64,000 bases of DNA from an uncultured Bacilli bacterium (GCA_934190785.1 CAKPTA010000002.1:59385-123384); one strand, 5' to 3'. Counted from the first letter of the stretch, positions 1 to 64,000 are shown. Notes: a model not told the origin generated them from the sequence alone. Translations and numbers: made by a program.

Positions 1-366
1 TCTTCAAAAGTGGTGAACTCTGGAGAAGTAGTATCAACTATTTTAATAATCACTTTTTTAGATACGTTTTTATGCACAATATTAATATTGTAATCACCAA
101 CAGTAGGTTTATCATTGTTGATAACTAACTTTTTATCAACAATTTTAAAATCATCTGTCACAATTTTATATTCTGTTATATTCTTAATAGAATCAGCATC
201 TTTAATATAATTAGATACATCTGCACTTATTTCCTCTCCTAATTCATAAGTAAATTCTTCTTTTTTTAAAATAATTGTATTAGATTTTTTATGTATTATA
301 AATAATAATCCTACTAAAAATACAACTATTAAACAAATAATTACTAAAACTACTTTTTTCTTCATT
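1..366 (-). CDS. hypothetical membrane-anchored protein (N-terminal part; gene runs off left edge)
   Basis: Open frame from window edge to ATG at 366-364, with SD GGAGGAG at 371-377. N-terminus MKKKVVLVIICLIVVFLVGLLF is a single TM/signal anchor. Absent from the ORF track because truncated. Confidence 0.5.
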
Positions 367-427
367 TTACTCCTCCAACTTCTTATGTCTTTAATGTGGA
401 AGAATCCACATTAATAAATACTTCTAT

Positions 428-889
428 TTAATCAAGTTGAAAATGATATGTTTTCTCATATATAAACTCAACTTGATTTGAATAAACAGCAAGATAATAA
501 TACGCTCGTGCTTTATATCTTCTAACTGTTCTTTCATCTTTTTGGATTTTATTAGATATTTCTCTATCGCTTAATCCATAAAAACATTTCCACTTTAAAA
601 ATTCACCAATAGTTTTATCCTTTTTTTGAATTTTCAATACATTACGGATATAACTTCCTGTTTGATCATCAATCCAAGATAAACGATCTAACAATTTAAC
701 TTCTGAAGAATTGCCACCTTTCTTATTTTCTGAAAACATAACAAAACTTGCTGAATTAAATGGGGTGTTCATTGCTTGTTTTAATCTTTTTTCTACTAAC
801 GGTTGATATAGATCACAAATTTCCTTTCCGTTTTGTGATGTTCTATCCAAATCTATCTTTGATATTATTATATCATCAAATAGTTTCAT
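428..889 (-). CDS. ArpU-like / sigma-70 region-4-like phage transcriptional regulator
   Basis: 153-aa ORF. C-terminal FYGLSDREISNKIQKDERTVRRYKARAYYYLAVY resembles the HTH end of ArpU/RinA-type regulators. TAATG stop/start overlap with the upstream csp. Confidence 0.45.
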   Translation of the reverse strand: MKLFDDIIISKIDLDRTSQNGKEICDLYQPLVEKRLKQAMNTPFNSASFVMFSENKKGGNSSEVKLLDRLSWIDDQTGSYIRNVLKIQKKDKTIGEFLKWKCFYGLSDREISNKIQKDERTVRRYKARAYYYLAVYSNQVEFIYEKTYHFQLD

Positions 890-1119
890 TATTCACTCTT
901 TGTTTCGTCATTTTCTTCAGAAACTGAGATTTTGTGAACATTTACTGCTTTATTCATCTCTTCATCATAATCAAATTCTACTATATCATTTTCATCTAAT
1001 GTTTTAAATCCTTTCATCACAATATCTGAAAAATGAACATATATATCTTGCTCCTTTTCACTTGATGATATGAATCCATATCCTTTCTCACTGCTAAACC
1101 ATTTTACTTTTCCTTGCAT
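889..1119 (-). CDS. cold-shock domain protein (element-borne), acidic C-terminal tail
   Basis: [17 protein letters not shown] (RNP1-like) and DIYVHFSDI (RNP2-like) motifs, plus an extra tail [12 protein letters not shown]. Confidence 0.9.
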
Positions 1120-1655
1120 ATTTTCTTTCCTTTCTTTTCTTTTATTTCATTACTACCTACTGCTATATTATATAATCTATCAATTCTGTTTGTTAATTGA
1201 TTGATTATAATCATTAAAACACTAAATACTACTAATAAATAAAAACTACTCATTAAACTTTTTAACTCTACAAAGTTATAAATTAACAATGCACTAACAG
1301 GTAGAAATAACAAACCACTCACCAAAATACAAAAAATTTTATTTAATGAATATCTTTGTTTTCTACTTAAATATAGAACTACAAATAAAGTTATAATAAA
1401 AGTGACAATATAAATATCTAAAATAAACTTTTTAAAATCAACATAACTTAACAATGTTAGTTCTTTTTCACAACAGATATATTTATCAAATAAGCAGAAG
1501 ATACTATTTGTTGCTAATATTATAAAATAAAGTATTAACCCTAATATTAATAAGTATTTGATTACTTTTAATATTTTAGATAACTTATAATAACTTCTCA
1601 TTCTTTTATTATTTCCTTCGTCACACCAATACTTCTCAGAACTTTCACTACACAA
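1104..1655 (-). CDS. hypothetical polytopic membrane protein
   Basis: 183-aa ORF with about 4 hydrophobic segments. No recognisable motif; start codon uncertain. Confidence 0.4.
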
Positions 1656-1672
1656 ATCTTCATAAATTTGTT

Positions 1673-2023
1673 TTACTTTTTTAATACTGTTCCCTCCTTT
1701 TCTAATTCTAACGAAATGGATAAAGCTCTGTCTATTAGTTTCATAGTTTTCTCATCTAAAGTTTTAATATAAGAAATTATTTGCTCCTTTGAAATAGTTA
1801 AAACGCACTCGCATAATGCCATTTGATTTTTAGCAGTTATAACATGAACAGGTAAATGTGTTTTTTTGAGTTTAGTTGTTAATGGGACAACAATGATTGT
1901 AGGAGAAAATGTATTTCCTAAATTATTTTGAACAACCAAACATGGACGTCTTCCGAATTGAACATGTGATGATATATTTTTTAATTCTACATCATATACC
2001 TTTCCTCTTCTAATTTCATTCAT
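1673..2023 (-). CDS. MazF/PemK-family endoribonuclease toxin
   Basis: GKVYDVEL...GRRPCLVVQNNLGNTFSPTIIVVPLTTKLKKTHLPVHV aligns by eye with B. subtilis EndoA/MazF (RPVLVIQNDIGNRFSPT..LPTHV). Confidence 0.85.
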   Translation of the reverse strand: MNEIRRGKVYDVELKNISSHVQFGRRPCLVVQNNLGNTFSPTIIVVPLTTKLKKTHLPVHVITAKNQMALCECVLTISKEQIISYIKTLDEKTMKLIDRALSISLELEKEGTVLKK

Positions 2024-2286
2024 ATAAAATAACTCTTAACTACACATTCAATCTCTAAAATATAATAAGCATCACGAGGATATTTTACTTTTCTTCTGGG
2101 TTTATGAAACATATCATCATATACAATACGTAATATACAAGGATACCCCTCTTTTCTTAATAATTGTAAAATCTTTTCCCTTCCTAATTTTTTTACTATT
2201 TCTCTACCACAGCAACAGTTCCCATACTTTCTCAGATGATACAAAATCCATTTAGGAATGACAGTATTATCATTAGAAAATCTCAT
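2020..2286 (-). CDS. hypothetical Cys-rich protein; candidate non-canonical antitoxin partner of MazF
   Basis: 4-nt ATGA overlap with the toxin start. The ATG at 2286 is preceded by GGGAGGAG. The protein contains GNCCCG and shows no AbrB/RHH/PHD-like sequence. Confidence 0.35.
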   Translation of the reverse strand: MRFSNDNTVIPKWILYHLRKYGNCCCGREIVKKLGREKILQLLRKEGYPCILRIVYDDMFHKPRRKVKYPRDAYYILEIECVVKSYFI

Positions 2287-2322
2287 AACAGTTGCTCCTC
2301 CCATAAAACTGATGAACTAAAT

Positions 2323-2511
2323 TTAAACTACCTTTATTAAATCTACTGCAAAGTTACTTCTGACATCAAAACATTTAACCTCATCAATACCATCAAACAA
2401 GTAATAAATAGTATTATTACAAATCTTAATGATGGTAAGAAAATAGCCGTGATCTTCAGATAATGCATTATAAATACGATACCTTTCTTTTTCTTTAAAA
2501 ATCACTATCAC
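2323..2511 (-). CDS. hypothetical protein
   Basis: 62-aa ORF (GTG start region, GAGGTG SD) downstream of a predicted extended -10 promoter and operator copies. Confidence 0.3.
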   Translation of the reverse strand: MIVIFKEKERYRIYNALSEDHGYFLTIIKICNNTIYYLFDGIDEVKCFDVRSNFAVDLIKVV

Positions 2512-2535
2512 CTCACTTTACTTTTTTAATATAAT

Positions 2536-2551
2536 GTTTACACTAGTAAAC
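2536..2551. promoter_or_regulatory. operator copy O1: GTTTAC-ACTA-GTAAAC
   Basis: Perfect 6-4-6 inverted repeat, identical to the copy at 2661-2676. Lies in the leader of ORF 2323-2511. Confidence 0.6.
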
Positions 2552-2624
2552 GATATGATTAAAAAAAATAAAATATATACTACTAGAAATTTACTACATA
2601 AAAACACTTCAAATTACTTTCATC

Positions 2625-2633
2625 ATTATACCA
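2625..2633 (-). promoter_or_regulatory. extended -10 promoter element (TGGTATAAT) for the leftward ORF block
   Basis: The reverse complement reads TGgTATAAT. Operator O2 lies where a -35 would be. Confidence 0.45.
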
Positions 2634-2660
2634 CACCACCTCCAAGCTACTTTCAAAGTC

Positions 2661-2676
2661 GTTTACACTAGTAAAC
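2661..2676. promoter_or_regulatory. operator copy O2: GTTTAC-ACTA-GTAAAC
   Basis: Identical to O1, positioned about 30 bp upstream of the TGGTATAAT -10. Confidence 0.6.
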
Positions 2677-2752
2677 ACTTTCTATTAAAATAATAACCTT
2701 TATTTTTATAAAAGTCAATACCCTATTAAAAAAATTATATTCAAATAAATTG

Positions 2753-2773
2753 CTGTATAGTTTTTCTATACAG
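2753..2773 (-). terminator. hairpin after ORF 2786-3085
   Basis: CTGTATAG-TTTTT-CTATACAG perfect 8-bp stem, but the downstream T-run is weak. Confidence 0.4.
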
Positions 2774-2785
2774 CCGATACTCATT

Positions 2786-3085
2786 TCAATCCTTAATAGA
2801 TTTAACATAATTTTCTAAATTAAATAATGTTTTATCCAGTTTGTCTTCGTCTTCAATTGAAATAGTACCGATAGTACCAATTAAATTAAATAATTGTTCC
2901 ATTTTTACTACCAAAGAATTACAATTCATTAAATCATTAATAGTTTTATTGTAATTTTCCTCTAACTTGTTTAATTCTTGTACAACGTATTTCATTACTT
3001 CACAAGGAATATCTTTTCCCTCATTTAGATATTCATTTACTACTGCTAAAACTACTTCTACTTCATTTCTTTTTTCTTTGATCAT
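2786..3085 (-). CDS. hypothetical protein (coiled-coil-like)
   Basis: 99-aa ORF overlapping the end of the upstream 71-aa ORF. No recognisable motif. Confidence 0.35.
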   Translation of the reverse strand: MIKEKRNEVEVVLAVVNEYLNEGKDIPCEVMKYVVQELNKLEENYNKTINDLMNCNSLVVKMEQLFNLIGTIGTISIEDEDKLDKTLFNLENYVKSIKD

Positions 3086-3278
3086 ATATACTTTCCTTTC
3101 CCATAATTGGCACTACATTTAGTGATGTCTTATCTCTAAGTTTATTTAGACACACCTCTAATATCCGAATCGTAGATTCATCATCCAATTGGGTAGATAA
3201 AGTAAAATCTTTCTCACCTTCTACTACGAGAATTTTAATACTTTTCACTTGTCCTACTGAAGACTGTCGTCTATACAA
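3063..3278 (-). CDS. hypothetical protein, first sizeable ORF of the leftward early transcript
   Basis: 71-aa ORF with TTG start preceded by AGGTGA. It occupies the cro-like position opposite the HTH gene but has no obvious HTH. Confidence 0.3.
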   Translation of the reverse strand: MYRRQSSVGQVKSIKILVVEGEKDFTLSTQLDDESTIRILEVCLNKLRDKTSLNVVPIMGKESIYDQRKKK

Positions 3279-3389
3279 AATTTCACCTGCCTTCCTTACT
3301 ATAAGTCAGGATGAAAACATCACCCTAATCATATATGTCATATTACACAACCTCCTACTGCTAAAATATAACTACGTTATATAGAAAAT

Positions 3390-3418
3390 ATTTTATCAAA
3401 AATATCTTAAATTGTCTA
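3390..3418 (-). promoter_or_regulatory. leftward promoter TAGACA-17-TAAAAT
   Basis: -35 at 3413-3418 and -10 at 3390-3395 on the reverse strand. The -35 overlaps operator O3. Confidence 0.45.
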
Positions 3419-3429
3419 CTAGTATAAAC
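3414..3429. promoter_or_regulatory. operator copy O3: GTCTACTAGTATAAAC
   Basis: Exact reverse complement of O4. Variant of the O1/O2 palindrome, followed by the same AAACGATAT context as O1. Confidence 0.6.
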
Positions 3430-3437
3430 GATATAGT

Positions 3438-3466
3438 TTGAAATTAGTTATAAAATTGTTTATACT
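3438..3466 (+). promoter_or_regulatory. rightward promoter TTGAAA-17-TATACT for the HTH repressor gene
   Basis: -35 at 3438-3443 and -10 at 3461-3466. The -10 is embedded in operator O4. Confidence 0.55.
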
Positions 3467-3473
3467 AGTAGAC
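3458..3473. promoter_or_regulatory. operator copy O4: GTTTATACTAGTAGAC
   Basis: Inverted copy of O3, 44 bp away, overlapping the -10 of the rightward promoter. Confidence 0.6.
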
Positions 3474-3534
3474 ATTTTTACAAAAAAATAGTAAAATAAT
3501 ATTGAAGTTAATTTTTTATGAAAGGAGATAAATA

Positions 3535-3957
3535 ATGAGTAGGGAATCTGCTGTAAGACTTATTTTGATTGAATATTTAGAACTGCATAATATGAGTTTA
3601 TCAGAATTCGGGAGAAAATCAAAAGTAAACAAAGCAACATTAAGTAAACTACTAAATAATAAATATGGTAAGATAGGAATATCTGGTGTAATTTTAGGAC
3701 TTATAGCAAATGGTATGTGTATGGATTTGCCTGAACTAGAAGAAAAAATTATTGAATATCAAACTGCATACCAAAATGGTGAAGTAAAACAAAAAACGTA
3801 TACTGATAAAGACAAAATAATCGCTCTTATATCCGATAATATTAAAAAATTAGATGTTGAAGAATTAAAAATTCTACATAGTATTATTTTAGAAGTTGAT
3901 AAAAAGACTCTAAAAAGTTTAGACATAATAATTAAGAATATGAAAAATATGCAATAA
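3535..3957 (+). CDS. HTH (XRE/CI-like) transcriptional regulator, putative element repressor
   Basis: SD AAAGGAGA. N-terminal HTH LSEFGRKSKVNKATLSKLLNNK. It is the only plus-strand gene in the element and diverges from the early ORFs. Confidence 0.6.
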   Translation: MSRESAVRLILIEYLELHNMSLSEFGRKSKVNKATLSKLLNNKYGKIGISGVILGLIANGMCMDLPELEEKIIEYQTAYQNGEVKQKTYTDKDKIIALISDNIKKLDVEELKILHSIILEVDKKTLKSLDIIIKNMKNMQ

Positions 3958-3974
3958 CACATATTTTTTATTTT

Positions 3975-4793
3975 TTAATACGATATTTCATAGTCATCAT
4001 AAAAATTCCTATCATAGTCTTGTTCTTTTTCTTTAAACCATCCTAGCTCTTCGTCCCATTCTATTTCATTTTTATTAAATCTATCAATATTGTTTATGAT
4101 AGATTTTTTTAAGTATCCAAATTTATTATCTATAATCTCATTATATTCATCTAAAAAATGTCTTTTAACCACACTTGATGTAATGTAATGCGTTATTGTC
4201 ACTATATTTGTAAATTCATATTGTTTTAATAACTGTTTAAATAGTTTATCATACTTATACAGTTCTATATCATCATCTTTTAAATAATTTCTTTTAATCA
4301 AATCTTTTGTAATTGAATGGTGTGTCTTATTTGATTTTAAATTGTCTAATTTTAAAGAATTTTTTTCATTTATGGTTTTATCTATTTTATCTATTTGTTC
4401 TTTAGTATTTTCTTTATTAGTATTTATTTGTGTGCCTTTTTCGGTATCTCCTTTAACGGCATCTCCCTTTTGGGTATCTGGATGATCTTTCTCTAATACA
4501 TTAACAGGAATTTCTCTAATTATGTAATCGTACTTATAATATCCTTTTTCTCCTCTTCCTTGTTCTCTTACCACATATCCTTTATTTATTAATTCACTCA
4601 ATATATTTCTAATTGCTTTCTTACTTTCTTTACTAACAGCAACTAAACCATTCAAAGAGTAATCCCAGTCCTCTGGTAAACTAAGCATGAATGATAATAA
4701 TCCTTTCGCTTTGTATGATAAATTTCTATCTTGTAAATGATAATTGCTCATAACAGTATAATTCTTCTGTTTTTCTATTTTAAACACTGCCAT
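3975..4793 (-). CDS. winged-helix (HTH_36/RepA_N-like) replication-initiator-like protein
   Basis: N-terminus YTVMSNYHLQDRNLSYKAKGLLSFMLSLPEDWDYSLNGL...ILSELINKGYV matches the pattern typical of Firmicute plasmid/element Rep-like HTH proteins. Confidence 0.5.
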   Translation of the reverse strand: MAVFKIEKQKNYTVMSNYHLQDRNLSYKAKGLLSFMLSLPEDWDYSLNGLVAVSKESKKAIRNILSELINKGYVVREQGRGEKGYYKYDYIIREIPVNVLEKDHPDTQKGDAVKGDTEKGTQINTNKENTKEQIDKIDKTINEKNSLKLDNLKSNKTHHSITKDLIKRNYLKDDDIELYKYDKLFKQLLKQYEFTNIVTITHYITSSVVKRHFLDEYNEIIDNKFGYLKKSIINNIDRFNKNEIEWDEELGWFKEKEQDYDRNFYDDYEISY

Positions 4794-4822
4794 TTTACAT
4801 CATCCTTTCTGTTTTACGACAT

Positions 4823-4847
4823 AAAAAAAGAACTGGATTATCAGTTC
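4823..4847 (-). terminator. rho-independent terminator after int
   Basis: Minus-sense GAACTG-ATAATC-CAGTTC followed by T7. Confidence 0.6.
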
Positions 4848-4871
4848 AATTAATATAAATAACATGTGTTA

Positions 4872-6191
4872 TCAGTATTCCTGCATTAGTTCTTTTGGCT
4901 TTTTTAAAATTGAAATTTCTAACGAATTTGCATAATCTTCAAATTTACTTACAACTTCTTCTTCCATCTTAATAGTCACACGAACATAGATATTATATGT
5001 AGTTTCTATTGTGCTATGTCCTAACCTTTTTGATACTGCTTTTATATCAGCACCAGCTTCAATTAATCTTGTAGCGTGTGTATCTCTAAAGTCATGAAAT
5101 CTACAAGGTATACCTAATTCATAATGTATTACTTTAAATGGATGTTTACATGTATCTGTCCCTTCAAATACTCCATTGTTCTTTACAAATATTAGATGAA
5201 CTTCTGGTAATGCTACATCAATTTCTGCATAAGCATTCACTATTTTTGTTTCTGGTTTATTCGTGTAAGGATTCATAACTTCCTTAGCGTAATGTTTCAT
5301 ATATGAATCACCATATTGTTCTCTAAATATTTCTTGTTCATATTTAAATTCTTTTAGAGCATTTAATAATGTATCACCGATTTCAATTACTCTATGACTT
5401 GATGGAGTTTTACAATTGCCAAAATACCAAACTGTGGTTGAATTTCCTTCTATCAATCTCCTTTTTGTTCCACCAGATTGATTTTTTTTGATAATATTTC
5501 TATCTACTCTCAATGTTTTGTTTTCAAAATCTATATCTTCCCATGTTAATCCAAATACCTCTGATATACGCAATCCAGTATAATATGCAGTTAAAAAAGC
5601 ATAATAGATAGTATGACTATTTCTAAACCTATTAAAAATAATCTCTATTTCTTCTGGTGTAAATATATGTGCAGGATCAGCTTGGGGTACATCATACTTT
5701 GGTATTTTGACTTTTAATGCAGGATTAATTTTAATGAATCCAACTACATCAGTTGCATATCCTAATGCTCCTTTTAACACTTTTAAAATTGTTCGTAAAA
5801 AACTTTTAGAAAATCCTTTTTCTACATAAATATTATTTATAAATTCTTGTATCGTTGCTGACGTTATTTGTGATAATCTATAAAACCCTAATCTAGGTTT
5901 TATATGATTTTTAATAATATTCTCATAGGTAATTATAGTTGCGTATCTTAAATTAATGTTGCAATACATTTTCATCCAATAATCAAGATAATCAGAAAAC
6001 GATACTGTTGATGGTTTAAAAACATTACCAGTATTTGTATATTCGTTATATGCCTTCATACCAGCTTCATACGCTTCTTGTTTTGTTTTAAAACCAGACT
6101 TGTTAATAAACTTCCTTTTTCCATCTTGTGGTGCTATTTCGAATCTGTATTGATAGTAATTCCCCCTTTTCATTGTGTTCACTTGTGCCAT
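4872..6191 (-). CDS. int: tyrosine site-specific recombinase (phage integrase family)
   Basis: N-terminal arm-binding-like MKRGNYYQYRFEI. C-terminal catalytic region HDFRDTHATRLIEAGADIKAVSKRLGHSTIETTYNIYVRV (R..HxxR..Y). SD GAGGAGG. Confidence 0.9.
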   Translation of the reverse strand: MAQVNTMKRGNYYQYRFEIAPQDGKRKFINKSGFKTKQEAYEAGMKAYNEYTNTGNVFKPSTVSFSDYLDYWMKMYCNINLRYATIITYENIIKNHIKPRLGFYRLSQITSATIQEFINNIYVEKGFSKSFLRTILKVLKGALGYATDVVGFIKINPALKVKIPKYDVPQADPAHIFTPEEIEIIFNRFRNSHTIYYAFLTAYYTGLRISEVFGLTWEDIDFENKTLRVDRNIIKKNQSGGTKRRLIEGNSTTVWYFGNCKTPSSHRVIEIGDTLLNALKEFKYEQEIFREQYGDSYMKHYAKEVMNPYTNKPETKIVNAYAEIDVALPEVHLIFVKNNGVFEGTDTCKHPFKVIHYELGIPCRFHDFRDTHATRLIEAGADIKAVSKRLGHSTIETTYNIYVRVTIKMEEEVVSKFEDYANSLEISILKKPKELMQEY

Positions 6192-6225
6192 AAATTTTTT
6201 CCTCCTCTAAATCTTTTAGAGAACG

Positions 6226-6250
6226 AAAAAAATCAACACGAATGTTGATT
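6226..6250 (-). terminator. rho-independent terminator about 20 nt upstream of the int SD
   Basis: Minus-sense AATCAACA-TTCG-TGTTGATT followed by a T-run. It is the only terminator-like structure between the secA stop and int. Confidence 0.6.
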
Positions 6251-6258
6251 TCATGATT

Positions 6259-6368
6259 TTGTGTGCATAACACAAACCCTTTATTTATATGGGTTAAATA
6301 GATTTGTGTGCATGATTTTTTATTTTTCGCACACAAATTGCACACAATTTAATGATTTTGCACACAAT
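6259..6368. repeat. five copies of TGCACACAA(A)TT (3 direct, 2 inverted): candidate arm-type Int/Xis or regulator sites
   Basis: Direct copies start at 6329, 6340 and 6360. Inverted copies lie at 6259-6268 and 6304-6313. In addition, the 10-mer ACAAACCCTT occurs at 6272-6281 and 6398-6407. Confidence 0.7.
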
Positions 6369-6417
6369 TTAGTATTTTTTTGACTAATTCCAATCGTACA
6401 AACCCTTATAAAATAAG

Positions 6418-8919
6418 CTATTTACCACAGCATTGTTTGTACTTCTTACCAGAGCCACAAGGACATGGGTCATTTCTACCTATTTTGCTTACACGTTTTG
6501 GTGCGGCCTTTTTTACTTTATTACTATCATTTACAGCCTCACCTTTAGCCACTTGTTTTCTCTCAATATTTTGACGAATTTCTGACTTAACTAAATACAT
6601 AGTAATTTCTTTATCAATTAAATTTAATAAACTATCAAAAAGTTCATATCCTTCAGTTGTATAAGCTCGTAATGGATTTTCTTGAGCATATCCTCTTAAA
6701 TGGATTCCCTCTCTTAAATGTGCCATCGTATTAATATGATTCATCCAATGTGTATCTATAACACGTAAGCTAATAGCTTTTTCAAATTCATTACATATTT
6801 CAAGTGGAATATCTTTTAATTTTGTTTCATACTCATCACTTATTATATTATACAAATATTCTGTTAATTCATCAGCATCCTTTTTATTTACATCATTTAT
6901 AGTTAATGTTTTTTTCAATAAATGCTCATTAGCAAACTCTAATATTTCACTATAATCTGTTTCTGTTAAATATCCCTCTGGAGCTATATGGCTTGTTACA
7001 AGCTCATTAATATAGTTCTCTATATTTTCTAAAACGTTTTCATGTATAGATTCAGAATCTAAAATTTCATTTCTTTTTTCATAAATGTATTCTCTTTGTT
7101 GATTTATAACATCATCATATTGAAGTAATGTTTTACGTATATCAAAGTTATTTCCTTCAACTCTTTTTTGCGCTGATTCAATAGAGCTTGATAACATTTT
7201 ATTTCTAATAGATGCATCATCACTAAATCCTACTTTAGCGAGCATCATTTTTGCTCTGTCAGTTCCAAAACGAACCATTAAATCATCTTCAAAAGAAACA
7301 CAAAATTGAGATGCACCAGGATCACCTTGACGACCAGAACGTCCACGTAGCTGATTATCAATACGTCTTGATTCATGTCTTTCGGTTCCAATAACAAATA
7401 ATCCACCTAGTTGTTTTACTTCATCATCTATTTTAATATCAGTTCCACGTCCAGCCATATTTGTCGCAATTGTTACTGCACCTTTGGCACCTGCTTTTGC
7501 TATAATTTCTGCCTCTCTAGCATTATTTTTAGCATTTAAAACTTCATGAGGAATGTGTTCACGTTTTAACATTGAACTAATTAATTCACTTGTTTCAACG
7601 GCAATGGTACCAACAAGTACTGGTTGTCCTGTTGAATGACGTTCCTTTATTTCCTCTACAATAGCTTTATATTTTCCTTTTTTTGTTGCAAAAAGTAAAT
7701 CACCATAATCTATTCTTGCAACTGGCTTATTAGTTGGAATTGTAATTACATACATGTTATATATATCCCTAAATTCCTCTTCTTCTGTTTTTGCAGTACC
7801 TGTCATACCTGATAATTTGCTATACATTCTAAATAAATTTTGGAATGTAATTGTTGCAAGAGTACGAGTTTCTTGTTCTATTTCTACGCCCTCTTTAGCC
7901 TCTATTGCCTGATGTAATCCATCAGAATAATTTCTTCCTGCCATTAATCTTCCTGTAAATGGATCTACAATAACTATCTTTCCATCTTTAACAACATAAT
8001 CAATGTCATTTTTCATAACATAATTTGCTTTTAAGGCTTGATTAATATAATGAACTAGAGTTGTATGATTTATATCATATAAATTATCAACCTTAAAGTA
8101 TTTTTCTCCAGCTTTTATACCCTCATCATCTAGAGTAACAGCTTTGGTTTTTTCGTCATATATATAACCATTATTTTCTTTTAATTGTTTAACAAATTTA
8201 TCAGCATCTATATATAAATTGGCAGATTCCATTTTACCACCAGATATAATAAGTGGTGTTCTAGCTTCATCTATTAATACTGAATCAACTTCATCAATAA
8301 TAACAAAATTATATTCGCGTGCTACTCTGTCTTTAGCATTTACAACCATATTATCACGAAGATAATCAAAACCTAATTCATTATTAGTTGTATACATAAT
8401 GTCAGAGTTATATGCTTCTCTTTTTTCTGATGGAGTAAGTTCACGGTAATTTACCCCTACTGTTAAACCTAAGAAACGATATATATTACCCATCCAATTT
8501 GCATCACGTCCAGCAAGATATTCATTTACAGTTACAATATGAACACCTTTTTTTGTTAATGCATTTAAATAAGCTGGCATAGTAGAAGTTAATGTTTTAC
8601 CTTCACCTGTACGCATTTCAGCAATATTACCATAATGAATTGCAAAACCACCAACTATTTGAACATAATATGGTTTTTCTCCTATAACACGATATGCTGC
8701 CTCACGAGCTACAGCAAAAGCTTCTATTTTTATATCCTCTAAAGTTTCACCATTCTCTAAACGACTTTGAAATTCAATAGTTTTATTTTTTAATTCATCA
8801 TCACTTAAATTAGCCATATCATTTTCTAATTCTAAAACTTCATTGGCTAATTTTTTAAATTTTTCTAATTCTTTATATTCATGATCAAAAATCTTTTTTA
8901 AAAAATTCAATTTTATCAT
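6418..8919 (-). CDS. secA: preprotein translocase ATPase SecA
   Basis: 833 aa. Motifs MRTGEGKTL, IIDEVDSVLIDEARTPLIISG, TNMAGRGTDI, and the C-terminal Zn motif CPCGSGKKYKQCCGK. Confidence 0.97.
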   Translation of the reverse strand: MIKLNFLKKIFDHEYKELEKFKKLANEVLELENDMANLSDDELKNKTIEFQSRLENGETLEDIKIEAFAVAREAAYRVIGEKPYYVQIVGGFAIHYGNIAEMRTGEGKTLTSTMPAYLNALTKKGVHIVTVNEYLAGRDANWMGNIYRFLGLTVGVNYRELTPSEKREAYNSDIMYTTNNELGFDYLRDNMVVNAKDRVAREYNFVIIDEVDSVLIDEARTPLIISGGKMESANLYIDADKFVKQLKENNGYIYDEKTKAVTLDDEGIKAGEKYFKVDNLYDINHTTLVHYINQALKANYVMKNDIDYVVKDGKIVIVDPFTGRLMAGRNYSDGLHQAIEAKEGVEIEQETRTLATITFQNLFRMYSKLSGMTGTAKTEEEEFRDIYNMYVITIPTNKPVARIDYGDLLFATKKGKYKAIVEEIKERHSTGQPVLVGTIAVETSELISSMLKREHIPHEVLNAKNNAREAEIIAKAGAKGAVTIATNMAGRGTDIKIDDEVKQLGGLFVIGTERHESRRIDNQLRGRSGRQGDPGASQFCVSFEDDLMVRFGTDRAKMMLAKVGFSDDASIRNKMLSSSIESAQKRVEGNNFDIRKTLLQYDDVINQQREYIYEKRNEILDSESIHENVLENIENYINELVTSHIAPEGYLTETDYSEILEFANEHLLKKTLTINDVNKKDADELTEYLYNIISDEYETKLKDIPLEICNEFEKAISLRVIDTHWMNHINTMAHLREGIHLRGYAQENPLRAYTTEGYELFDSLLNLIDKEITMYLVKSEIRQNIERKQVAKGEAVNDSNKVKKAAPKRVSKIGRNDPCPCGSGKKYKQCCGK

Positions 8920-9030
8920 CTCCTTTTAATATTTTATCAAAAATAATAATAAAATCATAGTAATTTCTTTAAAATATACCATAAAAAGCTTATATAATTA
9001 ATTACAAAATAAATTTTTAATTTAAAATTC

Positions 9031-9061
9031 AAAAATTTAAAAACCTGCAAATATTGCAGGT
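9031..9061 (-). terminator. rho-independent terminator after hpf
   Basis: ACCTGCAA-TAT-TTGCAGGT 8-bp stem followed by TTTTTAAATTTTT on the minus strand. Confidence 0.7.
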
Positions 9062-9073
9062 ATAAATTAATTT

Positions 9074-9604
9074 TTATTTGACATCAATTATTCCATAATT
9101 AGAATCTTTTCTTCTATAAATAACTGATATATCATCTGTTTCTATATTTTTAAATACAAAGAAATCATGTCCTAATAAATTCATTTGAAGAATAGCTTCT
9201 TCTTCATCCATTGGTTTTGTATCTATAACTTTTCTCTTTACTATTTTATTTTCTAAAGCTTCTTCAGCTGTCAAATCAAATTCTACAAACATAGATTCTA
9301 TCTCTTTGGTATTTCTATTATGCATTCTTGTTTTATTTTTTCTTATTTGTCTTTCTAATTTTTCAAGTACTAAATCAATAGCAGCATATAAATCTTTATT
9401 CGCAGCTTCTGCCCTAAGTACCGCTTTCTTTATTGGAATTGTAACTTCAATTATATCATCAATTCCATCTGTTCGGATTACGACATTAGCAGATATATCT
9501 TCTGGAGATTCAAAATACTTGTTAAGTTTTCCAATTTTGCTTTCAACATAATCCTTAATAGAGTTTGTTAATTCTAATTTGTTTGCACGTATATTAAATT
9601 TCAT
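9074..9604 (-). CDS. hpf: ribosome hibernation promoting factor (long form)
   Basis: MKFNIRANKLELTNSIKDYVESKIGKL S30AE-type N-domain plus C-terminal dimerisation domain. ATG at 9604 is preferred over the upstream GTG at 9613. Confidence 0.9.
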   Translation of the reverse strand: MKFNIRANKLELTNSIKDYVESKIGKLNKYFESPEDISANVVIRTDGIDDIIEVTIPIKKAVLRAEAANKDLYAAIDLVLEKLERQIRKNKTRMHNRNTKEIESMFVEFDLTAEEALENKIVKRKVIDTKPMDEEEAILQMNLLGHDFFVFKNIETDDISVIYRRKDSNYGIIDVK

Positions 9605-9680
9605 GCACACCACATCCTTTCTCTACGTTTATATTATAGCAAAAAATATAATTATTTTCAAATTAGAAAAAAAAGACCAC

Positions 9681-9893
9681 TTATACCAAAGTAGCTTTTA
9701 TTTCTACAACATTTTTTGCTTGAAGTCCTTTATCAGTTCTTACAAGTTCAAATTCAACGTATTGACCCTCAACTAAAGTTTTATATCCTTCAGTTAATAT
9801 TGATGAGTAATGAACAAATATATCTTCATGATCATTATATTCAATAAACCCATATCCTTTGTCATTATTAAACCATTTAACTTTACCTCTCAC
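9681..9893 (-). CDS. cold-shock protein (chromosomal)
   Basis: GKVKWFNNDKGYGFIE and DIFVHYSSI motifs. The GTG start at 9893 lies 9 nt after AAGGGAG; the track's upstream TTG start would sit upstream of the predicted TSS. Confidence 0.85.
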   Translation of the reverse strand: MRGKVKWFNNDKGYGFIEYNDHEDIFVHYSSILTEGYKTLVEGQYVEFELVRTDKGLQAKNVVEIKATLV

Positions 9894-9930
9894 AAAAACA
9901 GTCTCCCTTCTATTACAATTGTACAATACT

Positions 9931-9960
9931 ACTATAACAGCACTACTACATGTAATTCAA
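9931..9960 (-). promoter_or_regulatory. csp promoter TTGAAT-18-TATAGT with TG extension
   Basis: Read on the reverse strand: -35 at 9955-9960, -10 at 9931-9936. Confidence 0.5.
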
Positions 9961-10215
9961 TTTTTTTCGGCCGATAAAAATCGACAATATCTACAGACGA
10001 ATTATCATATCTGTAAAGCGCTATAATCATAACAGAAAACTATCTGCATACACTAAATAATTGCTTTTTTTGTCATTTTTAATGCATAAATGGTATCGTC
10101 TATATTCTGATGGAAGTTTTAGAGATAATTAGATCTTATTAAGCAGCAGAATTTACCAATAATGAAAACAAATTAATTTTATTTGATATTCTTAATTCAG
10201 ATAGGAGTAGAAGAT

Positions 10216-10824
10216 ATGAAAAATAAGTTTTTAAATTATGCTATCAATACAATTCATATTAATAATCCATCTTATAATGATACAAAACTTGCAGAAATTA
10301 GATATGGTTTAGAAGGAATATATTTAAGTATTACAAAGCTTATTATCATATTTTTGTTAGCTATATTATTAAATATACTAAAAGAAATGATCTTCATGCT
10401 AATAATATTTAATATATTAAGAACAACAGGATTCGGATTACATGCTACAAAAAGTTGGATATGTCTAGTTTCATCATCAGTTATATTTCTTGGAGGACCA
10501 CTACTAGCAAAAATAATCATAATAAACAATTTATTAAAAACTATTCTATCAATTACTTCCGTTATTCTTATTTATAAATATGCTCCAGCAGACACAAAAA
10601 AAAGACCTCTAATTAAAGAAAAAAAGAGGAATATATATAAATTTATTACAACAATAAAATGTATTATATTAAATATATTCATTATATTCATTAAAAATAA
10701 TATAATAACAAATTTAATTATTTTAGGTATATACGCGGAAGTAATTGTTATACTTCCAAAAACATATAAACTATTCAACATGCCATATGACAATTATAAA
10801 AACTATAAACCTTTATATGATTAA
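10216..10824 (+). CDS. agrB: AgrB-type accessory gene regulator peptidase (AIP maturation/export)
   Basis: Polytopic membrane protein. LRTTGFGLHATKSWIC places His and Cys 7 residues apart, as with S. aureus AgrB H77/C84. ATG at 10216 follows a GGAG SD. Confidence 0.85.
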   Translation: MKNKFLNYAINTIHINNPSYNDTKLAEIRYGLEGIYLSITKLIIIFLLAILLNILKEMIFMLIIFNILRTTGFGLHATKSWICLVSSSVIFLGGPLLAKIIIINNLLKTILSITSVILIYKYAPADTKKRPLIKEKKRNIYKFITTIKCIILNIFIIFIKNNIITNLIILGIYAEVIVILPKTYKLFNMPYDNYKNYKPLYD

Positions 10825-10866
10825 ACATTTAAATGTTTAATATAGAGAATAGAAGGAGGATGTATT

Positions 10867-10992
10867 ATGGGAAATTTATTAGCAAAAATTTTTGATTTTA
10901 TTGGAAATACCAGTGCTAGTTTATCTATCAATGAATGTAGTTTTTGGTTACTAGATGAACCAGAAATGCCAAAAAGTTTAATAGAAAAATAA
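10867..10992 (+). CDS. agrD: AgrD-type autoinducing peptide precursor (41 aa, below ORF-track cutoff)
   Basis: SD AGGAGGA 6 nt upstream. The protein is MGNLLAKIFDFIGNTSASLSINECSFWLLDEPEMPKSLIEK: amphipathic leader, single Cys, and a DEPEMPKSL tail like S. aureus DEVEVPKEL. Confidence 0.7.
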   Translation: MGNLLAKIFDFIGNTSASLSINECSFWLLDEPEMPKSLIEK

Positions 10993-11013
10993 GAGTATAA
11001 CTCTTATTTTTTT
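10986..11013. terminator. bidirectional terminator shared by agrD and the convergent kinase gene
   Basis: AATAAGAG-TATAA-CTCTTATT stem flanked by A-run/T-run. Overlaps both stop codons. Confidence 0.6.
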
Positions 11014-12323
11014 AAATCTATTAATAATCTTTGAACATAATACATACCATTCATTTCTCTTTCTTGACTTAAATGCTTATTTCTATCCATTATGTCTTTT
11101 ACAATAGATAATCCATATCCGTGATTTGAACCCTTTGTTGTATATCTTTCCTGATTAATTTTATCTAGTTGAACTTTTCCTTTATAAGTATTAGATATCT
11201 GTATAGTAATCTGTTTTTCATCACATTTAAACTCAACAATTAAATATTTATTATCTGACTCCATTGAAGCTTGCATAGCATTATCAAGATATACGCCTAA
11301 AGCCATACTTATATCTTGTAAATTATCTTCTAAAAGTTTTTTTGGTAATTCTTTTGGAATTGATTTTTCATCAATAACGTCAACATAAACCTTTATATCA
11401 TTCTTAACCATTTCACATATTTTATAATGCAATAAACCTTTTATACCTATATCAGGAAATTTAGATAACTTTATCAACCACTGTGTATTTTCATTTGACG
11501 GTTTATTCTTAAGCAACTTATTTATATAATTAAGAGCATCTTTATTTTTAGGGTCAATTTTATCTCGAATTATTATCAATTGATTTTCGTATTCATGTTG
11601 CCATTTACTTTTCTCTACTACTTCATGTTCATAAGTTTTTGCGTACTTGAACAAACTATCATATTCTTTTTTTATTCTATTTTTATCTGAATTTTCTTTA
11701 AAGAATCCCATCACTAATATTATCACAGATAGTATAACAATTACATTCATTATAATATCTATAATTGTAATATCATGTGTAGTATTTCTAAGTAGAAAGA
11801 ACCATAAAGTTACAACACACATAACAATTGTAACAAATGAATTTATTAATTTCTTATTACTATACCACTTTGATATGCTATATAATAAATCGTCTACTTT
11901 TTTTATATGTAAAAAAAAGTATGATAGTAATCCTATAAGAAAATTAGCTGACAAAATACATAAACAACTTGTTCTAAAGTTTTCTATTGAAATCTTTAGA
12001 ATACCTAGATAAAATATTCCTACAACACTATCAAACAATGCAAAAATAATATAAATCAAAAAAATTGTTATTAATAACGTACTAAAGCGTTCTTTGAATA
12101 TAAATTTAAATAATAATGCAGCTATTAACATTTTTGAAATAGTTCTTATCATTACTGGAACGTTTAATATCAATCCGCTACTAAGTATAGCTAGCAATAA
12201 TAATGATAATATAAAAATGAAATACTTTTTCTTATCAAAATTATATGATTTTCTTATAAAATATTCCCCCAATATAAGTTTATTTATAAAATCAACAATT
12301 ACCCAACTAAACCATATCGACAT
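11004..12323 (-). CDS. AgrC-like (HPK10) sensor histidine kinase
   Basis: About 6-7 TM segments in the first 200 aa. H-box KWQHEYENQL and ATP-lid GSNHGYGLSIVKDIM. Confidence 0.8.
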   Translation of the reverse strand: MSIWFSWVIVDFINKLILGEYFIRKSYNFDKKKYFIFILSLLLLAILSSGLILNVPVMIRTISKMLIAALLFKFIFKERFSTLLITIFLIYIIFALFDSVVGIFYLGILKISIENFRTSCLCILSANFLIGLLSYFFLHIKKVDDLLYSISKWYSNKKLINSFVTIVMCVVTLWFFLLRNTTHDITIIDIIMNVIVILSVIILVMGFFKENSDKNRIKKEYDSLFKYAKTYEHEVVEKSKWQHEYENQLIIIRDKIDPKNKDALNYINKLLKNKPSNENTQWLIKLSKFPDIGIKGLLHYKICEMVKNDIKVYVDVIDEKSIPKELPKKLLEDNLQDISMALGVYLDNAMQASMESDNKYLIVEFKCDEKQITIQISNTYKGKVQLDKINQERYTTKGSNHGYGLSIVKDIMDRNKHLSQEREMNGMYYVQRLLIDLKK

Positions 12324-13029
12324 AATCTTTTAAGCCTTTCTTTTTTTCACGGGACAATAAATTTGTTGTATCATCATTTTCAAAATAGATTAAACTTTCT
12401 TTCCAATCTACAGTTTTAATCTTTTTTAAATTAACTAAACAGCTTCGGTGTGATAAATAAAACCCTTTACCAAGTTCTTTTTGCATTTCATTCATAGTTT
12501 TTCCAACTGAGAAATCACCATATGTTGTACGAATTATACATTTTCTATCAACAGTATCTTTTTCAACACATAAAATGTCATCAATACATATTCTATGTGT
12601 TATACCATTTGCTTTAAAGAAAATAACTTTTTTTTCATTTACTTTTTCTATTGCTCGAGTTAAAATGTCTCTCAAATTTTCTTCGCATTCATTATATTTT
12701 GATATAAAATCAAGAAGCATTATTTGTGCTTTTAATGCTTCATATCCTAATTCTGTATGAGATGTTACTATTATTATTATACTATTCCAATCTTCTTCAC
12801 GAATTTTTCTTGCTATATCTATACCAGAAATTGAATCTTTCATCTCAATATCTAATATATATATTTTTGATGGAAGGTTATTTTTTATCATTTCTTCAAA
12901 ATCATCATCATATTTTGTAAATTCATGAATTTTATAATCACTATCATTATTCATATACATTTTATCGATTACAAGAGTTATTTTATCTCTAAACTTTTTT
13001 TCATCGTCGCATACTATAAAATTTATCAT
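12307..13029 (-). CDS. LytTR-family response regulator (AgrA-like)
   Basis: Receiver domain (CDDE, IYILDIEM) plus C-terminal LytTR domain (ICIDDILCVEKD..RKCIIRT..YLSHRSCLVNL). 17-nt overlap with the kinase gene. Confidence 0.85.
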   Translation of the reverse strand: MINFIVCDDEKKFRDKITLVIDKMYMNNDSDYKIHEFTKYDDDFEEMIKNNLPSKIYILDIEMKDSISGIDIARKIREEDWNSIIIIVTSHTELGYEALKAQIMLLDFISKYNECEENLRDILTRAIEKVNEKKVIFFKANGITHRICIDDILCVEKDTVDRKCIIRTTYGDFSVGKTMNEMQKELGKGFYLSHRSCLVNLKKIKTVDWKESLIYFENDDTTNLLSREKKKGLKDYVDMV

Positions 13030-13057
13030 AAAATCACTCCCAAACGAAAATCATTTC

Positions 13058-13084
13058 AAATAGTTTGCAGGCAGTTAACTATTC
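13058..13084 (-). promoter_or_regulatory. 8-bp dyad/hairpin at the predicted TSS of the RR-HK operon
   Basis: Minus-sense GAATAGTT-AACTGCCTGCA-AACTATTT. A structurally equivalent element sits at 31859-31888 upstream of the paralogous regulator. Confidence 0.4.
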
Positions 13085-13090
13085 TTTTTT

Positions 13091-13119
13091 ATATTACCAT
13101 AATGAGTGATAAAAATCAA
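13091..13119 (-). promoter_or_regulatory. promoter TTGATT-17-TAATAT (TG-extended) of the RR-HK operon
   Basis: Reverse strand: -35 at 13114-13119, -10 at 13091-13096, TGG at 13097-13099. Confidence 0.55.
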
Positions 13120-13143
13120 CTAATTGTTAATATTTACAACTAA
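13115..13143 (-). promoter_or_regulatory. LytTR-box-like direct repeats TTAGTTGTA-N11-TTAGTTGAT
   Basis: Two 9-mers sharing TTAGTTG, 20 bp start to start. The promoter-proximal one overlaps the -35. Confidence 0.45.
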
Positions 13144-13151
13144 AATTCGAG

Positions 13152-13700
13152 TTATTTTTCATCAAATATTTCATGCTTAATTCTTTGTTCAATTCTTTTA
13201 TCTTTAAAGAGATTAACATATTTATTTATTTTATCTTTATTAAGCAGCTTTGATATTTTTCTATAACTATTTATTATTTGTTCATATTTTTCATATTCCA
13301 TATTTGTTTTACTACGAACAACTTCAATTAATAATCTTTCTAAATCATATATTCTAATATTGTAATGTTTATAAGTGACAACATTAGCTCCAACACTATA
13401 TAGTGAATCTGTCATAAATATTTGTTTTACATTTTCATCTTTTATTTTTCTATCCTTTTGTTTTGTTGCTACATAGTATTTTGTATGTTCTTCTTTTATT
13501 AAAGAATAACATATACAAGCTGTTTCTAATGTTAAAATTACATTAGGATGTTTTTTTACAAGTACTTCTAATGGATCATATTTTTCTTCGGTTGAATATA
13601 CTCCTTTTGCTACTAAATACAAAGTTTTATCCTGTAATTTCTTTTTAATTTGATAGTCACTTAAATTTTGTTTTTGTAAATTTTTATATAAAAGTATCAT
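13152..13700 (-). CDS. AbiEi-like (type IV TA antitoxin family) protein, solitary
   Basis: LYLVAKGVYS, ETACICYSL and IRIYDLERLLIEVVRSK resemble AbiEi signatures (rGvY, ETAL..hgl, ERTLlD). ATG at 13700 follows GGTGAG. No AbiEii gene is adjacent. Confidence 0.4.
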   Translation of the reverse strand: MILLYKNLQKQNLSDYQIKKKLQDKTLYLVAKGVYSTEEKYDPLEVLVKKHPNVILTLETACICYSLIKEEHTKYYVATKQKDRKIKDENVKQIFMTDSLYSVGANVVTYKHYNIRIYDLERLLIEVVRSKTNMEYEKYEQIINSYRKISKLLNKDKINKYVNLFKDKRIEQRIKHEIFDEK

Positions 13701-13762
13701 GTCACTCACCAATAATATTATAATATAAAATTTATTGTTTTACAATGTCATACCGACATTTA

Positions 13763-13794
13763 GAAAAAAATAAAACCTATTTTATATAGGTTTT
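13763..13794 (-). terminator. rho-independent terminator after the P-type ATPase
   Basis: AAAACCTAT-ATAAA-ATAGGTTTT 9-bp stem followed by ATTTTTTT on the minus strand. Confidence 0.7.
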
Positions 13795-13800
13795 ATTACT

Positions 13801-16431
13801 TTACACACCACCAATTAATCCTTTTTTTCTAAGATATACTTTTCTAATTGCATCAACTGGGATAACTGTAGCTGAAAGGAGTATCATTATTTCTAATTCT
13901 CTTAGGGTTAAACCAGCTGTTCTAAACAATGTTCCACCATAATATATAAGCAAAAGTTGAACAATTAATATAAATGCGATTACTATTAAAAATACCTTAT
14001 TTTTTAATATATCTGCTACTAAATTAAGTCTACAAGTTCTGGCATTAAAGCAATTGAAAATTCCCATAAAAATAAATAGTCCAAAAAAAGCAGTCATGAA
14101 GTATTCATCATGATTTCCATTTCTAAAAAATGTGTGGATAAGTGGAAACTTTAAAAAGAATATACATAATATTGATGAATAAATACCTGTGAAAAAGATT
14201 TCGTGTGCCATATACTTGTTGATAATTGCTTCTTCTTTTTTCTTTGGTTTCTCATGCATATATTCTAAAAGTGGTGGTTCAAAAGCAAATGCTAATCCTG
14301 CAAGGGTGTCCATAACCATATTTATCCACAACATTTGAATAACTGTTACTGGTGTATCTACACCAATGAATGGTCCAATTATTGATAGACTTATGGCACA
14401 CATATTAATGGTTAATTGAAATATAATAAATTTACGTATACTTTTAAAAATAGTTCTTCCAAATAAAATAGCTTTTGATATTGATAAGAAATTATCATCT
14501 AAAATAACAATATCTGCTGCTTCTTTTGATACTTCTGTTCCACTTCCCATAGCAAATCCAACATCTGCTTTTTTTAAAGCTGGAGCATCATTTACACCAT
14601 CACCTGTCATACCAACAACTAAATTCATATCTTGACTTATTTTAACAAGCCTGCTTTTATCATGAGGAAGTGCACGAGCTACAATTCTAAGATTAGGTAA
14701 TATTTTTTTTATTTCTTCATCTGTCTTGCTATTTAATTCATCACTTGTTAATACAATATTGTTGTCATTATATATCCCAACTTCTCTTCCTATTTCAATT
14801 GCAGTATCTTTATTATCACCTGTAATCATTACTGTTTGAATGTGGGCATCATTCACAAGTTTTACTCCATAAATAGCTTCTTTACGAACTTCGTCTTTAA
14901 TAAAAATAACACCTAAGAATATTAGTCTATCAATATTACCATTATAAACCTTGCCTTCACGCATAGCTAGTGCCAATACTCTAATTCCTTTTTTCGTCAT
15001 TTGTTTTATATAAGATTCTATTTTCGTTTTATTATAAAGTTTTTGTTTTATTCCATCTTCTGTTAAATAACTTGTACATAATGGTATTATTTTTTCTGGT
15101 GAACCTTTAACAAATGTCATTGCACCATTCATATTTATAGTTGTAAGTGAAAACTTATCTTTGCTATTAAAAGGGATAGTATCTATTTTTTGATATTTAT
15201 AATCTATTTTAGAATGAATGAAAGCAAGAAGAGCTCTATCGGTTATGTTTCCACCTATTATTTTATTATTATCATCATATACACTTGCATTGTTATAAGT
15301 CATTGCCATTTTAGTCATTTCATATAATTTTGGACGACTTGCTAATTCTTCTTCGGTATTATATGTGTTTAAATTTCCACTCATTATGCCCACTACTTCA
15401 AGTTTACCTTTAGTAAGTGTTCCTGTTTTATCTGTAAATAGTATATTTAAACTTCCTGCAGTCTCTATACCAACCATTTTTCTGACAAGAACATTATTTT
15501 TTAACATTCGCTTCATATTTGATGACAAAACAAGTGTAATCATCATAGGAAGGCCTTCTGGCACAGCTACCACAATTATGGTTACACATAAAGTTAAAGC
15601 ATATAAAATATATCCAAATAAAATTGGAAAATTAGATATTGTTTCTCTTATAGCATTAATATCAAAATTATTATCAATAACTATTACAGAGAACAAATAA
15701 GAAAAAGCAACTAAAAAAGCCCCAACATACCCTATATTACTAATTATTTTAGCCAAATGACGTAACCTTATTTTTAAGGGGCTTTCTGGTTGTGATTCGG
15801 ATAATTCACTAGCAAGACGACCATACATTGTTTGATTCCCAACTTCTGTTACAAGCATCATAGCTTCTTTAGAATAAACTACTGTCCCCCTAAAAACTTT
15901 ATTTTTTTCTTCGATATTATTATGCTTTACAGCCTCTTTATAGACTTCTTTACTCTCGCCATTAAGTGAAGATTCATCAACACTTAATTCACCAAAAACA
16001 ATGATACCATCCGCTGGAATTTTATCTCCTTGTTCTAGGAGTACAATATCGCCTTTTACAACTTCGTCTATTGGTATTTCTTGTATCTTGCCATTTCTTT
16101 TAACTCGACATCTAGTTTTAGATGCTTCCTCTTGTAATCTTTCAAATGCTTTTTCACTTCCAACCTCTGATATTGTAGATATAAATGACGCTAAAAAGAT
16201 AGCAATTACTATTCCAACAGTTTCATACCAATCAAAATCTTGTATTAAAAAAACCATTTTGATCCCAAGTGCTATTAAGAGAATTCTTATAATAGGATCC
16301 CCCAGACTTTCTAAGAATCTTCTAAAAAATCCTTCATTTGCAGTTTTAAATATTTCATTATTACCATATGTTTTTCTACTCATTTCAACCTCTTTATCTG
16401 TTAACCCTGTTTTTATATTTGTTGTATTCAT
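13801..16431 (-). CDS. P-type ATPase, Ca2+-transporting (type IIA-like)
   Basis: DKTGTLT, MITGDN and GDGVNDAPALKKADVG motifs with a 10-TM layout. Confidence 0.9.
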   Translation of the reverse strand: MNTTNIKTGLTDKEVEMSRKTYGNNEIFKTANEGFFRRFLESLGDPIIRILLIALGIKMVFLIQDFDWYETVGIVIAIFLASFISTISEVGSEKAFERLQEEASKTRCRVKRNGKIQEIPIDEVVKGDIVLLEQGDKIPADGIIVFGELSVDESSLNGESKEVYKEAVKHNNIEEKNKVFRGTVVYSKEAMMLVTEVGNQTMYGRLASELSESQPESPLKIRLRHLAKIISNIGYVGAFLVAFSYLFSVIVIDNNFDINAIRETISNFPILFGYILYALTLCVTIIVVAVPEGLPMMITLVLSSNMKRMLKNNVLVRKMVGIETAGSLNILFTDKTGTLTKGKLEVVGIMSGNLNTYNTEEELASRPKLYEMTKMAMTYNNASVYDDNNKIIGGNITDRALLAFIHSKIDYKYQKIDTIPFNSKDKFSLTTINMNGAMTFVKGSPEKIIPLCTSYLTEDGIKQKLYNKTKIESYIKQMTKKGIRVLALAMREGKVYNGNIDRLIFLGVIFIKDEVRKEAIYGVKLVNDAHIQTVMITGDNKDTAIEIGREVGIYNDNNIVLTSDELNSKTDEEIKKILPNLRIVARALPHDKSRLVKISQDMNLVVGMTGDGVNDAPALKKADVGFAMGSGTEVSKEAADIVILDDNFLSISKAILFGRTIFKSIRKFIIFQLTINMCAISLSIIGPFIGVDTPVTVIQMLWINMVMDTLAGLAFAFEPPLLEYMHEKPKKKEEAIINKYMAHEIFFTGIYSSILCIFFLKFPLIHTFFRNGNHDEYFMTAFFGLFIFMGIFNCFNARTCRLNLVADILKNKVFLIVIAFILIVQLLLIYYGGTLFRTAGLTLRELEIMILLSATVIPVDAIRKVYLRKKGLIGGV

Positions 16432-16509
16432 AGCTTCCTCCTTAATAAAATATATTAAGGTGAAAGCTAAGATATAAGTTTTTAAAGCATTTTTATTTCG
16501 ACTTTATTT

Positions 16510-18543
16510 TTAAAATATTAAGCTAATTTCTTTTATTAAGAAACACATTATAAATCCTATTAGTGTTGGTATTAAAAGCGATAATAAAGCCCATTTAATG
16601 CTCTTAGTTTCATGTTTTATAGAAAGAAAAGTAGTGGAACACGGAAAATGAAAAATTGTAAATATCATTACACAAATAGCAGTAATATACGTCCATCCAT
16701 TATCAATAAATATTTGTTTTAATAAATTATAATTATCAATATCTACTAAAACACCTTCATTTAAATAACCCATTAATATGATTGGAATTACAATTTCATT
16801 AGCAGGAAAACCTAAGATAAATCCCATAAGTATCATTCCATCCATTCCAAACATTTTACCTATTGGATTTAATATGGTTGAGAGTATTGATATAATGCTT
16901 ACATTAGAAATTGTAACATTTGATATAATCCATATAACAACACCTGCCGGTAAAGCTACTACTACTGCACGTTTTAAAACAAATAATATTCTGCCAAAAA
17001 TAGAATTAATAATTATCCTAAATACATCTGGACTTCGATATGCAGGTAATTCTAAAACAAATGATGAGCTTTCTCCTTTTAAAATGGTTATTGATAAGAT
17101 TTTTGATACCAATAAAGTCATTATAATTCCAAGTAAAATTAAAGATGTAAGTATTAGAGCACTTATTAAAGGAGAAAAGATTGAATTACCTACGAAAAAA
17201 GCGCTAGATAGTGATATTAAAATAGGAAATCTTCCATTACAAGGTACAAAACAATTTGTTAAAATAGCAATTAATCTTTCTCTTTTTGAATCTATAATTC
17301 TAGCTCCTGTTACTCCAACAGCATTACATCCAAATCCCATACACATAGTTAACGCTTGTTTCCCACAAGCATTGCATTTACTGAAACATCTATCTAAATT
17401 AAATGCAATTCTTGGCAAATATCCCAAATCCTCTAGAAATGTGAACAATGGAAAAAAAATAGCCATTGGTGGTAACATAACAGCAATTATCCATGTAACA
17501 ACTCTATATATACCATCATATAAAAGTGATATAACATTTGCTTTTAAATTAATAAATTCTAAAAAACTTAAAAAATAATCGCCTACATGATTAAATAAAT
17601 TAAATAATAGTTTTGATGGATAATTTGCTCCAACTATTGTTATCCAAAAAACAACAAAAAGCATTATTAACATAATTGGTATTCCAGTTAATTTGCTAGT
17701 TAATATTTTATCAATTTTGCGATCCTTTTCACTATAATTATTACATTTTTCTGTTACTTCAGCATAAATAAAAGAAGCCGTGCTTACTATCTTTGATGTA
17801 ATTTCCTCTTCTAAATCGTTTGCTATAATGTCTTTGCTTAACAAATACTGTTTTGCTTCTTTAAGTTTAAAGTTTAATTCCTCCTTTATACTTAATTTTG
17901 TTTCTATTTTTTCTAAAATATTAGAGTTTCTTAAAAGTTCAAGTGCTATAAAACGACTACCATCACAATCTATTACAGGTGTTAACATATTAATCGCAGC
18001 TTCTATATCTTTGCTATATTTTAGAAGATATGGTTTTCTAATATTTTTACTAAGTACATTTGCTTCGATAATACTAAGTAGCTTATCTATACCTATATTA
18101 TGCCTAGCATCTGTACCAACAACAGGTACTTTTAATATTTTTTCTAATCTTTCTAAGTCAATTTTAATGCCTCTTTTTTGTGCTTCATCTAACAAATTGA
18201 CACAAATAATTGTTTTTGAACTTACTTCTAATATTTGTAAAAGTAAATTTAAATTTCTCTCTAAGCATACAGCGTCACAAACAATAACATTTAAATCACT
18301 TTTTTCAAAGCATATAGAATCACGGGCTAATTCTTCTTCTTTTGAGTGTGCAATTAATGAATAAGTTCCTGGAATATCATAAACTTTATATTTATTTTCA
18401 TTATAAACATATTCGCCACTTGTACAGCCAACTGTTTTACCTGACCAATTTCCAGTATGCTGGTGCATACCTGTTAAAGTATTAAATATTGTACTTTTAC
18501 CAACATTAGGATTTCCTGATAAAGTAATCACAAAAGATTTCAT
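16510..18543 (-). CDS. feoB: ferrous iron transporter FeoB
   Basis: N-terminal G domain (GNPNVGKST, DIPGTYSL) plus a large polytopic permease domain. Confidence 0.95.
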   Translation of the reverse strand: MKSFVITLSGNPNVGKSTIFNTLTGMHQHTGNWSGKTVGCTSGEYVYNENKYKVYDIPGTYSLIAHSKEEELARDSICFEKSDLNVIVCDAVCLERNLNLLLQILEVSSKTIICVNLLDEAQKRGIKIDLERLEKILKVPVVGTDARHNIGIDKLLSIIEANVLSKNIRKPYLLKYSKDIEAAINMLTPVIDCDGSRFIALELLRNSNILEKIETKLSIKEELNFKLKEAKQYLLSKDIIANDLEEEITSKIVSTASFIYAEVTEKCNNYSEKDRKIDKILTSKLTGIPIMLIMLFVVFWITIVGANYPSKLLFNLFNHVGDYFLSFLEFINLKANVISLLYDGIYRVVTWIIAVMLPPMAIFFPLFTFLEDLGYLPRIAFNLDRCFSKCNACGKQALTMCMGFGCNAVGVTGARIIDSKRERLIAILTNCFVPCNGRFPILISLSSAFFVGNSIFSPLISALILTSLILLGIIMTLLVSKILSITILKGESSSFVLELPAYRSPDVFRIIINSIFGRILFVLKRAVVVALPAGVVIWIISNVTISNVSIISILSTILNPIGKMFGMDGMILMGFILGFPANEIVIPIILMGYLNEGVLVDIDNYNLLKQIFIDNGWTYITAICVMIFTIFHFPCSTTFLSIKHETKSIKWALLSLLIPTLIGFIMCFLIKEISLIF

Positions 18544-18776
18544 ATGACATCATCTATTTCTATTAATTTAGCATCATTGTTTCTAATAGCTATCAAGGTC
18601 CCTCTTATCAAATATGCCTTAGGATCCTTTAAAGGACTAACCATAACACACTCTATAATAGAATTTTTTATAAATCCCATATCAAATAATCTTCTTTTGA
18701 TTGAATCATCATTTTTAATTTCTTTTATAACTGCAGTGCATCCTGGTTTTAATAAATCTAATGTTTTTATTTTCAT
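18540..18776 (-). CDS. feoA: FeoA
   Basis: Small SH3-like FeoA (VIKEI..RRLFDMGF..G..I). 4-nt overlap with feoB. ATG at 18776 lies 8 nt after an AGGA SD. Confidence 0.85.
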   Translation of the reverse strand: MKIKTLDLLKPGCTAVIKEIKNDDSIKRRLFDMGFIKNSIIECVMVSPLKDPKAYLIRGTLIAIRNNDAKLIEIDDVI

Positions 18777-18854
18777 AAAATACATCCTACTTTCATATAG
18801 TGAAGAAGTTTATTTAACTTCAATATAATATATGAAATAAAATATGTTTGGACA

Positions 18855-18880
18855 TAAAAAAAAGTACTATTTGTACTTTT
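18855..18880 (-). terminator. rho-independent terminator after ORF 18867-19133
   Basis: AAAAGTAC-AAATA-GTACTTTT followed by a T-run. The stop codon lies in the loop. Confidence 0.65.
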
Positions 18881-19133
18881 CATTTTCACTATTTTTAACA
18901 CATTCTGATATAGATTTTAATCTCTCAGATAAAACTTTTAACATTTCATTTGATTGATTTAAATTTAATTTACTGGCTATACAAGCAATGTAACTTTCTA
19001 TATAACCATCTTTATAGCCATTATTATATAAAGACGTTCCATCCGATTTTACATATGGTGTAGCCAATAACATCGCATCATTATATCCTTTATATTTTCC
19101 CATAGTATATCCTGCTTCATAATCATTACCCAT
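18867..19133 (-). CDS. hypothetical protein with repeated GY motifs
   Basis: 88-aa ORF, last gene of the helicase/addBA transcription unit. No recognisable family. Confidence 0.4.
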   Translation of the reverse strand: MGNDYEAGYTMGKYKGYNDAMLLATPYVKSDGTSLYNNGYKDGYIESYIACIASKLNLNQSNEMLKVLSERLKSISECVKNSENEKYK

Positions 19134-19142
19134 AAAAACCTC

Positions 19143-22100
19143 CTATAACTTCTTTAAATTTTCATCAAGAATAGAATATATATATATATCTACTTTCATC
19201 CTTGTTACTTTTTGTAAATATGTTTTATATCCAACTAATTGCTTTTTATACTGATCATCATCTATTACTTTAGTTTTGTAGTCTACAATAGCATAATGAT
19301 CATTATATTGTAATATCAAATCAATTATTCCATGCATTTCAACACTATTTTCCATATACATAAATTCATGTTCTTTATATATATTTATAATATTATCATT
19401 AAAAAGTGGCGTTGTTAAAAAAGCTTGCAATTTTTGTTTATAAAATTCTCCTAAATGTGAATAATCAGGATTTAAAAAGTCTATTTGTTCAAATACTTGA
19501 TGTAAATTCGTTCCAAAATACATGTTCTTTTTTTGCTCTCTAGTTATGAGATTATAACTATTTTTTGAAAAATGTTTATTTACTATATCAGACACTTCTA
19601 CTTTATTTTCATTGACAATAAAATTATTAGATGATTTTTTTATCATTTTTTTATAATCAACATCTTTTATAAAATTATAATTTTTGGTTAGATTTAATGA
19701 TTCAATATCAATCACTTTAATATATGGTTCCAAATACTGTTTTATTGAATTAATCATATCCAAGAATGATGTATAATGACTTCTTGTATAATCATCTATT
19801 ATTTGTTTTTCTTTTGTATCACATAGAATATCATTTGTGTCACAAACAAAAATCATCTTTTCTTTAGCTCTTGTAAGTGCTACATAAAACAATCTAATTT
19901 TTTCACTTATTTCTTCATTTATATATTTTTCTTTATACATTTCTTTATAAATAGTTGTTCTAATACCATCTTTACATACAGGTAAAATAATACCATACGA
20001 ATTATCGTAAGTAAATCTTTCTTTTACCTCTAAAGTATTAAAATGTTCATATAATCCAGAAAAATAACAAATATGATATTCAAGACCCTTTGATTTATGA
20101 ATTGTCATAATTTTAACAGCATTTCCACTATCAGTATTCAAGGAATATTTTATATCTAATGATTGTTCCTTAACATTTTCAAAATAATCAATCATATCAT
20201 AAATATCATAACCAAGATTAGATAAATTGGAAGCCATATTAGTAAGATATTCATACCTTACAAGTGATTCTTCGACATTTCCAACAGTAATAATTTTTTC
20301 ATAAAAATTAAATTTTTTTAAGATTTCAAAAATTAATTCTTTATTTTCCATTAAATCAATATTGGCAGACAATAGCGATACAGTATCCATAAAAGATAGA
20401 GAATGATAATCATTAGTTGTAATGGCATTAAATATTTCTTGATCAGAATAAGAAGATAAATAACTTCTAGCTACACTCATAAATGCATATTTAAATTCTG
20501 TATCATATTCATGTTTTTTCTCTTTAACAAGGAGCTTTAAGATATTTTTTATAATATCCATATCATAGCCATTTTGAATGCTTTCATCCTGATATATCAC
20601 AATAGGTATTCCTAAGTACTCGAATATTTTTTTATATAAAGAAAAGTTTTTACTCCTATCCATTAAAATTACAAAATCATTATAAGTAATATTTCTTAAT
20701 ATACCTTTATCTTTATCATATACCTGATAATTTGAATTTACCTTTTCTTTTATATCTTTTGCAATTAAGAATATTTCTATTTCTTCTCTTTTAAATTTAC
20801 CATTTTTGTCATATGTATAGTTATAAAATTCAAAGTTATAATTATTATCTGTTTTACCATTTTCTTCATAAGTAGTATTACCAAAAATCATTTGATGACC
20901 ATTTTGATATTCTGCACCACCTATTTTATCATCCATAATATGATTAAATATTTCATTAATATTTTCTAATACTTCTCTTCTAGAACGAAAATTTTTCATA
21001 AGATCAATTTTAATACCACCATTTGATAATGAATAAGCATCATATTTATTCTTAAAAATGTATGGGTTTGCGTTTCTAAAACGATAAATTGATTGTTTAA
21101 TATCACCAACCATATATACATTATTATTAGAAATACAAGAAATAAATTTTTCTTGTAAATCACTCGTGTCCTGATATTCATCTAAAAGTATTTCATTAAA
21201 TTTAGACGTTAATTCTTGTTTTACATCAGAATTATTTTCAATTAAATTAATTGCCAAAATAGCTATGTCAGTAAATTCATACATATTATTTTTTTCTTTA
21301 TATGCATTTAATTTTTTATCAAACACTTGAATTACCTTAACAATACTTTTTGCATACTTTAAAGTACTATAAATATCTTTTTTTATATATTCTTCTGTTT
21401 CATAAGTTGTAAGAGCTCTTAAATTTTTTAATTCTTTTGTTATTAATTCTTTTTTCTTTTTTACGTCATCACTACTTCCACTAGGTAGTCTTGGTAACTC
21501 AAGTAGAGCATTATTTTTTATATCTATATACTCTTTACTCGAAAAAAGTGGTTCCATAACACTACTTACTTTTGACATATAAGAAGAGTCTACTAAATAA
21601 CTTAGCTCAATTACTAAATTATTAATTATTTCTATTTTTTTCTTTAGAAATGAAACATATTTTGTAACATCTAAAGTAATTTTGTCATCGTTAAAGTTTT
21701 CATCTATATATGAGCTTAGATAATCATCTTTGTCATAACGTAGAGATAATTTTTCATTTAAGTTTATAATACTTTTCTTTAAATCTTTATCATCTTTTAA
21801 ACAAAAATCTGTTATAAATTTGCGAAAATAATCTTCATTTTCTTCATATAATTCATCAAATGCCTCATCCATAAATTTCTTTTTTGCAAGGCTCATAATA
21901 CTTGCATCTGTAATAGCAATATTCATAGGTATTCCTAAAAGGTAATAATATTTCTTTACTACTGATAAAGCAAAACTATCAAAAGTTGTAATATATGCAC
22001 TATCTATTTTTTCAAGTTGATTTATAAGAGATGGTTCTTTTTCAATAGATTTTCTTATTCTTTCTTTCATCTCACTTGCTGCTGCTTTTGTAAAAGTTAA

Positions 22101-22253
22101 AATAAGTAGTGAATCAATGTCAACATGAGCCTTTAATTTTCTAAGAACTCTGTTTGTTAAGACTGCGGTTTTACCACTTCCAGCTCCCGCTGAGACAATA
22201 ATATTACTTCCTTCCTTTTCAATTGCCTCTAATTGTTCCCTTGTCCAAGCCAT
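19143..22253 (-). CDS. addA: ATP-dependent helicase/nuclease subunit A (AddA/RexA)
   Basis: UvrD-type motifs AGAGSGKTAV, DEYQDTS and VGDIKQSIYRFR. C-terminal RecB-type nuclease GIIDLIL..IVDYKT. Confidence 0.85.
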   Translation of the reverse strand: MAWTREQLEAIEKEGSNIIVSAGAGSGKTAVLTNRVLRKLKAHVDIDSLLILTFTKAAASEMKERIRKSIEKEPSLINQLEKIDSAYITTFDSFALSVVKKYYYLLGIPMNIAITDASIMSLAKKKFMDEAFDELYEENEDYFRKFITDFCLKDDKDLKKSIINLNEKLSLRYDKDDYLSSYIDENFNDDKITLDVTKYVSFLKKKIEIINNLVIELSYLVDSSYMSKVSSVMEPLFSSKEYIDIKNNALLELPRLPSGSSDDVKKKKELITKELKNLRALTTYETEEYIKKDIYSTLKYAKSIVKVIQVFDKKLNAYKEKNNMYEFTDIAILAINLIENNSDVKQELTSKFNEILLDEYQDTSDLQEKFISCISNNNVYMVGDIKQSIYRFRNANPYIFKNKYDAYSLSNGGIKIDLMKNFRSRREVLENINEIFNHIMDDKIGGAEYQNGHQMIFGNTTYEENGKTDNNYNFEFYNYTYDKNGKFKREEIEIFLIAKDIKEKVNSNYQVYDKDKGILRNITYNDFVILMDRSKNFSLYKKIFEYLGIPIVIYQDESIQNGYDMDIIKNILKLLVKEKKHEYDTEFKYAFMSVARSYLSSYSDQEIFNAITTNDYHSLSFMDTVSLLSANIDLMENKELIFEILKKFNFYEKIITVGNVEESLVRYEYLTNMASNLSNLGYDIYDMIDYFENVKEQSLDIKYSLNTDSGNAVKIMTIHKSKGLEYHICYFSGLYEHFNTLEVKERFTYDNSYGIILPVCKDGIRTTIYKEMYKEKYINEEISEKIRLFYVALTRAKEKMIFVCDTNDILCDTKEKQIIDDYTRSHYTSFLDMINSIKQYLEPYIKVIDIESLNLTKNYNFIKDVDYKKMIKKSSNNFIVNENKVEVSDIVNKHFSKNSYNLITREQKKNMYFGTNLHQVFEQIDFLNPDYSHLGEFYKQKLQAFLTTPLFNDNIINIYKEHEFMYMENSVEMHGIIDLILQYNDHYAIVDYKTKVIDDDQYKKQLVGYKTYLQKVTRMKVDIYIYSILDENLKKL

Positions 22254-24577
22254 TATTCACCTCCTAAGAAATCTAAACTATTATTTTTTTCTAAATCAAT
22301 AATATTTTTTTCTGTTTTATAACATATATCTTGAAATTTACAATAGTTACATCCTAATAATTCGCCATCTATTCGTTTAGGATTTATATCAAATTCACCT
22401 TTCAATATTTTGTTCCCGGCTTCTTTGATTTTTTTATTAACACAATCACTCATATTTTCGATTTGCTTATCATTTAAAACCTTTGCATAACTACTAAATC
22501 CATTTTTTCCTACTTTCATTCCTTTTATAAGTTCACTATCTACATATGTAGTATCGAATTGTTCAAGTAGAGAAACATTACTTGTACTATAGCCATCTAA
22601 ACGAAGTTTTCTCCTTTTTTCTCTCAAATAATCATTTCCTGAATAGCTAAAATTTTTATTTAATATTTTTTGTAAATAAAATCCCACTATTTTAGCATTT
22701 CTAAATGAATCACTATGTTTTAATAAATAAACATATATCGGTAGTTGCATTTCAAGACCATTTTCAATATTCATAATATTAACTTCTTTAGTACCCGTTT
22801 TATAGTCCACAATCGATACTAACAATTCATCACTAGTTTCTTTATATAAAATTTTATCAATTATACCTTTAAAATGAATATTAGAAGTTAGATTTATGTT
22901 AATTTCACTTTCACACAAAACATTTTTAAATGTTGTAAATTTACTTTGAAAAGATAAAGTGTCTATGACAAACTTCAATTCTTCTTTTAAATTAGCAACA
23001 AAAAACTTCTCGTTTGCTTTTAAATCCATGTTATTTACATATGAATTATATACTTTTTCAAAATCAAAATTTTCTTCAATGCTTTTAGATAATATATAAT
23101 GATACATTGTTCCTATTTTTGCTTGAAAGTTTTCTTCATATATATCAAGCTTAAGTAAATTAGCAATATAATATCTAAAACCACATAAATAATAATTATT
23201 CATACTAGAATAAGAAAGATATACTTTATTTTTTAAATACTTATTTACTAAATCTTCACTGATTCCTTTAAACTTATTATCATAAACTTGATATTCAATA
23301 TTAGGATACATTTTATACAAAAGAGCCGTATCACTATCAGATATGTTATATTTAATCATATTATCTAATTTACGTGCTAAACATATTTTATTATATACAT
23401 TGGAATATATATATTTGTTGTTATCGTCCAAACATACAGGATAATCTTTAATAAGTAATGATTTCATGTAACTATCAAAAGGAGTTTTTAATTTGTAAGT
23501 CATAACTAAATTTTTAGTTGTTGTTATTTTATTTTTCCATAATTCTCTTTCGATACGATTTAAATCAATTGAAGTATCAATATTCAAATCAACTTTTATA
23601 TTATCAGATAAATAATCCTCATCTTTATATATTTTAGGCATGTTTTCTAAATTACATCCTAAAACAAAAACATAGTCATCATCAGTTATATCATCATCTA
23701 AGAAGTTAATAGTTTTAATTCCATCAATTTCTTGTTTTGATAAATAAGTATTCTTACATTTAGAAATAAAATATTCTAAATATATATCACATACTTCATC
23801 TACTACTAAATCATTTGATATATCTATTAGTTTCAAAATTGGTTCTACTAAACCATATTTATTTGTCATTTCTTCATATGTTTTTTCTCTATCTTTTGTA
23901 TTTTTTAATGTTGCTATCCACTCCTTACAAATGCTTGTACCATATAATACAGATGTATCTTTATAAGAAAATGGTAAATTAAACATATCAAAAACAAGTC
24001 TAATTATATATTCATATTCTTTAAAATACGCAACTTTTATATGATTTAAACTAGTTTCTTTTAAAAGTTTATTTATAAAAGTTGCAACTCCGACAACTTC
24101 ATCTTCTATATTAGAATAAGAATATACTTTAGGAATATAATCACCACTAGTTGGATAATTTACTTCTACACTTGTTATTAACCTTATACTATCTAATAAT
24201 TTCATATCTGATTTATTTAAAATATATCCAGACACAATAACATTAACATGCTTTAAATAATCTTTAAATAAATAATTATGAAAAAGTAATTTTTCTTCTT
24301 CTAATTTTGACTTTAATTGATTTAAATATTCTACCTTTTTGGAAGTGATTTTGTTATTATCACATAATAAATACATATTTAAAATATAATTTTTTGCGAC
24401 ATCATACTTTATATTTTCACTTTTCATAAGAAAATATATAGCACTATCATCATAGTCAAAATAATATGATCTTTTAAGCTCTTCAAGTGTCATATATTTG
24501 TTATTAACAAGTTCTTTATTTTGTAACAATAATTTTTTACGATATGAATTACTTACAATATACAATGTTGTTTTCAT
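22253..24577 (-). CDS. addB: helicase-nuclease subunit B (AddB/RexB-type), compact form
   Basis: C-terminal PD-(D/E)XK (GIIDKILY..IVDYKTG) and Cys cluster (YYLCGF ... GCNYCKFQDIC), like the AddB Fe-S nuclease. 1-nt overlap with addA. No N-terminal P-loop seen. Confidence 0.75.
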   Translation of the reverse strand: MKTTLYIVSNSYRKKLLLQNKELVNNKYMTLEELKRSYYFDYDDSAIYFLMKSENIKYDVAKNYILNMYLLCDNNKITSKKVEYLNQLKSKLEEEKLLFHNYLFKDYLKHVNVIVSGYILNKSDMKLLDSIRLITSVEVNYPTSGDYIPKVYSYSNIEDEVVGVATFINKLLKETSLNHIKVAYFKEYEYIIRLVFDMFNLPFSYKDTSVLYGTSICKEWIATLKNTKDREKTYEEMTNKYGLVEPILKLIDISNDLVVDEVCDIYLEYFISKCKNTYLSKQEIDGIKTINFLDDDITDDDYVFVLGCNLENMPKIYKDEDYLSDNIKVDLNIDTSIDLNRIERELWKNKITTTKNLVMTYKLKTPFDSYMKSLLIKDYPVCLDDNNKYIYSNVYNKICLARKLDNMIKYNISDSDTALLYKMYPNIEYQVYDNKFKGISEDLVNKYLKNKVYLSYSSMNNYYLCGFRYYIANLLKLDIYEENFQAKIGTMYHYILSKSIEENFDFEKVYNSYVNNMDLKANEKFFVANLKEELKFVIDTLSFQSKFTTFKNVLCESEININLTSNIHFKGIIDKILYKETSDELLVSIVDYKTGTKEVNIMNIENGLEMQLPIYVYLLKHSDSFRNAKIVGFYLQKILNKNFSYSGNDYLREKRRKLRLDGYSTSNVSLLEQFDTTYVDSELIKGMKVGKNGFSSYAKVLNDKQIENMSDCVNKKIKEAGNKILKGEFDINPKRIDGELLGCNYCKFQDICYKTEKNIIDLEKNNSLDFLGGE

Positions 24578-24615
24578 AAAGTCACCTACTTAGATTTATT
24601 ATATCATATATTACC

Positions 24616-26718
24616 CTATTTTTTATTTAACATCTCTTCTATTTCTTTAACAAAAATTGAAGGATTGCCTCTTGGTGACATAATAAACACTTTTATTTTG
24701 GCTCGTGTCAAAGCTACATAAAATAATCGTCTCTCTTCAGCAAAAGGAAAACTATCATTTTTCGGTAAAACAAGATTTAAAATTTCATGGCCACTAATTT
24801 TAGATGGAAAGCCATCTATAGAATCACTTACATTTATTAAAAATACATAATCAAACTCTAACCCTTTAGATTTATGTACAGTTAAATATGGTATTACTTC
24901 CTTATATTTTTTATCTATCACATTATTTTTATTAACACCAAAAACACTACTATTTAATAAATGTATATCTTTATTATTTCTTCCTAATATAATTTTACTT
25001 TTTCCTGTGGATAAATTCCTATTTATATTATATAATTCTGTGGATAAATCATCATAATAACAAATTTCAATAGGTTTATGAACATGTTTGTTTGCTTTTA
25101 ACTGTTTTTTTATTTGATTTGGATTTTTCATCACGAAAGATCCTGCTACATTTATTAATTCTTGACTATTTCTATATGTATTATTTATGTACGACAAAGA
25201 AGCATTAGGAAAATATGTGGAAAAGTTTATAAAAAGAGCTATATCACATCCACTAAAACGATAAATTGATTGAAAGTCATCCCCTACTGCTACTAATTTA
25301 GCATTTGTCTCTTTAATTATATTGTGGATAAGTGAATACCTAACCATTGATGTATCTTGAAATTCATCAATTATTATATATTTATACATTTTATAATTGT
25401 AATTATTAGAAGTGAGTTCTATTGCCTTTATTAATAAATCATTAACGTCTAATAAATTATTATTATTTAATGCTTCTTGGTATAAAAAATATACTTTCTT
25501 AAATATGTAGAAAAAATAATAATTCACTGTATTTTTCTTTATTTTAGCCTCTATTTCATTTATACTTTTTCCACTAGATTTATAAATATTAATAAAATTT
25601 ACTAATAAATTCTTTAATGAAATTAAATAATCATTATTATTATAAAGCATATCCATATATATTTTTTCATATGAACTAGTCATTATTTCACGTCCAAGTA
25701 AATGTTTTAACGCTATATAAAAGCCATCATAATAAATCATACATTTGTATAAACTTTTATATTTTTTATTTTCATCAATGCACATAAGTGCATACAATGG
25801 ATTTTTAAAGTGATAATAATAGATACAATCACCTTTAATTTTGAATATTCCACCAAATGAAGTTTCTATATAACTATAATCAAATTCCATCAAATACAAT
25901 ATATTAGCAATTTCTTTTTCTTCTTTTGTTTTGATATTATCAGTTAATCCTATAGATATTTCTCTTAACGTCTTATAAGTCTCTATTTTATAATACCCCT
26001 TTATTTCTACAAATTCATTTAAATATTTCATAACACAAATAATATCTTTTTTATTTAAATTTCGAAAATATTCATCTACTATTTTTTCTAATTCATTTTT
26101 TGTTATTTTATACTTCTTGTCATTATTTTTAATAATTTCGAGTCCTAGTTTATGAAAGGTCATAACATCTATATTGTAACCATATAATTTTTTTAATTTT
26201 TGTTTTAAACTTTTAGTTGCCTCATTTGTAAAAGATATACATAAAATTTCATTTTCTTTTATATATTGTTTTTGAATTAAATAATGAATTTTACCAATAA
26301 TAGTTAAACTTTTTCCACTTCCTGCACCAGCAATTACAAGGCTATTATCTTCGTCCTTTAAAACAGCCATTCTCTGATTTAAATCCAGTGGAAAACCTCC
26401 TATATTATTAAAAAACTTCTCATTAATTTTATCTTCCAATAATAAGTATTCATTATTATAATTATCAACTATAATATCAATATTTTTATAACTATATAAA
26501 AATTTATGATATATAATTCTTTTTATAAAGCTTTTCCTTACACATAAATATGTAGCCAAATAATCTTGTTTTAATTCATTTTTAATCCTAATTGATATAT
26601 ATTTATTCTTTATTTCTTTCATTTTTTTATTATATAATTTAACACTTATTTTAATTTTTCTATAATTACTTTTCTTTCGCATAAAAGATATAATACTATA
26701 ACAACCAATTATATGCAT
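24616..26718 (-). CDS. UvrD-family helicase, helicase IV (HelD)-like
   Basis: Motifs AGAGSGKS, IIIDEFQDTS, VGDDFQSIYRFSG, TVHKSKGLEFDYVFL and RRLFYVALTRAK. Start codon uncertain: no clear SD at 26718. Confidence 0.8.
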   Translation of the reverse strand: MHIIGCYSIISFMRKKSNYRKIKISVKLYNKKMKEIKNKYISIRIKNELKQDYLATYLCVRKSFIKRIIYHKFLYSYKNIDIIVDNYNNEYLLLEDKINEKFFNNIGGFPLDLNQRMAVLKDEDNSLVIAGAGSGKSLTIIGKIHYLIQKQYIKENEILCISFTNEATKSLKQKLKKLYGYNIDVMTFHKLGLEIIKNNDKKYKITKNELEKIVDEYFRNLNKKDIICVMKYLNEFVEIKGYYKIETYKTLREISIGLTDNIKTKEEKEIANILYLMEFDYSYIETSFGGIFKIKGDCIYYYHFKNPLYALMCIDENKKYKSLYKCMIYYDGFYIALKHLLGREIMTSSYEKIYMDMLYNNNDYLISLKNLLVNFINIYKSSGKSINEIEAKIKKNTVNYYFFYIFKKVYFLYQEALNNNNLLDVNDLLIKAIELTSNNYNYKMYKYIIIDEFQDTSMVRYSLIHNIIKETNAKLVAVGDDFQSIYRFSGCDIALFINFSTYFPNASLSYINNTYRNSQELINVAGSFVMKNPNQIKKQLKANKHVHKPIEICYYDDLSTELYNINRNLSTGKSKIILGRNNKDIHLLNSSVFGVNKNNVIDKKYKEVIPYLTVHKSKGLEFDYVFLINVSDSIDGFPSKISGHEILNLVLPKNDSFPFAEERRLFYVALTRAKIKVFIMSPRGNPSIFVKEIEEMLNKK

Positions 26719-26796
26719 TAATTTTCATTCGACATTTTTCACATTATTGTTGATTTTAATTACCAATATACTATATAATCTAATAGTAGAATAGGA

Positions 26797-27429
26797 ATGA
26801 TTAAAATGTTAGTAAAAGAAATGAAATTTAGGGATATTGATAAACATTACTTTTTTATAGAAAATATTAATTGTGTAAAAAAAATATACAAAAAACTTCA
26901 TTTAAAAAAAGAAATACATCCTATCCTTGTATATGGTTTTATTGATCACGAAAAAGGAATTACCTTTCGTATTTTAGGAAATGTAATTATTGAAAATGAT
27001 ATATCTAAATTAGAAGATGAGTTTATAAAAAACACCTATATTCTTGAATATGATTTTTTAGAAAATTATGATATGAAGGAAGTCCCAGAAAATGTAGCTT
27101 TTAAAATTGTTGGAGTTTCAGCTATTGAAAATGAAATAGATTCTAACTATAAAAATACAGGTCTATTAAAAAGTAGAAATAATGAGCAACTTGATCAATA
27201 TAGAGATATCAGATTAATTGATGATGTTCAATTTTTACTTTTAAGTCGTGAAGCACAAGAAGAAGATGTATGGGCTAGAATTGATGAAGAGGAAGAGAAT
27301 GGTCTACTTAAGTGTACATTATTAGACGATGTAAATTCTAAATTTAATTTAAAGAAAAATGATAAAATATATATTAAATATGTTGAACATCCAAAATATA
27401 AAGGTTTAATGTTTGTTCGTAAAATATAA
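26797..27429 (+). CDS. hypothetical acidic protein
   Basis: 210-aa ORF divergent from the helicase gene. No motif recognised. Alternative ATG at 26806 follows an AGGA SD. Confidence 0.45.
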   Translation: MIKMLVKEMKFRDIDKHYFFIENINCVKKIYKKLHLKKEIHPILVYGFIDHEKGITFRILGNVIIENDISKLEDEFIKNTYILEYDFLENYDMKEVPENVAFKIVGVSAIENEIDSNYKNTGLLKSRNNEQLDQYRDIRLIDDVQFLLLSREAQEEDVWARIDEEEENGLLKCTLLDDVNSKFNLKKNDKIYIKYVEHPKYKGLMFVRKI

Positions 27430-27497
27430 TCCTATATGGATTTTTTTATTATATTTTTTTATAAAACATATAATTAAATAGTAAAAGGAGGAGTATT

Positions 27498-27794
27498 ATG
27501 CGTCTTATACCTAATGTTTCTCCCAAATCTTTTACATTTAGTGCTGTTATAATTGGTTATTTGCTTATTGATGATACTACAGCAAATGAACAAAATGCCT
27601 TAGGAAACTGGCTTATGTTAATAGCACAAGTTTTATGTACCAATGCTTATTTTAAACAAGTACAACAAGAAAGAGGAATTGATACTAGCGGCCAAAGCCA
27701 AACAGCCATGAATAATGAAGAAACAATTGCTATGATGCAAAAAATGATAAATGCTATAAATAAAGAAATAGAAGAATTAAAAAAGCAGCTTTAG
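27498..27794 (+). CDS. hypothetical small protein with hydrophobic N-half and coiled-coil C-half
   Basis: Strong SD AAAGGAGGAG. FTFSAVIIGYLLI and WLMLIAQVLC hydrophobic stretches. Family not recognised. Confidence 0.5.
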   Translation: MRLIPNVSPKSFTFSAVIIGYLLIDDTTANEQNALGNWLMLIAQVLCTNAYFKQVQQERGIDTSGQSQTAMNNEETIAMMQKMINAINKEIEELKKQL

Positions 27795-27797
27795 CTG

Positions 27798-28421
27798 CTA
27801 ATCATATTTATGCACAATTTCATTTAATTGATTCATACGATTGTCTAATGCTTTAATTGCTAGAGAACATGCATATAAATCATTTTGAACATCTTTAGGT
27901 GTTTCTAAAAATTTATAGTGAATTTTATGGTCAATACTTGCCCAGAAATCCATTGCAATAGTACGAACTTGAATTTCTGCTTCTATATATTCTGTATCTT
28001 TATTTAAATATACAGGCACATTAACAATTAAATGATAACTTATATATCCTGTTTCTTTAGGAGTTTCAATATAATCTTTTTCTGCAACAATTTCAAATTG
28101 TCCAGAATTTTTAATTAAATCTACTATTTCATATACATCTGACAAGAATGAACATACAATTCTTATTCCAACAATATCATGAACATGTGATTTTAAATTT
28201 TCAAGAGAATATTCATAACCTTTTCTTTTCAATTTATCACGAATACTTTCATCTGATTTAATTCTAGATTTAACATGTTCAATAGGATTATAGTGATTTT
28301 TATATTCGAACTCTTTTATTAAAACACTAAGTTGTGCTTCTAGTAATTGTTTTGCAAATTCGTTCTTTAACATAAATTCGCTTATTTTATCATCTTTATT
28401 AAATTCTGAGGATAAATCCAT
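27798..28421 (-). CDS. small alarmone synthetase (RelQ/RelP-type GTP pyrophosphokinase)
   Basis: RelA/SpoT synthetase motifs HDIVGIRIVC, YISYHLIV and EIQVRTIAMDFWASIDHKIHYK. About 200 aa, single domain. Confidence 0.9.
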   Translation of the reverse strand: MDLSSEFNKDDKISEFMLKNEFAKQLLEAQLSVLIKEFEYKNHYNPIEHVKSRIKSDESIRDKLKRKGYEYSLENLKSHVHDIVGIRIVCSFLSDVYEIVDLIKNSGQFEIVAEKDYIETPKETGYISYHLIVNVPVYLNKDTEYIEAEIQVRTIAMDFWASIDHKIHYKFLETPKDVQNDLYACSLAIKALDNRMNQLNEIVHKYD

Positions 28422-28441
28422 ACTATTACCTCCTTTCTAGG

Positions 28442-28468
28442 AAAAAATAAATCCTTAAACAAGGATTT
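28442..28468 (-). terminator. weak rho-independent terminator between the adhesin gene and the relQ SD
   Basis: AAATCCTT-GTTT-AAGGATTT followed by ATTTTTT. Only 2 GC pairs in the stem. Confidence 0.5.
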
Positions 28469-28487
28469 ACTAAATTTTGTATCACTG

Positions 28488-28516
28488 ATTATAACACATA
28501 AAATAAGATAATGCAA
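28488..28516 (-). promoter_or_regulatory. near-consensus promoter TTGCAT-17-TATAAT (TG-extended)
   Basis: Reverse strand: -35 directly after the adhesin stop codon, -10 at 28488-28493. It lies upstream of the hairpin at 28449-28468. Confidence 0.6.
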
Positions 28517-28517
28517 A

Positions 28518-30494
28518 TTAACAATTTTTATATTTATGAATCCCCAGAAATAAACATATACACATAATTATATTCAAATACAAAATATTATATTCTTTTC
28601 CTATAAAAGTATCTGGATTATTCACAACTTCTTCCTTAAAATTATTAGAGTTTTTATCTGATGTTGAATCCTTATTATCTTCTGGTTGCAAATTAGGAAC
28701 ATCTGATTCATCCTTTTTATCTATTTCATCGAAAATATTATTATCTTTTTCATTTATATTTGGTGTATCATCTTCATCATTATTTTTCTCATCTGTTTTT
28801 TCTTGATTATTATTAGAATTATTAACTTTCTTATTTTCAAATCTATATGTAGTACTCTTCTTTGACACATTAATTTCTTTTGGTATTTCATCTAATACAT
28901 ATCCCTCCGGTGCTTTAACTTCTGTTAAAATATAATTACCATAAGGTATATCCTTTAAAGTAATTTTCCCGGTTTTATTTTTTAAATATATAGAATAAGA
29001 ATAATTAATTCCTTTTAAAATAAACTCTGCATTCGAAAGTAATGTACTACCATCTACTTTTTTTATTATTAAATTTCCTTTCTTTAATTTATTGTAAAAA
29101 CTATAGTATAAATTTTCATCACTATCAAATATAACTTCTGTTATTGAAGGCGATAAAATATAATCATCTGGACATATTATTTCCTTTAAATAATATTTGC
29201 CATAAGGAATTCCACTTATACTTCCAAATCCATTTTCAATATTTATTTCAGCTATTAATTCATCTTTATGATATAAAATATTTAAATCGTTAGATACTAT
29301 ATCTTCTAGGGCATACAATCCATATTTTACTCCACTCATATCTTCATATATATAACTACCTGTTATATTATCATTTTCATTTTCAAAACCACTAAATACT
29401 TCACCCTTCTTAGTAATATTAATATTAAATAAATAAGGTTCATTATATATATCAACATCTGTGATATCTCCATGATACTCATATATATTAAAAGTTAAAT
29501 AATCATTTAATTTTCTATATCCTAGTGGTGACTCTATCTCTTCAATGCGGTATTCACCTTCATCAAAGTAAATATTAGTTTCAAGTATTCCTGTTTTTCC
29601 GATAGTAAATATATCATTCCCATTTTCTACCATATATTTATTATTTTTTACATCAAATATTTTAATTTTTGTCTCGCGATTTTGTATAATACTTCCATTA
29701 CTAGAATCCTTTTTTATAAAACGTATTCTAGATAATGCCTTTACTTTATAAGTAATTTCAATTGTATCTTCCATTTTATTACTATAACCAAATGTTGCAA
29801 GAGCTTGAGAGTTATTACTATAATAAATATAACTTGACTCATAATTTAGAGGATACTTAGTTAAATTAATTTTTATAGTTCCTTTAGTATCCGCGTCTAA
29901 TATTAATTTATCATCTTCAATAACACCGAGCCACAAATCAGAACTATAATTATGTAATGTAGAATCGCTTATAACAACATTTTCTCCTACATAAGTTTCA
30001 ATATATGTTGGAATATTTGGAACAGCCAAATAATCATTAACTAACCTTAATATTTCATTTTTATAAACATCAATATCTATTACTGTTCCACCTTTTCCAT
30101 TTGTCCAATAAATTTCTCCTCCTGTTAAATATTCCCATATAAGCTCTTGAGTTGCCAAATAATAATTTTTATCAAAATGATCAGTATAATTATAACCAAA
30201 AAAGCTTACAACTTCTAAATAGTTTAACTTTTCTGAATTTATATTCAAAATACTAAAGTCATTAGAAGATGAATATACATTATTATTTAAAAGAATTGTT
30301 GGATCAAGACAATATGCTACTTTACCATTCACATATACTAGACCCTGTTTTCCTGTGTAAAAATCATTTCCAATTTTTCTATTTGAATAAATATTATCAA
30401 TGTAATCATATGCAACATTACTATCATTATCAGCTGCACTAACTCTTAAAATACCAAGCATAAAACACACAACAAACATTAAAATCTTTTTCAT
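28518..30494 (-). CDS. surface adhesin: signal peptide + thioester (TED) domain + three SpaA/CnaB-type domains + acidic linker + C-terminal anchor
   Basis: Signal peptide MKKILMFVVCFMLGILRVSA. AYCLD (Cys62) and ATQELIW (Gln116) match the TED motifs. GEYRIEEIESPLGY, GKYYLKEIICPDDY and GNYILTEVKAPEGY are CnaB/SpaA signatures. Hydrophobic tail plus HKYKNC. Confidence 0.8.
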   Translation of the reverse strand: MKKILMFVVCFMLGILRVSAADNDSNVAYDYIDNIYSNRKIGNDFYTGKQGLVYVNGKVAYCLDPTILLNNNVYSSSNDFSILNINSEKLNYLEVVSFFGYNYTDHFDKNYYLATQELIWEYLTGGEIYWTNGKGGTVIDIDVYKNEILRLVNDYLAVPNIPTYIETYVGENVVISDSTLHNYSSDLWLGVIEDDKLILDADTKGTIKINLTKYPLNYESSYIYYSNNSQALATFGYSNKMEDTIEITYKVKALSRIRFIKKDSSNGSIIQNRETKIKIFDVKNNKYMVENGNDIFTIGKTGILETNIYFDEGEYRIEEIESPLGYRKLNDYLTFNIYEYHGDITDVDIYNEPYLFNINITKKGEVFSGFENENDNITGSYIYEDMSGVKYGLYALEDIVSNDLNILYHKDELIAEINIENGFGSISGIPYGKYYLKEIICPDDYILSPSITEVIFDSDENLYYSFYNKLKKGNLIIKKVDGSTLLSNAEFILKGINYSYSIYLKNKTGKITLKDIPYGNYILTEVKAPEGYVLDEIPKEINVSKKSTTYRFENKKVNNSNNNQEKTDEKNNDEDDTPNINEKDNNIFDEIDKKDESDVPNLQPEDNKDSTSDKNSNNFKEEVVNNPDTFIGKEYNILYLNIIMCICLFLGIHKYKNC

Positions 30495-30515
30495 AATATC
30501 TCCTTTCGGGGATAT

Positions 30516-30544
30516 ACTATAAATTTAAGTGCAATGTAAGTCAA
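30516..30544 (-). promoter_or_regulatory. promoter TTGACT-17-TATAGT for the adhesin gene
   Basis: Reverse strand: -35 at 30539-30544, -10 at 30516-30521. Implies a very short leader. Confidence 0.55.
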
Positions 30545-30571
30545 AATACTAATTTTTATTTTTAGTACAAA

Positions 30572-30660
30572 ATCATTTACAAATATTTAAAATCTGATAT
30601 ACAAATTTTATATTTAAAGCTTTTGAAATATAAAAATTTCTAAATATTTGTAAAAATGAT
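30572..30660. repeat. 18/20-bp inverted repeat flanking a 51-bp spacer upstream of the adhesin promoter
   Basis: ATCATTTACAAATATTTA (30572-30589) versus TAAATATTTGTAAAAATGAT (30641-30660). The arms are identical apart from a 2-nt indel. Confidence 0.6.
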
Positions 30661-30680
30661 GCTTTCATATAAATTGATAC

Positions 30681-30705
30681 AAAAAAAGAACGCATTTCTG
30701 TGTTC
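30681..30705 (-). terminator. terminator-like hairpin about 300 nt downstream of tRNA-His
   Basis: Minus-sense GAACACA-GAAA-TGCGTTC (one mismatch) followed by T7. Confidence 0.45.
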
Positions 30706-31007
30706 AATTAAATAAATTTAACTATTTTAGAATGTATAAGTTTCATTTATTTTAATTTTTCATTTTAAAATATACTACTTATTTGACATTCCAATTTTTG
30801 CCTAAAGTTAAAGATAAAATTTTTACTTGTTATTTAGATTTTTCTGAAGATTCTTCCTCAGATATAAAAAAATCCATTCTGTCTCATCTTAACAATACTT
30901 TGCTATATGATTTTTCATAAAACAAGCATCTTTAAAAAAAGTCCATAATACCAAGTATTACGAACTTTTACTTATTTAACACACAAAGGTGTGTGTAAAT
31001 CTCAATA

Positions 31008-31084
31008 TGGGGCGCGGTGTGGGAATCGAACCCACGCATAATGGAACCACAATCCACCGTGTTAACCACTTCACCAACCACGCC
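31008..31084 (-). tRNA. tRNA-His (GTG anticodon) with encoded G-1 and CCA
   Basis: Hand-folded cloverleaf. Acceptor GCGTGGT/ACCGCGC with an extra 5' G opposite C73; anticodon arm GTGGA-TTGTGGT-TCCAT; T arm GTGGG-TTCGATT-CCCAC; 3' CCA. Confidence 0.9.
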
Positions 31085-31107
31085 ATGTAACATAAGTTAC
31101 ATTTAAT

Positions 31108-31135
31108 ATTTTATCATAAATTAATTATTTTGCAA
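31108..31135 (-). promoter_or_regulatory. promoter TTGCAA-16-TAAAAT (TG-extended) for tRNA-His
   Basis: Reverse strand: -35 at 31130-31135, -10 at 31108-31113. Confidence 0.55.
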
Positions 31136-31140
31136 GTCTT

Positions 31141-31842
31141 TTATTTATATTTCAAGTTAAAAAGATTAGAAACTAAATCAAGTTCCACGTCATTATCAAA
31201 TATAATTAGGCGATTTCTTTTGTTATATATTTTTATTCGAGTTTGATTTACAATACATGCACGGTGAGAATATATAAATCTATCATCCAATAATTCGTAT
31301 AATTCTACCAAGGTATTACTTACAACATATTCATTAGTTGATGTTTTTATCGTACATTTTCTATCTTTATCTCTTTTTATATATAAAATATCATTAGCGC
31401 TCAAAGTATAAAGTATACCTTGACTCTTAAAACGAATAATATTTTTCTTTTGAATATTTGAAATTGCATATTCTAATGTTTGAGATAATTCTTTTTTATA
31501 ATCATCTTTTTTATTTATAAAATCTAAAAACATAAACTTACTCTTTAAAATATCTTTAGTATATTTTTCATAATATGATGTTATAAATATAATCATACTA
31601 TTTATGTCAATATCTCTTATTTTTCTAGCAATATCTATACCAGAATTTTGATTTACTTCAATATCTAATATATATATTTTATATTCTAGATTTGAATAAA
31701 TTATTTTTATAAATTCATCATTATATTCATTAAATTCAAATTTATTATATAATTGATTATTATTAATCATAACACTATCTATAATATTTATTACCTCATC
31801 TATGAAGTATTTTTTATCATCACATACTATAAAATTTATCAT
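31141..31842 (-). CDS. orphan LytTR-family response regulator (paralog of 12307-13029)
   Basis: Same MINFIVCDD start (about 20 of the first 21 nt identical), IYILDIE receiver Asp, LytTR C-domain (ILYIKRDKDRKCTIKT..YSHRACIVN). No adjacent kinase. Confidence 0.85.
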   Translation of the reverse strand: MINFIVCDDKKYFIDEVINIIDSVMINNNQLYNKFEFNEYNDEFIKIIYSNLEYKIYILDIEVNQNSGIDIARKIRDIDINSMIIFITSYYEKYTKDILKSKFMFLDFINKKDDYKKELSQTLEYAISNIQKKNIIRFKSQGILYTLSANDILYIKRDKDRKCTIKTSTNEYVVSNTLVELYELLDDRFIYSHRACIVNQTRIKIYNKRNRLIIFDNDVELDLVSNLFNLKYK

Positions 31843-31858
31843 ACATCACACTACCCAA

Positions 31859-31888
31859 TTCTATTTTGTTTGCAGTTGGTAAATAGAA
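31859..31888 (-). promoter_or_regulatory. 8-bp dyad/hairpin upstream of the orphan regulator gene
   Basis: Minus-sense TTCTATTT-ACCAACTGCAAACA-AAATAGAA. The loop shares CTGCAAAC with the element at 13058-13084. Confidence 0.4.
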
Positions 31889-31953
31889 ATTTTAATAAAA
31901 AAAAGTTTTATATTTATCACTGTTTTATTTTTTTCAAATATTTTTATACTCAT
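31861..31953 (-). CDS. possible 30-codon small ORF upstream of the orphan LytTR regulator
   Basis: AGGAGG at 31959-31964, 4 nt before ATG 31953. Encodes MSIKIFEKNKTVINIKLFFIKISIYQLQTK. No family recognised and the SD spacing is short. Confidence 0.3.
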   Translation of the reverse strand: MSIKIFEKNKTVINIKLFFIKISIYQLQTK

Positions 31954-32099
31954 ACTGCCTCCTAGACTATATTCTCTCATATTTTTCTTTATATGTTATC
32001 TTTTTTGTTTAAAATTATAAAAATAAAGTTCGAAAACATATAGACAAATACCCTTACCTTATGTGTATTTTACCATATCATATACCGAGGAGGATTAAT

Positions 32100-32534
32100 A
32101 TGTATAATTATCAAAAAAACTTAGATTATTATAATTATGAAAATAATAATTATAATCAACCACTTTTTTCTAAAAATGAAAACCCAAATAGCTTATATGA
32201 TCCTTATAATGGATTTATAAGCGGAAATATGTTTCCAAGTCTTTATAATGGTTATAAAATAGACCCTGTTATGCTTGATGCGAATAGTGAACAAATGAGA
32301 ATGTTAATCATGCTCGATTCACTATGTTTTGCTAAAACTGACTTAAATCTATATCTTGATATTTATTCAAATGATAAAGATATAATTAATTTATTTAATC
32401 AATATGTTAATGAAACAGATAAATTACTTACTGAATACGAAAATAAATATGGTCCTATTTTTGTTGATAGCAAAGCAAATATGACTTATCCATGGGCATG
32501 GGATAACTCTCCTTGGCCTTGGGAAAATAATTAG
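32100..32534 (+). CDS. cotJB: spore coat protein CotJB with CotJA-like N-terminal segment
   Basis: SD GAGGAGG. CotJB signatures LNLYLDIYSNDKD and C-terminal SPWPWE. N-terminal YNGFISGNMFPSLYNGY resembles the CotJA GT(I/L)FPxL motif. Confidence 0.75.
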   Translation: MYNYQKNLDYYNYENNNYNQPLFSKNENPNSLYDPYNGFISGNMFPSLYNGYKIDPVMLDANSEQMRMLIMLDSLCFAKTDLNLYLDIYSNDKDIINLFNQYVNETDKLLTEYENKYGPIFVDSKANMTYPWAWDNSPWPWENN

Positions 32535-32543
32535 GAGGTTAAT

Positions 32544-33101
32544 ATGTGGAAATATGAAAAAAAATTAGAATATCCTGTAAATATTAAAAACAAAGATTTA
32601 AAAATGGCAAAGGCTATGCTTGCACAATATGGAGGGCCTGATTCAGAACTTGCTGCTGCTTTACGTTATATGAATCAAAGATATACTATGCCTGATGATA
32701 AGGGTAAAGCTTTGTTAACAGATATAGCAACAGAAGAATTAGCACATCTAGAAATGATTGCTGCAATGGCTTATCAATTAATGAAAGGTGCTACAATCGA
32801 AGAATTAAAAGCAGAAGGTCTAGGTGGAAACTTTGCACAACATGATAGTGCTTTATTTCCTGTCGATGCAAATGGAGTACCATTTACAGCTTCATATATT
32901 GAGGCAACAGGAGATTTTATTGCCGATATTGAAAGTGATATGGCAGCAGAACAAAGAGCAAGAGCCACATATGAACACTTAATGGATATGACAAATGATA
33001 TTGATGTTTTGGCACCATTGTCATTTTTAAGACAAAGAGAAGTTGTACATTATCAAAGATTTAAAGAGCTTAGGAATTATTACTTAGAACAAAAAAAATA
33101 A
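32544..33101 (+). CDS. cotJC: spore coat protein CotJC (manganese-catalase family)
   Basis: MWKYEKKLEYPV..QYGGPDSELAAALRYMNQRY..EELAHLEMI is typical of CotJC di-metal ferritin-like proteins. Confidence 0.9.
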   Translation: MWKYEKKLEYPVNIKNKDLKMAKAMLAQYGGPDSELAAALRYMNQRYTMPDDKGKALLTDIATEELAHLEMIAAMAYQLMKGATIEELKAEGLGGNFAQHDSALFPVDANGVPFTASYIEATGDFIADIESDMAAEQRARATYEHLMDMTNDIDVLAPLSFLRQREVVHYQRFKELRNYYLEQKK

Positions 33102-33104
33102 TAT

Positions 33105-33311
33105 TTAAATATTATCTTTTGTATAAAATATAGCATCCGGCTTCATATTAAATATAGTAGCTATTTTAAAAGCCATATCATAAAATAATCTACGTTTTCT
33201 ATTTTCAATTTGTGAGTAATAAGATGGCGTTATTTTTAAGAGTTTTGCCATATCATATACGGTATAGCCTTTTTCTCTTCTAATAATTTTTAATTTATTA
33301 GTATCATTCAT
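33105..33311 (-). CDS. XRE-family HTH regulator (small)
   Basis: KIIRREKGYTVYDMAKLLKITPSYYSQIENRKR HTH_3 pattern. ATG at 33311 follows GGTGA. Confidence 0.7.
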   Translation of the reverse strand: MNDTNKLKIIRREKGYTVYDMAKLLKITPSYYSQIENRKRRLFYDMAFKIATIFNMKPDAIFYTKDNI

Positions 33312-33400
33312 AAAATCACCATTCTTATTATACATTTTTATAGACTATTCGTCCATAAAAATATTTATGTTTCTGTGAGAAAATTAAATTGGTGGTAGCA

Positions 33401-33625
33401 ATGAGTAAAGATTCAATTGATATTTATAATACAATAGGAAAAAACATAAAAAAATACCGAATTCAAAAAGGTTGGACACAAAAGGAGTTAGCAGAACAAT
33501 TATTACTTAGTGATAGCTTTATAGGAAAATTAGAATCTGTTACTCGTCAAACATTATCAATAGACACTCTTGAGCAAATTGCAAATGCATTAGATGTTGA
33601 TATTCAAAGATTTTTCGATAAATAA
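33401..33625 (+). CDS. XRE-family HTH regulator (small)
   Basis: IKKYRIQKGWTQKELAEQLLLSDSFIGKLES HTH_3 pattern. ATG at 33401 follows GGTGG. Confidence 0.75.
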   Translation: MSKDSIDIYNTIGKNIKKYRIQKGWTQKELAEQLLLSDSFIGKLESVTRQTLSIDTLEQIANALDVDIQRFFDK

Positions 33626-33652
33626 AAAATTTCTCGTATGAGAAATTTTTTT
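33625..33652. terminator. bidirectional terminator between the XRE gene and typA
   Basis: AAAAATTTCTC-GTAT-GAGAAATTTTT 11-bp stem with flanking A/T runs. Confidence 0.75.
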
Positions 33653-35462
33653 ATTTTCTACTATCAAATTTTTTTCTTTCTTGTGTATTTAAAATACGTT
33701 TACGCATTCTGAATGATACTGGTGTTACTTCTACTAGTTCGTCAGCATTTATATAATCAAGACAATACTCTAAAGTTATAGCTCTTGGTCTTTTTAACAC
33801 AACAGTATGATCTTTTCCTGCACTACGCGTATTAGTTAAATTTTTACCTTTAACAACATTTACAGCTAAATCGTTGCTATGACTATGTTCACCAACAATC
33901 ATTCCTTCGTATACATCAACACCTGGTTCAATAAACATAACACCACGATCTTCTAATTGTCCAAGTGCATATGCTGTTGATTTTCCATTTTCCATAGAAA
34001 CTAAAACACCAAGTTTACGTTCTCCAACTGTTTCTCCTGCTAAACGTCTATACTCTTTATAGGTATGATTTAACATTCCATATCCTTTTGTCATTGTCAT
34101 AAATTCTGTTGTAAATCCAATTAAACCTCTTGATGGTAATACATATTGTAGACGTACTTGATTTTCATGAGTAGTCATATTTTCCATAATACCTTCTCTA
34201 TTACCTAAGGCTTCAATTACAGTTCCAACATACTCTTCTGGACAATCAATTTGAACATCTTCATATGGTTCACACATTACACCATCTATCTCTTTTTTTA
34301 TTACTTGTGGTTTAGATACTTGTAATTCAAATCCTTCACGACGCATATTTTCAATTAAAATAGATAAATGTAATTCTCCACGACCTGATACAATAAATGA
34401 TTCACTATCATTTGGCTCAACTCTAAGTGATACGTCTTTTTCTGTTTCTTTTATTAATCTTTCTTCAATTTTTCTTGCTGTTAAAATTTTACCTTCTCTT
34501 CCAACAAATGGTGAAGTATTTACTCCGAAAGTCATTTGTAATGTAGGTTCATCAATTCTAAGAAGAGGTAGTGCATCTTCAGAACCAACTTCACATACAG
34601 TTTCACCAACACTAATATCAGGAAGCCCTGCAATTGCAACTATATCTCCTGCTTCTGCTTCTTCTATTTCAATTCTTTTAAGACCTAAAAATCCAAATAA
34701 TTTCTGTATTCTAAATTGTTTAATAGAACCATCTAATCTAACACATGAAGCCATTTGGTTTACCTTCATTTTTCCTCTTTTTACAACTCCAATTCCAATT
34801 CTTCCAACAAAATCATTATAGTCTAAAAGAGCTGGTTGAAATTGTAATGTTCCATCTAGTGATACTTGTGGTGCTGGAATATAATCAACTATCATATCCA
34901 AAATTGGATCCATTGTTTCTTTTTGTGTTGAAATATCTGGATCTAAACTGGAAGTACCATTTAAAGCTGATGCATATACAACAGGGAATTCAAGTTGATC
35001 TTCGTCAGCACCAAGTTCAATAAATAAATCCAAAACTTCATCTATTACTTGAGCTGGACGAGCAGTTGGTTTATCGATTTTATTTACAACAACGATAGGT
35101 GTTACTCCTGCTTCTAAGGCTTTTTTAAGTACAAAACGTGTTTGAGGCATAGTTCCCTCATATGCATCTACAACAAGTAATACTCCATCAACCATATTCA
35201 TTATACGTTCTACTTCTCCACCAAAATCAGCATGTCCTGGAGTATCTAGAATATTAATACGGCATCCATTATGGTCTATTGCTGTTGTTTTTGCAAGTAT
35301 TGTTATTCCTCTTTCTTTTTCAATATCATTGCTATCCATTACTCTTTCATCAACTTGTTCATTTGCTCTAAATGTACCTGACTTTCTTAGTAATTGATCT
35401 ACTAATGTAGTTTTACCATGGTCAACATGGGCAATGATAGCAATATTTCTTATATTTTTCAT
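33651..35462 (-). CDS. typA: translational GTPase TypA/BipA
   Basis: AHVDHGKTTLVD, DTPGHADF and NKID motifs, with EF-G-like domains. 603 aa. Confidence 0.95.
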   Translation of the reverse strand: MKNIRNIAIIAHVDHGKTTLVDQLLRKSGTFRANEQVDERVMDSNDIEKERGITILAKTTAIDHNGCRINILDTPGHADFGGEVERIMNMVDGVLLVVDAYEGTMPQTRFVLKKALEAGVTPIVVVNKIDKPTARPAQVIDEVLDLFIELGADEDQLEFPVVYASALNGTSSLDPDISTQKETMDPILDMIVDYIPAPQVSLDGTLQFQPALLDYNDFVGRIGIGVVKRGKMKVNQMASCVRLDGSIKQFRIQKLFGFLGLKRIEIEEAEAGDIVAIAGLPDISVGETVCEVGSEDALPLLRIDEPTLQMTFGVNTSPFVGREGKILTARKIEERLIKETEKDVSLRVEPNDSESFIVSGRGELHLSILIENMRREGFELQVSKPQVIKKEIDGVMCEPYEDVQIDCPEEYVGTVIEALGNREGIMENMTTHENQVRLQYVLPSRGLIGFTTEFMTMTKGYGMLNHTYKEYRRLAGETVGERKLGVLVSMENGKSTAYALGQLEDRGVMFIEPGVDVYEGMIVGEHSHSNDLAVNVVKGKNLTNTRSAGKDHTVVLKRPRAITLEYCLDYINADELVEVTPVSFRMRKRILNTQERKKFDSRK

Positions 35463-35608
35463 ATATACACTTCCTCACATAATCCTTGGTATTATAGCAT
35501 AGTCAATCCTTATAAGTCAATGAATACAATTTATATATATATTGTTTTTTTATTTATATTGAATTATTTATTAATTTATTGTTATAATTACAAAAGAAGG
35601 TAGATATT

Positions 35609-36229
35609 ATGAAAAAAATAAAAACATTATTAATAATTATAATAACTTTTTTTTCTTTTACAACATATACATACGCCGCACAAAAATATGAAGTTACACT
35701 TTATAAATGTGTAGATGGTGATACAGCTTGGTTTGATATAAATGGAGAAAAAATAAAAACTAGATTTTTAGCAATTAATACTCCAGAATCTACAAATAAA
35801 ATCGAAGCTTATGGAAAAGAAGCTAGTGAATTTACGTGTAAAGAACTAACACAAGCTAAAAAAATTGAAATTGAATATGATGATAATGCCACTAAAACCG
35901 ATAAATACAATAGAGATTTAGTTTGGGTATATGTTGATGGAAACCTTTTACAAGAAAAATTAATAGAGTCAGGGCTTGCTGAGGTAAAATACATATACGG
36001 AAAATATAAATATGTTGATGATCTTAAATCACTTGAAAAAACGGCCAAAGAAAATAAAATAGGTATATGGAGTAATAGTAGCGAAAATATTGAAACATCA
36101 AAGTATATTATTATCTTACTGTTTATTTTCGTTATTTGTTTATTTAGTGCATCTAGTAGAAATAAAGTTAAAAGAAAAGTTAAAAACAAAATTAAAAAAG
36201 AATTAAAAAAAGCTTATAAAAATCTATAA
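35609..36229 (+). CDS. secreted/anchored thermonuclease (SNase family)
   Basis: Signal peptide ending TYA-A. SNase core CVDGDTAWF..TRFLAINTPES..RDLVWVY. C-terminal TM plus a Lys-rich tail. Confidence 0.85.
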   Translation: MKKIKTLLIIIITFFSFTTYTYAAQKYEVTLYKCVDGDTAWFDINGEKIKTRFLAINTPESTNKIEAYGKEASEFTCKELTQAKKIEIEYDDNATKTDKYNRDLVWVYVDGNLLQEKLIESGLAEVKYIYGKYKYVDDLKSLEKTAKENKIGIWSNSSENIETSKYIIILLFIFVICLFSASSRNKVKRKVKNKIKKELKKAYKNL

Positions 36230-36238
36230 GCTTTTTTT
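36205..36238. terminator. bidirectional terminator between the nuclease and NUDIX genes
   Basis: AAAAAAGCTTATA-AAAATC-TATAAGCTTTTTT. Overlaps the nuclease stop codon. Confidence 0.7.
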
Positions 36239-36668
36239 AATTAAAGTATTTTCTAAGTAAATAATCCATTGTTATTTTAATATCTTCAAAAACATTTAAT
36301 TCATCTAATTCTTCTCTTGTAAACCATTTTGCTGCAATAGTCTCTTCATCATCTACATATGGTTCTGTATTACCAGATGGTATTCCAAAATATAGAATAT
36401 CAACTTGAACATAGCCTTCTTTTCTATTACATTGAATTCCAAGTGGTCTTATAAAATCGTCTTCTCTTGGAAAATGTTCTCCAAGAATTTTAACTTTTAT
36501 ATTTGTTTCTTCAAATACTTCTCGCATTGCAGCTTCTTCTGGAGTTTCATTATGCTCAAGATGTCCTCCTGGTTGAACCCATTTCTTAAATTCTCTATGT
36601 TTTACTAATAAAATTCTTTTTGTTTCTGGATCAATAACAAATATGGATGCACATAATTCTTTGTTCAT
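36237..36668 (-). CDS. NUDIX hydrolase
   Basis: Nudix box GGHLEHNETPEEAAMREVFEETN. Confidence 0.85.
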   Translation of the reverse strand: MNKELCASIFVIDPETKRILLVKHREFKKWVQPGGHLEHNETPEEAAMREVFEETNIKVKILGEHFPREDDFIRPLGIQCNRKEGYVQVDILYFGIPSGNTEPYVDDEETIAAKWFTREELDELNVFEDIKITMDYLLRKYFN

Positions 36669-36716
36669 ATTATCACCATATTTATTATAACAAACGTTTT
36701 TTATAAGAACAAATAT

Positions 36717-37439
36717 TTATTCAAGAACATTGTAAATGTTTACACTATTATTTTTTTCATATACAGTTATTTTATCGTTTATATCCAATGTAGCAAGTAA
36801 TATCTTATTTAAATTATTATATCCTTTAACTTTTAATTCATGTAAAACCCATTCGTCATCTTTTTTCATATTTTTGATATTATTTTTCATAAGTTTTCCA
36901 TCTATTACAACATTTGCACATAATCCTTCTTTAGGAACTTTCAAATTTAATATTTGAGGTGTTGCTGGTTTATATTCTGCTTTAGGCAAAATACTAATTT
37001 TACCATTTGCTTCCATAATTGCATACTCAATTTCTTCTAAATTAAAATAACCATTAGATCTACATTGTTCAAGAAGATCATTTACATCAATTTTAAGTGA
37101 ACGAAGTGGTTTTTCTAAGAGTTTACCATTTTGAATAATAACTGTTGGTACTCCAAATATTATTCTTCTTATAGTAATACTTTTAAGTGACAAAATAGAA
37201 ACAAAAAAAGATGCTAGTCCAAAAACAACTATCGCCATTACGCCATTTAAATACTGTCCATCTAAATTCATTGTCATTTCTGCCGTAAAGTTTCCTATTG
37301 AGATTCCAATAACATAATCAAATAAACTTAGCTCTGATACTTGTTTTTTTCCAATTATACGTGTTACTAGAAATAATGTTACAAGTGAGAATATACTTCT
37401 TGGGATAATTGATAAACATTCCATCACTGAATTTTGCAT
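36717..37439 (-). CDS. DUF421 (YetF/YdfS-like) membrane protein
   Basis: RIIGKKQVSELSLFDYVIGISIGNFTAE N-terminal TM region plus a soluble C-domain. ATG at 37439 follows GGTGAT. Confidence 0.7.
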   Translation of the reverse strand: MQNSVMECLSIIPRSIFSLVTLFLVTRIIGKKQVSELSLFDYVIGISIGNFTAEMTMNLDGQYLNGVMAIVVFGLASFFVSILSLKSITIRRIIFGVPTVIIQNGKLLEKPLRSLKIDVNDLLEQCRSNGYFNLEEIEYAIMEANGKISILPKAEYKPATPQILNLKVPKEGLCANVVIDGKLMKNNIKNMKKDDEWVLHELKVKGYNNLNKILLATLDINDKITVYEKNNSVNIYNVLE

Positions 37440-37494
37440 ATAAATCACCAGTAATATTATTTAACAAATAAATATAAATATACAAAAAAATAAA

Positions 37495-38580
37495 TCAATT
37501 ATGTGATTTATTTTTTAAATTATCTATCTTTTCTTTAAATTTCTTCTTAACATCATCTTTATCAACTACAACATTTGTTGTTGCAACAAAGGTAATAACT
37601 ATAACAAGTAGTATGCCGTATATAATATATCCTAAAAGTGCATCTTTAAGCACATATACAATTGATGCAGTCGCAAATAGAATATCAATTATATAAATAA
37701 TAATTACTGTCGCTCTTTGTGATAAATTTCTATTTAATAATTGATGATGTATATGATATTTATCACCTTTTGTTATTTTTTCACCTTTTATTGTCCTACG
37801 TAAAATTGCGAATAGTGTGTCAAGTATTGGAATTGCTATTACGAAAAGTGGAATAATTAATGATGACATTGTAACATTCTTAAAACCAAATAAGGCAACA
37901 ACAGAAATCATAAATCCCATCAACATAGATCCAGCATCGCCAGCAAAAATAGATGCGGGATTAAAGTTATAAACTAAAAATCCTAAAATTGACCCAGCCA
38001 TAACAAAAGCAAGAACAAAATCAAGACCTGTTTTACCCTGAATCGTTGCAATAATTCCGATTGTTAAAAAATATATTGCACTTATTCCGCCTGATAATCC
38101 ATCCAAACCATCAATTAAATTAATACAATTAATACATCCTAAAATAAAGAATAATGTAATTGGATAGGACCACCAACCGAATTCAATATATATACCAAAA
38201 GCACTTATATCTTGAATCAAAAGTTTTCCATAAAACACAACTATAGATGCAGCTACTAACTGTCCTATAAACTGAGTTTTGGCTGATAATTCTGTAATAT
38301 CATCAATTACACCGACAAGTACTAAAATAAAACTACCTATCAAAATAGCATTCATTGAAGCACTTGGTGTTCCAAATATCATATAACCAAACAAAAATCC
38401 TAAGAAAATAGCAACTCCGCCAAGTTTTGGAGTTGGTTTTTTATGAATATGTCTTCCACGTGGAATGTCAATAGCATTTATTTGTTTTGCCACCTTTTTT
38501 ATATATGGAATGATTGCCACAACTAATAAAAAAGGAATAATAAGCATTAAGGCAATTCTCATTAATAATTCTTGATTCAT
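37495..38580 (-). CDS. undecaprenyl-phosphate GlcNAc-1-phosphate transferase (TagO/WecA, MraY family)
   Basis: Polytopic, with VIDDITELS, NLIDGLDGL, FAGDAGS and HIHHQLL motifs. Confidence 0.85.
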   Translation of the reverse strand: MNQELLMRIALMLIIPFLLVVAIIPYIKKVAKQINAIDIPRGRHIHKKPTPKLGGVAIFLGFLFGYMIFGTPSASMNAILIGSFILVLVGVIDDITELSAKTQFIGQLVAASIVVFYGKLLIQDISAFGIYIEFGWWSYPITLFFILGCINCINLIDGLDGLSGGISAIYFLTIGIIATIQGKTGLDFVLAFVMAGSILGFLVYNFNPASIFAGDAGSMLMGFMISVVALFGFKNVTMSSLIIPLFVIAIPILDTLFAILRRTIKGEKITKGDKYHIHHQLLNRNLSQRATVIIIYIIDILFATASIVYVLKDALLGYIIYGILLVIVITFVATTNVVVDKDDVKKKFKEKIDNLKNKSHN

Positions 38581-38638
38581 AACTACCACCAATAGCAGTA
38601 TACCATTTTGAATTAAAATTGTCTATTTTTATTTTATA

Positions 38639-39625
38639 TCAATCTATTAAATGAATATTATCAAGTAAAATTCCTGTCCCTTCAGCTACACAAGTCAAAG
38701 GACTTTCTGCTATAAAAACAGGCACTTTTAATTCATGTGATAATAACTTATCAAATCCTTTAATTAAAGCTCCTCCACCTGTGATAATTATTCCTTTATC
38801 TATAATATCAGCTGAAAGTTCTGGTGGTGTTTGCTCTAATACAGTTTTTGCTGTTCTAACAATTGTATAAGCACTCTCTCTTAATGCTTCTTCTATTTCT
38901 GATGCATTTATTTTTATTGTGTGAGGAAGCCCCGTAACTAAATCTCTTCCCCTTACCTCCATTTTTTGTTTTAATGAATCTGGGAAAACATTTCCTATTG
39001 TAAATTTAATTTCCTCAGCAGTTCTATCACCTATTAATAATTTATACTTATCTCTTATATATTTCATTATGTCATGATCAAAAGTATTTCCTGCTACTTT
39101 AATTGATGAACTATTAACAATTCCTCCTAATGATAATACTGCTATATCTGTTGTTCCTCCGCCTATATCTATAACCATATTCCCACTTGGTCGTGATATA
39201 TCCATACCAGCTCCAACAGCAGCTACTTTGGGCTCTTCTTCTAAAAATACCTTTCTAGCTCCCGTTCTCTCGGCTGCTTCTTTAATAGCATTCTTTTCAA
39301 CCTGTGTAATATTAGAAGGACAACAAATAAGAATTCTAGGTTTTGAAAACAAACCTTTTCCATTTATTTTATTAATAAAATGATTAAGCATTATTTCAGT
39401 TGTTTCAAAATCTGCAATAACACCATCTTTCATTGGCCTTATTGCATGAACTTTTCCAGGTGTTCTTCCTAACATATCAAATGCTTCTCTTCCAACCGCC
39501 AAAGGTTTCTTACTATCACTATCGATGGCAACTACACTTGGTTCATTTAAAATAATTCCTTGTCCCTTAACATAAATAAGTACATTAGCTGTTCCTAAAT
39601 CTATTCCTATATCTTTTGCAAACAT
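38639..39625 (-). CDS. mreB: actin-like rod-shape protein MreB/Mbl
   Basis: IGIDLGTANVLIY, DIGGGTTDIAVLS and GIIITGGGAL motifs. ATG at 39625 follows AGAGG. spoIIID-mbl adjacency as in Bacillus. Confidence 0.92.
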   Translation of the reverse strand: MFAKDIGIDLGTANVLIYVKGQGIILNEPSVVAIDSDSKKPLAVGREAFDMLGRTPGKVHAIRPMKDGVIADFETTEIMLNHFINKINGKGLFSKPRILICCPSNITQVEKNAIKEAAERTGARKVFLEEEPKVAAVGAGMDISRPSGNMVIDIGGGTTDIAVLSLGGIVNSSSIKVAGNTFDHDIMKYIRDKYKLLIGDRTAEEIKFTIGNVFPDSLKQKMEVRGRDLVTGLPHTIKINASEIEEALRESAYTIVRTAKTVLEQTPPELSADIIDKGIIITGGGALIKGFDKLLSHELKVPVFIAESPLTCVAEGTGILLDNIHLID

Positions 39626-39638
39626 AATAACCTCTTTT

Positions 39639-39887
39639 CTATAATAATTTTTGATATTTTTGACGAGTTGCCTCTCCTCCACGAATATGTCTTATATCCG
39701 TATGATACTTTAATATTTTATCAACATCTTCATATAAGTTTCTGTCGATTTTTATTAATCTCTCATGTAAATCTTTATGAACAGTACTTTTTGATACTTT
39801 AAATACTTTTGAAATTTCTCTTACAGTTTTCTCTGTTTTTATTAAATATCTAGCTTCACTAAGTACCCTTTCATTAATATCACCCAT
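39639..39887 (-). CDS. spoIIID: stage III sporulation transcription factor SpoIIID
   Basis: ERVLSEARYLIKTEKTVREISKVFKVSKSTVHKDLHERL is the characteristic SpoIIID HTH. Confidence 0.9.
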   Translation of the reverse strand: MGDINERVLSEARYLIKTEKTVREISKVFKVSKSTVHKDLHERLIKIDRNLYEDVDKILKYHTDIRHIRGGEATRQKYQKLL

Positions 39888-39950
39888 AAATTCACCCTAC
39901 TAAATTATATAAATTAGCAAGGTTTTTATACCAAAAAAAGGGTTTTATCC

Positions 39951-40580
39951 CTAGCTTTGTTTTTGATTTAAAAAATATGTTTCTGGATTAACAGTGTTTC
40001 CAGCTACAATTAGCTCAAAATGAACATGATTTCCTAGGTCTTTTTCAACATTTGAAGTTCCACTTTTTCCAATTGTTTGACCACGTGTTACAACTTCATC
40101 TTTTGAAACAGCAACCTCACTCAAACTTTGATAAATACTAATACTATCATCAGAATGTTTTATTTGAATTGTTTTACCTAAAAGTTCGTCCTCTGTAACG
40201 TCTATTACAGTACCATCTTTTATAGAAACAACATCAAAAACATTTTCTTTGCCATATGATACTCCACTACTTTGCAAGTAAGTTCCTTCATAATAAATAA
40301 GTGCTGCTTCTTGTTCTTCTTTAGTAGCTTTATAGTCATAATATGTCTTTAAAACTTTAACATCACTATCTTTATAAGGTCTTACAAAATCCGGTTGCTC
40401 ACTTATAACTGATACAGCATCATCAAATATTGTTTTAGAAACATATTTAAATTCATCTGCTTGAGAATAACTTTTATGATTTATTGAACCTTCAATTAAA
40501 TAAATCGTCCCTATCAAAGAAACTACTCCTAAAGAATATATTGCATATAAAACTGGTCTTTTTAAACGCCTTTCTGCCAT
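39951..40580 (-). CDS. SpoIIQ-like membrane-anchored degenerate LytM (M23) protein
   Basis: N-terminal TM. LytM domain with HVHFE retained but HxxxD replaced by SSGVS and Y.HL by YQSL. Synteny with spoIID/spoIIID. Confidence 0.6.
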   Translation of the reverse strand: MAERRLKRPVLYAIYSLGVVSLIGTIYLIEGSINHKSYSQADEFKYVSKTIFDDAVSVISEQPDFVRPYKDSDVKVLKTYYDYKATKEEQEAALIYYEGTYLQSSGVSYGKENVFDVVSIKDGTVIDVTEDELLGKTIQIKHSDDSISIYQSLSEVAVSKDEVVTRGQTIGKSGTSNVEKDLGNHVHFELIVAGNTVNPETYFLNQKQS

Positions 40581-40636
40581 AATTTTTCACCTCTATTTTA
40601 AGTGTGAACAAATTATAAATATTTATGCATTATTTT

Positions 40637-41554
40637 TTAAAGTTTAGTAATTTCTACATCTTTATAATAATATTTTAATATTTGGTCGTATTTGTAACCT
40701 TTTTTTGCCATAGCAAGTGCTCCATATTGACTCATACCAACACCATGTCCATATCCTTTAGTATTTATTTTTATATTACTTCCAACTTGTTTTATTTCAA
40801 AAAAAGTTGAACGCAATCCTAATTTATTTCTAACATCTGTAGCAGTAAATTCTTTTTGATTAATTTTTATTTTTTTGGTTCTACCAGTACTTGTTACTTC
40901 TTCTACTTCAACCTCGATATTATCACTATACGGAATATTTAGTTTAGTACAAAAATCAGCAATACTATATTGTGCTGTATCATTAAAAACGGGAGAAACA
41001 GACTCATCCCAAGATGAATCAACACTTATGAGATATGGTAATTGTTCAACAAATACTTCTCCACTATTTTCTGTTTTACCAGCACTTGTTGAAAAAAAGA
41101 ATGCTTCTACAACCTCGCCATTATAAGTTAAATATTCACCCTTCGTATCTTTAATAACACTTTTTAATTTATTCATATATTCTACATATTTATCTTGCCA
41201 TTTTTCTTTAAGATCTTCATCACTTAAATAAACCTGATTAGAAACAGTGTTTACAACATCATAATCTTCCGCAACATTTAATTCCATTTTTTTTAAAACA
41301 TAACTTCTAGCTGCTACAGCTTGAGCTTTTAAGGCTTCTGTATCAAAGCCAATAGGCATTTCGCCAGCTAAAACACCTTTTACATATTCTTCAAATGGAA
41401 CTGTTATAATTTCATTTTTATCTTCTAATTTAACTCTAACAACTTTATTCGAAACATAATTGAATTTTATTTCATCATCTGGTTTTATTGTCGATACTAT
41501 TATGTACGGAATCAGAATTATTAAAAGTATAATTACAATAATTTTTTTCATCAT
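40637..41554 (-). CDS. spoIID: stage II sporulation protein D (lytic transglycosylase)
   Basis: SpoIID/LytB-domain motifs EALKAQAVAARSY, FFSTSAGKTE and GHGVGMSQYGA. Confidence 0.9.
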   Translation of the reverse strand: MMKKIIVIILLIILIPYIIVSTIKPDDEIKFNYVSNKVVRVKLEDKNEIITVPFEEYVKGVLAGEMPIGFDTEALKAQAVAARSYVLKKMELNVAEDYDVVNTVSNQVYLSDEDLKEKWQDKYVEYMNKLKSVIKDTKGEYLTYNGEVVEAFFFSTSAGKTENSGEVFVEQLPYLISVDSSWDESVSPVFNDTAQYSIADFCTKLNIPYSDNIEVEVEEVTSTGRTKKIKINQKEFTATDVRNKLGLRSTFFEIKQVGSNIKINTKGYGHGVGMSQYGALAMAKKGYKYDQILKYYYKDVEITKL

Positions 41555-41587
41555 ATCACTAGCTTTCTATTACCACACTATTATATG

Positions 41588-41611
41588 AAAAAAAAGACAA
41601 ATAAATTGTCT
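41588..41611 (-). terminator. weak rho-independent terminator upstream of spoIID
   Basis: AGACAA-TTTAT-TTGTCT followed by T8 on the minus strand. Confidence 0.5.
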
Positions 41612-41620
41612 CTTTTTAGC

Positions 41621-41827
41621 TTAAATAATCTTTGTATATAGAAAAAAATCATAAAAGAAATTAACTGTTAAATATGAAAGTGAAAATGTTAAAATTAAGT
41701 AAAATATTCTTGCCTGAATAATTCTATTTTTTTTAAATATTTGATTTATCTGAACACTATCTAATGCCCAAATAACAAAGGGAACTGTTATTATATATAA
41801 AATCGTTTTAATTGTCATACTCATCAA
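41621..41827 (-). CDS. small two-TM membrane protein (DUF1146/YwzB-like?)
   Basis: 68-aa hydrophobic ORF in the position occupied by ywzB-type genes near spoIID/murA in Bacillus. Family call is tentative. Confidence 0.4.
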   Translation of the reverse strand: MMSMTIKTILYIITVPFVIWALDSVQINQIFKKNRIIQARIFYLILTFSLSYLTVNFFYDFFLYTKII

Positions 41828-42245
41828 TCATTCTAACTCTTCTTACGTGACGTTCTTCTTCACTATAATCAGTTTGTATAAAATTAATAACAATTTCTTT
41901 AGCTACATCAATAGCAATGTTTGCAGATAGTGCAAGTACATTACTATGATTGTGCTCTCTTGTAACTATGGCATCCTCTTTAGTATCTACTCTAGCACAT
42001 CTTACACCTTTTACTTTATTAGCTGCGATACTCATTCCAATTCCAGATTTACAAATTAAAATGCCAACATCTATTTTTTTATCTCTAACTTCCTCACCAA
42101 CTTTAAATGCATATATTGGATAATCTACTGAATCTGTAGAATCTGTTCCATAGTTTATAACATTATATCCTAAGTCTTCTAAATATGAAACAAGTTTTTC
42201 TTTCATATCAACTCCACCATGATCATTTGCTATTCCAATTACCAT
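41808..42245 (-). CDS. rpiB: ribose-5-phosphate isomerase B
   Basis: IGIANDHGG, ILICKSGIGMSIAANK and REHNHSNVLAL are typical RpiB/LacAB motifs. Confidence 0.9.
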   Translation of the reverse strand: MVIGIANDHGGVDMKEKLVSYLEDLGYNVINYGTDSTDSVDYPIYAFKVGEEVRDKKIDVGILICKSGIGMSIAANKVKGVRCARVDTKEDAIVTREHNHSNVLALSANIAIDVAKEIVINFIQTDYSEEERHVRRVRMIDEYDN

Positions 42246-42392
42246 ATTGTCACCTTCCTATTATTTAGTTTTACCACTATTTTTAATTTATATTTATTTT
42301 TAATATGTTAGAGCAAACTACCATACTTTGATATTATTTTAACATAAATTGTTAAACTCAATATAATTCATTTTACTTTTTTACATTATTTT

Positions 42393-42422
42393 ACAAAAAA
42401 AATAACAAGATTTCTTGTTATT
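42393..42422 (-). terminator. rho-independent terminator of rpmE
   Basis: AATAACAAG-AAAT-CTTGTTATT 9-bp stem followed by T8. The stop codon is inside the stem. Confidence 0.75.
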
Positions 42423-42630
42423 TAGCTTCTTTATCAAATCCGTATTTTTTATTGAACATTTCAACACGTCCTGTTTTTGATACAGCACCTTGTATACCAG
42501 TATATTGTGGATGACACTTATCACAAGCTTCTAGATGTAACTCTGGCTTATTTGATCTTACTGTAAAAGTATTACCACAAGCGCATGTTACTTTTGTATC
42601 CATATATTCTGGATGAATTCCTTTTTTCAT
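42418..42630 (-). CDS. rpmE: 50S ribosomal protein L31 (Zn-ribbon type A)
   Basis: MKKGIHPEY start and [17 protein letters not shown] cysteines. ATG at 42630 follows GGAAGGAG. Confidence 0.92.
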
Positions 42631-42685
42631 ACTCATTCTCCTTCCGCCATGACTTAAATAAGTCATAGTAATTTAATGCTTTTAT

Positions 42686-42714
42686 ATTATAACAAGCTTT
42701 TTTGTAAATTGCAA
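42686..42714 (-). promoter_or_regulatory. consensus-like promoter TTGCAA-17-TATAAT (TG-extended) of rpmE
   Basis: Reverse strand: -35 at 42709-42714, -10 at 42686-42691. Confidence 0.6.
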
Positions 42715-42831
42715 CTATATTTTTTAAGTATATTCAATTTATAATGCTCTTTATATTTTATGCTTATTTATGTGATACTTGTTAAATATAGAAAAACAAG
42801 ATATAATAAAAAGGATGAATGTAGGTGACTT

Positions 42832-44457
42832 ATGAAAAAAGATTCTTTTTTAAAAGGAGCACTTGTTGCTACTTTTTGTATCGTATTTAGTAAAATTTTA
42901 GGAATTATTTATGTAATTCCTTTTCATGCAATAATTGGAGAAAATGGAAGAGCATTATACAGTTATGCTTATAATATGTACATGTTGTTCTTAAACTTTT
43001 CAACAGTTGGTATTCCGCTAGCTATTAGCAAAATAGTAAGTGAATATCATTCACTTGGGTATGAAGATGCTAAAAAGAGAACATATAGAATCGCTGTTAA
43101 AATTACTTTTATAATGGCAATTTTATCAACAATAGCTCTAATTGTACTTGCGCCTACTATTGCTAATACAATTATTGGCGATATTAAGGGTGGTAATAGC
43201 AAAGAAGATATTACTTTTGTTCTTAGAGTTTCTGCAAGTGCAATCTTATTTGTTACAATGCTTAGTGGAGTTAGAGGATACTTACAAGGACATAAATATA
43301 TTACAGCCTCATCCATAAGTCAAGTTATTGAACAATTTGTAAGAGTAGTTGTTATTATTGTTGGAAGTTTTGTTGCTATGAAGCTATTTGGTACAAAAGA
43401 GGCTGTTGGTATTGCAATATTTGGAGCTACTGCTGGTAGTATTGTCGCTCTTATATATCTAGAGTCCAAAATGAAAGAAGAAAGAAAAAAAGAAAAAAAT
43501 ATTCCGATTAAAGAAGAAGAAAAGAAATTAACTAATAAATTTTTAACAAAACAATTATTAAAATATACAGTACCTTTTATTGTTGTATCAGTTGCGGTAT
43601 CATTATATAATACAATAGATATGCTTAGTATAGTTAAACCATTAATAAAGTATGGTAATCTATCTGTTAAAAATGCTGAAATGGTTCTTTCTATCATCTC
43701 AACTTGGGGAGCTAAATTAAATAGTATTGTAACATCAGTTGCTGCAGGAGTCGTTGTTGCTGTCCTTCCTAATATTACAAGTGATTATGTAAAAAAAGAT
43801 TATACAACAGTTAATCAAAAAATTAATAAAACTCTTCAAATGATACTTTATTTTGTTGTACCAATGGTTCTAGGACTTTCTTTTTTAGCAAAACCTGTTT
43901 GGCAAATCTTTTATGGAACAAGTAATTTAGGTGTAAGTGTTTTCTCATATAGTATTTTTACCGCTATATTTTATTCTTTATTCTTAAATATTCATACTAT
44001 TATGCAATCGGTTGATAATAATAAAGTAGCAAATATTTCAATTATATCTGGTCTTATAACAAAACTTTGTTTAACTGTGCCACTTATTATCTTATTCTCT
44101 AAAATTCCATTTATAAAAACTTACTATGCTTCTATTACAGCTACTATTCTAGCATATATTGTACCAATTACAATTAGTTTAATTTGTTTGCATAAAACAC
44201 TTAATATTTCTTTTAAAGAAACATTTATAAAAGCTTTTAAAATTATCATTTCATGTCTTTTAATGATAATAGTATTAACTGTTTTAAAATTAATAATTCC
44301 ATTAACAGGTGGTAAAATTTACTCATTAATTATTATTGTTATTTATGCTGCTATTGGAGGGCTTGTATATTTTACATTAACATCTAAAATGCATGTTTTT
44401 GAAGACATTTTTGAATGTAGTTTAAAAGATTTTATTAAACGAAAATTAAGGAGGTAG
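42832..44457 (+). CDS. MOP-superfamily flippase (MurJ/YtgP/SpoVB-like)
   Basis: 541 aa, about 14 TM. The N-terminus KGALVATFCIVFSKILGIIYVIPF is typical of polysaccharide-biosynthesis/lipid II flippases. Confidence 0.8.
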   Translation: MKKDSFLKGALVATFCIVFSKILGIIYVIPFHAIIGENGRALYSYAYNMYMLFLNFSTVGIPLAISKIVSEYHSLGYEDAKKRTYRIAVKITFIMAILSTIALIVLAPTIANTIIGDIKGGNSKEDITFVLRVSASAILFVTMLSGVRGYLQGHKYITASSISQVIEQFVRVVVIIVGSFVAMKLFGTKEAVGIAIFGATAGSIVALIYLESKMKEERKKEKNIPIKEEEKKLTNKFLTKQLLKYTVPFIVVSVAVSLYNTIDMLSIVKPLIKYGNLSVKNAEMVLSIISTWGAKLNSIVTSVAAGVVVAVLPNITSDYVKKDYTTVNQKINKTLQMILYFVVPMVLGLSFLAKPVWQIFYGTSNLGVSVFSYSIFTAIFYSLFLNIHTIMQSVDNNKVANISIISGLITKLCLTVPLIILFSKIPFIKTYYASITATILAYIVPITISLICLHKTLNISFKETFIKAFKIIISCLLMIIVLTVLKLIIPLTGGKIYSLIIIVIYAAIGGLVYFTLTSKMHVFEDIFECSLKDFIKRKLRR

Positions 44458-44459
44458 TT

Positions 44460-45692
44460 ATGACATTTGAAATATTAGATAAAGAAGAATTTAGAATTTT
44501 TTTGGATAATCATCCTCTTAAAACTTTTTTTCAAACGCCAGAGATGGAAGAAATAGGTCTTTTGGATAATTGGAAAACTTTATATGTCGGGGTTAAAGAA
44601 AATAATAAAATAGTAGCTGCTACAAGAGTAATGTTTAAATCTGTTCGTTTTAATAAAAAAATATTTTATGCTCCTAGAGGAATTTTAATAGATTATAATA
44701 ATACAGAATTATTAAACTTCTTTGTAAAGCATATGAAAAAATTCATAAAAAAACAAGGCGGATATACATTCCATATTGATCCTCCTTTAATTTATAAAGA
44801 ACGTGATATTAATGGTGATATAGTAGAAAATGGCACTGATAATAGTGAGGTTATTGATAACTTAAAAAAGCTTGGTTTTCATCATGATGGGTTTATTCGA
44901 TATTATGATTATACTAAACAAGTAAGATGGAGTTTTGAATTACCATTAGAAGGCAAGGATGAAAATACTCTTTTAAAAGAAATGGCTGGTAATACAAGAA
45001 GGGCTATTGGGAAAGCAACCCATCTTAAAGTAAATGTTAGACAACTTAAAAAAGAAGAATTAGGTATTTTCAAAGACATCATGAATTCAACAAGCGAAAG
45101 AAGAGATTTTTGTGATAAATCACTTACTTATTATGAAAAAATGTACGACTTATTTTATGATAAAAATGAAATAAAATATATGGTTGCTGAAGTTAATTTA
45201 AATGAAACTCTTGAAGTTCTAAATCAAGATAAACTTGAACTTGAAAAAGATAAATTACGTGCTACTAAACATAATAAAAAAGCTTTACTTAATGAAACAG
45301 AAAATCAATTAAAAGACTTAGATAATAAAATAAATTCAATTATAAAAATCCAAAAGGAAAAAGGTAATCATATATACTTATCAGCTGCAATGTTTATGAT
45401 TTATGGTAATGATATTTTATATTATCATTCTGGAGGATATAAAGAATATATGTCATTTTTTGGCCAGTATTTAATCCAATGGACAATGATTAAAGAAGCC
45501 ATCAAATTGGGTAAAAAATGTTATAATTTTTATGGTATCAAAGGAGTATTTGATAAAAATGATCCAGATTATGGTGTTTATCTATTTAAACGTGGATTTA
45601 ATGGACACGTAATTGAATATATAGGTGATTTCTATTTACCAATTAGTCCTTATTACTATATTCTACAAATTAGAAAGAAGTTGAAAAAATGA
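44460..45692 (+). CDS. FemAB-family peptidoglycan aminoacyl/peptidyl transferase (paralog 1)
   Basis: HPLKTFFQTPEM.., YAPRG, coiled-coil insert, and FKRGFNGHVIEYIGDF tail. Confidence 0.85.
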   Translation: MTFEILDKEEFRIFLDNHPLKTFFQTPEMEEIGLLDNWKTLYVGVKENNKIVAATRVMFKSVRFNKKIFYAPRGILIDYNNTELLNFFVKHMKKFIKKQGGYTFHIDPPLIYKERDINGDIVENGTDNSEVIDNLKKLGFHHDGFIRYYDYTKQVRWSFELPLEGKDENTLLKEMAGNTRRAIGKATHLKVNVRQLKKEELGIFKDIMNSTSERRDFCDKSLTYYEKMYDLFYDKNEIKYMVAEVNLNETLEVLNQDKLELEKDKLRATKHNKKALLNETENQLKDLDNKINSIIKIQKEKGNHIYLSAAMFMIYGNDILYYHSGGYKEYMSFFGQYLIQWTMIKEAIKLGKKCYNFYGIKGVFDKNDPDYGVYLFKRGFNGHVIEYIGDFYLPISPYYYILQIRKKLKK

Positions 45693-46951
45693 AATTTGTA
45701 ATGTTAACAAAAGAAGAATTCAATAATTTTTCAAGAAATTATAAAGATAAGTGTTATCTTCAAAGTACAAATGTTGCAGAATTAAGAAAAAAGCAAGGAT
45801 GGAAAATACATTATGTTGGTATTAAGGAAGATAATAATATTGTGGCCGCAAGTTTGTTACTTTCTAAAAAAAGACATATAAAAAATGAATTTTATGCTAT
45901 AAGAGGTCCATTAGTCGATTTTAAAAATAATAAATTACTAACTTTTTTTATAAATAATATTAAATCATATATAAAAGAAAATAATGGATATTTTCTTAGA
46001 ATAGATCCTTATGTAGAAGCAAAGTCCCTCGATAAAGACGGAAAAGAAACTGGAAAATTTGATAATACTATTATTAAAGATAATCTAAAGAAATTAGGTT
46101 TTAAGGAAGTTATTGCTAAAGAAATGGGAGATACAATTCAGGCTAAATTTATGTATGTCATTGATTTAGATAATTCACTAGATTCTACTATGAAAGATAT
46201 GGATTCTAAAACAAGACAAATGATTCGTAAAAATGAAAAAATGGGTATTGTTGTTAGAAAAGGTACAAAAGATGATATTCCACTTTTTTACGATATAATG
46301 AAACATACTAGCGAAAGAAGACACTTCATAGACCGTGGACTTCAATTTTATCAAGATATGTATGAATGTTTAAGTAAGGACAATATGATATCATTTGTAT
46401 TTGCAGAACTTGATATTAATTTAGCTTTAAATAATATTGAACTCGAAAGAAAAGAAATTGAAAATGATAGACTTAAACGTGAAGAAAACAGAAAACTTGG
46501 AAAATGTAATGAAAAAAAAGCAGCAATTAAAGAAAAAGAAGAAGAAGCTACTCTAAATCGTTTAGAGAAAAAAGAACAAGAACTTAATAATTTAAGAAAA
46601 CAACATGGTGATAAAATTACACTTGGTGGTATTTTATATATAATATATGAAAATGAAGTATCATCACTATTTGGTGGTAGTTATAGTGAATTTAAAGAAT
46701 ATCAACCATTCTATACAATTCATTATGAAATGATTAAATATGCTATTTCAAATAATTATGAAAGATATAATTTTTATGCAATAAATAATCATCTTGATAA
46801 AAATGATGAACAATATGGTATTTACAGTTTTAAAAGAGGATTTGGTGGACATGTAATGGAATTAATTGGTGAATTTATCATGCCGGTAGATAAGTTTTTA
46901 TATAATTCTACAAATATTATTTCAAACATAAAACACAAAATCAAAAAATAA
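45689..46951 (+). CDS. FemAB-family transferase (paralog 2)
   Basis: 4-nt overlap with paralog 1. YAIRGP, coiled-coil insert, FKRGFGGHVMELIGEF. Confidence 0.85.
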   Translation: MKFVMLTKEEFNNFSRNYKDKCYLQSTNVAELRKKQGWKIHYVGIKEDNNIVAASLLLSKKRHIKNEFYAIRGPLVDFKNNKLLTFFINNIKSYIKENNGYFLRIDPYVEAKSLDKDGKETGKFDNTIIKDNLKKLGFKEVIAKEMGDTIQAKFMYVIDLDNSLDSTMKDMDSKTRQMIRKNEKMGIVVRKGTKDDIPLFYDIMKHTSERRHFIDRGLQFYQDMYECLSKDNMISFVFAELDINLALNNIELERKEIENDRLKREENRKLGKCNEKKAAIKEKEEEATLNRLEKKEQELNNLRKQHGDKITLGGILYIIYENEVSSLFGGSYSEFKEYQPFYTIHYEMIKYAISNNYERYNFYAINNHLDKNDEQYGIYSFKRGFGGHVMELIGEFIMPVDKFLYNSTNIISNIKHKIKK

Positions 46952-46975
46952 AAAGGGCAATATAACCCTTTTTTT
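46951..46975. terminator. bidirectional terminator between convergent FemAB genes
   Basis: AAAAGGG-CAATATAA-CCCTTTT with flanking A/T runs. Confidence 0.55.
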
Positions 46976-48164
46976 ATTTTTTTAACATATGAATAATCTT
47001 ATTAAAATAATAATACCAATTAATTGGAAGTTCATAATCTCCAATTAATTCTTCTACATAACCTGAAAAACCTCTTTTAAAATTATATACCCCATCATCT
47101 TTAGTAGGTGATGATATTCCATAAAAATTATATTTAGTAAAATCATGTTCAATTCCATATTGCATCATCGTCCATTGCATTAAATATGAACTTCCATAAT
47201 GCATATATTCTTTTTTATTACCACCAAATAAGTAAATTAATTCGCTTCCATATAAAATAAAGACGCCTGCTGAAATTGTTAATATTCCGTTATTAGTTAT
47301 AATATCATCTAATTCTTCTATTTCATGCTTTATCTTAGTTATTTTATTATTTACTTGATCTTTCTTTTTATCATTTACAGAATCTAATAATTCATTCTGT
47401 AAGCTAATTATTTCTTCCTTTTTTTGGGCTTTTAACATATTAACATCTAATTCTCCTAACATGAATTTAACTTCATTAAGAGGATGAAATTCTTCATATA
47501 AATGCTTGTAATAATTAATATCTCTTGCATGAAATCTTTTTCTTTCACTTGTTCCACTTATAATTTTATCAACTATATCAAGCTCATCTATAGATGCTTC
47601 TCTTATTTTAATACCATAAGAATTTGCTCTTTTAATCATACGTTTAGGTAAAGTATGAAATTTATTATATAAATCATCTTTATTTTTAGGCAAATCTAAA
47701 CAAAACATATACTTAAATTGTTGATATATTTTATTTGATTTTTTAAATCCAATACTCTTTAAATTAGAAACCCCTAATTCATGATTTACACCATTTAAAA
47801 CCGTATTACCATCTATATCTTTTTCTTCTGTTATATAATAAGGATCTATTCTAAGAACATATCCTTTTTTATTCTTAATATATTTTTTCAATTCTGTTAC
47901 AAAAAAAGCTAATGTATTTTTATCTTCATAGTCAACTAATAATCCTCGTGGAGCATAAAACTCATAATATCCAAAATGACTTGCCTTTGAACCAACCATC
48001 GTAGCCGCTATTATTTTGTTATTTTCCTTGACACCTACATAGTATGGTTTATATCCTGAATATGAACGAATTTTGGCCATTTCTTTTGTTTGAATAAATG
48101 TTTTTAGAGGATGATTATCTAAAAATTTTTGAAACTCATCTTCTTTTAATTCTACAAATTTCAT
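46974..48164 (-). CDS. FemAB-family transferase (paralog 3)
   Basis: HPLKTFIQTKEM, YAPRG, coiled-coil insert, FKRGFSGYVEELIGDY. Confidence 0.85.
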   Translation of the reverse strand: MKFVELKEDEFQKFLDNHPLKTFIQTKEMAKIRSYSGYKPYYVGVKENNKIIAATMVGSKASHFGYYEFYAPRGLLVDYEDKNTLAFFVTELKKYIKNKKGYVLRIDPYYITEEKDIDGNTVLNGVNHELGVSNLKSIGFKKSNKIYQQFKYMFCLDLPKNKDDLYNKFHTLPKRMIKRANSYGIKIREASIDELDIVDKIISGTSERKRFHARDINYYKHLYEEFHPLNEVKFMLGELDVNMLKAQKKEEIISLQNELLDSVNDKKKDQVNNKITKIKHEIEELDDIITNNGILTISAGVFILYGSELIYLFGGNKKEYMHYGSSYLMQWTMMQYGIEHDFTKYNFYGISSPTKDDGVYNFKRGFSGYVEELIGDYELPINWYYYFNKIIHMLKK

Positions 48165-48167
48165 AAA

Positions 48168-49397
48168 TCACCTGCTTTTTTGTAACTTTACTTTTATATG
48201 TCTTATTAATTTTAATGGTTTTCTATATAATACCACTAATTTTGTAAATATAAAATATAATATTGGATTTACTATATATGTAAATTCACCAATAAATTCA
48301 GTATATTCTGCCCCGAATTTCTTTTTAAATTCATGTAATCCTGCTACTGGCTTCTTAGATTTTGGATCACCTATAGTACCAAATTCATCAAATATTTCTT
48401 TACCTAAATCATGAGTCATTTTTATTTGATAATCAAATAGTTTATAATTAGCATATGTATCTTTATAATCTAAGTCATTTGCACCATATAAATACCAACT
48501 TTTATTACCATAATGAATATTTATATAACTACTTACAGCTACTTCTTCCTTATGTCTATTTAATTTAGAAAAATGTTCTCTTTGCATTTGTAATTTTTCA
48601 CGTTTTGTTAAATCATTACATGATTTTATATTATTATCAATAACCTCCAAAATATGATCAACATTAACAGTTGCAAGTAAAAGACTTACAGCATCTATTT
48701 TAGAAAATTCATCATACAATTTTGGATAAAAATTATAATCATGTGAAAAGAATCCTTGCCTTTTTTCCGTCATTTTCATAAGACGAATAAATTCATCTAT
48801 TTCTTTTCTTTCGCCTAATTTTACATTAACATCAAATTTATCAGCTACCTTTATCCAACGAAGAACACTTTTACTATAATTTTTACGAATAACATCCATA
48901 TCTCTCGTAGTATCTAGTCTGAATGTAAATCTTGGCTGCATATTTTCAAAATATAAATTCAATTTTTTTCTACGAAATCCAATTTTCTTTAAATCATCTA
49001 CTAACTTATAATTATTAGTACCATCAGCTATTACATTTGCATCCTTATCGATTGTATGCAACTTTATATCTGGATCAATTTTAAAGAAAATAGCTTTATT
49101 TTTTTTTGCATATTCTTTGATTTTATCTGTAAATAACTTTAATAGTTCATAATTATCATAGTTAACTGTATATCCTCTTGGAATATAATAATAGCTATAT
49201 CCTAAAGGAAGTTTTTTTTCCAAAAGAAGTGCTGTTGATACTAAAACATCATTATCTTTAAGTCCTACATAATGTGGTATAAGTCCTCTTTCTTTCGATA
49301 CTTCTCCCCATTCATATGATTTTAGAAAATGAGACATAGTGTGGTTCATTACAAAATCAGTATATTCTTGTCTATTTATGTTTTCTATAAATTCCAT
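48168..49397 (-). CDS. FemAB-family transferase (paralog 4)
   Basis: SHFLKSYEWGEV, YIPRGY, coiled-coil insert, FKKKFGAEYTEFIGEF. The most divergent of the four. Confidence 0.8.
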   Translation of the reverse strand: MEFIENINRQEYTDFVMNHTMSHFLKSYEWGEVSKERGLIPHYVGLKDNDVLVSTALLLEKKLPLGYSYYYIPRGYTVNYDNYELLKLFTDKIKEYAKKNKAIFFKIDPDIKLHTIDKDANVIADGTNNYKLVDDLKKIGFRRKKLNLYFENMQPRFTFRLDTTRDMDVIRKNYSKSVLRWIKVADKFDVNVKLGERKEIDEFIRLMKMTEKRQGFFSHDYNFYPKLYDEFSKIDAVSLLLATVNVDHILEVIDNNIKSCNDLTKREKLQMQREHFSKLNRHKEEVAVSSYINIHYGNKSWYLYGANDLDYKDTYANYKLFDYQIKMTHDLGKEIFDEFGTIGDPKSKKPVAGLHEFKKKFGAEYTEFIGEFTYIVNPILYFIFTKLVVLYRKPLKLIRHIKVKLQKSR

Positions 49398-49463
49398 ATT
49401 ATAGCCTCTTTCTTTAATATTCTCTTCTTAAGTATAGTAAAAGATACATAAAAAGTCAATTGA

Positions 49464-49491
49464 CAAAAAAAAGATAATCTTTAATTATCTT
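49464..49491 (-). terminator. rho-independent terminator after ORF 49506-50183
   Basis: AAGATAAT-TAAAG-ATTATCTT followed by T8 on the minus strand. Confidence 0.6.
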
Positions 49492-49505
49492 TAGCTTATG
49501 AATAT

Positions 49506-50183
49506 TTAATCATTTAATACATTATCTATAATAATTTTATTTACTTTTTCATACAAAATTTTATGTTCACTATTAGTAAGCATTATATTATCTCTAGAAC
49601 TATTTTCATCATAAATATCATTTGTTGAAACATATTTTATATCTAATTCTTTGGCATATTCCTCTACACATTTATTTATATATTTAAAGTATTCATCATA
49701 ATAACTACCATAAATATTATAATAACCCATTATAATAATATCTTCTTTACAATATTCTCTTAAAATTTCTAATAAATCATATATATCAGTTAAAAAACTA
49801 TCTGCATAATCATAAAGTTCATTCATAGAACTATATCCAATTTTATAATTTATATCATTTAAGCCAATAAATACTGTAACTAAATCAGCTTTTATTAATG
49901 CATTTTTTATAGTTTGTTCGTGATCATTAATAGTAATTTTTTTATTTTCATTTATATAATTTGTTAAATCAGTAACTCTATCAGTTGAACTTAAAAATCC
50001 ATCTATATATCTTTCTAATTTATCCTTTTCTTCTAAATCTTTTTTTATCAATTTATCATAAGTATACGTTTCACTATCTATACTCAAATTTAAATAATAT
50101 ATTTTTTTATCAAGTGTTGTTAAATATATTAAAAAAACGGCAATGAAAATAATTAAAGCATATATAATTGTTTTTAGTTTCAT
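49506..50183 (-). CDS. membrane-anchored SGNH/GDSL-like protein (catalytic motifs degenerate)
   Basis: N-terminal TM and GLNDI (block III-like). No clean GDS block I (LSIDSE in its place). Confidence 0.4.
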   Translation of the reverse strand: MKLKTIIYALIIFIAVFLIYLTTLDKKIYYLNLSIDSETYTYDKLIKKDLEEKDKLERYIDGFLSSTDRVTDLTNYINENKKITINDHEQTIKNALIKADLVTVFIGLNDINYKIGYSSMNELYDYADSFLTDIYDLLEILREYCKEDIIIMGYYNIYGSYYDEYFKYINKCVEEYAKELDIKYVSTNDIYDENSSRDNIMLTNSEHKILYEKVNKIIIDNVLND

Positions 50184-50194
50184 AAAATCCCCCT

Positions 50195-50220
50195 AAAAAA
50201 AGTAGAGCTATCTCTACTTT
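50195..50220 (-). terminator. rho-independent terminator after murA
   Basis: AGTAGAG-ATAG-CTCTACT followed by T6 on the minus strand. Confidence 0.65.
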
Positions 50221-50221
50221 A

Positions 50222-51475
50222 TTATATTTCTTCTAATTCAATTTTAGCACCAACATTTTGTAACTTCACTATAATATTTTCATATCCTCTAAGTACATGT
50301 TCAATAGATGTAATAGTTGTTGTTCCTTTTGCTACTAAACCAGCTAGTATCATACACGCTCCTGCTCGTAAATCTGTTGCCACTACAGATTCACCATTTA
50401 ATGATGAAACTCCATTTATATATAGTTTTTTATCTACAATCTTAATATCTGCTCCCATTTTGACTAAATATGGAACATTTTTAAATCTGTTTTCATAAAT
50501 TGTCTCTTCTAATGTTGATGTACCATTTGCAAACGCTAGTAAAACAGTAAAAGGTTGCTGTAAATCAGTTGGAAATCCGGGATAACCCAATGTTTTAACA
50601 TGAACTGGCTTTAAGCTATCAACACGTGATATAGTTACATAATCATCACCTATTATTAAATCACATCCCATATCTTTTAATTTAGATAACAATGCATCTA
50701 CATGGCTAGGGATAATATTACTTACAGTTAAATTTTTTCCTAATAAAGCACCAGCTATAATATAGGTCCCAGCTTCTATTCTATCAGGAATTACCTCAGT
50801 AAAACAACTTCCTAACTTTGAGACTCCTTCTATGGTTATATAACTAGTTCCAGCACCTCTTATTTTAGCTCCCATATTATTTAAAAATGTCGCTACACTA
50901 ACAATCTCAGGCTCTTTTGCTGCATTTTCTATTATCGTTATTCCATGTGCTAAAACGGACGCTAACATTGTATTTATAGTTGCACCTACGCTTGGCATAT
51001 CTAAATAGATACGTCCTCCAACTAACTCTTCTGCTGTTATAGTATATTTATTACCATCCTCTTTTACGCTTGCACCTAATATTCGAAAAGCTTTCAACGT
51101 TTGATCTATTGGGCGTGTTCCTATTGAACAACCACCAGGAAAATACATTTCAACTTTTTTATATTTTCCTAAAAGAGCTGACATAAAATAATATGATGCT
51201 CTAAGTTTACTAGAAATATTTTCGGGTATTTCCTTATTATTTATAGATTTAGGATTAATTATCATTCTTGAACCATTTTGTTCTACTGATGCTCCTAAAT
51301 ATTCTAAAATTTCATTTAAAGCATCTATATCTGATATTTGTGGAATATTATCAATTGTTACTTCTCCATCTGATAAAATTGCGGCAGGAATAAGTGCAAC
51401 AGCACTATTTTTAGCACCACTTATATTTATATTCCCACTTAATATATTTCCACCATTTATTTTAATTTGTTTCAT
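50222..51475 (-). CDS. murA: UDP-N-acetylglucosamine 1-carboxyvinyltransferase
   Basis: ISGAKNSAVALIPA and active-site loop PGGCSIGTRPID. murA-fba adjacency as for Bacillus murAB. Confidence 0.95.
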   Translation of the reverse strand: MKQIKINGGNILSGNINISGAKNSAVALIPAAILSDGEVTIDNIPQISDIDALNEILEYLGASVEQNGSRMIINPKSINNKEIPENISSKLRASYYFMSALLGKYKKVEMYFPGGCSIGTRPIDQTLKAFRILGASVKEDGNKYTITAEELVGGRIYLDMPSVGATINTMLASVLAHGITIIENAAKEPEIVSVATFLNNMGAKIRGAGTSYITIEGVSKLGSCFTEVIPDRIEAGTYIIAGALLGKNLTVSNIIPSHVDALLSKLKDMGCDLIIGDDYVTISRVDSLKPVHVKTLGYPGFPTDLQQPFTVLLAFANGTSTLEETIYENRFKNVPYLVKMGADIKIVDKKLYINGVSSLNGESVVATDLRAGACMILAGLVAKGTTTITSIEHVLRGYENIIVKLQNVGAKIELEEI

Positions 51476-51519
51476 AAACTCCTCCTGTTATATTCTATGT
51501 ATTATGCCTATTTTTGAAA

Positions 51520-52353
51520 CTATGCCCTATTTAGACTTCCTAATACTTTTATTTTATTATAAACAACATCTTTAAGTGCTTGTTCACCACTTGCAATAAT
51601 TTTTCTTGGATCATAAACTTCTGGATTAGCACTAATATAATCTTTAACAGCTCCTGCCCAAGCAATTTGTAAATCTGTATTTATATTAACTTTACAAACT
51701 CCATTTGAAACTGACAATGATAAATCTTCTTGACTTAGTCCACTTGCTCCATGTAAAACAAATAAAACTTTATTTTCTTTCAATTTTTTCATATTATCAT
51801 AATTTAAATTAGGTTTACCACAATATATTCCATGCACACTTCCTAAAGATGGTGCTAAAGCCAAAACAGATGTCTCATGATAAAATTTTATTGCTTCATC
51901 TATATCTACATAATCCACACTATTACTTCCAGTTTGAATAAGTCCTATTTCAGCTTCAACACTGACATTGTTTTTGGATGCATAATTGACAACTTCTTTT
52001 GTAATTTTAACATTTTCCTCATATGGATATTTACTTGCATCAATCATTACAGAAGTAAATCCTGCATCAATTGCCTTTTTACAAGATAAAAATGTACTAG
52101 CATGATCTAAATGTAATGTTACAGGTACTATAATATTTAAATCTTGTATCATAGCTTTTACCATAGCAGCTACAACATTATATCCACCCATATATTTAAT
52201 AGCACCTTCACTTACTCCTAAAATAACGGGACTGTTGTAGTCATTGCATGCCTCTAATATATATTTTGCCCACTCTAGATTATTAATATTAAATTGTGGA
52301 ATGGCATATCCACCATTAAATGCATTTTTAATAAGAGAATCCATTTTTATCAT
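51520..52353 (-). CDS. fba: class II fructose-bisphosphate aldolase
   Basis: GYAIPQFNINNLEW, LHLDHA and SVHG motifs. Start could be 52353 or 52344. Confidence 0.9.
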   Translation of the reverse strand: MIKMDSLIKNAFNGGYAIPQFNINNLEWAKYILEACNDYNSPVILGVSEGAIKYMGGYNVVAAMVKAMIQDLNIIVPVTLHLDHASTFLSCKKAIDAGFTSVMIDASKYPYEENVKITKEVVNYASKNNVSVEAEIGLIQTGSNSVDYVDIDEAIKFYHETSVLALAPSLGSVHGIYCGKPNLNYDNMKKLKENKVLFVLHGASGLSQEDLSLSVSNGVCKVNINTDLQIAWAGAVKDYISANPEVYDPRKIIASGEQALKDVVYNKIKVLGSLNRA

Positions 52354-52408
52354 GTTATCACCATATTTATTATATTATGGATGAGAAAAAAAAACAACCA
52401 CTGGTTAT

Positions 52409-52936
52409 TTATAAATATAAAAGACCAATGATTATTAAGATACTGCCTCCAATTAAAGTTGATATCTTTCCAAAAATTTTACTTAGTTTTTTTCCAAAAA
52501 TTAAGCCTAAATATGTAAATGTTCCCGCAAAAAGAGAAAATATTATAGCACTTATTAATGGTTTATCATATATTGAATTTAATCCTATACCTACTGAAAA
52601 ACTATCTAAACTAACAGCAAATCCAAACATTAATAATTCGAAAAAATTCATAATTTCTACTTTTCGTTCATTTTTAAAAGATTGAATAATCATTTCTATT
52701 CCAATTATTAAAAGAACTATAAATACTATAACATTAGGATTAATTTTGATAAATGATAATATACCACTTCCAAACCACATTCCAATAATAGGCATAAAGA
52801 AATGATATACACCAACTATAATTGATAATAAATTTATATATTTTTTTTCCAAATTTAATGTCCCATAAGCTAGTGATAATGAAAAAGCATCCATACTAAG
52901 ACTTATAGCTATTAACATAACCATTATTAATCGCAT
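52409..52936 (-). CDS. mntP: manganese efflux pump MntP family
   Basis: Duplicated DUF204 halves, each with SMDAF / SLDSF motifs. 6 TM. Confidence 0.8.
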   Translation of the reverse strand: MRLIMVMLIAISLSMDAFSLSLAYGTLNLEKKYINLLSIIVGVYHFFMPIIGMWFGSGILSFIKINPNVIVFIVLLIIGIEMIIQSFKNERKVEIMNFFELLMFGFAVSLDSFSVGIGLNSIYDKPLISAIIFSLFAGTFTYLGLIFGKKLSKIFGKISTLIGGSILIIIGLLYL

Positions 52937-52992
52937 ACTATTCTATTCCTCCTAGTAATAATATGTTACCAAGTAATTTTATATTAATAAAT

Positions 52993-53526
52993 TTAAGAAA
53001 AATATTTATCAATTAATTCTTTTACAAAAAAAGTATATTCAGTATCATCCGTTTCATTTTCTTCAGCTTCTAATAAGCATAAAGGAGGAAATAAAACACA
53101 CCACCAATTATCACCAAGACCTTCTCCTAATGTAACAACAAGTGATTCATAATTACCTTTATCATACTTAATTCCTTTAAATTCTTTTTCTGGAAAATAA
53201 TTTGTTCCAAAATTAATTTTGTACCCTTTATCATAATTTTCTTCTTGTAATTTTTGTTCTATCTTAAGAGAAATACTATCTAAATTTTTAGCTATTATTT
53301 CTCTAGCATCATTAATGGTGCTTGCACTTTCAATAAGAGGATATGTATTATCTTCTAAAATTTTCTTTATCTTTCTTTTAATTTCTTGATCATATACAGA
53401 ATTACTATTTGGAATAACTCTAAGCCTAATAGCTTCTGCTGGTATTTTTACTGATGCACTATCAATTTCAGTAAGTGTAAAATATACACATATAAATAGT
53501 ACTAACATAAATAAATATTTTTTCAT
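52993..53526 (-). CDS. spoIIR: stage II sporulation protein R
   Basis: Signal anchor, IRLRVIPNSNSVYDQEIKRKI, and GDNWWCVLFPPLC, the hallmark of SpoIIR. Confidence 0.85.
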   Translation of the reverse strand: MKKYLFMLVLFICVYFTLTEIDSASVKIPAEAIRLRVIPNSNSVYDQEIKRKIKKILEDNTYPLIESASTINDAREIIAKNLDSISLKIEQKLQEENYDKGYKINFGTNYFPEKEFKGIKYDKGNYESLVVTLGEGLGDNWWCVLFPPLCLLEAEENETDDTEYTFFVKELIDKYFS

Positions 53527-53569
53527 ATCATCACCTATTTAATGATGATACAAAATTTATAAAATATAC

Positions 53570-53595
53570 AAAAAAAGCTTATTTGTGATAAGCTT
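53570..53595 (-). terminator. rho-independent terminator of rlmH
   Basis: AAGCTTAT-CACAA-ATAAGCTT followed by T6. The stop codon lies at the loop/stem junction of the hairpin. Confidence 0.7.
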
Positions 53596-54034
53596 CATTA
53601 TTTAAAATACGGTAACTACGGTATATTTGCTCTAATAAAATTATGCGAAATAATTGATGTGGAAAAGTCATTTTAGAAAATGATAATAATAAATTACTTT
53701 TGTTTTTAATATTTACATCTATTCCATATGAGCCACCAATAATAAAAGTTATATTAGAATTTTGTATTTGTATTCTATCTAACTCTTTAGAAAATGATAT
53801 TGAATCAAATTCTTTTCCTTCAATAGCAAGAGATATAATATAATCCTTAGGTTCTAAATATTTTTCAATATTAACAGCCTCTTTTTTCATAATTATATCT
53901 TTATTGTCACCTATCTCATCTGGCACTTCGATAATATTTATTTTTGTATATTTTTTTATTCTTTTATAATATTCTATAATAGCATTTTTAAAATACTCTT
54001 CTTTTATTTTTCCAACGCATATTATTTTAATCAT
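53579..54034 (-). CDS. rlmH: 23S rRNA (pseudouridine1915-N3)-methyltransferase RlmH
   Basis: SPOUT fold motifs ITFIIGGSYG and SFSKMTFPHQLFRIILLEQIYR. Confidence 0.9.
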   Translation of the reverse strand: MIKIICVGKIKEEYFKNAIIEYYKRIKKYTKINIIEVPDEIGDNKDIIMKKEAVNIEKYLEPKDYIISLAIEGKEFDSISFSKELDRIQIQNSNITFIIGGSYGIDVNIKNKSNLLLSFSKMTFPHQLFRIILLEQIYRSYRILNNEAYHK

Positions 54035-54795
54035 ATTTCTACCAACTCAGTTCTATTTGTTTGCGTTGAAATAATAATATTTACCATATTATTATCATTT
54101 TCTTCTAAACTTGTTTTTAATGTATCAAGTGCTAGTTCTTCAGTATTATTTTCTTCACTTAAGTGAATTAAAATTATTTGTTCTGTTTTAGGGCCTATAA
54201 ATTTATTTAAATATGATGCTGAATCAGCATTTGATAAATGCCCTCTGTCACCTAAAATTCGTTGTTTTAGGTGATATGGATATCTTCCATTCATAAGCAT
54301 TTCTACATCATGGTTGCTTTCCATAACATATAAATTTAAATTATCCAAATCTTTATAATATTTTCTATGTATATATCCTGTATCAGTAATATATGCAAGA
54401 CTACTTGTAGCATTTTTTAAAATATAACCATTGGAGTCATCAGTATCATGTGATGTTTTTAATACTTTTACATTTATATCTTTTATACTAAAGTCAATAT
54501 CTATTATTTCGTAGTTTGCTATATACATTTCCTTCATAAGTTCTTTATACATTATTTCACTTAAATATACTTTTGTTTTATATTTTTTTATAAAAACACG
54601 AAGTCCTTGAACATGATCAACATGGGTATGTGTAAGCAATATTCCATCAATTTCATTTGGATCAATACCCATTTCTTTTAAATTTCTCTCAATATAAAGG
54701 CAACTTGTTCCTATGTCAATAAGTAGTTTACTTTCGCTTGTCTCTATATATGTAGAATTTCCTTTAGAGCCACTTGCTAAAACACTTACTTTCAT
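54031..54795 (-). CDS. MBL-fold metallo-hydrolase (YycJ/WalJ-like)
   Basis: VLASGSKGNSTYIE and LLTHTHVDHVQG (HxHxDH). ATG at 54795 overlaps the upstream stop as TAATG. Confidence 0.8.
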   Translation of the reverse strand: MKVSVLASGSKGNSTYIETSESKLLIDIGTSCLYIERNLKEMGIDPNEIDGILLTHTHVDHVQGLRVFIKKYKTKVYLSEIMYKELMKEMYIANYEIIDIDFSIKDINVKVLKTSHDTDDSNGYILKNATSSLAYITDTGYIHRKYYKDLDNLNLYVMESNHDVEMLMNGRYPYHLKQRILGDRGHLSNADSASYLNKFIGPKTEQIILIHLSEENNTEELALDTLKTSLEENDNNMVNIIISTQTNRTELVEI

Positions 54796-56252
54796 TATTG
54801 ATACATTGTCCATGGATTTATTCTTCTACCACCATACCATGGAGCTCCTCCTACCCAAACTTCAAAGTGACAGTGTGGACCAGTCGCCCATCCTGATTGT
54901 CCTACATATCCAATTATTTGACCACGTTCAACAGTCTCGCCTTTTTCAACAGCTCTCTTAGACATATGTGCATAACAAGTATAATATCCATTATTATGAT
55001 TTATACATACATTATTACCATCCATTGATTTATAATTTGATTGATATACAACTCCATTTGTTGCAGCATATATTGGTGATCCATATCCTGTACCAGATAT
55101 ATCAAGTCCACCATGTAATTCACGAGATCCATCAATTGGATTTATACGATATGTAAATCCTGATGATATTGTATATCCACTATTTGTAGGCCATACCCAA
55201 TCACCAACACTTCCAACTGATTGAACATATTTATCACCTTTTACAACAATTTCATTTACTGCTGCTTTTAATTCTTCTTTTGATATAGGTTCTACATAAT
55301 ATATTGTACCATTTACGTATTTAGTCATTTGCGAAACACGCTCTAGACCGTCTTCACCTTGTTGTAAAACTTCACTTACGCCAACAAGTTTTGTAGAATC
55401 ATACTTAATTTCTGTTTTATATTTACTTACAATGTCATTTACAGAATACTCTTCCTCAACAACAGAAAGTTGCGGATCCATAACACCAATGACAACTTCT
55501 TGTCCTGGAAATAAAAGATTTTTCTCACTAGTAAATGTAGGATTTGATATTAAAAATTCTTCAACACTTATTTGATTATTAAAAGCAACATCACTAATTG
55601 TGTCTCCAACCTGCACAGTATATGTCGCTTGAGCTTCTGTTGTACCAAATAAAAGATACTTAGCTAACTCTGTACTGTCAGTATAAATACTTTCTGTAAC
55701 AGGAATATTATACTCTTTTACAGTAATATCATCATCTACATATACAGACTTAATTTCACTACCAGTATTTTGAATTTTTGCTTGTGTTTTAGTTTTATAT
55801 TGTTCATACTTTTCTTTACCAACAAAGGTTTCAATCATAGAATTAACAGCTTGTTTAAAAGTATCTTTTTCTAAAACGTAAACTTTCTTAGTTTCATTTT
55901 CTTTTTTAATAGAAAATTGATATCCTGACACTGTAAATGGTTCTTTCTCATAAATTAAATTATATATATCTTCAACTGATTTTACATCTTCACTATAAGT
56001 TGTTATTTTTTTTATTTCCAAACCATTAGGTATGTGAACTTTTTTCACATTATATTTTTTCTTATATTCAACACTTTTTTTATTTATATATGTTTCTAAT
56101 TCTTTTTTATCTTTAATAACTCCCAAGTCTTCATTATTTAAATAAACTTTATAATATGTATTTGGTTCACTAGTTTTTCTATACCCAAATGTAAGTAATG
56201 CAACACATCCTATAAAAAATATTAGTAGTACATTCAATATAAACTTCTTCAT
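54795..56252 (-). CDS. membrane-anchored LysM + G5-like + M23 peptidase
   Basis: N-terminal TM. LysM YTVQVGDTISDVAF. Intact M23 motifs HGGLD and HCHFEV. Confidence 0.8.
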   Translation of the reverse strand: MKKFILNVLLIFFIGCVALLTFGYRKTSEPNTYYKVYLNNEDLGVIKDKKELETYINKKSVEYKKKYNVKKVHIPNGLEIKKITTYSEDVKSVEDIYNLIYEKEPFTVSGYQFSIKKENETKKVYVLEKDTFKQAVNSMIETFVGKEKYEQYKTKTQAKIQNTGSEIKSVYVDDDITVKEYNIPVTESIYTDSTELAKYLLFGTTEAQATYTVQVGDTISDVAFNNQISVEEFLISNPTFTSEKNLLFPGQEVVIGVMDPQLSVVEEEYSVNDIVSKYKTEIKYDSTKLVGVSEVLQQGEDGLERVSQMTKYVNGTIYYVEPISKEELKAAVNEIVVKGDKYVQSVGSVGDWVWPTNSGYTISSGFTYRINPIDGSRELHGGLDISGTGYGSPIYAATNGVVYQSNYKSMDGNNVCINHNNGYYTCYAHMSKRAVEKGETVERGQIIGYVGQSGWATGPHCHFEVWVGGAPWYGGRRINPWTMYQ

Positions 56253-56259
56253 AGCTCAC

Positions 56260-57600
56260 CTACATTTCTTCCTTATTTATGAAATTAACAAATGTTGAAG
56301 TATTTCTCCTAAAAATCAAGTCAATTGTTGTTGTTGGACCACTACGATGCTTTCCAATTATAAACTCACTTCTACTTGTATTTTCATCAATTGCGCTTTC
56401 TTTATTATAATAATCATCTCGATATAAGAAGGCAACTATATCTGCATCTTGTTCAATTGATCCAGACTCTCTTAAGTCACTTAATATTGGGCGTTTATCA
56501 TCACGTCCTTCAACACTACGCGATAACTGAGCTAAAGCTATAACAGGTATTTCAAGTTCCATCGCAAGTGTTTTTAATGATCTTGATATTTCTGCTATTT
56601 CTTGTTGACGATTCCCTGCATATTTTGGACCACCACTAATTAACTGTAAATAGTCAATTATAACAATGTCTAGTCCATCTTGTGAACTAGCAAGTCGTCT
56701 ACACTTTGCACGTATTTCAGCAATTGTCATACCAGGTGTATCATCAATATACATTTTTGTATCAGCAAGTCGACTAATAGCTTCATTAACTCTTTTCCAA
56801 TCATTATGTTCTAATCTTCCATTTTTTAATTTATTGAATTCAATTTGTCCAACAGATGATAACATACGAACAGCTAATTGTTCTGCTCCCATTTCCATAT
56901 TAAATAGTGCTACTGTCTTTTTAGCATTCATAGCTATATTTGTAGCAAGATTTAAAGCAAATGCTGTTTTTCCCATGGCAGGACGTGCTGCAATTATAAT
57001 TAATTCATTAGGATGTAACCCAGCTGTTACTTTATCCAAATCATAAAAACCAGTTGGCAATCCTGTTATTTCACCTTTGCTTTGTGATAATTTTTCCAAA
57101 TCTGCTTGTGTTTTAAATAAAACATCTTGAATAGTTCTAAACTCTGTACCCTTTCTTGTTTTGACAACACCCAATATTTTCTTTTCAGCATTATCAAGTA
57201 TAGAACTTATATCTTCTTTAGAAGAATATCCTGAATTTGTTATTTCAGTAGATGTTTCAATCAATTTACGTAAAATAGCTTTTTCTTCAACAATATTAAT
57301 ATACTCATCTACATTTGCGGCAGAAGGAACTATATTAATAATTTCACTTAAATATTCAACATTACCAATTTGTTTTAATTCCTGTCTTTTATCTAGTTCT
57401 GCCGTTACTGTTGTGATATCGATTGCACTTCCTGCTTCAGCTAAACTTGATATAGCATTAAATATTTTGGCATGTGCATCAGAATAAAAAACTTCTTGCG
57501 ATAAATTTTCTAAACACTTTTGTAAAGCATATTTAGATAAAAACATAGCTCCCAATACAGACTGTTCTGCTTCTATATTGTGTGGCATTGTTTTATCCAT
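56260..57600 (-). CDS. dnaB: replicative DNA helicase (DnaB family; DnaC in Bacillus nomenclature)
   Basis: PHNIEAEQSVLG, Walker A AARPAMGKTAFAL, IIDYLQLI, SRSVEGR. Confidence 0.95.
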   Translation of the reverse strand: MDKTMPHNIEAEQSVLGAMFLSKYALQKCLENLSQEVFYSDAHAKIFNAISSLAEAGSAIDITTVTAELDKRQELKQIGNVEYLSEIINIVPSAANVDEYINIVEEKAILRKLIETSTEITNSGYSSKEDISSILDNAEKKILGVVKTRKGTEFRTIQDVLFKTQADLEKLSQSKGEITGLPTGFYDLDKVTAGLHPNELIIIAARPAMGKTAFALNLATNIAMNAKKTVALFNMEMGAEQLAVRMLSSVGQIEFNKLKNGRLEHNDWKRVNEAISRLADTKMYIDDTPGMTIAEIRAKCRRLASSQDGLDIVIIDYLQLISGGPKYAGNRQQEIAEISRSLKTLAMELEIPVIALAQLSRSVEGRDDKRPILSDLRESGSIEQDADIVAFLYRDDYYNKESAIDENTSRSEFIIGKHRSGPTTTIDLIFRRNTSTFVNFINKEEM

Positions 57601-57608
57601 AAAATCAC

Positions 57609-58055
57609 CTAGCTTTCTTTTTCAACTACTATTTTAATTTCTGCTACCACTTTTTTATGTAATTCAATTTCAACAATATGTGTTCCAATCCCTGTTATTG
57701 GATGGTCAATTTTAATTTGTGTCTTTGATACATTATAGTTTTTTTCATCCAACATCTTCTTTATTTGTTTAGTTGATATTTGTCCAAACATCATATCTTG
57801 TTTTCCAGTTTGAACTTTAAAAACAAATTTTTCTTTTTCTAATTTCATTTTTAAAGATTCCATATCTTTAATTAAAAGATTTTCTTCTAATGCATCATTT
57901 GAAACCTTTATTTTTACTTTTTCTATATTACTTTGATCTGCTTTGATAGCATAGCCATTCTTTATTAAAAAATTTTGGGCATATCCATCCTTAACTTCTT
58001 TTATTTCATTCTTTTTTCCTTGACCTTTTAAATCTTTAAGAAATATTACCTTCAT
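57609..58055 (-). CDS. rplI: 50S ribosomal protein L9
   Basis: [30 protein letters not shown]. Confidence 0.92.
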
Positions 58056-59031
58056 TTTCATCACATCCTTTAATTATTTCAATTAACTTATCTTTTACAC
58101 TTTCTATAGTAGTGTTTTCAATAGATGAAGCGGCATCAGTTTTATGACCTCCTCCACCTAAACAATACATTATTTGCTCTACATCAATATTTCCAATTGA
58201 TCTTGCACTTATAGCAACTGTATTATTATCTATATAACCAATTGTAAAAGATGCTTCTACATTATCAAATTGTAACAAATCTTCGGATATAAGCGCTAAC
58301 ATATATTTCTTATAAATATTGTTATCCATTACACATAAAGCAATTTTATCCGTTATCATATTACTGTTTTTTACAAAATCTTGACGCTTACAATAATTTT
58401 CTTTGTCTTCTTTTAATAATTGTTTTTTTACAATATTATCTGCTCCAGCTCTTAATAAATATGCTGCAGCATCATGTGTATCAGCTGTTGTTTTAATGTT
58501 AAATGCATTAGTATCAACATCCATTCCTGCTAGCATAATTGTTGCAACTATTGGAGAAATTACGCTATTTAAATACTTCGCATAATTAATCATTATTTCA
58601 ACTGTACTTGATGCTGTATCATTTATATATGTAAACATACTTGGTATAGTTTCTACATTTGTAATATGATGATCAATAATAAAGATATCTTGATCTTTAA
58701 TAGCATCATAATTTTCTAACAAAGTTACTTTATGAGTATCAACAACTATAGCTAAAGTATTAGGGTAAATATCAGTTTCTTGATAGGCATACTTTATATC
58801 TATATTTAGTTCTTCTAGTTTTTGTTTACTCTTTTCAGTTGATTTATTTTCTAAATCATGACTCATATAAATCATAACATCCTTTTTAAAAGGAGATATT
58901 ATTTCATATAAACATAATGCTGCTCCATATGCATCTAAATCCATTGCTTTATGTCCCATAATAACAATATGTTCATGTTCTTTTATCTCTTTTGTGAGCA
59001 ATTTAAAAGCTTCAATCATATGACACCTCAC
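58036..59031 (-). CDS. stand-alone DHH/DHHA1 phosphoesterase (GdpP catalytic-module-like / NrnA-like)
   Basis: [19 protein letters not shown] and GGGHKTDAA (DHHA1). Sits in the gdpP(yybT)-rplI-dnaC position. No TM/PAS/GGDEF part. Confidence 0.8.
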
Positions 59032-59080
59032 TTACTTATCTATTATACTATAAATTAAGTTTAAAAAAAAGATTAATTTC

Positions 59081-60007
59081 TTAACCTTTATTTCTAATTC
59101 TATCTGCTAAATTTTTGATTTTATTAAATCTATGATATAATCCTGACTTTGTAATTGAATTACCAGTCTCTAATGTTATTATCTCACCTAGTTCTGTTAA
59201 AGAGGCATCTTTATATTTAAGCCTATATATAGCAGCTTCATGTGTTTTTTCATCTAGTAATTCCAAACCACAAGTTTGCTCTATTAATTCTATATCGGAT
59301 ACTTGCTTTATGGCTGCTAAGACAGTTTTATCGACATTTGCTTGTTCACAATTATTAAGACGATTAGTCATATTTTTATGGTCACGATATATCCTAATAT
59401 CTTCATAGTAAAATAGAGCATTAGTCGTATTCAAAATTCTAAGAAAATCACCTATTTTTTCTGCTTCCTTTATATAAACCATGTACTTATTATCTTTCTT
59501 TAAGACTTTACTATTCAAATTATATTCATTAAGCATTTTCGAAACAAATTTAGCATAATTAAGATTATCAACAAAAAATTCCAAATGATATCTTGACTTT
59601 TTAGGATCATTTATACTTCCAGTTGCTAAAAAAATACCACGCAAATATGCTCTTGACTGTTCATCATCACCATATATGTACAATTTTGGAATATTATCAA
59701 TGTTTCCATAATCAATACTTAAATCAGCAAGTATAAACTTAGTTTTATGAGTTATTTCCAAAATGTAAACATAATTTTTATTAAAATTATATCCACGTCT
59801 TACAGTAATTTTAGGAGATATATGATAAATATTTTTTATTAAATTAAATATGCGTCGTGCTACACTAGCATTTTCTGTGGTTATTTTTATCCTATCAGAA
59901 ACAAAAACTCCAATATTACGGATAATAGCTGATAATTCCGCAATTGACTCTGCATCTTTTGTTTCTAATTTACTAACCTCATTTTTTACAACACTTGTAA
60001 ATGACAT
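59081..60007 (-). CDS. whiA: DNA-binding sporulation/cell-division regulator WhiA
   Basis: MSFTSVVKNEVSK, LAGLIDADG-like central domains, and the C-terminal HTH ITKSGLYHRFNKI. Confidence 0.9.
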   Translation of the reverse strand: MSFTSVVKNEVSKLETKDAESIAELSAIIRNIGVFVSDRIKITTENASVARRIFNLIKNIYHISPKITVRRGYNFNKNYVYILEITHKTKFILADLSIDYGNIDNIPKLYIYGDDEQSRAYLRGIFLATGSINDPKKSRYHLEFFVDNLNYAKFVSKMLNEYNLNSKVLKKDNKYMVYIKEAEKIGDFLRILNTTNALFYYEDIRIYRDHKNMTNRLNNCEQANVDKTVLAAIKQVSDIELIEQTCGLELLDEKTHEAAIYRLKYKDASLTELGEIITLETGNSITKSGLYHRFNKIKNLADRIRNKG

Positions 60008-60022
60008 TTAACACCTACTTTA

Positions 60023-60937
60023 CTATATATTTTCTCTTAAATATTTACTCGCACTTGAAGCTGCTATTGCACCTTCTGACGAAGCAGTTACTAATTGATA
60101 TAAGCTTTTTTTTATACAATCACCACATGCATAAATACCTTTTATATTTGTTTCCATTAAAGATGAGACAATTATACTATTATTATCTATTTGTAAATTA
60201 AGGTTATCTAAAAAAGACAAATTAGATTCTAATCCGATATAAATAAATAAACCTTTTGTTTTTATTTCTTCCCCATTTTTTAGAATTATGCTTTTTAACT
60301 GGCCATTTTCTTTATTTAGTGTTTCAATTACACTATTATATAATATGTTTATATTATTTGTCCTTTTTACTTTGTTTGCTAATATTGCATCTGCTCTTAA
60401 AACAGAACTTCTATTTATAATAGTTACATTTTTGCAAAACTTGGATAAACATAAAGCTTCCTCAAGTGCACTATTGCCTCCACCAACAACACATACATCT
60501 TCATCTTTAAAGAAGGCCCCATCACAAGTAGCACAAAAACTAATACCGCTTCCTATCAGAGACTTTTCATTAGGAAGTCCCAACATTTTTCTTTCGCGTC
60601 CAAGAGCTAAAATTACTACCTTTGCTTGATATTCATTATCTTTTGTTAATACTTTTTTTTCTAAATTATTATCTATTACTGAAATAACATTATCATATAT
60701 AATTGGTACATTTAATGATTTAACTTGCTTATAAATATTTTGGGATAAAGTATATCCATCAATTCTATCACATCCAGGGTAATTTTCTATAATAGATATT
60801 TGATTCATTTGTCCACCATAAGTACTTTTTTCAATCAACACTACATTATATCCGTATCTTTTTAAATAAATTGCAGCCGTCATTCCACTGATGCCTGCTC
60901 CAATAATTATACAATCAAAATGAGTCTCCACTTGCAT
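60023..60937 (-). CDS. trxB: thioredoxin-disulfide reductase
   Basis: IIIGAGISG, redox centre CATCDG, GGGNSALEEA. Confidence 0.9.
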   Translation of the reverse strand: MQVETHFDCIIIGAGISGMTAAIYLKRYGYNVVLIEKSTYGGQMNQISIIENYPGCDRIDGYTLSQNIYKQVKSLNVPIIYDNVISVIDNNLEKKVLTKDNEYQAKVVILALGRERKMLGLPNEKSLIGSGISFCATCDGAFFKDEDVCVVGGGNSALEEALCLSKFCKNVTIINRSSVLRADAILANKVKRTNNINILYNSVIETLNKENGQLKSIILKNGEEIKTKGLFIYIGLESNLSFLDNLNLQIDNNSIIVSSLMETNIKGIYACGDCIKKSLYQLVTASSEGAIAASSASKYLRENI

Positions 60938-61730
60938 TCCTTATATCATTGTATCGATTATTAAATACGGATTTTCTTTTTATTAAAATAAACCAAATTA
61001 TACCTATTATTACCATTAATAATGAAGCTATCTGAGCTACTTTAAAATTCATAAACATTAAACTATCTGTACGTAATGATTCAACGAAAAATCTTTCTAC
61101 ACCATACCATATTAGGTAAAAACTTGTACACATTCCTAGTTTCCAATATTTTGTGCGGCGTAAAACAACTAATAATATAAATCCAATAAAACACCATATT
61201 GATTCATAAAGAAATGTAGGTTGACGATAAAAACTATCAATGTTCATACCATCTATAATAAATTGTGGTAAATGTATACTCTTTAAAAAAGATAATGTCG
61301 TAACTGGACCATATGCTTCACTATTAAAGAAGTTTCCCCATCTTCCTATAGCTTGACCAATTATTAATCCTACTACTACTATATCAAGCAATCTAACAAT
61401 ATTTACTTTATACTTATGTGCATAAAAAAGGAGAAATAATAGACCAAAAATTATACCACCATGAATAGCAAGTCCACCTTCCCAGACTTTAATAATATCT
61501 TGTGGATTTATCAGATAATAGTCTAAATTAAATAAAACATAATATAATCTTGCACCAATTAAACATATTGGTACTAAATAGAAAAATAAATTTATTATAA
61601 ATCCTTCTGATATGTTAAATCTTTTAGCCTCAATTAAAACAATTCTTCCACCAACTAAAAAAGCAATTAAAATAAATATAGAATACCAATATATTTGGAT
61701 ATTACCAATTTCTAAAAATATAGGGTTCAT
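60915..61730 (-). CDS. lgt: prolipoprotein diacylglyceryl transferase
   Basis: GGLAIHGGIIFG and GRWGNFFNSEAYG signature. Confidence 0.9.
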   Translation of the reverse strand: MNPIFLEIGNIQIYWYSIFILIAFLVGGRIVLIEAKRFNISEGFIINLFFYLVPICLIGARLYYVLFNLDYYLINPQDIIKVWEGGLAIHGGIIFGLLFLLFYAHKYKVNIVRLLDIVVVGLIIGQAIGRWGNFFNSEAYGPVTTLSFLKSIHLPQFIIDGMNIDSFYRQPTFLYESIWCFIGFILLVVLRRTKYWKLGMCTSFYLIWYGVERFFVESLRTDSLMFMNFKVAQIASLLMVIIGIIWFILIKRKSVFNNRYNDIRNASGDSF

Positions 61731-61733
61731 AAA

Positions 61734-62132
61734 CTAATCCTTTCTAAGTAGTGGTTTTATCACTACATTGTCTAAAATCATATTCATAATAGAGATTAAA
61801 ATGGCAACTAAACAAGTCATAAAGATGCCATTTACAGAGAAATGACTGCCAAGGCAAAAATCTACAATATACAAAATAAACACATTAATAAAAGGATAAA
61901 AGACTCCAAGTGTTAATGCAGTAATAGGAATAGTTAATTTAACAATAATTGGTTTTATAGTTCTATTTAAAATATTTATCAAAATGGCAGCTAAAAGACT
62001 CCAAAAGCCAAAGTAATTATTATCAATTTGAATTGTATTTTTAAATAAAACTGATACTGATATTAAAATAAGAGCGTACCCAATCATATAAATTAACCAC
62101 TCAATAAACTTTTGTAATGATTTTTTATTCAT
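61734..62132 (-). CDS. four-TM membrane protein (YvlD / holin superfamily IV-like)
   Basis: 132 aa, 4 hydrophobic segments, lying between uvrB and lgt as for Bacillus yvlD-type genes. Confidence 0.55.
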   Translation of the reverse strand: MNKKSLQKFIEWLIYMIGYALILISVSVLFKNTIQIDNNYFGFWSLLAAILINILNRTIKPIIVKLTIPITALTLGVFYPFINVFILYIVDFCLGSHFSVNGIFMTCLVAILISIMNMILDNVVIKPLLRKD

Positions 62133-62176
62133 AACAATTCCCCATCTCTATTATAATTATATCATATAATATAAAA

Positions 62177-64000
62177 TCATTCACTTTTTAACTCAAAAAT
62201 TATATCTCTAAGTTCCATAGCACGTTCAAAATCTAAATTTTTAGCAGCTTCACGCATTTCTTTCTCAAGATTTTCTATCATTTTGATTTTTTCTTTCTTA
62301 CTTAATTTCTCATTTTTAGGTAAACCTTCTGTATCTGTATTACTTATAACATCTCTTATCGCTTTTACAATTGTTTTAGGTGTAATATTATGTTCATTAT
62401 TATACTTAAGCTGAATTTCACGTCTTCTTTTGGTTTCTGATATAGCTTTTTTCATAGCGTCACTAATTGAATCAGCATACATAATAACATGTCCATTTGC
62501 ATTTCTTGCTGCACGACCAATTGTTTGGATTAAACTTCTATCGCTACGTAAAAATCCCTGTTTATCTGCATCCATAATAGCAATTAAGCTTACCTCAGGT
62601 ATATCAATTCCCTCTCTTAGTAAATTTATTCCAACAAGCACATCATATTTTCCTTGACGTAAATCATGAATTATTTTAAGGCGTTCTAAAGTTTTTATTT
62701 CACTGTGCAAATAAGCTACTTTAATATCCATACTTTTCAAATATGTTGTTAATTCTTCTGCCATACGAATTGTAAGAGTCGTTATAAGTACCCTCTCATT
62801 TTTTTCAATACGCAAATTTATTTCACCAATCAAATCATCAATTTGACCCTCAGATGATTTAACTTCAATTGTAGGATCTAATAATCCAGTTGGTCTAATT
62901 ATTTGCTCTACAGTATTATTATTAGTGCACTCAAGTTCATATTCTCCTGGAGTAGCTGATACAAATATTACTTGATTTATTTTTTCTTCAAATTCTTCAA
63001 ATTTTAGTGGCCTATTGTCTTTGGCACTTGGAAGACGAAAACCATAATCAACCAAAACTTGCTTTCTTGCCTGATCACCATTATACATTCCTCTAACCTG
63101 GGGTACAGTTACATGAGATTCATCAATTACAAGAAGAAAATCTTTAGGAAAAAAATCAATTAATGTTGTTGGTGTTGCTCCTGCTTCTTTTAAAGCCATA
63201 TGTCTAGAGTAATTTTCTACGCCCCTACAAGTTCCCGTTTCTGCCAACATTTCCAAATCATAATTTGTTCTTTCCATCAAACGTTGATATTCTAATAATT
63301 TATTTTCACTTTTAAAATATAAAAGTCGTTCTTTTAATTCTTCTCTTATATTAACAATTGCTTTTTGTATTTTATCTTCACTAGTAATAAAGTGACTCGC
63401 AGCAAATAAAGATATTGATTTTTTCGTTGCTAGAATACTTCCAGTTACAGTATCATATTCATATATTTTATCTATTTCATCACCAAAGAAATCAACACGG
63501 ATACATTTTCCATGTTCATTAATAGGCATTATTTCTAATATGTCTCCTCTAACTCTAAATGTACCTCTTTTTAATTCAAGATTATTTCTCTCATAAAACA
63601 TATTAATTAATTTTTCAATTACGTCATCACGTGATATTTCTTCACCTATATTTAGTGTTAACATTTTATTTCGATATTCTTCAACTTCACCTATACCATA
63701 TATACATGATACTGATGATACAACAATTACATCATCATGCGTTAAAAGTGCTGATGTAGCACTGTGTCTTAATTCATCTATTTCATCATTTATAGATGCA
63801 TCTTTTTCTATATATGTGTCAGTTTTAGCGACATATGCCTCAGGTTGATAATAATCATAATAAGATACAAAATATTCAACTCTGTTTTCTGGAAATAACT
63901 CTTTTAACTCCGAATAAAGTTGCCCAGCTAAAGTTTTATTATGAGCTAAAACTAAGGTTGGTTTATTAACTTGTTCTATAACATTTGCGATTGTGAATGT
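62177..64000 (-). CDS. uvrB: excinuclease ABC subunit B (N-terminus beyond right edge)
   Basis: The frame stays open upstream of the track's internal Met to the window edge ([29 protein letters not shown]..). VIDESHVT box and C-terminal UVR motif [11 protein letters not shown]. Confidence 0.95.

Follow-up and report, generated by a model that had tools for sequence, protein, structure and literature searches.

Does a 41-codon open reading frame that is absent from the supplied gene track encode an autoinducing-peptide precursor, and do its neighbors, an agrB-like gene on the same strand and a convergent pair of two-component genes, make up with it a complete agr-type module? The question was raised by a sequence-only reading of a 64,000-nt stretch of DNA from an uncultured Bacilli bacterium, here called the window. 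The features considered are collected in Table 1, with positions counted from the first nucleotide of the window.

Table 1. Features of the agr-type locus, in window coordinates; a dot marks a feature assigned to neither strand.
Feature	Position	Strand	Basis
LytTR-type direct-repeat position, two 10-bp units 21 bp apart	10062-10092	+	homology to family sites
Extended -10-like element TGATATTCT, possible basal agrBD promoter	10184-10192	+	just 5' of agrB Shine-Dalgarno
agrB, polytopic membrane cysteine peptidase/cyclase, 202 aa	10216-10824	+	Pfam AgrB, NCBIfam AgrB-like
agrD Shine-Dalgarno AGGAGGA	10854-10860	+	direct sequence reading, 6 nt 5' of ATG
agrD, 41-aa autoinducing-peptide precursor	10867-10992	+	TIGR04223, conserved position, family alignment, amphipathic leader
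Predicted six-residue thiolactone ring CSFWLL, codons Cys24-Leu29	10936-10953	+	family spacing, clostridial register
Bidirectional terminator-like hairpin	10986-11010	.	A-tract, 11-bp stem, T-tract; folding
AgrC-like kinase, whole gene	11004-12323	-	HATPase_c_5, AgrC structure match
Kinase catalytic half (DHp + GHKL ATPase)	11004-11678	-	HATPase_c_5 55.9 bits; aligns with S. aureus AgrC module 6e52
Kinase N-terminal polytopic sensor, residues 1-215	11679-12323	-	hypervariable among same-species strains
Response regulator (receiver + LytTR)	12307-13029	-	Response_reg 40.1 bits, LytTR 55.4 bits
Sigma-70-type promoter candidate, regulator-kinase operon	13091-13119	-	TTGATT, 17 nt, TGgTAATAT; sequence reading

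The sequence agrees with the earlier description of the small ORF: it translates as MGNLLAKIFDFIGNTSASLSINECSFWLLDEPEMPKSLIEK, with 42 nt between the agrB stop (10824) and its start, and AAGGAGGA, which contains the Shine-Dalgarno, lies before it at 10853-10860. Its features fit the precursor pattern: encoded directly 3' of agrB and in the same orientation, the peptide consists of an amphipathic leader (residues 1-14), a variable core with the central Cys (residues 15-29), and a conserved acidic, Pro-containing follower with D-E, DEPEMPKSLIEK (residues 30-41). The hydrophobic moment of the leader is 0.56, a value equalled by 0.8% of shuffles, and together with the family alignment it bears out the leader, Cys, and acidic tail already recognized from the sequence.

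The ORF matches the NCBIfam model TIGR04223 (AgrD) at 38.6 bits (cut-off 19) over model positions 1-37 of 38, and the same model matches 43 of the 45 precursors tested, i.e., 44 from the family of the window agrD and AgrD of Clostridium acetobutylicum. The Pfam model PF05931 ("Staphylococcal AgrD protein"), which the sequence-only reading had proposed as a check, fell short, with 19.3 bits, just below the gathering score of 22.7. The ORF is indeed missing from the supplied track, but it is not unannotated elsewhere, as genes for exactly this 41-aa peptide have been called on 46 public contigs (NCBI, ENA, Logan). Peptides of the same family, from the same locus position and lineage, are present in NCBI as "cyclic lactone autoinducer peptide" entries from Acholeplasma sp. 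CAG:878, Candidatus Faecisoma, Candidatus Pelethosoma, and Bacilli/Tenericutes MAGs, all of them machine annotations.

As agrD is short and small ORFs are abundant in AT-rich DNA, it could be suspected to be an untranslated chance ORF. This is highly improbable, given the TIGR04223 score above the curated cut-off, the strong Shine-Dalgarno, the calling of the gene and naming of its homologues in public data, and the presence of a homologous small ORF, with invariant tail and Cys, at the equivalent position in 77 of the 81 sequences scanned (80 related loci and the window). These data support the assignment of the ORF as a genuine AgrD-type cyclic-peptide pheromone precursor, an ordinary member of the agr family, and its predicted product would be a secreted cyclic (thio)lactone.

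The product of the upstream gene has five hydrophobic segments and belongs to the AgrB family: the Pfam search proposed in the earlier reading (PF04647) yielded 114.3 bits against a cut-off of 23, and NCBIfam AgrB-like, 135 bits. No solved structures related to this protein were found, and so its catalytic residues were compared with the Staphylococcus aureus sequence; in this alignment the counterparts of S. aureus R70, G75, H77, and C84 are R69, G74, H76, and C83. His76 and Cys83 lie seven residues apart in LHATKSWIC, which confirms the spacing noted earlier as that of H77/C84. The roles of the four S. aureus residues have been described (PMC10196373).

The kinase and the regulator are likewise of the expected types. 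The kinase shows the features of the AgrC (HPK10) type, with a polytopic sensor made up of five to seven hydrophobic segments within residues 1-207, an H-[DE]-[YF]-x-N H-box (HEYENQL, His243, codon 11595-11597), and a HATPase_c_5 domain (PF14501, 55.9 bits). Its best match among solved structures is S. aureus AgrC (6e52), with kwqHEYeNql aligned to kfrHDYvNil, so that both the H-box and the ATPase domain align with AgrC structures. The regulator, encoded first in the operon and overlapping the kinase start by 17 nt, has an N-terminal receiver (PF00072) with Asp60 in ILDIEM and a C-terminal LytTR domain (PF04397); in the PDB it is matched best by ComE and AgrA. Hence the HPK10 kinase and LytTR regulator proposed from sequence are retained. 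Still, full-length alignments to the staphylococcal equivalog models scored 73.3 bits for the kinase (AgrC, NF046015, cut-off 500) and 66.9 bits for the regulator (AgrA, NF046049, cut-off 400), far below the cut-offs, and the two proteins are therefore distant relatives rather than orthologue-level matches. They may work like AgrC and AgrA at that distance, without orthologue-level membership.

The regulator-kinase operon on the minus strand faces agrB-agrD on the plus strand, and the two stop codons (agrD, 10990-10992; kinase, 11004-11006) are 11 nt apart and enclosed in one hairpin. Whichever strand is folded, this hairpin has a predicted energy of -13.8 kcal/mol (z = -4.7 and -4.9); none of 200 shuffles was as stable. 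A consensus terminator scan of 9900-13300 found nothing, only because it requires at least three G-C pairs and so missed this AT-rich hairpin. Almost all related loci have an equivalent hairpin where the converging genes meet, and the convergent layout itself is kept in 64 of the 66 related loci with enough flank, with conserved synteny: secA, hpf, and csp share one strand, agrB-agrD lies on the opposite strand, and the kinase and regulator genes run toward agrB-agrD. In one relative (L076) agrBD is present but the two-component genes are missing. The window locus is flanked by a 186-aa ORF without a Pfam family and by a P-type ATPase gene. The relatives carrying the locus are uncultured gut "Bacilli/Tenericutes" MAGs, and judging from the named ones, we take the host lineage to be probably the GTDB order RF39.

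Thus, the convergence and the terminator common with agrD, as well as the departure from the classical agrBDCA operon, were read correctly: the B-D-C-A order within one operon and the divergent RNAIII of S. aureus are lacking, and the regulator gene lies 5' of the kinase gene. Split agrBD/agrCA operons have already been described in clostridia, and the locus resembles that of C. acetobutylicum, where agrBD and the two-component genes also form separate transcription units and an RNAIII-like effector is likewise lacking. It differs from the latter in that its units converge on one terminator with the regulator 5' of the kinase, no homologue of the LanM-like CA_C0082 adjoins it, and its host is of an uncultured gut "Tenericutes/Bacilli" lineage rather than Clostridium. 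Neither the convergent agrBD/agrCA layout nor agr in RF39 was found in the literature searched, which did not cover the survey of Wuster and Babu (2008), so that an earlier description is possible. The layout, kept among species-level relatives, may be functional rather than neutral, with induced agrBD transcription reading through the weak AT-rich hairpin and running antisense into the regulator-kinase operon. We consider this a quite doubtful proposal; if true, it would provide built-in negative feedback or bistability.

The size of the ring was left uncertain by the sequence-only reading, which derived six residues (CSFWLL) from the S. aureus tail in place of the usual five. This point was well taken, and the family pushes toward six. 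In 74 of 79 family precursors the Cys is followed by five variable hydrophobic residues and then by the invariant D-E-P tail, and positions C+1 to C+5 have an entropy of 2.5-3.2 bits, compared with about 0-0.2 bits for D and E. The follower is in gap-free register with AgrD of C. acetobutylicum (CVLVTL followed by YEPKMP), both having [Y/D]-E-P-x-M-P six residues past the Cys, a spacing predictive of a six-membered ring; the C. acetobutylicum peptide has been predicted or assigned as [CVLVTL]. From this spacing and register we favor, as the probable outcome, AgrB cleavage between Leu29 and Asp30 and a six-residue ring [CSFWLL]. Compared to S. aureus, the Cys is one residue farther from the tail. 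Six-membered rings have already been published for clostridia, and a six-residue peptide, CWFWSY, has been detected natively in Ruminiclostridium cellulolyticum; this Rc-AIP1 resembles the predicted peptide in its Cys-first, Trp-rich hydrophobic core of six residues and in its AgrB/AgrD pair.

Among characterized AIPs the five-residue ring clearly predominates, and a ring [CSFWL] would arise if AgrB cut between Leu28 and Leu29. The follower would then open with a variable hydrophobic residue, whereas the residue before Asp varies as much as the rest of the ring, with the start of invariance exactly at D-E; the gap-free register is with the six-ring clostridial class; and S. aureus AgrB cuts between M32 and D33, directly before the essential D33/E34 (PMC10196373). 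Hence we regard the five-residue ring as unlikely. The two sizes are inseparable by intact mass in one pair of candidate products, since NE[CSFWLL] and INE[CSFWL] are isobaric, with a computed [M+H]+ of 993.4499. For tails of 0-4 residues the computed [M+H]+ values are 750.3643, 879.4069, 993.4499, 1106.5339, and 1193.5659 with the six-residue ring, and the series for the five-residue ring is 637.2803, 766.3229, 880.3658, 993.4499, and 1080.4819.

A further alternative concerns the chemistry of the six-residue product. The active signal could be the tail-less homodetic cyclo(CSFWLL) rather than a thiolactone, and we assign it a limited but appreciable chance, as we do the route that would produce it, removal of the leader right at the Cys followed by a spontaneous S-to-N acyl shift, as in R. 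cellulolyticum. This is the native clostridial route, and both native clostridial AIPs detected to date have no tails, Rc-AIP1 having proved to be a lactam that lacks one. Most family members conserve the residues ahead of the Cys (A-x-x-G-S-Q-A-C), as expected of a protease site rather than of a specificity tail. On the contrary, among the pherotypes of the window's own species these residues differ (SINE, SNV, SVA, SAE), which fits an exocyclic tail contributing to specificity.

A possible regulatory site of the locus is formed by direct repeats upstream of agrB. Two half-sites at exactly 21 bp are observed in 28 of 79 related loci, with 0-5 loci at any other offset from 10 to 35 bp and a mean of 0.95 (maximum 4) 21-bp pairs in shuffles, of which the offset control alone is independent, the half-site pattern having been derived from the same loci as counted. 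All but one of the repeat pairs are located at -136 to -178 relative to the agrB ATG. The window columns align with the repeat sites of relatives, one of which (L048) has a perfect dyad with TGTCTGAAAT occurring twice. In the window the second repeat (10083-10092, TGCATAAATG) is a good half-site with a position weight matrix score of 8.0, while the first (10062-10071, TGCTTTTTTT) is degenerate and did not score well, and so auto-induction in the window strain is uncertain. LytTR sites elsewhere, such as S. aureus P3, tolerate one imperfect repeat.

Closer to agrB, a TGnTAnnAT block is conserved at the position of the TGATATTCT element in an alignment of 13 upstream regions, and this element is possibly the basal agrBD promoter. 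The distance from the second repeat to a -10 element showed no sharp peak. The regulator-kinase operon has a candidate promoter of its own, a role we infer from its sigma-70-like elements; a LytTR dyad is absent from this site in the window and present in 1 of 59 relatives.

These observations leave some room for a circuit that is not auto-inducing here, with agrBD expressed constitutively from the proximal extended -10 and the regulator acting elsewhere or weakly. The single good half-site in the window, the conserved element adjoining agrB, and the T-rich first repeat, shared with a same-species contig (L082), all agree with it; on the other side, the site is positionally homologous to the clear dyads of relatives, and each of the four genes is intact and shows strong purifying selection. 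On balance we hold such a circuit to be rather unlikely and retain regulation of agrBD through the repeats as the working scheme.

Other candidate sites and effectors were not confirmed. The enriched motif AAAWTTCGACAAAAT, about 235 bp 5' of agrB, was rejected as a regulator site: it aligns on the csp side, past a minus-strand -35/-10 pair, and for this position is tentatively assigned to the csp leader rather than to agr. Scanning of the whole window with the half-site matrix yielded no convincing regulon member, and the best match (about 6335-6366, minus strand) was discarded as an agr target, being formed by TGTGTGCAA repeats adjoining a phage-type integrase gene, which are probably integrase arm sites. 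Rfam models, applied to the entire window at gathering score and to 9600-13300 with E values of up to 1, gave no match at the locus, RNAIII-like or otherwise.

Among contigs of the same species, four allele pairs of the AgrD core and the kinase sensor occur, with the cores CSFWLL, CIMWAL, CIVWWY, and CVVWVL. In a sliding window, nucleotide identity between these contigs is 99-100% in the flanks, falls to 71-85% in the agrD core, and to 42-55% in the sensor. At the protein level the sensor is 24-44% identical among pherotypes, the kinase catalytic half 94-97%, the regulator 99-100%, and AgrB 87-100%. The window and contig L084 are 99-100% identical between the two variable islands and their AgrB proteins differ in one residue, yet their cores are CSFWLL and CIMWAL. 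We interpret these data as at least four matched, highly divergent core/sensor allele pairs, that is, pherotypes. Within-species specificity groups with hypervariable AgrD core and kinase sensor are also known in S. aureus, as are the same four protein families, the conserved AgrB R/G/H/C residues, and a LytTR-type regulator with direct-repeat sites, which in the window are putative. In contrast to S. aureus, AgrB of the window's species does not co-vary with the pherotype, and the hypervariable segments, contiguous in S. aureus, are split by about 0.7 kb of conserved sequence from the catalytic part of the kinase gene.

Taken together, the locus very probably represents a complete agr-type autoinducing-peptide quorum-sensing module of an uncultured AT-rich gut bacterium. 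By this scheme agrB and agrD would be co-transcribed, as suggested by the 42-nt gap, the strong Shine-Dalgarno, and the terminator past agrD, and AgrD would be brought to the membrane by its amphipathic leader. By homology, AgrB (His76/Cys83) would cut between Leu29 and Asp30, free DEPEMPKSLIEK, and close the Cys24-Leu29 thiolactone, and some further peptidase would remove the leader; a tail-less product would, by clostridial analogy, probably rearrange to a lactam. The polytopic sensor of the AgrC-like kinase would detect the peptide and the kinase phosphorylate the LytTR regulator, the domains being present and their interaction presumed. The regulator would then activate agrBD via the 21-bp-spaced direct repeats about 150 bp 5' of agrB. 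Since the regulator-kinase operon has a candidate sigma-70-like promoter of its own but lacks such repeats, signal production alone is probably auto-induced. Both convergent operons would stop at the one bidirectional hairpin.

For annotation, this means that AgrD-type ORFs may be recovered by TIGR04223 where the Pfam model fails. The occurrence of four allele pairs in one species suggests strain-level interference in the gut, as among staphylococci. Given the convergent layout, the signal and receptor specificity modules would have to remain matched over about 0.7 kb of conserved DNA that recombines freely, and with AgrB common to the pherotypes and the variable modules split, the system offers a natural contrast to S. 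aureus for studying how signal and receptor are matched. As the lineage is known from metagenomes alone, a conserved chromosomal module with predictable, synthesizable signals would provide an experimental handle on it.

The four proteins of the locus fall into agr families, as the sequence-only reading had largely proposed. AgrB matches Pfam PF04647 (114 bits; cut-off 23), and the 41-codon ORF, claimed as an AgrD-type precursor, matches NCBIfam TIGR04223 ("AgrD family cyclic lactone autoinducer peptide") with 38.6 bits (cut-off 19); the Pfam model "Staphylococcal AgrD", also named there, stays below threshold (19.3 vs. 22.7). Aligned with S. aureus AgrB, the AgrB of the window is 33% identical (E = 2e-19), and R69, G74, H76 and C83 pair with R70, G75, H77 and C84, so that the proposed His/Cys pair aligns; these S. 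aureus residues are needed for proteolysis (PMC10196373). The kinase has five to seven hydrophobic segments in residues 1-207 and a HATPase_c_5 domain, and among solved structures it is closest to 6e52 and 4bxi, both kinase modules of S. aureus AgrC, the H-box named in the sequence-only reading aligning as kwqHEYeNql to kfrHDYvNil. The regulator, described earlier as of LytTR type, indeed carries Response_reg and LytTR domains with Asp60, and its nearest PDB relatives are ComE and AgrA. The staphylococcal AgrC and AgrA equivalog models align with the two proteins over the full length, with scores far under the cut-offs; kinase and regulator are distant AgrC and AgrA family members, not orthologue-level ones.

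The agrD coordinates, translation, 42-nt gap and upstream SD were reproduced from the window sequence. The convergent stop codons of agrD and the kinase gene are 11 nt apart and both lie within one hairpin, which bears out the claimed common terminator. On both strands the hairpin has a folding energy of -13.8 kcal/mol (z-scores of -4.7 and -4.9; 0 of 200 shuffles as stable), and it was not picked up by a consensus terminator scan because its stem is AT-rich.

Coordinates of the agr locus and other features in the window
Feature	Position	Strand	Description
HTH protein	3975-4793	-	beside the integrase
Phage-type integrase	4872-6191	-	Phage_integrase, SAM-like, Arm-DNA-binding domains
Repeats	~6250-6366		several direct and inverted TGTGTGCAA / TTGCACACA
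Motif AAAWTTCGACAAAAT	9975-9990		csp-agrB intergenic region
R1	10062-10071		degenerate half-site; columns homologous to relatives' pairs
R2	10083-10092		good half-site TGCATAAATG; columns homologous to relatives' pairs
agrB	10216-10824	+	ORF
agrD	10867-10992	+	41-codon ORF; start 42 nt past agrB; AAGGAGGA 6 nt upstream
AgrD follower	10954-10989		DEPEMPKSLIEK
Hairpin	10986-11010		
Kinase	11004-12323	-	439 aa
Regulator	12307-13029	-	240 aa; upstream of kinase, 17-nt overlap
Candidate sigma-70-type promoter	13119-13091	-	TTGATT, 17 nt, TGgTAATAT
186-aa ORF	13152-13712	-	directly upstream of regulator operon
tRNA	31011-31083	-	60.7 bits (Rfam)
L31-Firmicutes ribosomal-protein leader	42638-42668	-	34.8 bits, barely over gathering score (Rfam)

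The description of agrD as unannotated has to be qualified: gene calls for the identical 41-aa peptide already exist on 46 public contigs, and homologous peptides in sibling genomes bear the NCBI name "cyclic lactone autoinducer peptide". AgrB homologues come almost exclusively from uncultured gut "Bacilli/Tenericutes" MAGs; the named carriers, Acholeplasma sp. CAG:878, Clostridium sp. CAG:762 and Candidatus Faecisoma, Coprosoma and Pelethosoma (the last three Mycoplasmatota incertae sedis at NCBI), presumably correspond to the GTDB order RF39. Among 80 species-level loci, the order secA, hpf, csp, agrB-agrD (opposite strand) and facing kinase and regulator is strongly kept. Where agrB is followed by 1.5 kb of sequence or more (66 loci), 64 have the convergent kinase within 1.2 kb, the exceptions being L036 (insertion) and L076 (PrsW protease after agrBD), and an A-tract/stem/T-tract hairpin is found between the convergent stops in nearly every related locus. 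As layout and hairpin are kept across these loci, the convergent arrangement with its shared bidirectional terminator is a lineage-wide, vertically inherited feature.

Several loci show individual variations. In L076 a zinc-ribbon/PrsW-family intramembrane protease gene (5785-6957) replaces kinase and regulator; the locus may be an orphan agrBD, or this gene may be a candidate processing protease. L026 has two tandem agrD-like ORFs (5514-5633 and 5980-6099), L013 and L018 a tandemly doubled kinase gene, and L044 an extra regulator-kinase pair farther downstream on the plus strand. The 186-aa ORF is kept in position in nine of the 80 loci (among them L001, L003, L004, L010, L031, L055, L063 and L065) and has no significant Pfam/NCBIfam family, with a weak match to DUF2204 nucleotidyltransferase (E = 0.039). 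The secA side (window 3975-6400) is a strain-variable integration hot spot: the window has the integrase and HTH genes just downstream of secA, with repeats in the secA-integrase gap that are probably integrase arm sites, whereas among the same-species contigs L081 has a 122-aa remnant, and L085/L086 have a hybrid kinase and an acyltransferase between secA and hpf. Rfam models identify nothing in the 64-kb window beyond the tRNA and the L31 leader.

Of 81 sequences scanned (80 related loci and the window), 77 have a homologous small ORF after agrB, and TIGR04223 matches 43 of 45 tested (44 family members and C. acetobutylicum AgrD). In a tail-anchored alignment of 79 precursors, exactly five residues separate Cys from the almost invariant D-E-P-E-[C/M]-P-[K/E]-S-L-I-K tail in 74, three have six, and two have an additional Cys within the ring. 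The five positions after Cys, all of them hydrophobic, have column entropies of 2.5-3.2 bits, against 0.17 bits at the follower D and 0 at E. The C. acetobutylicum AgrD (MNLKEQ...GKCVLVTLYEPKMPEELLKENIDK; supplement, PMC10301443) aligns without gaps from Cys to the E-P-x-M-P motif; its AIP is given as [CVLVTL], six-membered rings are predicted for its relatives, and a six-residue CWFWSY peptide was found natively in R. cellulolyticum. S. aureus AgrB cleaves M32|D33, with D33/E34 essential (PMC10196373). Taken together, the Cys-to-tail spacing, entropy, clostridial register and S. aureus cut site point to cleavage between Leu29 and Asp30 in the window AgrD, with a [CSFWLL] ring as the probable product. 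Earlier caution about ring size was justified, and the evidence leans to six residues; this prediction covers the ring only. A product lacking an N-terminal tail would probably become a lactam.

A second Cys is present in the follower (DEPECPKSLIK) of 50 of the 79 precursors, and the window's subclade has Met instead. In L054 (5593-5715; outside the 79) Ser replaces Cys at the cyclisation position (...GSEASLVVIFDEEETPKSLIK), and the predicted product is a lactone, like the signal of S. pseudintermedius.

Same-species contigs with 99-100% nucleotide-identical flanks differ in the AgrD core: CSFWLL in the window, CIMWAL in L084-86, CIVWWY in L081-83 and CVVWVL in L087. Sliding-window identity to the window is 71-85% over the agrD core and 42-55% over 11650-12330. 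Between pherotypes, protein identity is 24-44% for the kinase sensor (residues 1-215), 94-97% for the kinase catalytic half, 99-100% for the regulator and 87-100% for AgrB, which is independent of pherotype (one residue differs between the window and L084). We interpret these four AgrD-core/kinase-sensor sets as pherotypes that correspond to the agr groups of S. aureus, but here AgrB lies outside the variable unit, and, because the operons converge, the variable islands are split by ~0.7 kb of conserved kinase sequence (99-100% identical, window vs. L084).

L081 shows 92-95% identity to the window over 10436-13100 even outside the hypervariable islands, with flanks at 97-100%; the L081 and L084 patterns resemble those of old, balanced alleles that recombined at a later stage. 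In L083 (~7047-7800; window equivalent 12936-13160) the called regulator has 215 aa, and the stretch around its start and promoter shares only 34-39% identity with the window, so that the regulator-kinase promoter has undergone strain-level replacement.

Upstream of agrB, 28 of 79 relatives have a pair of half-sites (consensus TTTGTCTGAAAT) spaced by exactly 21 bp, all but one of these pairs between -136 and -178 relative to the ATG; other offsets from 10 to 35 bp give 0-5 loci each, and shuffles 0.95 on average (maximum 4). As the pattern was derived from the loci counted, the offset control is the sole independent test. Such 21-bp geometry is characteristic of LytTR regulators (AgrA, ComE, PlnC sites). 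At the regulator-kinase operon, pairs were found in one of 59 relatives; its sigma-70 promoter in the window is plausible. Auto-induction of agrBD is thus likely for the family and, with one window half-site degenerate, uncertain for this strain. The motif AAAWTTCGACAAAAT, conserved in ~45 of the 80 loci ~235 bp upstream of agrB, sometimes as a tandem pair with 10-bp period, precedes the csp start on the opposite strand by ~55 nt and probably belongs to the cold-shock gene leader or promoter, not to agr.

Split agrBD/agrCA operons, six-residue rings and a lack of RNAIII are published for clostridia. In the part of the literature covered by our incomplete search, we found no description of agr in this lineage or of the convergent agrBD/regulator-kinase layout. 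The locus is real, the sequence-only reading interpreted it correctly, and it belongs to a known agr kind; it is moderately interesting and unsurprising, and the present analysis adds that the arrangement is conserved throughout the lineage, that the operons share a terminator, that the data favour a six-residue ring, and that there are four putative pherotypes whose variable modules lie apart.
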